Source: Syncephalis fuscata S228 (taxonomy: Eukaryota; Fungi; Zoopagomycota). From it: 64,000 nucleotides of DNA. The translations under genes and the position numbers were made by a program. A model generated the notes under the pieces. The model did not search any database and was not told the DNA's origin. It worked only from the letters and a program-made list of their open reading frames with translations. The stretch spans positions 620,001-684,000 of the forward strand of contig JAHLTZ010000001.1 in the NCBI GenBank assembly GCA_025786725.1, in the 5' to 3' direction. Of this stretch, positions 1-64,000 are shown in pieces (positions within the stretch are counted from its first letter, which is position 1; every line of letters begins with the position of its first letter).

Positions 1-1172
1 AATAATTTAATGATATAAGTAAATAAAGTATATATGCATACTGGATAATAAATCTATAATAATAAATATTTTGGTCACTGATATCATTCACCGCCCATCA
101 TGATGTTCGATAAAACAAATGTCTTGTTCAATTGCGCAAATGTTGCTAAACTTTTCTATTGCCAATACCTTTATGCCTTCTTTTTTGTTCAAATCGCTAT
201 AAAAGCTCTCTATAGCTTTTTTATAATAAATAATATACAATAATCATATTCGTTGCATCACAAGCCAATATTTATGATAATAGATTTTATTTAGAATGAT
301 AGCCAATATCAACTAATCATTGGCCTGATCCATATCACTATAATGTATGAGTACATTAGACTTGTTTGTCGTTAATCCGATAATTAAAATTCATTGCTTG
401 CTGTAAAGTTATAATAAATAAATAAATATAGCTGCCAATGATAACATGTAAACATAAAACAATAATATTGTCGTAATCTAAATATAAAGATAGAGGTTAT
501 CTTTTGAAGATTGCTCGGCATATATATATATATATATTCGGATATCTATGTAGCACCCGTTCACTATAAATACATACATGATTTGCCCATTCCATAATAA
601 AGTATTGGTCTTTACTCTATTCTATTTTATAAATTAGTTGGTTGTCTTATTCATGACAGTGTTTATTTCTTATTTTTAATAAATCTATTTAATAAAGGCA
701 AATTCACCAAAATGTACTGTTTTTTGATTTTGTTGAATAATAAGAGTTACAAAGCTAAAAAAACCCCTGATGGGAAAAAGTTAATTACAATAAATGCAAT
801 AATTTTAATTTAAAAATTGGCTTGTTTAGCTAATTTAGTCAATTGTAGCAATATTAACAGTAACGCCAATCGTGTTTCATTTGCTAAATAAAACTTAAAA
901 CCACAGTACAAGAACATGACATGTAAAATTTAGCATTAATAATATTGAAATAGTAGTTAATGTTGAAATAAACGTTTTATTAAAAAACAAATATAAACTA
1001 CTAATAAAACAACTAGCAAAAAAGTGTTATTAAAGTGTGTTCAGTTTGCAATGAATGTCATTACTAGAAGACAAGGTGTGATATAAACAAAAAATAATAT
1101 TTAATAATAAATAAATTAATACAGCCATTTAAAATATCTATAATAGCTATATTAATAAAATTTACAGTATTA

Positions 1173-3208
1173 TCAAGTAGCAGTAACATTCAATAAACAG
1201 TATTTCTCCAGTTCATGCGCTGCTGATGATTTGCGTTTTCCAACTTCATCGATATGATGCTTCATACTAACCATTCGATGCGTTATTGTATAGAAAATAG
1301 GAGATCCTTGAGACAAAAAGTCAATTATTTTGCTTTTTATAGGTATTTTCTTCCACTGATCGGTGCTAGTATCAAGAAGCTTACACGTTTCCTTCGATTC
1401 AACAATGGATACTAAATGGCCCATTCTTACAAAAGGTAAAGGCGATACTTCTAGTCGCCAGTCACGGGTAATACTATGTGAGGTTGTACCAGTGGCAATG
1501 TCCACACACCAAGCAATAAATGAATCTTGTTCAATATTTGTTCCTTCAGATGTTAGTAGCAATCGGCCATTAATGTCGCCGTTAATATGATTTGGTAGTA
1601 GAAACGGTGATCTATTCCAATTGCCTCTTAATGTCCAAGTAAATTGTTGATTACCCTTTTCTTCTGCTAAAGCTGTAGGAGTGTGCGATAATGACTTTGC
1701 CTTTCGTGTATCAAGTAGGCCTAACCATCGATTTCCCTGTTGATACCTTTTCACTTCTACAATTACCCGATATTCATCAATACGAATAACATCAACGCCA
1801 AGGTTAGCAATACTAGTATGAATCTGTTCGGTGTTGACGTAGAAATGACCGCCGCCTTCATTAAATGACGATGGCTGTAACAAAGCTTTAGAGGCGGTTG
1901 ATTGGGTAAATGGCCGTTCAGCGGATGTTGATGCGGTATTTAGTGTTGTATAAAATTTATGCAACGACCATTGATAACATCGAGGATCTGTTATAGATTG
2001 CTCTAGATGAATAAATGTCATGCTATTTTGATCAGCGCGCAGCATTAGATTAATACCAGGAAATTTAAAATAGGCTATGTTGTTGCTATTGTTATCTGGT
2101 AATGTTGCTGGAAGCTTCATAAATGTTGGCAAGTGTGTTGCGTGCAATGCGTAGACTAGTTGTGTGTTGTCCTTTGGCACAGTATTAGTATCTGTGGATA
2201 CAAATCGACTAGTTACTCTTCTGGCATTTAATAGCATTAGCCAGCCGTTGAATAAAGAAAGCGGCCTCCATTCTGCTTCAATTTGATTTTGCTCATTATT
2301 GTCGATATAGGCTGGTGGACACCATATTTGAGGCATTACTTGATCATGTTTCCATACAAGTATCTTGGTAGCTCCATTATCTTCCCATGTGCGCAGATAT
2401 ACCACAATATACAATGCATCCATACGAACCGTAATAATGTTGCGATAATGTGGCAAAGTACTTGGCATTTTAAGCGGTACTATATAATATTCAGATGTAT
2501 TTTTGGTATTTGTACATGTACTTTCTGTTTTATAACTTGCTAAGTTAGGCCCTACTAGATAAAGCTGACGACTCTCGTTGCCTTCCGGGTAAAAGGATGA
2601 ATCGCTTGTTGCACGTTCTATTAGTGTACCTCGAAATGAAGTGGCCCATGGTGTTGTGTTTAAAAATCTATCGTTGCTTCCCATGCCGCCATTGGTATTT
2701 CTTTGGTGCCTGCTATCAGATGAAAATAAAGAACCGATCCAGGAGGCTAGTTCAGTCGTGTATGGAAAACTAAAGCCTTTTAAAGACTGCTCATTGAATT
2801 CTATAGAATGGCTTAATAGACGACCATTACGCCAGCTTTGCTCCATTCGTCTACACCAGCACCACATCTGATACCATTTGCTTCCTTCTTTAATTATCTC
2901 TTTAGGTTCATCGTCTTCACTTTTGTTTAATGCGTGGTGTTCATTACAATCCAATGGATGTAAGTCTTTTTTATCCATATTGATGATATAGTTTGAATAT
3001 TTAAACAAAACCATTGCTTTTCCATTTCACCTGCGCTGTAGTAAAGCCAACACGCTTGTTGCCATATAGTTTCGTTGTCGATAATTCTTAGGCGTAACTG
3101 CCATGACGTCATTGCTAGCTGGATTATTGTATTATGATTTAAACGATCAAGTACACCATCAAATATCTCATTCGGAAGACGTGTCCATCCATTTGATAAT
3201 AAATCCAT
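1173..3208 (-). CDS. F-box protein (N-terminal F-box, divergent beta-rich C-terminus); one frameshift near 3010
   Basis: ORF 2927-3208 has F-box motif WTRLPNEIFDGVLDRLNHNTIIQLAMTSWQLR..DNETIWQQ. ORF 1173-3014 continues with the post-F-box motif WYQMWCWCRRMEQSWRNG. Adding one T to a T-run (tggttttgttt) joins the frames. Confidence 0.75.
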
Positions 3209-4109
3209 TGTAATGGCTTTAGCTGTGCTAAGTTGTTAGTGGTCGTATAAGGAGAAAAGGTTCAAGGCTGTTTATTAGCATCCCGCTTTTCCGTTATAAA
3301 ATGCTTTATTCCAGGGGGTGGTTACACAAGTGTTACTACCCTTCAAAGGCTGCTTTTTGTCAAATCATTACAACAGTGATGTTCGTATATTAAACATCTG
3401 TTCTACAAACGCTATTTTCTATTGTTTTACTTAGTGCTTTAAAATTAGAATTAACAAAAACAATTAAAATTTTAGCTATATTTTATTTGTGGGAATTTAC
3501 CAAAATACATCATTTTATCTTTCTTTTTTAAAGAAATACACCGTTTTGAAAAGTTTTACCACAATGTCTACCAAGCTATTTAAAGAAGCTATGTTTACCA
3601 GTACCGAAGAACTGAGGATTGCTATTGACAAGTTTAAGCTTGTTGGCAATTGTAAATAATGTTTCTATATTTTCAAATGTAAAGCCAAAAAATGTACAAG
3701 TAAAAGTATTAAATACATATTTAATTATTTAGTATACACTAACAATTGTAATAGCTTAACAGATGTTATTATTTTTTATTACAAAAAGCTTGACCTTCTT
3801 TTTGATTCAATAAAAAAGAATGGCGCTGTTACAACACCAGTAATAAAATAATGTAACAGCGTCAAAGTAGCTAAAGAAGAAAAAGAAAAAGAAATAGAGA
3901 CTTATTCCAATGTTTTAATATTAATTTAATAAAAGATATTATTAGTATCAAGTGAATTTAATTTATAACAAAATTTGCAATTGTATAGATCTTAATGTAA
4001 GCTAGAATGAATTGGATTATAAAAAGCCATTTTTATTATTATTTGTTTAAATTTAATGAACATGCTGAATGGCAAATATTACATAAAAAACAACGCCAGT
4101 TAATGTATA

Positions 4110-5037
4110 CTATAGCACAATATGACGATCCTCCAATACTGTTTGCATTCGTTCGTGTTGTCGAATCAATAAAAGCGATGTTACCAATGCTAATATTAGA
4201 ATAGATTAATAATTAGCCATTGCGGTGATAGTGTAATTCAGTGTTGATTATTAGCTTACCGTCAATAAGAAACATGATTTCGGTAACGCCATCCAGCATA
4301 TCCGTTGCCGTTATAACGGCCGTAATAAAGTTTGAGGTAATAACACCAAATAAATATAGTAATCCATCGGAGCTTAATTGTTGCCAGCACTTGCTACCAA
4401 TGGTTCGATAAAGATGAAGTACAACACGAAGAAAGACTACTGTAAAAATAATATTGATAGAGCTGTCTAGTGTAAATCGCACCCATGGAATATAACTTGG
4501 ATATTCAATAACACAAGAGTCTTCGTTTGTGTGATATGCCTGGCTATATCTTAAACAGAGCCACAGGCTGATAGGCCAAGGAACCAATAGTATGCCACCA
4601 ATCCATATGAGACGCCGATCATATTGTCTAACTGTGTATGCTTTGCTTAACAAACAAATATGCACAGCTATACTTGATATTGTTAACGCTACAAAAGCAA
4701 TCCAACCATTTTTTCGACAAGATGGTCCAATTGGTAGGATTGCTGAAACAGCGGTGAAGCCAAGAAACATACAAGCGGCTGCTTGAATGAAGCAACACCA
4801 ATTAGCGATACTTCGAGCCCGTCGATTAATAAGCAAAAATGATCGCCAAGTATTGCGAATGAATAGTACTAAGAAAAGAACGCAAAGCACTGCTTGTGAA
4901 TAGTTACTAATAAGACGCTTACGAGCATCTTTTATATTCGTCGCTGAGGTCATAAATTGCCAAGATGACATCTCTCCCGATGGATTAATGGGGAAGATAC
5001 CAAGTACTTTATGCCAATTGTCAGGATCATTCGACAT
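4110..5037 (-). CDS. Orphan 7-transmembrane (GPCR-like) protein, copy 1; 2 exons
   Basis: About 7 hydrophobic segments, motifs NWCCFIQ, PIGPSCR, KAY, CVIEYP..PWVRF..D. Intron about 4259-4190 (gtaagc..ag), last exon ALVTSLLLIRQHERMQTVLEDRHIVL*. Confidence 0.7.
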
Positions 5038-5552
5038 AGCTTTATCGGTTGACGTTAATAAATCGTTGCAATTACAAAATGAAATATTATACTTGTAATA
5101 GAAAAAAGAAGTGAAGTTAGCATAGTCAACGATTACTGTATAGGCCACAGGATATATTTATACTTCGACTACTATACAAACTGGTTTTGTCTTTTCTACG
5201 TGCACTCGAATATGTTTCATTGTTTAAAAATGCCACTGCTTTATTACAGGAATTACAGGGCTTAACAGATCATTTAAGGCCATGTCAGCCAATCAAGGCT
5301 GCGCACACAAGTTTGATACTGAAAGAAAAAAAAGGAAATATCCTTTGAATGTTGCTGTGTCATTTGTCCACCTGTGGTTCATGGCAAATTAGCACATATG
5401 CCTTAACGAATACAGATATGGCATGTTACCTTTTTCTAATGATTAACCAAATACCGAATCGGGCAAGGTGCGCATTAAAAGCTATTGTAATTCCATTTGT
5501 CATTTATTACAATGTAAAACAGGTTGATTTAATTACTCATTTATTATGTGTG

Positions 5553-6857
5553 TTAATGACCACTTATGGAAAAGCCACCAGGCACATTAGTAATGGTTTT
5601 TTGTTCACCACTCGGCGCGATAACAGACCGAGATGCATGCGATAAATGACTATGGCTATAATTACCGCTATCAGTGCCATATGGATGAATAGTTGGCAGC
5701 AGTGGAAGCGATACGGATGGATTTGCGTACATCGTTTGTGTATTTACGAATGCATAAACCGGTTGAGTGCCTGCTGGTTGTAATGGCCCCAGACCAGCAG
5801 GTGCGGCAGGTGGTGGTGGTGGCGGCGGTGACGATATGGCCACATCACCTGATTTAGGTGGTGGCTTGACCGGTACAACTTGGACTGTTTTTAAGGCGCT
5901 GGGGACAAAGAAAATGAATAGGCCTATTAGCACCACAAGTATTGGCGCCCCATAAATGATGTGATAATAATCCAGTAGATTGACACCTAACATTAGTATA
6001 TAAGTCGTAAAAAGCACAGTAATTTGCTAATCAATTAAAAATTATATAATAGCAATAGAATAGTAAGACGAGTATTATGAAATATTTATAAATATCTAAT
6101 GTTCTTTTTATATTTCTACTTACTGCTCGTCTGTTACACAGATGAATGTTGGGCAATGTCATGCCAAGTAAACAATTGAGTGCAAGAAGTGATAGTACTG
6201 TAATAGATGCCCAGAATGTGATAAACAAGTAATAATAGTAGTAATAGGGATACGAGTAGTTATTACTAAAATAGTCAAGATCCATTCGAGCCAATATAAT
6301 AATGAATGATGCGGTATATACAATAATAAGTACGCCTCCTAGATAGGCGATACCGCGCACAATACGTGACAAAGAATTATTGGGTTGTACCAATAATTGT
6401 GACCTAATTTAGTCATTTACGAAATAAGATACCGATTAATACTATATTGTATTATTACAGCAGATGTTTTTGCTTTATAAATATTAAAATACGCTATTAC
6501 CATTTTGCCAAAAGTACTGTTGTTGTTAAAGCAATAGTCATATAAGCGAGATACAATAAATAAGCGATAGGAAATTCTGCGGCAATAAAAAATAAATGTA
6601 TGGCTTTAACTAATAGGTAGCTGTGTTAGCAACCATTTGATATAAATATAAAATAGCTGGTTTAATAGTTACTTACGTAAAAAAGCGAATGAAAAGGTAG
6701 CATAAAACCATTGTTTTAATTGTTTTAAGCGATATAACATAGCAATGCTTAGAATAGCACAGGCAATACCGAATGCAATATAGGCACCGAATGGCATGCC
6801 ATATCGATCGCGAAATAGTAGTGATTTAGATGGCAAAGATGAAGAATCATTCGACAT
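5553..6857 (-). CDS. Multi-pass membrane protein with proline-rich C-terminal tail, multi-exon
   Basis: Consecutive minus-strand hydrophobic ORF pieces (6669-6857, 6031-6393, 5553-6017) with intron-like gaps; tail PPPPPPPAAP. Function not recognisable. Confidence 0.5.
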
Positions 6858-7170
6858 ACTTTACGTTAATGAGAACAGCACTGGTAGAAAGGGAATGCAA
6901 TAGGTTACCATTAACGACAAATCAGCACTTTTACTAGTAAATAATGTGCCAAAAACAAGCCATAAAGGCACTTGGCGTATGAATAATAAAGTCATTTTAA
7001 TAGTAAATTTTGTTTTAATAAAGTTGATAAATAAAAGTATGCTAAGTGATAATAAACACATACACACAAATGGTACACCCTATTGTTACAAATGAAAAAG
7101 AGAGAAAAACACTGATTAACATTCCATCGATTAGTTTAACTACGTGCAAAGTTAGGCTTAAGTCGTGCGG

Positions 7171-8958
7171 CTACGGCCGATGAAAATGCCATGGCTGAAG
7201 CAGCAACACGAGCTGGAGCCAGAGAGCGACGCCGGTCACCAGGCAACGTAAGCTCCATGGCCGTCTCGTCCGGCTTGGGCGATAATTGTCGCCGTTTTTA
7301 GCGGTGTTGTGATCATGGATAGCCGAGTCACTGCCCGAGCGATGACGTACCGATTTAAGGAAATTCGGTGAAGGTAACGAACTCATAGCACTTGTAAAAC
7401 TGCCTAGTCGCAGTGATGGCCGATGGCGTCGTTTTGCACGTCGTTCCTGTAAATCGGGCAATGTAGCCGATCTGGTCAGCGTGGAATTCGGCGACAGTGG
7501 TGGTGAATCTGATGGTGACACTGAGATAGTAGTAGAGTAGGCGTATCATAATCACTGTGTAATCCGTTGGATGTCTTCTCTAAACTACGGTCATCATCAC
7601 GTGTACCAATGGCTGTAGTTGATTCCCAACTGGTCGATAACGTGTTGGCTGATGAATTTGTTGACACACCAGTCGTGATAATTGGTTTGACTAGTAAATC
7701 CAAATTAAAATTATGTTGTGCTAATGTATCATCCATATCACTATTTCTACGTGAATTGATCTTATTCTGTGGTACACCACTATAATTAAAGGGACGTGTA
7801 CTTGATGGATCATCGGTATCGACTTCATTGTCGCTTGAATCATCACGTCCATAAAGACATGCATTCACCACGCTTATCGGTAGGTCGTGTAGTTCAATGG
7901 TATCATCTACTACGGCAGTTGCTGTACGCTCACCCAATGAACGAATAGTGGCAAATTCGTCTATTATATTAATTAGTATCCTATCATCGCTAACTTCTAT
8001 GATTAATTACCGGTAATTGTATTATAAGCATCAAGCGAAGGTGTTCGCATTAGATTAATACTCATAAATACTGGATAAATAAATAGAAAAAGCATCATGG
8101 TCCAAGCCGGAAAGGCAATGGCCCAATGTCTAGGTTTAAATTTTAGCTAGCTGTTATTTTACTGTAAGCATCTATCCTACTTACTTGCTTGGAAAGTAAG
8201 CAATACCAACATTAATTAGTACCTGATCTGGTAAATAGGCCCATAAGCTAAATAAAACTATCATTATCAATGAGCTATACATGTTGACAAAATCGATTCT
8301 ATTACATACCTGCCAATATAATAGATATTAAATATACAGAAAAGCCGTAATATTCATACTTTCTTTGCTGCATTAATGACTCAGCCGATATACTAGGCGG
8401 CCCTAATAGTTCAGACGACATAGGCTGGTGAGATTCGAGCGATGTGTATACTTCACTGCCATTTGCAATAGCACCATTCATGGTGGCACTCCAATTACTT
8501 TCATTAGGCTCGTTAAAGAATCGATTTGTGCTAGAAGCAGTAAATACTTGACTACGTGGTGTACTTGGCAATGAGTAATTGTGCTGATTCGATTCGTCAA
8601 AGCCCATCGCGTAGTTAAATGGCAGTGAAGGCTGTCGTGGCCGTACATTGCCAACAAGTGGACTATATGTACTGCTAGCGTTGCTATTATTAGGCCCAGT
8701 TGATAACAGATCAATTGCTGCTGGCAACCCAGTCGCTGGTATTTCGCCTCCCACCATGTAATTATTTTCAATGGTGGCCTCATACATAGTTACCGGTCTT
8801 GTTAGACCGTTACTATTATTGTTGCTGCTGTTCAAGTCATTACTACCAAAGCTACTTGCTGCATAGGAAGAACGTGGTCGAGAAGCAGTTCTAAATAGCC
8901 AGCTAGTACGTGGCATCATGTGTGGTGAATCCGAGCGTCGTTGTCTGTCCGTGTCCAT
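7171..8958 (-). CDS. GPI19: GPI-GlcNAc transferase subunit P (PIG-P/Gpi19) with long disordered N- and C-terminal extensions
   Basis: Spliced exons give YEYYGFSVYLIS..LWAYLPDQVL..GIAYFPSK/HWAIAFPAW..NLMRTPSLDAYNTIT..LHDLPISVVNACLYG, the PIG-P family signature. 3' end approximate (frameshift near 7500). Confidence 0.85.
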
Positions 8959-9494
8959 TATTAGCTATGAATACTAGACGCGGATTATTAATATTAATAT
9001 TTGCAATAATAGTAATAGCAATATCTGTGCTATTGCTATAACAGATTCCGTCGTTACAATACAATCCAGCTGGATTATACTGAATTCCAATTTAGTAAAA
9101 GTAAATAAAGCGATGCAATAGTACATTCATGTAATAAATGAGCAATTATTAAAAAGCAGTAGTTTTAGACCAAATAGTAAATTGAATGTCGTGTGTTCGT
9201 ACTTCTTATGTGTTACCAAGTAGGGATTTGAGTAGTAGAGCGAGAAGCAGATGCAAATAAAGCTATGAACCCAAAATACAACGCAGATGAGACACGACAA
9301 GGTGCTGGCAGTGTACAGGAAAGGGAGAAAACAGCAGCAGAAACTATTTATTGATAATTCACTAGGAACCAGTAGAAACACGAGGCCTCACCTTTTAACA
9401 CTGTTCAATCTATGCAAAGAGTATAACGTTTTTTAAAAAATAATACTATATTATCGTTTGTAATCAATTGTTGTATATATACTAGCAATACAGC

Positions 9495-9872
9495 ATGTAC
9501 GTTCGGTCACCACGATTCTTGGCACGATTAGCCACGGGAGCTGGACGTGGAACGCGATTACCAATAACGAATAATTATTACTTGATTCGTACCTATACCG
9601 ATTATCGTCCGCGGCCTGGTCCTATACCGCTGGGCGATCGGACACAGCAGCGTGAATTTGAGGCACTTGTACGCGAAGAGGCACAAAAGAGCGAGAAAGA
9701 AGCTGAGGCTGATCTAGCGCGTCTAGAATCTCAAGACGATGCGTCAGCAGAAAAGAAAGACGATGGCGAGGATATTGTTAATGAAGCAACCGGTGAGGTA
9801 GGCGGGCCCAAAGGAGCCGAGCCAACGCGCTTTGGAGATTGGGAGCGTAATGGACGTGTTTACGACTTTTAA
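9495..9872 (+). CDS. SDH8: Succinate dehydrogenase assembly factor 4 (DUF1674)
   Basis: C-terminal [31 protein letters not shown]; PGPIPLG..QQREFE motif; Arg-rich mitochondrial presequence. Confidence 0.95.
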
Positions 9873-10449
9873 GCATATTTCGTATTTTTATGTAGAGTTC
9901 AAATGCAAATTGATTGTTTAGAAGACATTTACTACACTGTTGCAGTAACTTGTTATTAACATTGGTTGCTAATATTACAAAAAATAAACAATTATTACAA
10001 TTATTATTATTATTTATTACTATTATTATTTATTATTGAATGTGGCAGTTATATTAAATGGATGAACTGTATTCTATTTCTATGTTTTATAATAAATAAA
10101 TATAAAATGTAGAATAATCAACATTTGAACACCTTAAATAAAAGGGAAATTTAAAGAAATACGCCGTTATTTTATTTATTTAGGAAAATAAATAGGTAAT
10201 TAGTTAGTAAAAAGCTGCGTTTAGATAATAATATAATGTGTTAGCGAGTTATTGAATCATGAAAATACAATACTTGTATAGACCATATCATTAGAGTATT
10301 CAAATAAGTGTATTGTTTCTATAATTATCAAGGTTTAAAAACAAACAAAGCTGTATGTTGATGGACAATTAAGATTTTTAATTAAATAAAACAAGGACGC
10401 GTTGTTTTTTGCTCTCAATGGCTGTTTGGTTATTTTCTACTATTTACAT

Positions 10450-13409
10450 ATGCTTAAATCACGACGTATCGTTAACACTTATGGTCGCAAACGACGTCCT
10501 CCTACCGCAGCTCACCACAAACCCAGTGGAATATCCTCCACTTGTGTTAATGCATTTACTGTAGTGTTTGGTAGTGATGAGTCTTCAACAATTACACATA
10601 CTAAATTACCAACTGCCACCCAGTCAGCTACCATATCTCAGGATATAGTGGAGCAGTCTATTGCTGAAATATCCCTGATTGCAGCTACTCTGACACTTGA
10701 AACTTCAAATTCTAAAGTACCAGCTTGTAATTTACCAGCCAAGAAAAGCAGAAAAACAAATAGTACTACTAATGAGCAGCAACGCACAACTACGAAAGCA
10801 TGTACGCGACCAGTAAGGAAAAGAACGCCAACGGCAAAAAAAATAGCTTTAGAGGCGAATAGTAAGAAAACTGTCAACGAAAATACGTCGTGGCCATCAA
10901 TGAAACAGCATAGTTGTTTAGTAACATCGGCTACCATTAATACAACCGATACTTGTTTAGAATCCCCAATGTTATCTACAAACGGTGAATTATCCAGTTC
11001 TACAGCCAATATCAATGATATTAAGAACGCAAATGGCCCTCCATTAATAGTATCAAGCACACCACTGACTCAGACAACTATTCTACCTATATCTTTAGAA
11101 TCAAATACCATCGATACAAAGACTGTTCAGACATTGAGCTATTCTAATGACAATATCAACCAATCTCATCTAATGATAACTAATTGCAAAATGGATACCA
11201 TGGATTTGAGTGTATTATAGAACCAAAAGAAATGGCAACTTCAACAACGTCACCTATCGCACTTGATAATCCTAGTGCTGCAGCAATAAAAACAGCTTTG
11301 ATGAAGTGTAAAAACACAGAACAGCCAAAATCAACAATACCACCCATACAAAGAGTAAAGCGTACTTATGGCAAACGGAATGAAAATACGATGGTTACTG
11401 ATCCAAATATGCAATCTACAACGAATACTATTAATTATACATCTACAACACAGTATCATCGGGCAACAGTTACTTATGGTGGTAAACGTAGTGTTCAGCC
11501 TTTGGATATTACGAGTACATTGGCTGAGCCATTAAATCGGCGTCATTGGATCCAAGTTGATGAAGTAAGTGTATGGATATTAGTAATAATTTATTGACAT
11601 GTTAATGTTTTATAGGAATTTGATGGTGATGCAATCACCGTTAAAAATAATCACGAATTACGTGAACTTGGCCTACAACGCCGATTTGCTGATGAGCTCG
11701 ATGATCTTATTGGTAGTATGGCTGCACGACATACTATAACACTGCGTCGATCAAGGTAAATAATATATAGATTCCATCTTGTATTTCATTATTTTTAATT
11801 TACATTAAATATAATGAACAGTGCTACCACTCTTGCTAACCGGATACAAGATGTCAAATTTGCTAACGTATTTCGTCATCATGGATTTCTTGCCAAATTC
11901 TACGATGCACTTGCTTATGATGATGGCAATGATATTGTTTTACAAGCCTGTTTTCTATTTACACTTGCTACATTAATTGCTGACCGAAGAGTCGGTACTT
12001 GGTTGTTATCTCGAGGAGTTATTGAATATCTCAACAAGCTACTATCTCTACCGGATAGACAGTGGATAAGCACGACAACAAATACACCAAATACTAATGC
12101 TCAAATCATACGCCAGGTAATAGTCAATCTAGCATTAATATTTATTCAATAATATTAATATGCTGTTTAGATGACATCATTAGTACAAATGATGCCACAC
12201 ACACCATCATTAGGATGGATAACTCGCGTAAGTAATAACAGTTAATTATTAGAATAGTAGTTAAACTGCTCTATTAGCCATCACATTATCTACTTGTTTT
12301 ACAAATCTATGCATCGCTAGTTTTACTACCCATATCGGATGGGTCACGATTTATTAACACATCTGGTAGCAAAGTAGCAACAGTATTACTATTGCAATGC
12401 TGGTTGATGCATTAAACCGTATACAATGCTCGGTAAGATGTAGATATTTAGTAATCAAGCCATCTGACTGTATTTAGGCATTATATGAAGCGATCGATGG
12501 AATGACTGCACTATTATGCTTACAGATTATAGAACATAGAACTGCCGAGTTAACGGGTCAACAATTAATACTGCTAGAACAGAAGCAGCTATTGCAAATA
12601 GTTATTACTGCACTACCATGGCTTATAGGTAATCATTGATATGCTTGATAACATGTATAATACGAATAACAATAAGTTAGAACGAATATCTATACAACAG
12701 GAAACTGATCAACATACACTGCAAGGTAAATCGTAGTTGCAATTCAACTATGTATATTTAACTACTATTTATTAGAATTACCAATGAGTATTTTTCGCAT
12801 ATGTATCAATCTTACTGGAGAGCATCGTCGGGGAAATGATGTGTTAGCTACCATGCATCTATTACCTGTGTTGATGCAAATCATTGATCGATGGTCATGC
12901 TCATCAACTCAACACAATATATGGATCCACGATGATCTGTTATTACTATCAATGGGATTACTTGTTAACTTGGTTGAACAATCAAACAACAACTGTTTAC
13001 AATTGCGGTCAATTAGTGAGTGTCATTAATATGAATAATTATAGGATTAGTATTTATTCTTGGTTATTAGCTATTAGTTCTGGTTGTCAACGACAAAAGA
13101 CGTGTTGGCAGCAATGTCAGTGTAAGGGTGATCAACAATGTGCTACAATTCATCTAGCTCGTCTATTTAATCAACTACATACGGCAATACCATCATCCAA
13201 TAGAGATTTAATTGTAGAACAGGTAAGCTATATACATGCCTATATAGATCTATCTAATTTGCTAATAAAATTAGAATTCGGAACAGGCACTTGATGCAAA
13301 AATGCGCCTTACTTATCTCGATGTACTACTTGGATATCTAGTAGATGGTGATGCTAAACATCAACAAATAGTACAGGATATCATTGGTACACATCGATTG
13401 ACACGATAG
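10450..13409 (+). CDS. WAPL: Cohesin release factor Wapl (wings apart-like), multi-exon
   Basis: Disordered N-terminus with TYG[RKG][KR] motifs; exon at about 11620-11755 encodes VKNNHELRELGLQRRFADELDDL (start of WAPL domain); later LLLLSMGLLVNLVEQS. Frameshift near 11200. Confidence 0.75.
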
Positions 13410-13553
13410 TATACAAATAGTCGTTGTGTCTAATAATCATTTTACTTATTTATTAAAGTTAATTATTAAAGTGCGATTTTATTAATATTATACTAATGAT
13501 GGTTCACTGACAAAAATACTCGCATCTATGTTAATACTATCGTTATTAGCACG

Positions 13554-15335
13554 TCATCGTACAATGTTCTCCTGTGCCGTTGCTACTGCTTCGAGTGCCA
13601 ATGCAACATCGTCAAGTTCGACAAGTTTAGGTGGTCGTGCTAATAGTCGTTCATGAATCACGTTTAGTGCGCGAGTGGCCGCTGCTTGTTCAATAACACA
13701 TGAAATATTAATTTCTGATGCACCTTGGGAAATCATTTCAATGTTAACTTTGGCATCAGCCAATGCGTTAAACATACGACCGGCAATACCGACCAAGTTA
13801 CGCATTTGTCGACCGACCAAACTAAGAATAGCCATATTCTTAATAACATCAATCGTGCCAAAACGACCTAATGCCCGAATAGCGTGTTTAAGTGCCCGCT
13901 CATTTGTATGCGCACCTAATGCCATCGATACGTGTACCTCACTCGTTGAAATAAGATCGACAATAATGCCGTGTGAGTCAAGCGTTGAAAACACTTGGGC
14001 AAAAAAGCCATGCGATACAGATTTGCGATTACTATGAATATTCAACACGATAACGTCATCTTTAATCGTGACCGCAGTAGGATGGCGTCGTGTCATATCA
14101 CCGGCATAGCCATTCTCAATAAGTACACGTGGAGGTGATGTACTGCGTGCTGATTCTGCCGATCCAGGCGAGGATGGTTCCGATGGATGTTCGGACGCCG
14201 CTGCACAGGACTGTTCAAATTCCATATCCCATAAAAAGGCATGGTCAGGAAAAATGACCGTACCATCACCGGCTGGATTTTTAACATTTTTAATTCGAAT
14301 AGGAATACGTGCACGAATGACCTGTTCCATAGTAAATGGGTGAATAACCTCCGAGCCATAATAAGTAAGTTCGGCGGCCTCTTCCGGTGTAATAATCGGC
14401 AATAAACGTGCCTCGGGTACTTTACGTGGATCAGCAGTAAACACACCATCCACCTCCTTCCATACTTGTAGTTCTTTGGCATTTAGTCCAACAGCAATAA
14501 GTGCAGCCGTTAGATCGGTGTAGCCACGGCCAACACTGGTTAGTATGCCGCCAGGTACCATGCCGAAGTAGCCAGTTACTACAGGAATACGATTACCGCA
14601 TTGACGTACTGCTGCCGACATGGCTTGTGCCAAATAGTCGTAGAATGTTTGGTCAAGGTGCTTTACATCGAATGATCGGCGTATAATACGCTCTAGACTA
14701 ACGTATTCTGCGTCAACGCCTGCATCACGTAAAGTAGCCGTGGCCAACTGGCACATAAGCCGTTCACCGGTACCAATGATAATATCACGCGAACGCGGTG
14801 ATACTTCATCGATAACCTCGGCAGCTTCAAGGAACGAGCGTAGTCGTGCACATTCCTTTTCAAGTAGCTTGGCTAGTGCCTCGTAGTCGGCATCATTCTT
14901 TACATGTGTACGTGCTGCTGCGACATGTTCGGCACAAATATTATCCACAATATTGTGATAATCTTCATGCACTACAGGTATCGAAATAGCCGATGCTTCA
15001 GACGGTATTACAGCCTCATTGTTCTCATCTAGCTCATCCGTATTAGGATGTAGACTGGCTACTGCCTCGGCTGCCCGCAACAATCGGCTAGTTGTGCCCT
15101 CACGCTTATTATCAGTGCTGCGCGCTGAACATACCACTATAACACGATAATCATCAAGCAGGGTTCTATTAAATAAAAGACTATTTAGGAAAGACTGTAA
15201 TAAAAACGATAGTCTATACAACACTTACCTAATAATATCGTTCACAATAGTATCAAGGAATTTACCAACACTTGTGCCGCCAAACTTCAGCACTAACCAA
15301 GGTTTGTCGTCTAAATTCTGCTGAAGAGCGACCAT
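13554..15335 (-). CDS. HOM3: Aspartate kinase; exons 15335-15229 and 15165-13554
   Basis: WLVLKFGGTSVGKF in exon 1; GRGYTDLTAAL, KEVDGVFTADPRKVP, ELTYYGSEVIHP; two ACT domains (VDLISTSEVHVS, IEMISQGASEINISCVI). Confidence 0.97.
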
Positions 15336-16087
15336 AGTGTAAAAAAGAACTGAAAAAGAAAAACGAAGGAGAAAGGAGAACAAAGTGGTCGCGTTTGTAC
15401 GCAGAACTGGCTGTGTGTGTGCGTATTATTGTTTTATAAAAACGTGTGTATGCGTACCGCTAATCAACTTAGTCGGCGTTTAAAGCGATATCGTTGGGAA
15501 TTTGTAGGAGAAGAACGGAAATGCTAGGCCGTCGTATTTTCTCGATGGAGAAAGAGAGAGCACACGTAACTGCTGTAGTACTAGAAGAAGTGTGCGTGTA
15601 TGCGTCGACACGTAAGCAGATGGATAATGGTGGTAGCAGTAATGGCAGGGGTCAAAAGTAGTCTGGTAACGATGTAAACTATCGGCGGGAAAGAATAGGC
15701 ATATGGTAGCATAGTGGCATGCAGATGCTATTTAATAAGGCGCCTGTTTATCATGGACATTTATTGTAACGAAGCAGGATAAGAAACGCAAAGTCCAACG
15801 CATCAATCTCATTGGCAGTACAGATCGTCGAAGCAAGAATGAGAGAGAAAGATGGATCTATAAAATCAGTGATAAGAAAGGAACAAATCTCAATAATGAT
15901 TGGACTATTCAATGACGTGCTTGCTTGTTATTTTGCAACTGTGATAATGGTTTTAATATGGTAAAAATATTTTATTGATTCTTTTTCCCTTACACACACA
16001 CACACGCCTTGTCTTCAGATCTTAAAAATATTACATTACATCTAAATGTGTGTACCTACTATAGAACACAAATGTTAGTGTTTAATC

Positions 16088-16241
16088 GTAAATGGAAGAG
16101 TATTATTCCAAAATGATGTGACATAACAAACAAAGGAATCAGGGAAAGAGTTGTCGTCTTGGATGTACTCGGGTGAAACACAGACTTGATAAATCAAGCG
16201 CATCATTTTCACTTGTCGTTGCCACGACATTGACCATTTAC
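16088..16241 (-). ncRNA. Unassigned structured intronic RNA (four-way junction), candidate rRNA guide or chaperone
   Basis: Nested helices GUAAAUGG/CCAUUUAC, UGUCGU-GGCA-ACGACA, GUGAAA..GCUUGAU-UU-AUCAAGU..UUUCAC, GAGUA..UCCAA/UUGGA..UACUC, inside intron 4 of the host. Confidence 0.6.
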
Positions 16242-16384
16242 ACATATTTGTTTATTAAAAATTAACTTACCATGCTTAGATAGATGGGTGTATGGATATG
16301 TATGACAGATCATCTAGTAATAGGAAAATAGCGTTGTTAGCATCATATTTAAACAATAAATAAATGTGAATAAAATCAATTAAT

Positions 16385-16465
16385 GGCTCAGAAAAAGGTA
16401 AGCGGTGAGTTATCTTCATGAAAGCCTCAGTAGCAGAACTGATCATTTGATTAATCATCATGGCC
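16385..16465 (-). ncRNA. snR61: Box C/D snoRNA, snR61/SNORD38 orthologue (25S Am1133, yeast numbering)
   Basis: ggcca-TGATGA..CAGTTCTGCTa-CTGA(D')..TGAAGA(C')..CTGA-gcc. The guide is antisense to conserved LSU GGUAAGCAGAACUGG, and the +5 rule lands on the A of GCAG. Confidence 0.92.
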
Positions 16466-16629
16466 AAAAAAGAAAAGGACAGAAAAATGGATAGATCTAC
16501 TTACCATAATATACTGTATTGGTAACAATACTTGTTGGACCATATAGGTGATACATGATATCTAGATTATACCATATAGTTAGTAAAAAGCCATTTTGAA
16601 CTAAACAAAGGTAAAGAGTAGAGAAAAGT

Positions 16630-16712
16630 GCTCAGATGGTGATGCATGTATTGTGTTTGGTAGAATCATTGTAATCATACAAGTTTCTATGGATATAAAC
16701 AATCATCATAGC
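16630..16712 (-). ncRNA. snR55: Box C/D snoRNA, snR55 orthologue (18S Um1269)
   Basis: gcta-TGATGA..ATGA(D')..TGATTC(C')..CATGCATCACCAt-CTGA-gc. The guide is antisense (one G-U) to conserved SSU UGGUGGUGCAUG, and the +5 position pairs a U. Confidence 0.88.
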
Positions 16713-16856
16713 GAAGAAGAGAAATGGATAAATAAAGATAAATACTTACCAAATGCCAATGGTCAAATAAATGAATAGAAATACAGAAAATGTCCTATAA
16801 ACAAAACTAGTTAGCAATCAGTACAATACTAATGGTATTTTAAAGCAATGATTGAA

Positions 16857-16987
16857 ATGGATCAGAAACGAGGAATTCCATTTGTTTGTATCAACAACAA
16901 GTTAGTCTACAGATCTGACCATGACACCGTAGTGAGCATGAGCAGGGATCGTGATTCAGGCATCAGGTGATACATTCATCATCCCAT
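16857..16987 (-). ncRNA. snR57: Box C/D snoRNA, snR57 orthologue (18S Gm1572)
   Basis: atggga-TGATGA...GGAATTCCTCGTTt-CTGA-tccat. The 13-nt guide is perfectly antisense to conserved SSU AACGAGGAAUUCC, and the +5 position pairs the G of AACG. Confidence 0.92.
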
Positions 16988-17573
16988 AGATAGAATGGCC
17001 AATGGTGGCAATAAGCGTACTTACAAGAACACGAATGACTGCAGCAGTACTCGTAATGTATGGATCAATAACATACAAGAGAAAAAAGTGGAGAGAAAAG
17101 AAGAATAGGCGGTGATGATGGGCATAAGCTGCACCATGATGGGCGGTTATTTATGGTCTATTTTTTCATTTTTTCATAAACAGGGGATAGATGGAAAGTC
17201 TATAAACTACAATTTATAGACAAGTAGCCAGTTACACAATTGTGAGAAGGGTTTTACTAAAATGTTAATATTAAAACTATTAGAGGCAAATGTTGTGATA
17301 GCTTTTATAGTTTTTAAATCTATGTCGTGTATATTGTCATTGCTTCATATGCTAACTAGAAAGCAAAGCAAAGCAAAATCTATTTATTGGCAATGTCTAC
17401 CTGAATGTCATTTTATATTGACATATCAATAAAAGAAAAGCCGACAAGTAATGTGTTATTAATTGTATGAATAAATATGCCGTATTGCTATGTGTTAGTA
17501 GTTACTAAATAATATTTATTAATACGAAATGACAAGTAAATAAACAACATACTAAATAATGAATAAAAGCGGC

Positions 17574-19504
17574 TTATTTGCTTACATAAACTGCATCCAA
17601 GTGCTTACGAGCTGTTGCAGCTGCTTCCGATAATAACATACGTGCTGCAACATATGTGTCCGGCCGGATAAGATATACGGCATGTTGGCCTAATTTTGTA
17701 CATTTGTACATATCAGCCATGGTTAAGTTGTCGTATTGTTTTCCTTGGTTAAGGTCAACAAGTACTGGCACATTGTTAAATTGCTTATTTAACTGTTTGG
17801 CTAGCGATGTTGCTTGAGTTGGTAATTCAGGCTCATTAGTATTGTGCTTCAAACCGTAAATCACAAATATTGGTTTAACTGGCGATTGATATGCCTCGAA
17901 TGTAACCATTAAGTCGGTCAGCTGACTAATGACATCTGCTGGTAGATGTGACGTGTTTGCTTCCGTTTTACTATTACTAACAGCGGCTTTACGACCATCA
18001 ATGAATATGATGCCTTTATACGACGTGTTGTTATCTTCGTAAAAATTGCGAACCCGTGTGCTGGTACGATTGTTTACATCTACGGCCTTACAATCAACAG
18101 CACGTGAGCCTGGTAGACATATAGAATCGGCACTCCATAAGAAGGAAAACCATGGCGAAGTAGCTTTGGTCCATGCTGGCGTATCAGCAAATATACCGCC
18201 GTGATTTGATACCGGATATTGAATACTTAGCTGTGCAGTTTTTTCCATTTGTGGGCGTGTAAGAAATATGGGTAGATAGCCCATTAGTGGCATTAATCGT
18301 GAAAATAAATTCATCTTTACTGGACTTAGCAGAACAGAAAGAAGATTTCCAGATAGCTTTAGAACACCATCGGCAACAGGTATTCTTTCTGTGGCATACG
18401 ATTTCAATATATCCGATTTAGCATGTCCATTGTAAACCATGCCTAATTTCCAAGCAAGATTCTCTGCGTCTTGCAAACCAGTATTCATTCCTTGTCCACC
18501 CGCCGGGCTGTGTACATGAGCAGCGTCACCACAAATGAATACACGCCCATCGTCGGATATATACTGCGAAGCACGGCGTTCATTAATACTAAACGCCGAG
18601 TATGACAATATATGTGGTTCGCCCAGATCACATGGCTGCACGCGACGTCTAATGACTTCAATTAAGGATTCCGCAGTTACTTCGGGTGATTCTGGACCCC
18701 AAAATGTAAATATACGGAATCTATTGCCAAGATGCGCGCGAGTAATACCAAGAAATCCTTCAGAGTGTTTGACAAAACTAAAATAGAAAATTAATATTGT
18801 GCATCTTGAATATAAAGACCACCTACCCTGCAGTCGGCATCCAGTCGGCATCGATTATTATGTCGCAAACGGCTATACGGTGATCGATAAACTTGCCATC
18901 AAATTTGGCACCAATGGACTTGCGTATTTTACTATGTCCACCATCACAGCCAATGAGGTATGGTGTTTGGCGCGTTATAATTTCATTTGAATCCACATTT
19001 TTCAGTTGAACAGAGAGCTGTTCATTGTCATCGATTACTTCATGTGACACGTATTCCCATCCCCATTTTGTGTAAATGTTTAGTTCGGCAAGTCGTTCAT
19101 GCATGACCTTTTCAGTGGTGTCTTGTCCACATCCTAATATCATAGGATACTCGCTACGAATGGCGCTAACTTGAACGCCTGGTTGATTGATGCCATTTTG
19201 AGAATACGAAATTCAGTAAATGGATTACTAAGCTTCATTAGTCTCTGAGTCAGTCCATAGCGGGAAAGCATTTCTAGGACACGAGAGTGTACGGCAGCAG
19301 CTCGCCATTCGGTGGTTGGTTTGTGATTCCGTTCTAATTAATAAAATGTATATTAGTTTATGATTACACATGGTTTTAATAGCTAACCATAAATTTCCAC
19401 GGAACACCAGCTTCAGCGAGAATAATGGCAGTCAGTAGACCAACGGGACCGGCACCAACAATAATGATGGGCTTCTTTACGGCTGTTTCCTGGTTCACGG
19501 TCAT
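17574..19504 (-). CDS. FAD-dependent monooxygenase (FAD_binding_3, phenol hydroxylase-like), multi-exon with frameshifts
   Basis: IIIVGAGPVGL (GxGxxG), LIGCDGGHSKIRK (DG motif), GDAAHVHSPAGGQGMNTGLQDAENLAWKL (GD motif), C-terminal YLIRPDTYV. Confidence 0.92.
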
Positions 19505-20414
19505 AGTGTCTTGTAGCTTTATGAAAAAAAGGCAGTAGATGATGCAATAAAAGATCCGGTAGGTTTGTTTAAACTAGAAAGCAATTGATGATGAGTTGGA
19601 AATGGCAAAAACGAGCAATAATTGCCACTGTATTTAAAGTAGAACACATAACAACTTTCGTGAATGTTCGAATAAATAATAGCACCAAATTTCCATTAGA
19701 CGGTGTATTAGAGAACACTTGCAGTATGCACCCAGTATATGATGTATGTGTACTGTGTGTGTGTGTGTGTAGATATGCAATGTGACTGTTACTAAACCAA
19801 GCCATTTTAACCGAATCGTGCCTGGTGATTGGAATAAGGCCTATGGCATTCCTTTGGCGTGGCATTCCACGCGAGACTATTTGCAGCTAGTGACTATATT
19901 AGATAGACCCAGTAGCTTTATAATTATTATATATTAAATGCTGGCTGTATAAGGATTTTTAGCATACCAAAAAAGATATATTTAAAATACTTTAATTAAA
20001 CATCTACGTCAAGTAGAAATAGAATTACAAAAAATGGCACACAGCTTTTTCTCTATGATGATTCGGATAAATTTGTCCGTTTGCGCGTAGAGGGCCATAT
20101 TACAACATCCAAAGGTAAGCAGAGCTCACTTAACCGTATGTGACTATTCCAAGGACAACTGCTGACTAAATCAAAAGCCATTTGTCTGTATTCGGCTCAA
20201 TTCAAATATATCCAGTTTACGATAGGCCTTATCCAAGAAAGCGTGCTGGTCTTATGAGCATACAAGAAATAATTCTAGATACAGATACTTTAACTGTGTC
20301 GTTGGCGAGCACTTTTATTTCTTATTTAAAATACAAATATTTTATGCTATTTGAATTCAATATCATTTTTCAAACAATTGTATATTAATCATTTGCAATA
20401 ACTTAAATTGTATC

Positions 20415-21354
20415 ATGGGCTATAACATTATATGGTCTACTAAAGACCATTTATTAGATATCAATCCACTTGGTCAATTGTCATGTCTGGATTTCATGGA
20501 GAAAGCAGAATATTTGCCAGATACCAAGCATCAAATAAGAAGCAACTCACGCAATTGGTAAATAGCATACTGGTAACATGTCTTTTCATAGGAACTACAA
20601 CTTCTGCATTACGGTTATTGTTTAAAAACGCAAGAAATATTGCAAATTGGTGCTGCTTTATACAATCATTTGGCGGAGTCGTTTTAGGCGTTATTTCGAC
20701 GTCTTCATTTCTTACAAGCGCAGCAACATGTCGTTCAACAGTTATTGTGGCAGCTTTTGGTTTAACAACATCAAGTATTTGCGTCACTGTGGTCTTATTG
20801 ATTAAAGCATACGCAGTGCAAATGCACGACCGCCGTTTATTATGGATTGGCGCGGTGTTTATGCCACCACTTTTTGTACCAGTATGGGCTACACTTTTTC
20901 AAAGTGACATATACATGGCAGACTCCGGGTGTACCATAGAATTCCCGCGATACGTTCCAATATTCCGTGCCATAATCGACATTATAATTAACATTCTCTT
21001 CTCTGCTATATTTCTCAAGGCTGTTATCAAACAATACCGTGCTTTTGGAAGTAAATGTTGGAACGACTAAAAGCTGATGGAATATTCTATTCAATTGGTG
21101 TAATAGCATCCAACATTATCTCCTCTCTATTGCTAGTTTTCGAAATATTTGGACCAATCACTCAAATGGTTTTTCTTGGCGATTGTAAGTATTTGCACAA
21201 ATAGTAAAAAACAGTAAATTGTTTACATTAATGTTTAATAGGGATTTTAACATCAATGCTTTTAATTCGACAAAATGCAAGTCTAAGCACAGCGTTTACT
21301 GATAATCATCCAAAAACACGCCAATATTCTATAATGGACCAATCGACTGAATAG
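20415..21354 (+). CDS. Orphan 7TM protein, copy 2 (two apparent 1-nt deletions near 20550 and 21060)
   Basis: Paralogue of 4110-5037: INPLGQLS, IANWCCFIQ, KAY..HDRRLLWIG, GSKCW(E)RLKADG. Same terminal intron position (gtaagt at 21185). Confidence 0.7.
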
Positions 21355-22130
21355 TTGTTTTTATCATTTTATTTAAAAACATCAACTGCATAATAAGCGA
21401 ATGCTTAAAATGACGCTATCGGCACAATAATAGGGCCATTATCTTGCCGTATTTAGTACAAGTTATGCATAGACCCAACAATCAAACCTTTGCTGATTAG
21501 AACATTAATATATTTGATTTATACGCATTCTTGATATGGGAAAACAACTATCATTTAAATTTTTAAGCTTATTATAACTAGTATGACTTTACTACCACAA
21601 TTTAGTAAAACATTGGCTTGAGAATAGAAATGATTTTTATTAAATTTTATTTACACAGCTGCGTTGCCTTTTTAAATGGGCTATAAACAAGTATTAATAA
21701 AGTTAATAAGTTGCTTTATTGTTATTGTTAGTTATACGGAGTAAACGTAGTTTAATTTAAAACTTTGTAATAATCAATAGTAAAATTTTAATCTCAATAG
21801 CATTTTTTTGAATAAGATTAGTGATCCTGGGTACGCCAAGCTTTTTAAGATTACAGCCCAAGAGGTACGCGCAACCAAGATGAAGCTCGCACACTTTTAA
21901 GATACCGATAAATTGACTTGGTATACCAAGCTTTATTGCTTGAAGTTTATTGGATTAATACTTTATTTTAATAATATATAAATAATATTAAAATCTATAA
22001 TTTTACAGCTAATTATTTTTTGCTACTAAACCTTTTCATTGAACTGTAGCGCTAGGTAAACTTAGTTTAACTGTATAGTTTAGTATATTGTACTTTTGAT
22101 TAACAAATCAAGGGTTTATATTTTGAAATA

Positions 22131-24099
22131 ATGCAGCATACCATTTTTCGTTTACTTGATCAAACTGCATCACTGGCATTAACCAAAGAAGAGCGGAATA
22201 CAATTGCCAGGAAATTCTACAATATTCAAAAGCCTTCAAAAAAGTATAGTACGCCATTTAGTTAATATTTTGGCTAATTTATTTCTACTTGCTATTAAAT
22301 AGCTATGAAGAGCTTTACATGAAATCCAGTAAAGCTTTACAAGACTATGAACATGACATAGTATCGCCTGCATGCTTGCATCATGGAAAAACTTGTGTAC
22401 AAAATACAGTTCGTGGATTTTTACGAGTACTAATTGCTGGCTATGGCGTCAAGGCATTGGGAATACTTCCTGCATTAATTATGGGAGACTCAAAAAAAAG
22501 GTGAATAATCATTAAGCTAAAGCATTGTAACTTCTTAACGTGTACTGCCAATTGTTAGATGGTCGGCTTTAAACAGTCTTTTAACAAGCGATACCAAGCA
22601 ATTTGCTCTTTTTTTAGCAACAACTTCTGGATTGTACAAAGGATCTTTATGTTTTCTACGACATATTCGCTCCAGTAAGGCCGGCAATGAAAAAGAAGAG
22701 CGTCAAAATTCGTTTATTGCCGGAACTATTGCTAGTTTAGCACTACTGTTGGATCATAACAGAAATAGACGTATTAGCACGTCATTATTGTTGTTTACAC
22801 GTGGCATGCAATGTTTTTGCGCATGGCTCTTTACTTGTTGGTCCAATCGTCGTAAGGAATGGCAAAGAAAACTGGTAGACATTTGATGCTATATTACAAT
22901 TTAGTTAATATTAATATGGTGTTTACAAAAGCAGGAACAAGATAGAATATCTGCATCAGATGCTACAGCAATACGTCGATGGGCATTATTTGATAAAATA
23001 ATGCGTAAATGTGCAGGCACTGCAGTTATGGTGGTGGCCAGCATAGTGATTAATTATGGATTCTTTTCTGAACACAAGATACTGCCGGTTAGTAGACCAT
23101 TATTTGCTATTTGCTAAATCCCACTAAATATACATGATAGCAATCTTATCTCGGTTTTATGCTGACCCATAGCGGCATGCGTAGCCGTCATGGTAAAAAT
23201 GCCGTCACCATGACAAACTATATGAACGATGTTAGAAAACGAGTCACTGGCGCGGCTGGCACTGTCAATTCACGACTCCCTACAAGAATACCCGTGGGTA
23301 GTTCAACCAGTGATTTTGTCCAGCAACACATATCATCTAATGTGGCCAGATTGTATCAACCTGATAAGCAGCACGCATTTACTTTATGTGCACTTGAACA
23401 TAGCAATACGGATAGTTGTACTGTAGGCTTTCTAAACACACTGCTAAGAGAACTACCATTAAGTGCAAAGTTATACCTTCCGCTTAACGTGGTCAGTAAA
23501 TATACACATATAATATAATAGAGTGATTTTAATCGACGCTTTCTAGATTGCTGTTCTACTTTATTCTTACAAAAAGATTTGGCAAAGGTATGTACTTTAT
23601 TATAAATAGCAACAATGCTTAATTTCCGCTATTATAGTCCACTGGAAGTGTTTTATCGTATTGCTAAGGGCACTGCACGTAGTAGTCTATTTCTTTCGGC
23701 CTATGTGTGTGTAGGCACGTCAGTCCCTTGTGTTCTACGCCAACTGTGCCAACGTGAGCACATGTGGTTGTAAGTAATATAGTAGTTTCAACTATATCAC
23801 AATAGCTAATCTAAACACAATGTTACAAGCCATATGGTATCCGGAGCACTGGCTGGTCTCTGCACCTTTATTGATGCACCATCTCGTCAAATAGAGTTGG
23901 GCATGTATTGCATAACACGAGCAATTAAGACAGCATGGAACTGTGGTGTTCAATGGCACTTATGGCGCGGTATCGCGCGTGGTGAACTTTTTACTATAGT
24001 CTTGGTATGGGCGCATTTATGTCAGTTTATCAAACATCGCCTGGCAGTATTCAAAGCAGCTATCGCTCTGTCACAAAGCATCTATTAGGCAATAATTAA
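22131..24099 (+). CDS. TMEM135: TMEM135-like peroxisomal membrane protein (Tim17/PMP24 superfamily), multi-exon
   Basis: CLHHGKTC; NSFIAGTIASLALL..RRISTSLLLFTR; CALEHSNTDSC..KLYLPLN; RSSLFLSAYV; PSRQIELGMYCITRAI. Confidence 0.75.
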
Positions 24100-24353
24100 G
24101 CCGGCTATTGTGACCATTGGTGATATATAGTAATCCAATAAAATTCTATGTTTAATTAAAGCACTTTACCATTGCTATAGCTTATATAATTAGAATCCAT
24201 TTTATTTGTTAGTAATAAAAGTCATCGGGGAACTAAAGTTTGAAGAAAAATGTGCAACTCAATAAACTTATGCTCATAGTGTGTTTTCTGCTTATAAACT
24301 TCAAACAATTAAGCAATTAAACAAACTATGCTCAATAAGAAATTAATAGTGGA

Positions 24354-26327
24354 TTAGATGTGGCTTTGACCAGCGGTGCTAGCCATTGAGGCAGCCGACA
24401 ATGTGGCCGCATCAGATGTAGATGCGTCATAACTGGGATGCCACATGTTACGATGAACATAGGCTAGCAAACCGGCATCGCCCGATTTAGCTGCAGCAAT
24501 AGCCGCTGATGATGATGCTTGACCATCGTTAACAGCCTGTCGAATGACGGCAGCCGCTACTTTAGCGCTTACATCGCGAATACGTTGGATACGTGGATAA
24601 AGATCACCTGCAGCAACTTCATCCTCGGTACGTGTCGCGGCTAAAGCAGCAGCGGCCGTGTAAATCATTTCATCGGTAACGTGTGGTGGTTGAGCAAGTA
24701 TTGCACCAAGACCCAATCCAGGGAAAATATACATATTGTTGCCTTGGCCTGGTACACGCGTATCATTGGTATTTGGATGGTGTAGGCGGGGAAAGCTGTG
24801 CCTGATGCAAATATCACGCGATTATCTGTGTTAAGCATAGCCGTTTCAAAGTCGCACTCTGCATTAGTGGCCGGATTTGATAGCGGGAATAGAATAGGCT
24901 GTTGTTTAACTCGGCCAATCGACGAATAATTTGTGGCGTAAATGCATTTGCCTGTGCACTAAGACCAATAAGTGCAGTTGGCTTCACATATTCAATTGCC
25001 TCTTCAAGAGAGCGGCATTGCTGGCCATTGTTATCGTCACGGGCAAAGTATACCTTATGGTCGACTAGATGGTCACCTCTATCTTGTGTAATTAAGCCTT
25101 TGCTATCGACTAGCCAGAAATGATGCTTTGCTTCATCTTCAGCATTTTACCGGCACGTTCAAAGTGTTCGGCTAGCTGTTTGGCCACACCAACACCAGCA
25201 CTGCCTGCACCGAAGAACAGTATACGATGCTCGCTCATTGGCTTGCCAACCTGTTCAATTGCATTGATGAATCCACTTAGGATAACGGCACCAGTACCTT
25301 GGATATCATCATTAAAGGAGAGCATTTTATCGCGATGTAATCTTAATAGTTCAAATGCACGCTCAGACGAGAAATCCTCAAACTGAATAAGCATTTGAGG
25401 GAATCGTTGGTGAATAGCGTTTAGAATCTTGCCGACAATAGGATAGTACTATTATTCAGTATAATGCATTAGCTATAGTACTGATGTACCCTTGTTCACA
25501 ATCGTTAATTACCTTTTCATCACTTGGACGCTTAGAGCGTAGTCCCAAATACAACGGATCTTCAAGATAACGTTGTGTGTTTGTGCCTAGATCAAGACAG
25601 ATAGGCAGGACACGGCGTGGATCCAGACCAGCAGCACCGACATACAACTGTAGCTTGCCTACCGGAATACCCATTCCGTTGATGCCCAAATCGCCAAGAC
25701 CAAGAATACGTGAACCATCGGTGATAACGCAGATTTGTGGATCAGCCGGTAAAGTAGCACGGTAATTATCAAGCAGTATATCAATGGCTGGTAGATCATC
25801 CGCTCGGATATAGAGGCCATCGGGCTGATTGGAAGTACCCAAGAATGGATAGATATGCGAGTACTGCAGACAAGCTGTACCGACTGTTGGTGTATAGATA
25901 ATAGGACAGATTTCCTATATTAAATGGTCAGTTAAATAAAGTCTATAAACAGTTATATTGTGTATAGAATATATACCTGTAGATTTTCTAATAGCAGCGA
26001 ATAGAACAAACGAATATTTGTATTGCGCAAATTCGATAAAAAGATATATTTATCGATGGGTTCCGAACGAAGACGTAGTTGCTGCAAGGCGCGTTGCTTT
26101 TGTATATCGATTGCTTCTACAGCGGCTGGCAAAATACCACGTAGACGGCGTGCTTGTCGCTCTTCCTGAGGTGTGGCCGTATCTAATTATTAATTATATG
26201 GCTGTGAGTATGGCTGAACAGTGTAAATACGCGCACAGCAATTAAAAAACTTACCCATATTTTGAAAGGTACTAACGGCACCAGTTTGTACCTGGCGTAT
26301 TGAAGACAAGTTTAATTCATACGACAT
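24354..26327 (-). CDS. MAE1: NAD(P)-dependent malic enzyme, multi-exon with frameshifts
   Basis: CPIIYTPTVGTAC, VITDGSRILGLGDLG..GMGIPVGKL, LIQFEDF, FNDDIQGTGAV, FFGAGSAGVGVA, PLSNP, QGNNMYIFPGLGLG. Confidence 0.96.
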
Positions 26328-26539
26328 TTTAAACTTTAAACCAATTCGAATAAACTATGAAGACGAAGAGTGCAATGATAGTGGGTCAGCGAGCCAATGA
26401 AGCGAAGTGATAGATAGATAGATAGATAGAGTGATAGAATAAAGTTGGAGACAGAGCTGCGCACGTTTACACGTTTAACTTTTTACTCAATTGCGTATTC
26501 AGTTGCTATTTAAATTAATTAAGTCTGCGTACATCCTTT

Positions 26540-26573
26540 TCTCTCTCTCTCTGTGTGTGTGTGTGTGTGTGTG
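26540..26573. repeat. Compound (CT)n(GT)n microsatellite
   Basis: tctctctctctctgtgtgtgtgtgtgtgtgtg seen directly. Other SSRs at about 520 (TA), 19755 (GT), 26410 (GATA), 32131 (CA), 33050 (AAT), 58766 (GTT). Confidence 0.9.
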
Positions 26574-27471
26574 CGAGTACCAAGTTGGGGCAGTTCTGTG
26601 TCGTCTTTGATACTTTTCGCTCCATAAATCTTTTTTGTTTGTCCTGGCTTAGCTATCACGAGTATGACCAGTAACATGAATCGTAGTATCAGTGTCATCG
26701 TCATTATTCTTGCGCACATCATTCTATGTGATGGTGGCTATCATTGTGTTTCACTTGTGACCTGCCTGTTTCATGTCTGCGGTGTTTATTCTCCGCCTTA
26801 ATTGATTAAAATATAGGACACTCCACATATTACTCGTTTACTGGTGTACGTCAACACAATAACATCACTATGACTATTTGCAGTCCTGTCCTTTTGTTCC
26901 TCGTTTGTCATTTTTCGTTTCTTCCTTCCCTTGTATTGGGTGGTTTTACTTCAAACGAACAAAAAAGGCGTATTGAGGAGTTCTTGTTGTTTTATTCAAG
27001 TGTTAATGCGCGCGAACCATTTCATTTCATTGTAACATTTCTTTATTGTCCATTTTGGACAACACACATAGCAAAAAAGCGACATTTTCATTAAAAATAC
27101 TTGTTACGCTGTAGGAAATCACACGTTGCCTACTGATACCATCTCGGGATATATCGGATCGTGTCTAAGCATGAACTACATCTCGGATACAATTCAGTAT
27201 CAGAAATGTTGTTAATTGTCATATGAAAGCAATGTTGCTATGCGGACTACGATTCTTAATCGATGCATCTGCCATTAATGACATAAATGGATAGATAAGC
27301 AATATAGATGGCAGAATGGCGTTGTTTATTCAATCAAATATCATTGGTCATATTACAACTGAGTAGTTATCAAATTAAACAACGACTACCATGGCATTGG
27401 CTGGACAAGTCGAGTGATTACTTGCGGTACTAGTAATGGCCATTATCGGCTAATATTTGCCAGTGGCTACA

Positions 27472-28327
27472 CTAATCTTTTTTAGTATGGCTATCACGTG
27501 CAGGGACAGTTACGGTAAATTCGTCGGCGTGTAGTAGTGAAAACAATGGTAGACGGAAGAATCGGGCCAATATACCTTTGGGCTTAAGTACGCGCTGGAT
27601 CGCCCAATACCAAACCACTGGCACAATAAGACCAAGAGATGAGCCTGCCAGCACTTGTGCCACTGTATGATAGCCAAGATGCACACTATGGACAGTAGTA
27701 ATTATAGTTAGTTTTAGACACTAAATACATACATTATTTACGTGCCGTGAATAACCAACGGTAATAGCCACAGTATACAATAGACCAGCCAACAGGAATT
27801 GTGATACAGATCTTGGCCGTCTATTAAAATTCAATTACATTTGTTAATTAGTTTTATTAGTTATATTAACTCTGATATTGCTATTATATCTCATTTAATA
27901 CGCTTACCCTTTTGATAAACATAATAATGTAAATGTTGCAAAATAGAAAATAAATTGGGAATGGCTCGAAGGCATACCATAACCACCAGCTAGACAGCCT
28001 ATTACGCGTATATGTATATATATTTAATTATAGTTTATTTTAGTCTTTAGTAATCGCTATGGACTTACGATGTGGTCGGTGGTGCTGGATATACTTTTTT
28101 AGTGCAAGGTTGATGACTTCATTGCCTAGTTGGCCGATAAACGCTAGCGTTACCCAGGCACTACGGCTTGTTATAATAACAGAGGCATATGAACATAGAA
28201 GACCAATAGGTATTAGTGTAGTCATGGCCATAAATAGGCCATATGAATCATTCTTATCAAATAATACATGAGTCAGGCTGAACGGGCGCAAATGCTCGTG
28301 CGGTAATTGACCATTACAGTACGACAT
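27472..28327 (-). CDS. CAX4: Dolichyldiphosphatase (PAP2 family), multi-exon
   Basis: PFSLTHVLF, NEVINLALKKYIQHHRP, GYGMPSSHSQF, SR-VHLGYHTVAQVLAG. Confidence 0.92.
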
Positions 28328-28462
28328 TTTAACAAAGAAAGAAAGAAAAAGACCCAATCTAGGTTGTTGTAGAATCGACTTGTTTTCTATGCATATATCC
28401 CGTAGTTTACATACATATTGACACGCTTCTAAGCTGCCATTGCTTTATACATTGTCATTACT

Positions 28463-29089
28463 ATGTCATTCGAACTATTAGTTGACGATTCGTTTGAATC
28501 TGCTATAGATAAAAGGTTGGTCAGTATCTATAGCCATATGGCAGTTGAATTGATCATTGTTTATTAAACATAGTCTTATGGAATGGAAGATAATTAACGA
28601 GTCGGCGAACGCGTCATTAGGCGTACTTGAAGCAGAAAAGGATGGCAAGTAGCTGATTTGTAAAGTCTATATATATATACATATATTGATACTGACCGTG
28701 TTTAATAGTTACAGGCAGTGAATTGGCCAAAATGGAACAACTACTTGAACAGTGTGTGTATATAATAAATAGCAATAGTATGGCATTTAATAATATTAGT
28801 AGTGCATACTCTACTTGTACAGATACGACATGTTATGCAAAGTAAAGATTTATCCGAGAAGGAAATCACTTTATTTCAACAGTGGATAGATCAAGCCGAA
28901 ACAGAATATCAATTAAAAGTAAATAGAATAAAAGTAGTAGTAGTAATATGCTATATTGGAACTAACAAACAATATTAGGAAACTATAGTAAAGATAATAG
29001 CTATTGAAAAGCCTTCAACGCGACAACTATCTACACTTTGTGCATTATGGCGTGTTCAGCCATACTATTCTGATACTGTATTACAGTAA
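28463..29089 (+). CDS. Small helical CINP/C1orf109-like protein (about 125 aa, 5 exons; missed by ORF track)
   Basis: Spliced product MSFELLVDDSFESAIDK-SLMEWKIINESANASLG..AETEYQLK-ETIVKIIAIEKPSTRQLSTLCALWRVQPYYSDTVLQ* resembles the CINP pattern ExxLKxT[IV]...WxxQPY (recalled from memory). Confidence 0.55.
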
Positions 29090-29151
29090 AGCAAGTTTAT
29101 TTCAATAGATATAGCCACGCTATAGACTATGTAGTAATAAATACTTGTCCA

Positions 29152-29945
29152 TTACATTTCACCACACTCAGTAATGACAACAGGTAGTTTGGGCATATTA
29201 TTAGCACCAGTGGGTACATTTTCAATTTTACGTAGTGCAAGCATGCCATCACCAAGTAATCGACCGAATACAACGTGTTTACCGTCCAAGAATTCACAAG
29301 GTGCACAAGTAATAAAGAATTGACAGCCATTTGTATCTTTACCGCTATTTGCCTGTTATAGCAGTTATTAATTGTTCGTTTAATATACATTTATAAGTTA
29401 TTATGACCACTTACCATGGATAGTAGTCCAGGTCCAGTGTGTTGAACTTCAAAGTTTTCATCAGAAAATTCTCGACCATAAATACTCATACTGCCTGTGC
29501 CATTGCTCTAATAAACATGGTGACTATGTATTAGCTCAACAACGTCTACAGCAATTATTATATCAATGTTGAATTGCTTACCTTTAAAAAGTCACCGCCC
29601 TGTACCATAAAATCTTTAATAATTCTATAGAATTGTAGTATAAATATGTTATGTCTTGGATATTAACGAATATTACACTAAAACTTACCGGTGGAAAATG
29701 CACTTTTTGTAACCTTGAGGAATGCCATTAACTCTATAGAATGGTTCATCCTCATAGTTAGTATCATATAATGATTGCTATTGTTGTATCGGTAGCTCTA
29801 TAACATACCTGTACTCGCCCGTACATAACTGACGAAAGTTTTCCGCGGTTTTCGGGCATTTATCGGCAAACAATTCAAATTTAAGTCGTCCGATTGGCTG
29901 AGTGCCGATAGAGACGTCAAAAAATACAATTGGATTGGCTGCCAT
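29152..29945 (-). CDS. PPIH: Cyclophilin H (U4/U6 snRNP-associated PPIase), 5 exons
   Basis: [96 protein letters not shown]. Confidence 0.93.
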
Positions 29946-30299
29946 ATTACTATTTAGTCGTGGCTATTAAACTAGATCTAGAAGAAAAAGAATCGCCAAT
30001 CGCTAAACAACAACGGCGTGGTGTGGTAGCAATGAGAAAGAACAAAAGTGTGGCAATAGTTCAGTCTATTTATTAGTAAATATTATAACCAATTCTCTTT
30101 AATTATACACAGCAATTGGTACTAAGACTAATCGTTATTTTACTTTTTAATAGCTTATATTTATTATATAACGAGACGTAATAACATTACTAGTGATGCG
30201 AAAGTAATCCATTGTTGTATAGACTAGTTAATGAAATTAAACCCAAAAATCGATACTGATCTTAAAGATTTATAATAACAATGATAATAGATAAAAAAC

Positions 30300-31619
30300 T
30301 TAATGGATCTTATCCAGTTGACGACCAGCCCGTCCTAACTTGCTAGCAACTCGTTCAACATCAGCGTCCAATTCATCAAGCATTTGATTCTGCATATCTA
30401 GCTCATCGCCTACAGCTAGTGCAATGTGTCGTTGTCGTTGTATAACATCCGAAAATTGTGCCACTTGATCGTCTTGACGTTGCATTAACAGTTGTTGATG
30501 TTGCAACAGCTCGTTATTGTCCAATGGCCGTGTTGCATCCGATTCAGGCAGAGTAGCTGTAGATCGACCAAATACTCGTCGCGATTGCGGTGCAGTTACA
30601 GCGCTACTTGAACTAGAGCCTGCTGTTGCACTACGTGGCATAGATGGTCTTGACGAACGATCAGATCCGTTGTAGCCATAAGCATTGCCCATACCATCTT
30701 GCTGTAATAGTTCGCGTCGGTCAGTGCCAGCTACCGAGGGACGACCTTCAACAAGACGTGTTAATGTACGTAGATCGGCCCGCATACCTTCAAGCATATC
30801 TTGCCGTCGTATTTTCTCTGCTTCAGTAATAAGACAACTACTATTACTTGTCGAACTATAGCCATGTATGCTATTGCTACCACCATAACCATCATCATCG
30901 TCGTCGTGATCATCGCTGTAATGCTGGTGTTCATTACCGTCGCTATCATCGTGATATTCATCGCCGTCGACGTCATTAGCGCCGAATCTACTACGGCCAC
31001 CATTGCGGCTGCTGTTGTCGCTACCGCGTCGAATAGTTAGCACTTTAAGACCGGCTTCCAATGCGCGTACTTGTTCGGCCAGTCCCTGAAGTCGACGTCG
31101 TGCATCTTGCGTGCATCGATGCACTTCGGCCGTGTCTTTACGCGCGGCACTTGCCTCGCGTCGATGTACAAGAGCTCTACATTCACGCAGAGCGCCTTGA
31201 ACCGCACGCAATTCCTCCATCCAACTGCTAGCAGTGAAATGGTCCTCAGTAAACGCCCGCGCGGTGGGCACGCCTAGGAATTCACGCCATTCATGCGTAC
31301 GCCGCCAACGTGGATCGGGATCATTAAGCAGAGCTTGGACATATTTTTCAAGCCCTTGACGACGCTGCTCAATGTAGGCTGGAGATGAAGCGGTTGATGT
31401 AAAGGAGAAGTAGTGTTTTGTGGGGAGCGGCACGGGAGGTGGATGTTGCGGATGAATACGCAGCAGATCCTGATGAAGCTGGCTAAATTGCGAGTAGCGT
31501 CGCCAGACACTCCAAGATCGCACGGCAGCTTGCACGTCAAGTCGATAAGCAATATGCGCCGAGGGAGAAGCTTTGTTTTCAGCAGTTGGGATGTGTACAC
31601 TTCGAATAGGGTCAGCCAT
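30300..31619 (-). CDS. VAM7: Vacuolar Qc-SNARE with PX domain
   Basis: N-terminal PX domain (WSVWRRYSQFSQLH, PLPTK, IEQRRQGLEKY); C-terminal SNARE motif (QDDQV..QRQR..GDELDMQNQMLDELD) with no TM segment. Confidence 0.92.
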   Translation of the reverse strand: MADPIRSVHIPTAENKASPSAHIAYRLDVQAAVRSWSVWRRYSQFSQLHQDLLRIHPQHPPPVPLPTKHYFSFTSTASSPAYIEQRRQGLEKYVQALLNDPDPRWRRTHEWREFLGVPTARAFTEDHFTASSWMEELRAVQGALRECRALVHRREASAARKDTAEVHRCTQDARRRLQGLAEQVRALEAGLKVLTIRRGSDNSSRNGGRSRFGANDVDGDEYHDDSDGNEHQHYSDDHDDDDDGYGGSNSIHGYSSTSNSSCLITEAEKIRRQDMLEGMRADLRTLTRLVEGRPSVAGTDRRELLQQDGMGNAYGYNGSDRSSRPSMPRSATAGSSSSSAVTAPQSRRVFGRSTATLPESDATRPLDNNELLQHQQLLMQRQDDQVAQFSDVIQRQRHIALAVGDELDMQNQMLDELDADVERVASKLGRAGRQLDKIH

Positions 31620-32576
31620 GTTAAGAAATAAAAAGAAATTGATAACACTAGACAGTCTAAACGTAGAAGGCAATATCCACCACTGAATATCAAGATAGAC
31701 GAGGCAAATAAGTGGCTTATGAACGGGTGCCTACGCAGTGGCGCAGCACCCAGTCTTTGTTAGTATAATAAATTGAGTAGAAAAAAAGATAGCAAAAAAG
31801 AGAGAGAGAGAAGCGTGCTAGTAGTTAAAGGAGTAAACGATGGCATATAAAACCGCTATTTGTTAGTATTATTAAACAATTATCATACTGGTCGGGTCTG
31901 CTAGAAACAATGTAACAAACGCTTCGTCTATCCTAGTAATATAAATACGTTAATACTATTACAAACACTGTGTAAGTGCTGTTACAAATACTGCATGAAT
32001 CAGATAAGGCATATACAACAATGTTATTAATAAAGTCCATTAACTGATTAACTGCTAAATGTATACCAATACTAATAGCCATATTAATCCTTGTCTGTGT
32101 GTAATTTAACAAGTAAAAGATCATTTCTCCACACACACACGCACACACACACACACACAATCCACAGAAAGCGAGAACTAAAGCGACACGCCGACTCCGA
32201 CTCAACGGACTCACACATCTCACGCTTCTTTACCATAACACTTCATATCACATCTCGCTTGTCTACGGACCTTCTCCTCCTTACTACTCGTCCGTTCTTT
32301 CTCGCTTTTCTCATCCATCTATTCTTATTGCTTACATAGCATTGATCACGTTCTGTTGTTGATTTGTCGTGATAGTGCTAGGATTATTCAACTAGCTTGG
32401 CCATTCGTTCATCATCCTATTTGCTGTCTATAGTACGCGTTTTGCCAAGCGCAGTAGCACTACAGTCGTGATTTAGCACATATATCGGTGACAGAAACGC
32501 TCTATACCAGTAGCTATAGTTTTATCGTTGTTTTTATTGCTATTAGTAGTAGTGTTATTATTATTATTATTAAAGT

Positions 32577-35029
<2,453 letters not shown>

Positions 35030-36773
35030 TGTATTAAGCATGGAATATGAATTGCGGCAGTAGTCATCATATCATTTGACCAAGAAGCTGATGTAATTGA
35101 GCTTTTCCTGATTAAGGATATTGCGATTATGAGTTCACCATTTTATACCAAACAGCATCTATCTAGCTGTTTTATTGGTGTTAAAATGAATAATAAAGTG
35201 GAATAGGTAATTTGAATTAGAAGTAGTTGTGTTTTATTATGATTGTTGCTGGACATTTAAATTATTGTATATTACATACTTGATTTGATGTTACGTTACT
35301 TGTTTTTTATCAATATGGACTAGCAGTTATAGACTAGTGATATGCCATAAACTTATATTATAATCAAAGAAAGTGCATGACTATTAGCAATTAATTATAG
35401 TGTTTTAAATAAGTCAAGTTAGAATCTACAAATAGTATAGAACAATATATAGCAAGATGAATAGATAAAAAAAACTATATGAATAATAATGGTGAAACTA
35501 TGGTGTATTTTATTGAATGAGTGTAATAAATCAAATATATAACGAATACAACTACTAATAGGTAAATTATTTTTACTAGTATAATACGGTAGTTATGTGG
35601 TAGCTGATATATAATAGAATAAATATGAAATAGTAAAATGCGAATAAAGTACTTAAATTATACTGCGTATTTTTGGCAGTATTTATTAGACAATATAATA
35701 AACACAATATACCAAATTCATTTATAGCAGCTCGGTGTTGTTATTACATAAATAAGGCGTGATACAAGGATGTAGCTTTGCTGTGTAATGAATAATGCAT
35801 ATTCATACACAGTAATTTAGGTCAGACGTACTAAATTGTTTATAAATACATATCGCTTTACTTTTTATTAGTAATTAAACAATTGCTTTATGCTCTAGTA
35901 AATAATAAGATTTTTTTATTAAATTTAAATCAAAGAACTTGCCTATTCATGCAGCTGATATAACCATTTATACCACGTTGTAACACTTGTTTATCAAGGC
36001 CTTTCGTGTTTGGCATGGCTTTTATAAGCCGACACGTTGTGCAACAATGATGATAGCCAAATAAAAATATACCAAGGTAGCTAATTATCTTTAATGGATA
36101 AAATTTTACTTTTGTGTTGTGCTGTTTTATTCATAATATGCATTAAAATAAATAATAATAATAACGTATTTCTTCCATTCTTTATTTAATTATGATTAAT
36201 AAAAATAGAAGAACAGGCAATAACAGGTTTTATGCAAACTCCGACTTGGCTGTGATTACTAAAAATATGGACTGCTATAATTGCCCTTATTATTACCATG
36301 TTCTCTTCATATCGTCAAGCCACATATCAGTACTATAACACTATATAGAACATCCAAATAACCCCGGAATTACCACGATTCTAATAAATGTACCATTTTG
36401 TAAAATAAGAACCGGGTGGTGTGTTGCACTTTGCATCAGGTGGCATAGTGGCTGGGGAGCCAGAATATACATAAAAACCGGTTTATTTGAACTAACATCA
36501 AGTATTGTGCAGGTTGGAATGCATAACAATATACGTATGGGCCATCGACAATGAAGCGTCAACACTTACCTTTTTTCCGTCTTTTTACCAGTCAAGATTA
36601 TTTGTTTGAATACCCACTCGGTTACTCCCTGTTAACCCGACGTGTATCCATTGTTGAATCAGCAGTTACTTATCTTGCTGCGCTGTTTTATGCAATCAAC
36701 CGCACTTTTTAGCGACATTTATTTTTTAAACTGTGACGATATTTCTGTAATCAATCTACATGATACGACTAAT

Positions 36774-38745
36774 ATGCACTCAAAAATGTTAGGACAATGG
36801 ATATTTTTTTATTTTCTAATGCAATTAAACACCGTATTTGCGTGGATCACCCTGCAAAGCTATAACGCCAGTGGTAGTCAATCGCTTACTCTTCATACAC
36901 GCGATCCTCATGAGACCTACATGGACTTTTTTAATATTACCGGTATTATTGTGCCCGTAAGCTTTGTTGAAAACGATGGTTGCAAGTTGGAAAAAATGCT
37001 ACCTTATGATGCAAACAATAAAACCATCAGTCTGCCAAACAACATACAGGCATCGATTGCCGTAATTGACATGGGTCAGGCTGAACGCTACAATTGCCGC
37101 GACCAGCATGAGGTACTTTTACAATTATTTATTATATTCAAAATTGGTTAACCGCTGTATATAGCTTTATGTAGCGATTTTAAACTATAACGAATGGCTA
37201 ATTAGCCAAGCATTTCCTCCTATAAAGCTCGCTGTTCATATAACTATGCTGACGCAGTTTGATTCATCAGTGACACCTGGTGGCAGAGCTTTGGGAAAAC
37301 ATTATAACTACTTTTCAAGATTTCCGCCCAACCATCTCGTAGCTGTAATCTCGGTATCCGACCAAATGCCTTCAAAAATTTTATGGCACAAGTACAACCG
37401 CCTATTATCGGTACAGTTATTCGCGGTAAGTATTAATTTGTGTTGAATTACTATAATTAACGTGTAATTTTAATAGAACACGGCAAATGGAATGATGCTC
37501 TTTACTCGACTTGGTATCGAACAATTATATGGATATACTTTTTCTTTACCTTACTTTTTGTCATTTACGGAATTTATGACATTATATTTATCATAATGTA
37601 TGGATCGTTTAAATCTAAATTACACGCGGCTGCATTTATCCTGGCTCTTTTAGCAGCAATTGGTAAATAGTCGTAGATTAATTAATATTCAATGTACTGA
37701 TTTTGGCTGTGATATTATAGGTTCACTAGCAATTCTTCCGCTGACCGACACCGACCTAACAGTGTTAACTATAGCGCAGGTTTTTGCTTTATTTCGAACA
37801 CTGTCATTTTATTTCCTCATGTTAATCTGGTAAGTTTTAAATTGACATAATTAGTATTAGAATGCACCAACAGTAATGCATGCCTTCAGGGTCCAATTTT
37901 ATATTGCCGTAGAAAAGCAGCAAACAATGGTAGTACTTCGCTATATTCTACACATTGGAGCCGCTATTTTAACATCAGCGCAACTAGCCAAGATTGTTGG
38001 CAATTTCTTGGTGGATATCACCAACATATACGTAAAGTTTTTTATGGTGGCTGCAAACATAGTAGTTTATTTAGGACTATTTGTAGCATTTATGATACTT
38101 TATTGTAGTACGTCTACCAATTACACAATATTGCTTAATTTAACTTTTTTTAAACTTTGTTAGGTTTTGTATTTTATGCTACAATGAAACACTGCAAAAA
38201 CAGATTGTTACGGCGTGCATTAACTAGAGTAAGTTTTTGTTTTTATTTTAGATTTGATACTAATCAATTCAATTCAATTTAAACAGTTAAGCATTTTAAC
38301 ACTCCTTTTATTTATGGCGACGCTTCTTGTCTTCATTGATAAAGCGCTTTGTCTAAATGAGAATTGGCTCTTTGATATCAATATAGTCATGGCACGAAAA
38401 GTAATAAGAAACACTGGATTTACACTTCAGTCTATTGGTTTGATTTGTATGCTTGGGGTACGCATGCCAGACGGAAGCGTGGAGACACTGAACAGTGCTT
38501 GTACAAAATTTAACAAGATGTGGGCAAATATCCAAAACAAACTTTTCAGAGTTCCAGCCACCACTCAAGTAACAACGGCCAAATCAAATAACAAACATGA
38601 GCAGCTTGCTAACGCAATGAATCAAGAATTGACTGAACAATACTCTTGTTATCCTAGTAGCGCTATTCAGTCATCATCAAGCCGAGTGCCGTTTAATTAT
38701 TCTATATTGATTGATGTAGACGAATCGTATAAGAGTAAAGAGTAA
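36774..38745 (+). CDS. Signal peptide + extracellular (PA-like) domain + multi-TM membrane protein, multi-exon
   Basis: Hydrophobic signal (WIFFYFLMQLNTVFA), about 200-aa ectodomain with two Cys, EHGKWND linker, then 6-7 hydrophobic segments and a polar tail. Confidence 0.55.
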
Positions 38746-38999
38746 AATTACAACAACAAAAAATGAAAATATAATTAATAATTATACAATATTTTAATGA
38801 GAAAGCAGGCAGCATCTTTATATAAATAAAAAAGATTATGACAAAACTAAACTATAACTTAATTGCATATAAATAAACAGCATTGCCAATGTAAAACAAA
38901 AAAGTATTTACAAGTCTAAATTTATGCTAATACACATATTAAGATTATAATACTTGCCTATTGTATGTACCAGTAGTATTTTACAAGCATGAAGCAAAT

Positions 39000-39650
39000 C
39001 ATTATCCTAATTTAATAGAAAGTTAGCAAAAGTTATATCTTATTGCATAGCAATTTACTTACCAATCAAGTACCTAGATAGACCTAGCTTAATCCACGGA
39101 ATTTACGGACTGTAGACTACGACGCATCCCGCGTAGATATTGACGTGCGACTGGCTATATATCCAAAAAACCGGAATACTAGCTAGTTGTAGGAAAAGAG
39201 CAACTATGCCGATATACAATAGCCATGCTTTGCGCTGATTGATCAAGTATGCTTTGTAAAAGAAAATAGTATTGGCGAATACGCTAGATGCAATTATGCA
39301 AACATTAGACACCTCAATGATTGTGCTACAGAATGGGCCGCCTGGAAATAGTGTTAGTACTGCAAAAAACGCCCACAAGACCCCAAGAAACAATTGGCCC
39401 GTACAGTACCAGGCCGTGAGTTTGTACGACTCTTTCAATGTCATACGTGCTGCTCGATTTGCGCAATAAAAGAAAAGTAAAAAGAAGAAGGTTTTAATGA
39501 CAGTTTCAAGAAACAAGCAAAATATCAGTGAACGAAGCTTTTTTATGTCGTCAGCGAAAGTCAACATATATTATACGTGTTAATATCGCCTAATGACCTA
39601 TCATCATAGTCAGTTGACGAGACACTTTCCTGATTATTGTTCAATTTCAT
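39000..39650 (-). pseudogene. Orphan 7TM protein, copy 3, lacking most of TM5-7
   Basis: Shares AWYC..Q, LFPGGPFC, KAYL..RKAWLLYIG, GCVVVY with copies 1 and 2. After GCVVVY only a short remnant precedes the conserved terminal intron donor at about 39062. Confidence 0.55.
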
Positions 39651-41028
39651 GTGTTAACTAATAGTATTAATGTCCAAGCAAATTTCAATCAGTATAATTG
39701 ACTAAATAAACAATATGGCAAAGATACAACTAAAATGCACTGATAATTTATAAAACTACTGCAAGCTTGTGAGCACACTACTGCAATATAAACAATTGAA
39801 TGAAATATGAAAATGGATATGCTAATGAGATAATAAACACAGACTAATGAATTAAGTTGCCGAATGTTTTTGTGCGGACACGTATGCTTGTTTTAAGCAA
39901 CTGTTATCGGTTAAATTCAGGTGCTCATTGGTGTATTAACCTAGTAATTATTGAACCGACGGAGAATTGTTTTGATTGCTTTAAACATAATTTAAATTTG
40001 TTACTGAAAGCGCATGACCAAGTTTTAATACACATCATTCATTACTCTGTAGCAACTTCAAAGGTCATAAACAGGCTGTTTAATGGCACTGTATAAAAAA
40101 TAGTGCTCAAATCGCTGAAGGATGATTCATTTTGAATGAACTTAAAAAAATGAACAAAAATCAGAGTGTTTACAAGAATCCGTAGCGCAGTTTTATGTAA
40201 TCATCTTCATATTCGTTCAAGTCTACATATTAAATTTTTAGCAAATCTATAGTAATTCTGATTTTGATATGTACGCAATTTTACAATAATGCAATAGTAA
40301 TAAAAATCCACATAATAATTGTCGTTTTTTATAAAACTAAGATTTTATATTTTAATTTTGGCTTGCTGCTATTGTGCTAGTATTTAACAAATAAACAAAT
40401 CATTTTCTAAAAAAAATATTAATAACTTGAAATAGCAAAAATCAATGGTCTTTGAAAAGAATTTTTATGCTTTAATATGATTCTTGTAAAGATATGACTC
40501 AATATTGCACGCTTGGTGTTATACTGGTTTGTTTTATTTATATTCAGACTGTGGATGTAGGTGTAAACTAGTATTTAAAAGTATATCTCTTCTTGTATTG
40601 TACTCCGTATTTTTGTTAATATAAAATAAACCATTTTACTATATACTATGATTTCTATAGCATTACAAGTGATCCTACTGTTATATCTTTGACCATCAGT
40701 CATTATGGTGGTGTAACTGCTACAATGTTTAAGAATAAAGTTAAATTGCTACAGTATAATGAATATTTTCAGTATTAATATTTTGTTAAGCTAAAATTAA
40801 CTGGAAAGCTGTTAGCTATTGTAGCCAGAATGTAATTTTGAATGAAAGAAACATGTGTCTTCTTTCTTTAGGCATTTATTATTTATACAAATAGTATTAG
40901 TATTGTAAAGGTCATCGGCTTGATACAACACCATAATGAAAATAAACCAGTTCTACTATAAGATAGATGTCATTATACTAATATTATATTGATATATAGT
41001 TTGCTGAGGTCTTGATTATTTGGTATTA

Positions 41029-41335
41029 TTAAAACACTTGCAGGCGAGATATAGTATTATTAGCATCCAAGTTGGGACAACAGTCAGGGTAATTGGCATT
41101 AGGACTACCAACAGTGCGAACACAGCATGGGTTAGAAGCAACAGTGGAATATGGTTTTTTGCTATAAGCACTACCATTAAAGTTTAGAATAAGTAAAGCA
41201 CATTGATTGTCATAAGGTTCGGTCTGTCTTAGTTTTTATACAACACGGCGGTATTGTTTCGGCTTAGCATCAACCATTGTCGCACTTGCTATTAAGGCAC
41301 GGCCATGATGTAAGTAACAATGGTAAATAGCTTAT
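41029..41335 (-). pseudogene. Disrupted paralogue of the secreted Cys-rich peptide at 61366-61668
   Basis: Near-identical signal-peptide DNA, but ATG damaged (cataag vs catgaag), a 1-nt deletion and an in-frame TAA. Retains CVRTVGSPNANYPDCCP. Confidence 0.7.
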
Positions 41336-41659
41336 GATGATAGCGTAGTGTTAGAATATAAACAACTGGTAGAATAAACAGTAAAGAGAATGTGATGGTG
41401 GTGGATAAGTAGCCATGGCATGTTTAATGGTGCTTTATTTAAAGTATTCTTTCATCTATATCACATGCTGTATATAGTGAACAACGTTTAAATACACACT
41501 GGCAACATAACGATGTCCATGTGACAAGACAGCATACTTATGCAGATCATCATTTGAATATTGTCTTGTAGTATAAAGCAACTTTAAACCGACAATTTAA
41601 AAGCACACTATTGTCTGTTAATTTTACGCATGCATTTGCAGCATTGTTGCAGTTTTACT
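41244..41659. repeat. About 415-bp dispersed direct duplication, copy A (signal-peptide exon plus upstream region)
   Basis: Long identical runs with 61574-61997, e.g. gaatgtgatggtggtggataagtagccatggcatgtttaatggtgctttatttaaagtattctttcatctatatcacatgctg. Confidence 0.95.
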
Positions 41660-44486
41660 TATAACAATTGTTACTATTCTGATATTATGGTCATATTGCT
41701 ATGATGATATGAATAAGAAATACGCTGTATGCTTTGATGGTCTGTTAACATCCCATGTGAACAGATAAGATTAGCAAGTATATTGGATATTAATACTAAT
41801 TGCTAGCAAGGAAGCACATTTACGTGGATATAAACAACAGTTATTTGTTGGTTTGAATAAATGAGCTGTTATATAAACGGATACGCTGCTTTAATGATGA
41901 AATACTAAAGCATTTCAACTTTATTAGCTGTGTCTACTATAAAGCGATAACCTTATTCATTATCAACAAAGCGCATATGTCTGTTTCATCTTCTCTTTAG
42001 TATGATACAAGCTATTTAGTTTATTATAGTTGAATTATGATATATAATAACCAATGAAAAGTAAGTTGTTATCAAAGCAATACTAACCAAGTATTATATT
42101 GTATTATAATCGTTAAGCTAAATGGTAACAGAATTAAAGGCTAAAGCGATAAAATAGCTTCGACATAGGGTGTTGCTTATTTATTTAGCTTACGGCTTCT
42201 AAAACCAAAACTGTAATGCCACTATTGTTTATTTATAACAGCTATCATTAGATATAGTCATTTTGACTACACACATGTATCAATTGCCGTTAACTATGAC
42301 CATCATGCAAAATACATATACGTATAACATAAAGCTTCGTTGACTAACAACACGTAAATTGCATTTCTGACTGATTTTTGTTGCAAAATCATTGTTCCAT
42401 ATTTTATACCAAGTCGATCAGCTAAGCATGGAGAACTCGAATCTGGCAATCATTTTGCTGTATTCTAGCTATACAAGTCATAATGAATAAAAACTGTTAT
42501 TCTGTACATTTATTAACGTATTACCACAGTCATTGTCCTATAATGCAACACAACTATGGTATACCTTGCCGCCAGCTACTTATATCTCGTATGTATACAT
42601 GTGCAAAATATCAAGCAATTGACTTCATTATACATAAAGATACACGTAGTATTAGCAACGTTTTATTAATCTAATTATTCCTATTATTTGTTAATTTACA
42701 TGTCATTGAGTTTATTATCTAACTACGTTAAAATCACACGTTTAATACTGCTGCATATTGCCATAGCATTGGCATAATATTTTTACATTTTTGTAAACTA
42801 ACACTATCGGCATTTTAAGACATTATAAATAAAATAAGTCATTTTTGCAGTGACCATGGCTACTAGAAGCAAAAAATGCTGCATCTTTACTATAGCCTTA
42901 TTACCACCCCAATGTCATGGCTATGTAGTTATGCTAATATGACCAAGAATACACCATGTGATTAGACAAACATGTTAGCATTACATATAAATAATCATGA
43001 AAATACGTACATCGAGTGTCAGCACTAATCACTAACAACGAACAGGCATTATGAAGATATGATTAGTGAATAGTTGCTATTTATAAACATATAAGCAGCC
43101 ACATAAACTGATATGCCATTTTAATGATGAAGTAGTATAAGCTATTCATGCTTTATTGTTAGTTATTTTATTATATAGTGATAGCTTTATTCAATATCTA
43201 TAAAATATACTAGTTTCTAGTCATACTACTTTGCTTTAATTTCATATTAGCTATTCCGTTTATTATGGATAAGCTATGGTAATTACTAATAGTTATAAAG
43301 CAATTTTAATATCAAATTACTATCAAACAACCAACAAGTTATATTCTGAATGCTATAGGATAATGTTAGGATAAGGTGTTGCTTGGTTATCTAAGCTGCA
43401 GTTTTTTTAAATTAAAATTGTAATAATATTAAGATAAAACAGCAATGTTATGGCAAATAAATAAGCAATATAAAAAGCAATTATATGGTTTTCTTTTTAG
43501 TTATATTGTTAGTAAGTATTTGTTTTGTGCGTGCAAAACAACATGATAGACATGTATATAATAGAGTCGTTTTAAGGACTCAATATTGCTACTATACGCA
43601 TCAAATTATTTATATAGGTTCGCTGTGTACTAGATAAGTACATAGTTATTTGTGCTCATCTACACCTTGTACAATCCAGTACCTGCAAAACATGATTTAT
43701 TTACTCATCAGCATATTTGGTTAGCTTTCAGCATATCTCAGTGCTTTTATTCGCAGTAACATGCATAGTAGCTGCAATCAATAGCAAAGCAGCATAAATG
43801 ATTTATTAATAAAACATTCAACATTAGTATGAGCGGTCAAAACTACAAAATACAAACTCTAATTGAAGCAAAATGACCAAGCACACAAATATGTAAATAG
43901 CTGCTGTGTATGATAACTGGCAGTCGGCTGTAAATCAATCTATTCATATCATAAATGACTACAATTTCACCAGCACTCAATAAATAAACCCTGTTTTTCC
44001 TCATACTATACTAACATAAAAAGTAAAGACAGGCTTGCCACCAACAATTAATTGCACTTCCCATCATGTTATACTTTGTTAAATGCTTACCACTACCTAT
44101 TCTATACTAGTCAACCTTCATCATCTATTCTAATTGGCCATTATATCAAATTCATACATAACTGGTAAGCTCAAGCTACTAGCATCGATGGCATGATTGG
44201 GCTGCTAGGTTGATATAGGCTAGGTGCATATTCGGCAAAAACAAGGCTATCTGAAAATACTTGTTTAGTCCATCTACTGCTCAAGGTTCTAGCCAGTATT
44301 CCCTTTCATTTTTTAACAACGCACATGTGTCACCATGTTATCACAAGCTCTGTAATTGTTCGTACCTGCTCAGTTATAAATTTGTGAAATAAATGTACTA
44401 CCCATTTAGCTATAAAGTAGCTACTGGTCAGCCGTTAATCTCCTTACTCGCTATACTGCCATTTATTCAATACTTGCCTATTTATC

Positions 44487-45182
44487 ATGACTCTTTTATT
44501 GAAAACACTTGTTCCACTTCTGGCTATCGTGGGCGCAGTCGTAGGACAGACACCAAACACTAATGGCACCACATCCACCCTATTTAAACCTTCAAACATT
44601 TCAGAAAACTGTCAAAAAGCGTTGAACAGTAGCGATGTGACATTAGCGTGCGCTAAACCATTGAAATATAGCACATCGTCTGCTTCATTTAAACTCGTTT
44701 GTGATGCACCCTTTGACGGCGCTGCCGGCCATGTTTGCGCAGATAATCAGATCAATAAAGCACTCGACATACTCGAGAGCTCATGTAAAGATGAGCTGGA
44801 GGGAAACCGAGTGTTGGCCTTTTCAGTTTACAACAGCTGGCTGACTTACTCGCTAAACGTAGCCACCGCCTGTATGAAAGATACCGATGGGTCATATTGT
44901 GTCGAAAAAGAAACTAGTGCCACCGATGCAGATCTATGTCGAACATGTGAACGCTCTCTGGTTGAAGCAACACTCAAATGGAATCCTAATCGATCAACCT
45001 CGTTTGCCAAAAAGATCATTGCTGAAAGAACTGAATCGGCCAACGATATTGCAAAGCAATGCGATAAGATTCTCAGCGGCTCCTCATCTTCATCCGCAGA
45101 ATCCAGTAACCGTATCTCCAGTGTCACTATAACTGGCTCAGTAGCTTTTATTATAATTGGTGCAATGTTATTCACTTTTTAG
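44487..45182 (+). CDS. Secreted Cys-rich, probably GPI-anchored surface protein, tandem copy 1
   Basis: Signal peptide, 10 Cys (ISENCQKAL, LESSCKDEL, CMKDTDGSYC, CRTCER), Ser-rich spacer, hydrophobic C-terminus. Confidence 0.85.
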   Translation: MTLLLKTLVPLLAIVGAVVGQTPNTNGTTSTLFKPSNISENCQKALNSSDVTLACAKPLKYSTSSASFKLVCDAPFDGAAGHVCADNQINKALDILESSCKDELEGNRVLAFSVYNSWLTYSLNVATACMKDTDGSYCVEKETSATDADLCRTCERSLVEATLKWNPNRSTSFAKKIIAERTESANDIAKQCDKILSGSSSSSAESSNRISSVTITGSVAFIIIGAMLFTF

Positions 45183-45585
45183 TTATTTATTAATAAATTA
45201 TTCAAATTTATTGACTATTGCGGATAAAAAAATGAATTTAGCAATGATTCTGTTTACAGCCTAAATTCAAAATAATCAGTAGTTTCAATCATATTGCGTT
45301 GTTGGTGTAACTGTAATACTGGTTAATACACGTTGTGTGTATATCCAACAAACAGAAAAGGCCTTCAATAGCTGGTATTTGGCCCATTCAAAAGTTTTAG
45401 ACAACGCCTCGATTGCTTTGATTTTAACTAATTATAACATTGTAATAGTAATGTTTTTACATCGAGTTACATTCATTCAGTTATGCAAGTTTGTAACAAA
45501 GAATGAATCTTATATAGAATAGCACTGATTCATTGCCAGTTTGCTTATTTCTTTCAATTATCTTTTTCGTACTTTGCTACTCACT

Positions 45586-46271
45586 ATGCTTATTGCATTT
45601 AAACCCCTATTCCACTCCTGGCTATCATGGATGCAGCCATGGGACAGACACCAAATACTAATGGCACCACATCCACCATATTTAATTCTTTCCGTATTTC
45701 AGAAAACTGCCAAAAAGCACTGGATGGCACTGATGTTTCACTAAAATGTTTTCATTTTCTACTAAAATCCATAAAATGTAATCCGTTTGTGGTGCGCCTA
45801 TTGGTGGTGCTAATGGCTATTGTTGCACGGATGAACAAATGAACAAAGCGTTTGATGCAATCGAGAGCTCGTGCAAAGACGAAGTGGCAAGCAATCAACC
45901 GGGAATTCAAGAAGATTATATATATTGGCTGAGCTACCCAGTAGTCAGAGATATTTTTTGTAAAAAAGATACTGACGGCTCATATTGTAGCAAGAAACTG
46001 ATGGCTAACTACGGAGCAATGCAATGCGGACATTGTGAACGTTCTTCTATTGAAGCAACGCTCAAGCGAAGTTCACCTGACCAATCTCAATCTCATCTGT
46101 CAAGAACGCATTAATAACCTATTAGATTCGGCAAAAAAAGGCAAAACGTGCAAGATCACTGTCGATAAATCTTTGTCTTCATTTACAGGATCCAATTACT
46201 ATATATCCAGCGCTACTATAGTTAGTTCAACAGCCTTTATTGTAATTGGTACAATGTTATTCACTTATTAG
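45586..46271 (+). CDS. Secreted Cys-rich GPI-anchored protein, tandem copy 2 (several frameshifts; possibly pseudogene)
   Basis: GQTPNTNGTTST, ISENCQKAL, ESSCKDEV, CKKDTDGSYC, CGHCER, AFIVIGTMLFTY spread over several frames. Confidence 0.65.
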
Positions 46272-47581
46272 CTATTTCTTAATAGATCATACAATTTTAT
46301 CAATTATTATCAATAAAAAATTATCTAATACTTTCTTGCTTTCTTTATTTACAATTATTTGAGTCACCAGCTACTGGCTACTCATATTGAATAATAAGCC
46401 AATTTAATTATTTTTTGCTTTTAAAGACAAAGCAGAAACCTTTATAAATAACTTATTATGGTAATCTTGTTACAGCTTAACTTAAAGCAGCCTACAGTTT
46501 CAATTATTTAGTGTTTTTATTGTGTGGCTGGAAATAATTATTATTGGTATCATACATAATAAGTAACAATAATTTTAGTGATTATAATGGTATAAGATAA
46601 TAAATGATCAATTATCATATTACTAATAAAGTAAATAAATGAAATAGTGTTAGCCATACTTTATTTAATAATAGAACTGATATAATTAACCTATTTTCTT
46701 ATATTCGAAAAACAGCGCTAGAAATCAATCCAGTGCTATCTACTATTATAAAAAGTAGAATAAGTGGATAGTTCGTATTACTATATTTGGCAATCATAGT
46801 ATAGATGAAATCATGAAATCATAATAAATAATGTGTAGGCCCATGTTGTTAATCAAGCCAATGGGTTAATCATTTACATAAACAATGGCCAAATTACACA
46901 ATGAATATATTCAAAATAGGTTACAAACAATAAAGCTGAAAAATGCCAAATGCTCCATTACTTCTGCGTAATAAACAATCAACTCCTTTGTTTCATGTTT
47001 CATTGTAAGCATGACCAATCAAGCAAAGGCATATAATATTTTGTTATAATTGCCATGTTTTATTCAATCCTTTGTTATTTTTAACAAATTGTTTAAACTT
47101 GTTATCAACGGTAAAACAGAGTCTCATAGTATTTTCTCACTTTCTTTATTCACAAATTACCTGCATTCGTCTACCGTTGACCAATCATGAATACTAAGCC
47201 AGTTCAAATTTGCTTTGATTTGAAGATAAAGCAGCGGTATTTCTAAAGCAACTTACAATGGCAATATTATTCAGCGCTTTAATCACCTTTCATTGTTAAT
47301 GAAATTATGTTTCTAATTAATAGATAATAGATGCATACTACACAGACAGCAAAACCATTTAATAACCGCCATTTAGTTTGTTTACAGGCTATAGACAATA
47401 CTTTGCTTGATTCAATTTGGACCAATTATAGCATTGTACTATAACCGAGGCTATAGTGAGTTGTATTATTCAATTATGCAAACCTGTACTAAAGCATGAA
47501 TTGCATATAAAATAACGCTGATTCATTGTCGGTTTTCTCACTTTCCTCTCAAATTATTTTATTTCTTATTTATTTATCGCC

Positions 47582-48363
47582 ATGTTTTTCTCGCTAAAAG
47601 CATTTATTCCACTTCTGGCTATCGTGGGTGCGGCTATGGGACAAACACTAAACACTAAGACAACCAACTTCACCGAATCTGAAAGCTTGGATATTTCAAA
47701 AAGCTGCCAAAAAGCGTTGAATGGTGCTGATGTATCATCAAAGTGTTTTATTTCTCTAATAGAATTCAAGTATTCTGGTATAGCAAAACTCTTTTGCAGT
47801 GTACCTATTGATGGTGCTGATGGCCATCGTTGTACGGACAGGCAAATAAACAAGGTGCTTGACGCACTTGAGAGCTCGTGCACAGACGAACTAGCAAACG
47901 ACCAAATGGAAATCCAAAAGATTTATACAGCCTGGCTGATTTACCCGCTAATTAGAGACAATGCTTGTATAAAAGACACTGACGGCTCGTATTGCATCGA
48001 GAAAGTGAGGGATGCTTCTAAGGCAGAGAAACAAATGAATGCCCCAAGGCAGAGAAATTGACGAATGTCTTCAATGCAGAAAAATTAGTGGATAACTCCA
48101 AGGCAGAGAAATGCGAATATTGTGAACGTGCTTTTGCTAAAGCAATACTCAAGTGGAAACCTACCCGACCAATTTCAATACCACCTCTCAAGGAACTCAT
48201 TAACAAGGAAATAGAGAAAAACAAGGAATTGGTAGAAAAGTGCAATATCACTGCCGGTAGATCCTCGTCCTCATTTACAAGTCCTAATTACTACATCTTT
48301 ACCACTGCTATGCTTAGTTCAACGGCTTTTATTGTAGTTGATGCAATATTGTTCAATCATTAG
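47582..48363 (+). CDS. Secreted Cys-rich GPI-anchored protein, tandem copy 3 (one frameshift near 48040)
   Basis: ISKSCQKAL, LESSCTDEL, CIKDTDGSYC, CEYCER, AFIVVDAILFNH. Confidence 0.75.
48005..48110 (+). repeat. Four degenerate about 27-nt tandem units encoding xxxxxKAEK
   Basis: ctaaggcagagaaa, ccaaggcagagaaa, tcaatgcagaaaaa, ccaaggcagagaaa at about 27-nt spacing. Confidence 0.7.
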
Positions 48364-49005
48364 CTATTCCTTAATAGATTATCTAAATCTACAAATTAAT
48401 ACTAATAAACCTAGTTCTATTTATTTTTTTGTTTTTTCTTTACGATTACTTGTAGCCATCGTCCACTAACCAATTACGCCGGATACTATAATGAATTATA
48501 ATTTACAATGAAAATAAAGTAGATATTATAAAACTATATAGGTGCACGAGATTATGAGTTAAAAATTGTATGTTTTTATTAGCAATAAAGATTAATCAGA
48601 TACATAGCTGTTATTTTCGTGTGCAACTATGATTTTAGTGTGGGAAATTTGGATAATTTATAGTTACCAAATATGGTAGTAACAATAATAATGCTTTGCT
48701 GATAACCATATTATATGACTTCTATGAACTGGTCATGTTATGCGTCATCACGTTCTCCAATCATAATCCACAATATGGTACATGGCTGTGAATTTAGAGC
48801 AAAGATGTTTTAAAATTGTTTAGCTGTAAATAAAATATATGCCATAAGTTTTAGATTTGATAATTATTAAACGACCATTACACTGGTATCTACGGTAAAT
48901 CTCTAACGCTTACTGTTGTTATATAAATAACATATGAATGCTTAAACATTAAAGCCTTCAACCTCAGTATTACTTGCGTTAATTTTCAATCTTATTTTTG
49001 CTAAA

Positions 49006-50599
49006 ATGGCTCGCGTACTCTCTACAATGTGCAGTCTTCCTGCCAAAATACTTTGGAAAATAGCTTTGTATTTGAACGATGAATCAATGCTTCCCTTTCT
49101 TACTACCTGTTACCATGTGTTGAGCGCTGTTGAAGAAAAAGACATTGATTGGAGACGCTGGTTCTTTTGTCGGTTCAACGATGACATTGAAACGCACAAT
49201 TGGATAGAGTGGCATAACTTGGTTTAGAGCAGGAGAAGAGTGCATCAGCTCATAATACCGATAATGTACAAAATGATTATCAGCATAATAGCAACTGGCT
49301 AAGACACTGCATTGCCCAGTTTGATTTGGCAAAGAACTGGCAGCATGGTATTGATGCGTGCAACATGCTTAATATATCAGAGAATAGTTCAATAGAGGAT
49401 AATACGCAAACAGCTTCTCGTATCCTTGCCAGTAATGTTTGGGGAACACTTATTTTAACTGAAGCAAACATACTTTATTTTGCTGCACATTGGCCCAAGC
49501 CAAAGCTTACATTTATAGCCAATGTATCGGGCAGTTTCTCAGACCAATCGTACAATTTAATTAAAGGCGTATTAAATAAAAGGTTTATTGTATTAGCTGG
49601 CCCTGGAAGACCAGCTAATAACAGCGGAGTGGCCAATGGTTGTGTGCTCTATTGGGATCAAACACAGCCTAGACCCATAGAAAGCAAACAATTACTGTAT
49701 AACCACGGTGCAACGGAAATTGTGGATTTACGCGATCAATGGCTATTGTTAAAAAAGCCCACCGTGTCCACAGAGTCATACTCGATTAATATATTAAATC
49801 TTCAGCAACGCGTGCCAATACCAGTAAAAAGCGAGGCACACTGGAATACCTACTCGATCTTTGGTACATCCAATACTACTTGCAAGGTGTATGCCGGTGC
49901 ACTAAACACCAACACACAGCATCAATTTGCATCTCATAGCTGGGATATGTTGCAATCAGGCGTGCTTGATTTACGCACGGTTGATGAACAAAGAAAATAG
50001 CATTGCCACTACGAGTTAGTAAATATGGCGCACGTCAATCGCGCTTTTTAACCAGCAATCTCATAATGGTCTGGCAAATGGCATTATCCATGCAACCAAA
50101 GCATATAGAAAATAGCACAACTCATAATGCAGCTAATGATTGCATGGTTTTCGGAAAGCCCAAATCTATTTTGACATTAAACAACAACATTAAATATACC
50201 GATCAGCAAGAAAGTGTATTTTTTATTCATGATATATATTCGACTGAAGTTCATTATTCAGGTACATTTGTTAATGAACTACCTGCTGTTTCGATAAAGA
50301 AGCATCGTATTATCATTCTTAATGGCACCAATCTAAAGCTTGTTGATATGGGAAGCAAACAAACAGTCTTCAGTACAACAGTTGCCAGAGATTTAGTGCA
50401 TGTAGGATTTACACTTGGTCAATTTTGGATTGCCCAGCATCCTTCTGGTGGATTTTATACCATTAATCTGGATGACACATCGAAATTTGGTTGGATTCCT
50501 GCTAAAGATGCTTCTGGTGAGGCCAGAGCAAGCACAAATGCACTGGTCAAGGTAGCTGGAAATAACACGGCTATTTGGATTATGAACAAGATTGTTTAA
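49006..50599 (+). CDS. F-box protein, second copy (at least two frameshifts; gene or pseudogene)
   Basis: SLPAKILWKIALYL..FLTTC..WRRWFFCRF..E..W; NWLRHCIAQFDLAKNWQHG; LRDQWLLL resembles LFNGWLML in the first F-box gene. Confidence 0.6.
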
Positions 50600-51291
50600 G
50601 CTTAGCAATTGTGAATATTAATAAAGCATTTTAAATCTCAAACTATTTAACCATTATTTAGTTACAACTATATTTGTTATATACAATAATTAAGGCAATT
50701 ACCAAAAGCATAAATCATTTATTGGTACAAGTGATTTACTATTTACAACACTGACAAGTAATTGACAATTATTAGTTGGTAGCTATGACTCATATAAAGA
50801 AGCTTTGTAACAGCAAAGTGGTACAAATAGCTGTAATACAATTGGTTCCCGGTTAACAACAAGCCAAGAATCTAGACTGCAGTATATTAATTGTGACTCA
50901 TTAAACGCCCCTTGATAGGCCTTAAACAACCAGTATTTTTGGATCAATAGCAAAATACTACAAGTCACAAACTAGCATATCGATAGTTTTTGTCTATCGA
51001 GCCAAATAGTACTACTTTTCTCTTATGTAATTAAATATTCTAATTAAATATATATAATCAACATTGCTTTAATTCTTTTACTATACAAAAAGTTTTAATT
51101 ACGAATTTGAAACTGAAAATGAGATTAAAGAAATAGAGCGATGCAATAATGAAGGAAAACAAAAGCAATGATTAACCGCTGATCACAAAAGAAAGAAATT
51201 ATAATAGTGATTGATTCTAAATAGATGAGAAAAAAGGAAATTAACCGCAATTTTTGTAGTACTTTTTAAAATAGACTAATTTTGGTTATTA

Positions 51292-52052
51292 TCATGTCCA
51301 GTTGTTGTTTATGGACCAGTTATTCCAGAGGCTTGGGCTAGCAGTCTCGGTGGAGTTCGACTTGGCAGTACTTGTGGACGTTGCATTGATTTTCCAGCAA
51401 GGCTGAACAACGCGTGGCTTGCCTGTTGTTGGCTGCTGTTGCTGAGTCATCACTGGCATACTGACTGGCCACCAGTCAGCTGCATCGTTTGACGTATCAT
51501 CCACAAGTGCTGAGTCATTAGGTTGGCCAAGTGAAGGAGGTGTAACGGCTTCAATGTCAGAAGCATTGCCATCACAATAACCGGAATCACTAAGAGCAGG
51601 TGACAGCTCAGGTGGTTGTTCAGAAGGTGATCCCATATCCGCTGCACTTGCTGAATCATCCATATCGATGTCATCCATGACCATATCGTCGGCAATGATA
51701 TTGTCATACTCGGATGAATCATCCAATTCAGCAAAGCAAGCGTCAAACCAAGCTTCCTCGGCCAGTCGGTTATCGGCCATTTCCACCTCGTTAATGAGGT
51801 TTGCGGTGGACTCGTCGTAGTTCAACGGCACTACCGGTTCATGCTCGTCAAAGAAGAAGCCATTAGATGAGCAGTCATAGCTGGGTGGTGGTGGTGAACC
51901 ATTATCAATACTGGCTGTCGGATCATATTGGCAATCAATACCGATCGACGTAGTGCAGGCTCTCGTCGAGCAGTAGCCACCGCTTGCAACTTGTCAAGTG
52001 ACAAGTCACGCACTACGTCGTATATTTCAGCCGTCACCGTTAACATCGACAT
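51292..52052 (-). CDS. SERTA-domain protein with acidic C-terminal region (frameshift near 51830-51900)
   Basis: VRDLSLDKLQAVATARREPALRRSVLIANMIRQ matches the SERTA consensus (SL.KL....EP.LRRSVLIAN.LR). Downstream acidic/aromatic EEAWFDACFAELDD. Confidence 0.75.
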
Positions 52053-54745
52053 CTTGGTAGGTAGATTTGGTTTTATTGTTGTTGGTGTTATTGCTAAAGT
52101 AATGGTAGTAGTACTCGTACTAGTAGTAATTGTAGATATCTTTCTAATAAAGAATTGGATGCGGTAAACAGTAGCTAAAAGTCAAGCTAGTAGTGACTGT
52201 CGACAATTAAAGTAACAACGGCGATGATGCAGTTGGGCAGCAATAGATGTGTGTACGTGTTGTTGGTTTGTTTGTATACGTAGATGAATGAGAAGAGTTG
52301 CGCAATATGGAAAAGGAACGCAATGTTTGCAGATAATATAAAGTAAGCGCGAAACTGACGTGGCTAATTTAAAATCAGAGTTACAGTAAAAAGATTCAAT
52401 TGTAGTATCTGTGAGTCAGAAAAGTATGTGTCACAGGACAAGCAGCATTCAACGTCGAGGCTGCAATCGGTAGTGCATTTTGAAAATGTATGCTATAGAG
52501 AAAGGAGGAAACGAGTTCGTCATGAGGCTGACTAATAGAAGGCAACGCTGAGTTGATGTTCTGGTTACTTATTCGATCTTGTAATAAAAGTCAAATAATA
52601 ACACATATACCGACGCAATGTGTAAACAAAAGGTTAGATGAGATGACAAACCAAACGAAAAACGTTTAGCAAGCCATGTCGAATCGCGCAAAAGCGTAAA
52701 AACCAAACAAAAGAATAAATCACCGAGGAGTGCTAATCAGCAGCTTGGAACACAAGCAATCCTCAGGAAAGAACTTGGATTGTAGTAGCGATGAAAAGAT
52801 GAGAGAAAGAGGACAGAAACGATGACTGTCTATAACCAATAGAAAATAAAAGTGCACGTACTGCAGAGTGAATAGAAGAAGAGACGGTTATTACTGTAAT
52901 GTCGCTATAGCTGTTGCTGCTGCCAAGTGTATTTCTGCTGCTGCTGCAAAAAAGTAAGAGTGAGTGAAGAAAGAAACAACAAAGTGAGTGGTGGAGAAGA
53001 AAAGCTGGTCTATTTAAAACCGTAGTCAGATTTGATCATCTTTACTCAGATGATCAAGGTTACACGGATGACTGGCGGATAGAAAAAGGAGAAAAGGGGA
53101 GGAGAGGAGATTAGAGAGAGAGAGGAGAGAGAAAGAAGCCAAATATGGATAGAGGCCGTATGAATACATCCACCCACATAGAATGACATACAATGTAGGA
53201 GATGAGCCGTGACAGCCAAAAATGACGAGACACCGACTACAAGTCACAGACACTTAGAAATGAGGAGTCAATGTTGTTTATTTTATCATAATAATAATAA
53301 GCACGCCATTTGTACTAATAAAACAACACAGATACAAATATAACAACAACAATGCACACACACACAACATCTAACACCAATTCATTGTGTGCTGTTGTAC
53401 AGCATGTACATAGCTTTTTCCATATTCCGCGCGTACGTGTGCATATTGCGTGTAGAGGATTGTCGCCAAGAGCAATACCCTACCAACCATTCCATTAATT
53501 GGTATCTAGAAGGTCGTCGACGAGCCTTTGAAACGACTATGTTCTCAGTGTAATAGCGTATGTTGTTATGCACACTTATATACGTAATAAAGTGTCTTGG
53601 TGACTATATTGAATCATATCGACTGTCATAATGACACCATAAACGACGTAATTGGCGTCATTAATGGCGTGTGTGTCTGTTGTTTAAGACAAAAGACGCG
53701 ACATAGCAGCGTGATCTAACAATGCTAGAATAGCAGTAACAATAGAAGTGATAGCAAAGGTCTGTCATGTGCCTATACGTAGGCACCCGCTATCTCCGAG
53801 TTATTCCGAAGTGATTAAAAAGGATAGATATAAATATGGGTGTGTGTGTGTATATAGCTGTGTGTTGCCTATCTATTGATAGCTCAAATAGGCTAGAAGG
53901 ATAGATACCAGTTATCAGTAAGATAACAATAACAACAATAATAATAATAACAACAACAATAACAACAATAGTAACCACAATAAACAGTAGAATTACTCGT
54001 ACTCGTCTTTTACAGTATAGACATGTCTATATGCATGGTGCATCTATGCATAATGCCAAGCTGTTGTCCAATGGAAGGCAATAGGTACATCCATTCTTTA
54101 TTTGTCCTCTGTCCTCTCTCTTTCTCTCTCTCTTTCTCACTCTGTCTAATATGCATGTTCCATAAAATATAGAAACAATGCAAGTGAAACAACTACCAAA
54201 CATATACAAGTATGCATGAGTCCATCAAGTCGACAGTGTATCAAAAGTAAACAGAAACCAGTAATTACTATGCACTTGGAATGGCCGCATATTTACTTTT
54301 ACGCATGTGCATAATTATCATTTGATCTTATTTATATTTAATATTCGAAGGGGATCAATAGTAAATACACTAAATAATAACTATATATATATATATATGT
54401 TATTAATTATATTATTAAATATTTAACAAAATGATAAATGTTTATACTGTATTGAAAGAACTGTGTATAAATAGCAATAAACATTTATACTATCAATATC
54501 TATACATATAATATACCAATATCTATCTATTTAAACCATACATAAACACTATTACTATTGATATTATTATTATTATTATTATGCTTGTATCTAGATAGAT
54601 AATAAGCAATGATACTATAGTTATTGTAGTAGTAACAGTTATAATCGCGCAATAACCACAACAGTCCTTCCCCTTTTCTTTTTTTGTTTAAAACACTCCT
54701 GTTAATTCAATGCTGCATGAATACAAATCAATCCAAGGTCTAAAA

Positions 54746-57700
54746 CTAATGATCAGACGGTGATTCTACGTTGTTGTTGTTGTTAGTGTCGCTATTTGAT
54801 TTCAATACCATTGCATCATGTTCATCAATAATAGATGATGGATGTTCATCATGATGACTAGTACTAGCATAAACATTACTATCTAAATGAATAGATTCAC
54901 TTTGTTGTTGATTAATATTGACTGAATCTGTTGATAATGATACTTTTTCTTCTTCTTTTCTTCTTCTTCATTAGATGTACTAGTACTACTAGTAGATGCA
55001 GTTATGTTGTGCTCCTGTTGTTGCTCCTGTCGTCGTCTATGATTTGCTGCATTATCTACTACGGGGACATGTTGATTATCTACTGCAGGAGTAGGTTGGA
55101 CCGCTGCTTCTCTGGCCCGACCTCCTCCTCCTCCTCCTCCTAATCTGACTTCATGTCGGTGATGGCCACCCGCTAGAGGTACTGCTCCCATTGGTCCATG
55201 AGCAATATCCATTCGGAATTGACGGACATAGACCATCCAACCTACTAGAATACACATAGCAAGTATTACTAGATTATCCATCCAAGCATCATCTTCATTA
55301 TCATCGTCACTATTATCGTCACCACGGCTATTACGGCGACTTGTTCTTTGTCGGGCCCGTTTAGCTGTATCATGAGCACGGAATCCATCATCTGCACCAC
55401 CCATTACTCTTCGTCTTGATCATTATATTCGTCTGGTAAATCGGCACCTCGTCTCCAATCCCATCCATTAATCAATTCATCTTCAATGTCCACTAGATCA
55501 TCGGGCTCTTCCCAGGCCAACTTTTCAGAGAATATATCATCTTCATCGTCGTCATCATTCATTAGACCATCCTCTTCATCATCTAGACCGTCTAAACCTT
55601 CTTGTCCAGTAGATTTACCCGTTTTGTGTTTATGTGTCGAGTCACCGGTTGATGAAGACGACCAATTTAGAAATTCTAGATTGGTTAACCAGTCCCATGC
55701 CCAATGAATATATAATTTGATACGGGAAAATACTACGGGGAAATAGGCATTCGGATTGATCTCTAAGGCTCGCTTATACCATCGATCTGCCAGATAAAAG
55801 TCCTAATAGTCATTTATGTTAGTTAGCGTATATACTATTGAATACAACATAAACTTGCCTTAGTTACTCCAATACCATGTTCATGCATCCATCCTAGATT
55901 CCACATGGCCAAATCACTAACATCATTTCTGGCTACTGAATGATAGCATTTGGCTGCTTGTTTTGGATCTTGAGGGGTGCCAATACCGTTATAGTAATAG
56001 TCACCTGATTTGATACGAGCATCTGTGTTGCCTTGATTGGCTGCACGCATCCATAGTGATAGAGCAAGTTGTCCATAGGATGGTGTCATATTTAAATGGC
56101 CATGTCGTTCTATTAACGATATATTAGTCATTGATAATAGTCATGCTATTGTTAATTAAATTAACTTACGATTGTCAATAAGCCAGGCGGCATTGGTTTG
56201 TGCCACTTCATATCCCATTTCGGCTGCTTGTAAATAGACTAACAATGCTGTTTCATAATCACCTCGTTTATATGCTTGATATCCAGCAGGTATAGGTGAA
56301 TATTGCCAGTCTCCTTTCTCAGCCACCGTCTTATAATACTATTATATTATTATTATTATTGCATGTATATAACGTGTTTAATAATAGTCTATATAGATTA
56401 TGCGTATATTACTTACGGCTACAGCAAGTGGACAGGAATAAGATGTGCCTTGGCCTTCCCAGTGCATATCTGCTAAATAATATTGAGCTAGAATATTGCC
56501 ATTGCCTGCAGCAGCCATAAAGAAATATCTAGCATCGGCATACGATTTGCTAGCTATTATTATTATTATTATTGATAACAACAACAACAATAATAATAAC
56601 AATAACAATAAGTAAATAGTATATATCAGTTATTAGTATAACACCTACCGTACATAATCTTGCCCATGTTGACTTGTGCTTCATCGTATTCTTTACTGGC
56701 AGCTTTTTGGAAATATTCAATTGCTAGTTTTAAATCCTATTTCATTATCATTTATGACTGTTATTACTTATTAATGCCAATTACGTTGATTAGATACTTA
56801 CTTTACGTACACCATTACCATCACGATACATAACACCCAATGCATTGTAAGCTACTGGATCATTCTATATGATATATTAGTTTAATCTAATCTAATCTTA
56901 TTTATTTATCTATTTATTTATAGACTTACATATTCAATGGCATGTTTAAACCATCTTATTGCCGTAGCAGTATTTGCCTTCACTCCTTCACCGCGCCAAA
57001 ACATTTCACCGATAAAGGCTGCCGCTTGGGCAGCCAAGTAGGCCACATGTTCATCTACATTTTTCGTCTTTTTCTGTTTCCCATTGCTTGAATAGACTTG
57101 TAATGCCACTGATCGATAGTATCGAATAGCCCGCCGATAATCTTGTTTAATACGATTACTGCCGCGTTGGTATAGTTGACCCAGTATTAACTAGAATAAC
57201 AAGTGAGTATTTTATATATTCATTAATAATAAATAGCTTACTTTAGCCTGTAGATTTCCCTTTTCTGCCTCAAGTCGATAAAATTCAATAACCTCGTCTA
57301 GCTCTACACCATTGGTCGATTGTCCCGCAGGTTTTATACCAAATACGCCGCCTTCTTCATCGGCTAAACGTATTCTTGGACGTGGTAATCGTCGACCTCC
57401 TGGTGGCCCTGATTCATAATAGTCAATAGCTAGTTACGAATAATTAGTTAATCAGCCATTAATAAGTTGTTATTCCAATGGTATTTTTACCTTTATCGGC
57501 TACTCGTTGATAGTAATATACCGATTCTTCACAGCTCTTGGGCACACCAAGACCGTATAAATAGCGATAACCAAGTGTCATCTCTGCTACTGTATCACCA
57601 CCTACACCAGCAAAAGTCGTATATAACAAGGCCTGGCATAACAATATTAATATAATATAAAACAGCTACTAAAACATGCTATTAACCTACCTTACGTGGA

Positions 57701-58712
57701 TCGGCTACTGTCTGTCCAAGACCAATTGAATAAATAAATCCGGTGCGCTGTTGAGCTGTGGCATTGCCGTTCAAATCAGCCAACTGTTCATAATAATCGA
57801 GCGCAGATGTAAAATTACGTTCTTTTGCATAAAGTCCATGCTATTCAATGCATATCAATTATTGTGCTTATTTCTTTAATTATTTATATTACTTACGAAA
57901 TACAATTCCCCTAACAAAAAAAGAGCATCCGGATGTTGATACTTTGTACCAGCTTCTGTCAACAATTGAATTGCCTCTTCTACACGCGGTATAGTACGTC
58001 GTTCTGGTGTACGTCCACTATTTTCTTGAGTTGAGGATTTATCACCGTTATATGATGCATCCTTGACTTCATCGCTAAAATTATACATAAAAGAAAAGAC
58101 GGTTTCGGGTAGCCAGCGCCATACTATCTCCAATTGACGTGGTAGACTGCTGCCCGTTGCGCTGCCACCTCGTCTACGACGATGCATTGGAATCGAAGTT
58201 TCCGGTCGAATGGGTATGTCCTCTAACAGGTTGAGTGCTTTAAGATACAACACTGCATCGTGTCAGTTAAATGGTCACATGTATATGTATATATATATAC
58301 AGTTACTACTTACATCCGCCTGGTGATGACGTATCCAGCTTATACTGTTTCTGTACCAATCCATCTGTTGACGAAGCCAATTCCTTCAAGTCTTCATCCT
58401 CTATATCAGTTTCCAGTATTAAAATACTGTCGTCACCATCCTTTTCCTCTGAATCTGCTACGGTCGCGTCACCATTATTTGGTAAAGTTTTATCGGATGT
58501 TGTTATTGCTGTCAGTGAGGAATCCGATACTTTAGTATCTTTTACAGCAATTGCATCATCGCCGTTAGATCTTAGGATAAGTGTTGAGACCGCTAATGTC
58601 AGACTGACGATGACTATAGGTATATATATACTGCAGTTAATAACAAGAATATACAGGAACAGGACTGTTACTTACCAAGCAGTAAATGAGTTATTGTTCG
58701 TTGCCAATACAT
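54746..58712 (-). CDS. HRD3: ERAD adaptor Hrd3/SEL1L, multi-exon
   Basis: Signal peptide, many SEL1 repeats (AEMTLGYRYLYGLGVPKSCEESVYYY, ARIKSGDYYYNGIGT, AMWNLGWMHEHGIGV), SGPPGGRRLPRPRIRLADEEGGVFG, GYEVAQTNAAWL, single C-terminal TM. Confidence 0.93.
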
Positions 58713-58915
58713 GATTCACTATACTACTGTAATGTGTCAAGGCCCTATAAAAGGCTTGTTGCTATTGTTGTTGTTGTTGTTGTTGTTGCTGTTTTGTCGT
58801 TTTCAATAGTATAATAGTCAAGAAAGAAAGAATCAACGAAATGTAATAGTAGTTATATGGAAATATTGATGTGAAAACCAATACGTATGAGTCAGTGTAA
58901 TGGTTGTCACATCAG

Positions 58916-58934
58916 CCAATGGAGATGGACCACG
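58916..58934 (+). promoter_or_regulatory. Exact ER stress response element ERSE (CCAAT-N9-CCACG)
   Basis: CCAAT ggagatgga CCACG, about 204-222 bp upstream of the HRD3 start codon. Confidence 0.6.
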
Positions 58935-59730
58935 CCAGTAACAGTAATTGCCACCTATAACACGTCTTATTTACTATATAAATGTTAGCGCTATTCATAT
59001 TATTAATTAAATTAATAGATGCTTAAAGTATACGAGATGGTTATATTCATATAGATTTGATAGATGCTTAGTAGCAAGGTTATATATTACAGTATCATTA
59101 TTAATATTAAGAATAGTGTATTTGTTGATTTAATTATGTTGATACTACTATTTATTTAACGAATTTAATTGTATATTTATGTATTACATACTAATCACAG
59201 AAATAAAATACTTTGGCTTTGTATACCTTTGTTTAAAATTGTAAATTGTCCAAGTATTATAATTCAATATTGCAAGCCACTTGCGCCAGTATCGTAGTCT
59301 CTGTTCATTGTACTTATGATGATATATACCCCTTTGGCTATTTGGATCAAATCTGTTCGAGTAGAGCCCATGTATTGGCCCCTGCATCCACAGACACAAT
59401 TAAACTTGAACATTGAGTATAGAAATGCGTTTTACATTATGTTTATAAGACCGGTAACTATCTTTATCTATTATTGGTCGTAAGGAGTTGTATATCATGT
59501 TCCTTATTTCTTGTTCCTTATTCCTTGTTGTATTCAATATTATTAAATCTACTCTGATATTTTAAGAATATTTTGTATTTGTTTAGCGCTCCCTTTTATA
59601 AAAGCAGGAGTAGACAATTTACAAGGGTAATTTATTGTTTATTAATATGCTTAAGTAACATTGCTTTGGAATACTAATATTTAATAGCAAATTTATTCTA
59701 CCTATAGCACTAGCACAATAATAGTTAAAT

Positions 59731-61081
59731 ATGCGCGGTTTATTTACCGTATTAGTTGTATGGGCGTTAAAATCAGTGACCGCTACTTTACCCTTACCTG
59801 CTCATCTCACCAACATACCATTAAGCCACGATGTTCCATTGAAGCTATTGCCTATATATCAGAAGCAGCAGGTTATTCGATTGCGTCGAACACCTCAACT
59901 AGACAAAGCTCTACTTGATGAAGAATTAGACGTATGGGTCGTGCGTAATGATACAGTTGATGTGCGTATTTACACGCCCAATAAATTACAAAATCTGGTA
60001 TCACTTATGAAAAATCTTGAACCTAAGATCCTTGTACAAGATATTCAATTTATGGTAGACCGTGAAGCAAAAGAAATTAGAGAAAATCTGTGTTGCGACA
60101 AGACAAAAATTATTGCTTCAGCAGCAAACGATTCCTAGCAACTGGCACGACAGCTATCATCGTCTTGCTGATATTGAGCACTTCTTTGAAACACTGGCTA
60201 TTGTCTATCCAGATTTGGTGCGTGTGGAGCGATTTGGACAAACTTACCAACAACGCCAATTACTTCGTGTTTCACTAGGATTACAATCACGTAGCGAAGA
60301 ACCGAAACGGCAGCGTATCTGGATACAAGCATTGCAACATGCTCGCGAATGGATTGCCGGTGCCACGGTGCAGTATATTGCCGATCGACTTACTTCTGGC
60401 TATGGCAAAGATCCCAACATTACTTGGCTGCTAGATAATGCCGAAATCGTGTTGGTGCCGGTTGCCAATCCAGATGGATATGAGTTTAGTTGGACACGAG
60501 AACGGCTATGGCGCAAAAATCGTCATCAACTAAGCAGACAAGTGTTTGGTGTCGATACCAATCGCAATTGGCCCGATCATTGGAACACCGGCGGTTCCTC
60601 AACTAATCCAAGATCTGAAGTTTATATGGGAACAGGCCCAGCCAGCGAGCTTGAAGTGCAGTCATTAATGAACGAGTTTCGAGCAACCCCCAATGTTGTC
60701 GGAGCCATCGACTACCATTCCTACTCTCAGCTATTTCTTTACCCAGTCGGTTATACGCAAAAGCCAGCACAGCACCAAAAACAATTTGTAGAAATGGGCC
60801 GACTATTTCGCAAAGCAGTGGGTAACCAGACTAATTTTAAAGTCGAACAGTCCTCGGAGCTCTACATTGCCAGCGGTGGTGTTGATGACTGGTGGTATAG
60901 TGATGAAGTGGCTGCCGAACGTGGCTACCATGTTCCTGGATTGTGTATTGAATTAAATCCAGATGAGGATAGCCTTACCGGATTTATTATTCCTGCTAGC
61001 AACATTCGGCCAATTGGTGAAGAGCAGACGCGTGGCCTAGTTGCATTGGCTTTACATTTTATTAGCAATCCACTTTTATAA
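59731..61081 (+). CDS. Secreted M14A zinc carboxypeptidase with propeptide (frameshift near 60090)
   Basis: Signal peptide, prodomain (LDVW..VDVR), HAREW, NPDGYEFS, WRKNR, GVDTNRNW, DYHSYSQ, LYIASGGVDDW, IEL. Confidence 0.93.
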
Positions 61082-61365
61082 TGCGCAAATTAGACAATAA
61101 ATAAAATATTAGAATAACTTGAATTGCTAATTATTTAATTAATTAATAGCATGACGATTTATGTACAAAATTTAACTTTTTACACAGTATCATGATTAAA
61201 TATTATTATACAAACACTAACAAAGCCATTTTTAAATACAAACAATACGCTTTTATTTACAATAAGTTGTTGATTCAGTAATAAATAACTATGATTATAA
61301 TAAACCGAGTCAGTGACGTTTGTTTATTTGAGTATAGCTTTGCTTTAATCGCTTGAGCCATTCAA

Positions 61366-61668
61366 TTAGTTGGAACCCATGGCAAAAGGACATTTGTATT
61401 TGGGACAGCACCCAGGATAAGAAGCAGAAGGATCACCAGGAGTGGAAGTACAACCTTGACTAGCAGAATAAGCAGAGCATCCTTGTACCTTATAACTAGA
61501 CCCAGACTTAAGTAATTTAACGCATTTGCCAAAAGAAGTTTGAAATGCAGTTTGTCGTTTTAATAGCTGTACAGCACGGCGGTATTTTTTCGGCTTAGCC
61601 TCGACCATTGTCGCACTTGCTATTAAGGCCACGGCCATGATGTAAGTAACAATGGTAAATAGCTTCAT
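61366..61668 (-). CDS. Small secreted Cys-rich peptide, SVWC-like (prepro form with dibasic sites)
   Basis: Signal MKLFTIVTYIMAVALIASATMVEA, basic propeptide ending LLKR, mature region with 6 Cys ending GCTSTPGDPSASYPGCCPKYKC. Confidence 0.8.
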   Translation of the reverse strand: MKLFTIVTYIMAVALIASATMVEAKPKKYRRAVQLLKRQTAFQTSFGKCVKLLKSGSSYKVQGCSAYSASQGCTSTPGDPSASYPGCCPKYKCPFAMGSN

Positions 61669-61997
61669 GGTGATAGCGTAGTGTTGAAATATAAACAACT
61701 GGTAGAATAAACAGTAAAGTTAGAATGTGATGGTGGTGGATAAGTAGCCATGGCATGTTTAATGGTGCTTTATTTAAAGTATTCTTTCATCTATATCACA
61801 TGCTGTATATAGTGAACAACGTTTAAATACACACTGGCAACAGAAAAATATCCATATGGTAACACAGCATATTTATGCAGATCATCATTTGAATATTGTC
61901 TTGTAGTATAAAGCAGCTTTAAACCGACAATTTAAAATCACACTATTGTCTGTTAATTTTACGCATGGCATTTGCAGCATTGCTGTAACTTTTACTG
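61574..61997. repeat. About 420-bp dispersed direct duplication, copy B
   Basis: Matches 41244-41659 with scattered substitutions and small indels. Confidence 0.95.
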
Positions 61998-62222
61998 ATA
62001 TTACATCATAGACATATTTATTAAAGTATGTTACTGCTTGAATATACAACACTAGATAATGCTGTATATCAGGTTTGCAGATTAAAGTGGCCAAACGCTG
62101 CATTTTTAAATACAACGTACAAAACTAAATCATTTACATAGCATTTCTATTTATAGTGCTATTTAAAGATTAATTATATACTTTTATTGTTAATAAATTG
62201 TTGTCAATTCAGCGATAAACAG

Positions 62223-64000
62223 TTACGGTCGGGGTAGACCAAGCTCAGCCAATAATGCTTGCTGATCCGATTGTGACATGGCTTTAATGGCTTGTGCTAA
62301 TCCTTGCATAGCCGCCACATGATTCTCTTGTACAAGCATCGCCGTCTGATGGCGAATACAATTGGATCGTACACTAGCTTGGCAATGCTCGATTGCTGCT
62401 TGACCAGCTGATGATTCAAGCCATTCGGCAACATAGTATCATCGTATGGGTATCACTTGACAGTGATTGTCACACATGGTCTTTTGTAGCATTTTAACAG
62501 CTTGTGCGCGTGATAAATCACCATCTGCTGACCGCAATTGTGTGTAGGCTCGTTCTTCGCCAATCGGCGGCGTAGACGCCAGTAGAAGTAGCGACGAGCA
62601 TTCTGCCATTTCAGCACTTTACGAATAACACCCTTGGCCAACATACGGCCAGGTGTATCGTGTAAATCGGCAAACTGCAACGCTACTTGTCGATAAACCG
62701 GTGCCAGTTCACGTTCACGGGCATCCAATAATTCTTTAGCTTCAGCTCGTTGGGCCGTTGACAGTGTAAGATCATCAAGTTGTCGTTTATGTTCGCGGAA
62801 TGGCGTATCCAATCGCTGCATTACATTGACATCTGATTACGACGGAACTTAACATCAACAATGCCTTCAGGTTCAAGTATACCGGCTCGACTTGCTTCAT
62901 CGGCGTACATTTCCATATAATCTGGATTAATGGTTGGATCAAGTACGACCCAGGCTCCACCTCGTAATTCACCATTAGGAATGATGTAAACAAAGATGGG
63001 TGGCGATAGGCTACAAGTGCATCGACGATAAATGAGCCATATTTCAATATCTCGTTAAACATATCGCGTTGACCACCACTAAATCCACGCCAATTAGCAA
63101 ATATAATTAATGGCAATTGTTCGCCATTATTAAAGTCACGAATGGCTTGTGCAGTCTTATAAGCCGAGTTTGGATACCAAACTTGACCCGGCTCGCTTGT
63201 ACTTGTTCTTCTGAATTAGCATTTGCCGGATCAGCTGGAATAATACGTTCACCGGTACGAGATTCAACGGAAATCACACCCACTGGAATACCACCTAGAC
63301 GTGCTCGACCCACCACCTAATTAATAGTAATTAATTAGCTAATTAGCTACCATTACACCAATAAATACTTTTATATATATACTTACCACACTACGAGCCC
63401 ATCCGACTAACGTTTCCATAAATGAATCACGATCAAAGAATCCACCTAACCAATGCTGTTCTCGCTATGTTCATCACTTGACATTTTACCAGCCAGTAGT
63501 AAGCGTGGATCATAAGGTGTAGTCGATGGCTCCACTTCAATATCGCGATCAACTGGATCAAAGTTATACAACCAAATAGGTAGAGGCGCATCACGCTGTC
63601 GCGGTACATATGATAACCAACGCATAATACGATTGATACCGTGCAAATCATGTTCAGCTACTAAATGGGCCACACCATTTTTATGCATGATTTGTGTACC
63701 ACCTAATTGCAGATTAGATGCATATACTTCACGACCCAGTACTTTATTAAGAGCCGATGCACCCGTCAATAAAATAGGTTGTCCTTGATTTTGAATGACA
63801 CGCTGCCCCAGTCGTACCAAATAGGCACCAATACCTAATAAATATGATAAATATTATAAACAATACAGTTAATGTAGTCAAATATTTAACTTACCAACTG
63901 ATCGACAAGTTACTAGACTAATTGTGAAGATATCTTCATAGGCCCGTGATGTATCGCCAGCAATTTGGCCTGATCCTTTAGATTCTCCACGCCTAGACCA
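62223..64000 (-). CDS. ACC1: Acetyl-CoA carboxylase, C-terminal carboxyltransferase part (continues beyond the window)
   Basis: [92 protein letters not shown]. Confidence 0.98.

Follow-up and report, generated by a model that had tools for sequence, protein, structure and literature searches.

The closest described counterparts of the locus treated here fall into two groups, one related through its genomic arrangement and the other through the modification of a short stretch of large subunit (LSU) rRNA. As to the former, snR57, snR55 and snR61 of Saccharomyces cerevisiae form a cluster that is expressed as a polycistronic precursor. As to the latter, RiboMeth-seq in Dictyostelium revealed two methylated 26S rRNA adenosines 3 nt apart, namely Am841, with CD12 as its guide, and Am844, the equivalent of the U18 site. 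CD12 carries a second guide assigned to 26S Um2580 and, like all Dictyostelium C/D snoRNAs except CD38, is encoded in an intergenic region, in contrast to the intronic location described below for Syncephalis. CD12 and DdR12 are one and the same RNA, since the probe published for CD12 has the reverse-complementary sequence of the DdR12 consensus in Rfam. Budding yeast has no equivalent of the Am841 site in the comparison table of the Dictyostelium work. The human SNORD126 site is likewise located 3 nt 5′ of a SNORD18 site (Am1313/1326) and is fractionally methylated.

Here, we describe an RNA encoded in intron 4 of a snoRNA host gene in the mycoparasitic fungus Syncephalis fuscata, which is likely an unannotated, intron-encoded box C/D snoRNA of approximately 87 nt that is predicted to guide the 2′-O-methylation of a conserved LSU adenosine. 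The analysis covered a 64,000-nt stretch of S. fuscata S228 DNA (the window), to which all coordinates refer, as well as orthologous loci from three relatives.

The host gene and its intronic snoRNAs

The host gene is located on the minus strand and contains four introns of the GTAAGT...CTAAC...AG type with 5′ splice sites at positions 17024, 16749, 16504 and 16270. It adjoins an aspartokinase gene that, queried as an uninterrupted ORF, shows 98% identity to the S. fuscata gene and is 77–83% identical to counterparts in S. plumigaleata (L001), S. pseudoplumigaleata (L002) and a JGI metagenome contig (L003), and in all three of these loci the host gene is again found directly upstream of the aspartokinase. 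The metagenomic locus (JGI metagenome 3300044693, contig Ga0466961_0014637) combines the same intron 4 snoRNA with an aspartokinase that resembles those of Syncephalis (83% identity), which points to the presence of an uncultured relative in that sample.

When the host gene (window 15850–17250 (−)) was compared with the three loci by BLAST, merely four blocks were retrieved, one per intron, with 83–89% identity. The remainder of the introns proved as unalignable as the exons. Judged from the sequences, such unalignable exons combined with conserved intronic snoRNAs are the pattern of a non-coding snoRNA host gene.

Several further features of the surrounding region were observed. A conserved block 530–590 bp upstream of the aspartokinase start (window 15865–15925 (−); L001 9233–9267; L003 473–532) carries ACGTCA, CCAAT and a GATA-like TTATCACTGATA motif and looks like a shared promoter or regulatory element rather than an RNA gene. 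Toward the 3′ side, the host transcript region contains a short (AC)7 microsatellite (15992–16005). Directly upstream of the host gene, the window encodes a FAD-binding monooxygenase (17574–19143 (−)) in two ORFs that are presumably split by an intron. In S. plumigaleata, the FAD-binding monooxygenase (L001 15329–17317) is instead located on the far side of both a WAPL-domain gene and the aspartokinase, and this difference points to a local rearrangement.

The guides of the snoRNAs in introns 1 to 3 were compared with real eukaryotic rDNA taken from metagenomes. The snoRNA of intron 1 (16857–16987 (−)) is of the snR57 type, as its D guide forms 14 bp with the small subunit (SSU) sequence AAACGAGGAAUUCC, placing a G near residue 1570 at the fifth position. 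It is 88% conserved in the orthologues and gave zero Rfam matches, even at E ≤ 10. With ca. 130 nt this RNA is unusually long and contains an internal branch-like CUAAC at 16902. Intron 2 harbors a snoRNA of the snR55/SNORD33 type (16626–16714 (−)), whose D guide pairs over 13 bp with SSU GUGGUGGUGCAUGG, so that the fifth position faces a U near residue 1270, which is the snR55 site. Its match to SNORD33 (26.9 bits) is below the gathering score of 44, which makes it another snoRNA of the Syncephalis lineage that scores under the Rfam thresholds. Finally, intron 3 encodes snR61 (16385–16466 (−); RF00476, 49.3 bits against a gathering score of 45), which pairs over 11 bp with LSU AGCAGAACUGG. 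The rDNA pairing of these neighbors bears out an earlier note on this DNA, made from the window alone, in which the RNA of intron 4 had been placed in the snoRNA slot alongside snR57-, snR55- and snR61-type snoRNAs. As a member of the same host, the intron 4 RNA would be co-expressed with the other three.

The conserved core of intron 4

Intron 4 (16059–16270 (−)) was delimited by reading its signals in the sequence, i. e. GTAAGT at 16270–16265, the branch site ACUAAC at 16079–16074 with the branch A at 16075, and a 3′ AG at approximately 16060–16059. Its conserved block, which spans window positions 16128–16216, contains the core at 16130–16216 (−), i. e. the predicted box C/D snoRNA of about 87 nt including its terminal stem. 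This core is the only conserved block of the intron and is 83–89% identical in S. plumigaleata, S. pseudoplumigaleata and the metagenomic relative. A covariance model of the core (R1) scored 99–114 bits on all four orthologues and detected no paralogue in the window or in L001–L003, which together amount to about 100 kb.

In an alignment of the four species, the same order of elements is found throughout. The 5′ strand of a stem is followed by AUGAUG(C/U), then by GCUUGA-UU(U)-AUCAAGU, which forms a small hairpin, and by the invariant UCUGUGUUUCAC and C(C/U)GA, after which come an 8-nt loop, (A/G)AGACGA, CAAC with six to seven variable pyrimidines, CUGA and the 3′ stem strand. This corresponds to the box C/D snoRNA layout C – guide – D′ – C′ – guide – D, canonical in the order and the spacing of its boxes, with 68–69 nt from the start of C to D in all four species. 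The C box AUGAUGC (16200–16206 (−); AUGAUGU in the metagenomic orthologue) departs from RUGAUGA only at its last position, while six of the seven positions are invariant and both GA dinucleotides are kept. Among validated Dictyostelium snoRNAs, CD11a likewise has AUGAUGU, with the same change at the seventh position. The D box CUGA (16139–16142 (−)) is invariant, and the plausible D′ box (16169–16172 (−)) reads CCGA in all species except S. pseudoplumigaleata, which has the canonical CUGA. The C′-like box AAGACGA (16154–16160 (−); GAGACGA in two orthologues) is degenerate. Its invariant AGACGA retains both GA dinucleotides of UGAUGA, differs from the consensus at two positions and aligns with AUGACGA of Rfam DdR12. 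We infer that AGACGA is a putative C′ box. The earlier note had held a degenerate C/D snoRNA (C = UGAUGC, D′ = CCGA, D = CUGA) in reserve as an alternative, and it is this fallback that the orthologue alignment supports box for box.

The boxes are enclosed by a terminal stem, in which ACAAGUGAA (16208–16216 (−)) pairs with UUCCUUUGU (16130–16138 (−)). Of the cells of its nine pairs, 88.9% are paired across the four species, compared with 22–52% once the 3′ partners are slid along the alignment (alignment A3). Three pairs are altered on both sides, twice from A-U to G-C and once from A-U to U-A, and the duplex energies range from −6.3 to −13.9 kcal/mol across the species. In covariation shuffles, 44–51 of 500 reached the observed values, a comparison of low power given only four closely related sequences. 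The spacer hairpin between the C box and the guide (GCUUGA-UUU-AUCAAGU, 16184–16199 (−)) is 100% paired in the four species and invariant apart from one change of G-U to A-U. RNAalifold independently predicts both the terminal stem and this hairpin. With regard to placement, the 3′ end of the putative snoRNA is 55 nt from the branch A, and the corresponding distances in introns 1–3 are 46, 46 and 48 nt.

Conceivably, the core could be conserved within the intron and still yield no stable RNA, as in the case of an element that regulates splicing or of a snoRNA pseudogene undergoing decay, a view with which the slight deviations of the boxes from consensus would agree. Yet, the bona fide snoRNAs of introns 1–3 show the same identity of 83–89% in the midst of unalignable exons and intron remainders, compensatory changes keep the terminal stem, and the guide is invariant. 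This explanation is therefore barely credible. A reading of the region as an H/ACA snoRNA, with a GUGAAA...UUUCAC hairpin that has an internal loop and AGUACA as H box, was also tried and rejected: its 3′ half is unable to form a pocket hairpin, an ACA is missing, and by inspection conservation is confined to one 87-nt unit between the C and D boxes, in which no conserved ACA or H box occurs.

The four-way junction fold

The principal proposal of the earlier note was a different one, namely that positions 16088–16241 (−) form a non-canonical four-way-junction RNA of 154 nt that acts as an snR190-like guide or chaperone, with an apical loop directed at helix 72–73 of 25S rRNA. The minimum free energy (MFE) structure calculated with ViennaRNA indeed consists of a closing stem and three hairpins, and it ends 8 nt before ACUAAC (16079–16074), just as had been described. 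However, its stability does not rise above chance, with −33.7 kcal/mol for the 154-nt fold against −28.4 ± 3.3 kcal/mol for shuffled sequences (z = −1.61; 11/200 shuffles at least as stable) and z = −0.85 for the whole of intron 4. Nor did covariation, which had been suggested as a check, exceed that of shuffles in the four-species alignment. In the orthologues, the closing stem, the first hairpin and the long arm are paired to only 62.5%, 54.5% and 61%, respectively, and the sequence beyond 16130–16216, including the long pyrimidine-rich arm, is unconserved. The two junction helices that do survive on the alignment are invariant and reside inside the conserved core. Since the outer stem, hairpin 1 and the long arm are not kept, the four-way junction is best regarded as the MFE fold of one sequence. 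Furthermore, an RNA of 154 nt would leave 13 nt up to the branch A, in contrast to 46–55 nt for the snoRNAs of this host gene.

A similar picture emerged for the proposed rRNA contact. The LSU segment AGAAUCAG-CGG-GGAAAGA (GAAUCAG-CGG-GGAAAGA) is real and matches the loop at 7/7 and 7/7 positions in S. fuscata, while in the orthologues the UCUUUCC half retains only two to four of seven matches. The other half of the tract coincides with the invariant D box CUGA and the first bases of the terminal stem. Composed in this way of a variable stretch, the D box and stem bases, the complementarity to helix 72–73 in LSU domain V is not a conserved feature. With both the fold and the rRNA contact thus confined to S. 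fuscata among the four orthologues, a four-way-junction guide or chaperone is highly improbable. Taken together, the locus provides a cautionary case, in which a single-sequence MFE fold and a short complementarity hinted at a novel RNA class, while the addition of three orthologues led to what appears to be a standard snoRNA.

The D′ guide and its predicted rRNA target

The stretch upstream of D′ comprises 18 nt that are invariant in the four species, an invariance of which short divergence time could be a partial cause. Within it, the D′ antisense element GUCUGUGUUUCA (16174–16185 (−)) occupies positions 13 to 2 upstream of D′ and forms 12 contiguous bp, one of them G-U, with the universally conserved LSU UGAAACACGGAC in 8/8 complete rDNA units, in most of which this pairing is the best match of the guide. 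Position 1 is mismatched, so that the duplex ends 1 nt from D′. The target sequence was read from the rDNA of other eukaryotes, in which all 117 loci share this stretch unchanged, as the search itself required. In viral contigs, the LSU pattern gave no hits. In 0.7–1.2% of the trials, a shuffled guide likewise formed 12 bp with no more than one G-U at some place in a rDNA unit of 6–7 kb, and a length of 12 bp is comparable to the 11–14 bp of the three accepted neighboring snoRNAs. No exact 9-mer complementary to the invariant GACGACAAC was found in rDNA. The earlier note had already singled out a part of this guide, CUGUGUUUC, as nearly antisense to GAAACCACAG. The latter does lie near the LSU segment discussed above, but its pairing with CUGUGUUUC is imperfect, and the true partner of this tract is LSU UGAAACACGGAC, which adjoins the U18 site.

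In the resulting duplex, the fifth nucleotide upstream of D′ faces the middle A of GAAAC, which is also the middle A of CUUGAAACACGG. Going by the usual position relative to D′, this adenosine should be the site of 2′-O-methylation. It is located 3 nt 5′ of the U18/snR18 site and is equivalent to A646 in yeast, A1310/A1323 in human 28S rRNA and A841 in Dictyostelium 26S rRNA. The register follows from four human modifications, Gm1316, Am1323, Am1326 and Cm1340, whose residue types and offsets (−10, −3, 0 and +14) fit CCCGUCUUGAAACACGGACCAAGGAGUC in one way only. In this single fit, the middle A of GAAAC is the SNORD126 site (Am1323, previously 1310), and the SNORD18 site is the A of CACGG. Hence, the predicted Syncephalis target is the SNORD126 site.

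Rfam searches at the gathering thresholds and at E ≤ 10 covered the window, its host gene and core, as well as one orthologue. No family reaches its gathering score for intron 4. The two top matches of the core in S. fuscata and S. pseudoplumigaleata are DdR12 and SNORD18 with 15–20 bits. For DdR12 (RF01562), 19.6 bits (window) and 15.7 bits (L002) compare with a gathering score of 70, and for SNORD18 (RF00093), 15.8 and 14.9 bits, respectively, with one of 41. SNORD126 is absent from the matches at E ≤ 10 on these two orthologues.

These matches raise the question of whether the RNA might simply be the Syncephalis orthologue of U18/snR18 and methylate the classical U18 site, the equivalent of yeast A649. 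Its antisense element covers the same LSU stretch as that of U18, the weak SNORD18 match aligns from the C box through the guide, and a separate U18 was not found in the available sequence, although this amounts to only about 100 kb. In the SNORD18 alignment, however, GUGUUUC and the UGA of D′ are set apart by three additional nucleotides, by which the U18 site is placed at position 8 instead of 5 and the target is shifted by 3 nt. An assignment to U18 would therefore need a flexible or misassigned D′ register, while this spacing is kept in four species, one of which has a canonical CUGA in that very register. Considering also that both scores are far under the gathering score, we regard a U18 orthologue acting at the classical site as improbable, and methylation of the middle A of GAAAC remains the preferred prediction.

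A further observation concerns the invariant AGACG (16155–16159 (−)), a part of the C′-like box whose LSU complement, CGUCU, directly borders the D′ target on its 5′ side (context CCCGUCUUGAAACACGG). These nucleotides could provide 5 bp of extra pairing beyond the D′ box, and the match may equally be due to chance or simply reflect the C′ box.

Such a contact would also suit a C/D-type RNA that does not methylate at all, either a folding chaperone for pre-rRNA or an orphan, whose boxes would be too degenerate for catalysis. In its favor, the C box ends in C or U, D′ reads CCGA and C′ reads AGACGA, and, judged by eye, AGACG could add its 5 bp with LSU CGUCU beside the guide duplex to create a bipartite clamp. 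On the other hand, the geometry is that canonical for methylation, with the guide ending 1 nt from D′ and the fifth position falling on a residue that is methylated in two other lineages, represented by human and Dictyostelium. Seventh-position variants of the C box are moreover found in validated methylation guides. We accordingly give a non-methylating role only a slim chance and retain the interpretation as a methylation guide.

The second guide

The guide region upstream of the D box, CAACUCUUUCC (16143–16153 (−)), consists of an invariant CAAC and a variable remainder. Between C′ and D, the variable tract reads UCUUUCC in S. fuscata, CUUUCUA in S. plumigaleata, CUCUCA in S. pseudoplumigaleata and UUUUCCA in the metagenomic relative, which leaves the D guide 1 nt shorter in one species. 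In S. fuscata, the D guide (16143–16155 (−)) forms 13 bp with the semi-conserved LSU sequence GGRAAGAGUUGUC, with one G-U or, in some taxa, none. This sequence is located about 1.1 kb 3′ of the D′ target. The D guide of the metagenomic relative forms 12 bp with it, and those of the remaining two orthologues do not fit. A search of eukaryotic rDNA for a D guide target common to all four orthologues found none. The D guide thus appears to be fast-evolving, and GGRAAGAGUUGUC is a candidate target for S. fuscata and the metagenomic relative only.

Proposed maturation and mode of action

By analogy with intronic C/D snoRNAs, the spliced intron 4 would be debranched and then trimmed by exonucleases up to the terminal stem and the C/D kink-turn. 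If expressed in this way, the trimmed RNA would be expected to bind Snu13, Nop58, Nop56 and fibrillarin (Nop1). In the assembled particle, the D′ guide may pair with LSU UGAAACACGGAC, upon which the middle A of GAAAC would be 2′-O-methylated. The spacer hairpin has a plausible role in this arrangement. Counted up to and including the D′ box, 31 nt follow the C box, and formation of the hairpin would shorten the 27-nt stretch from C to D′ to about 12–13 nt of single strand.

On the evolutionary side, a more elaborate scenario may be drawn, according to which a U18-type guide was retargeted in Syncephalis by a 3-nt insertion, the site is independent of SNORD126 and CD12, the AGACG contact is used, and the D target is species-specific. 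This combination is rather unlikely. If retargeting were true, fungi would have gained, independently of mammals and Amoebozoa, a modification that is absent from budding yeast.

Comparison with known snoRNAs and implications

The proposed assignment would fill an annotation gap by adding a fourth C/D snoRNA, so far unrecognised, to the host gene of snR57, snR55 and snR61 in a mycoparasitic fungus that diverged early. It also predicts, from sequence, a methylated LSU adenosine 3 nt upstream of the U18 site in Zoopagomycota. The predicted site is methylated in human, if only fractionally, and in Dictyostelium, and not in budding yeast. It therefore contributes a small data point on the turnover of rRNA methylation sites, i. 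e. their gain, loss or reinvention among eukaryotes.

With respect to genomic arrangement, the Syncephalis host gene resembles the snR57-snR55-snR61 cluster of S. cerevisiae in that the same three snoRNAs occur in the same order within a single transcription unit. In contrast to the yeast cluster, each snoRNA occupies its own intron of a spliced host, and a fourth snoRNA is added that has no yeast counterpart. To our knowledge, budding yeast possesses neither a modification nor a guide at the predicted site.

Among the RNAs that act on this rRNA stretch, U18/snR18/SNORD18 shares with the putative Syncephalis snoRNA an antisense element for the same LSU sequence (GGUCCGUGUUUC in U18, AGUCUGUGUUUC here), the use of a 5′ guide with a D′ box, and a weak Rfam match that spans the full length in one orthologue. 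The two differ in one C-G pair that is replaced by U-G in Syncephalis, as well as in the methylation position, which is moved by 3 nt. The Syncephalis RNA may be related to U18 by descent.

Dictyostelium CD12/DdR12 is likewise a box C/D RNA, and its 5′ guide with UGUGUUUCA is assigned to 26S Am841, i. e. the very residue predicted here. Its guide, its C′-like (A/U)GACGA and its CUGAUU align with the Syncephalis core, while its canonical GUGAUGA C box and its lack of a spacer hairpin set it apart. The likeness may simply be imposed by the shared target. Human SNORD126 guides 28S Am1310 (Am1323 in current numbering), which is again the same rRNA residue, and is intron-encoded as is the Syncephalis snoRNA, in spite of which no sequence relationship between the two is detectable. 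By the criteria of Rfam, the Syncephalis snoRNA is thus a member of none of these families, and on the basis of its guide it is predicted to be the functional counterpart of human SNORD126 and Dictyostelium CD12/DdR12.
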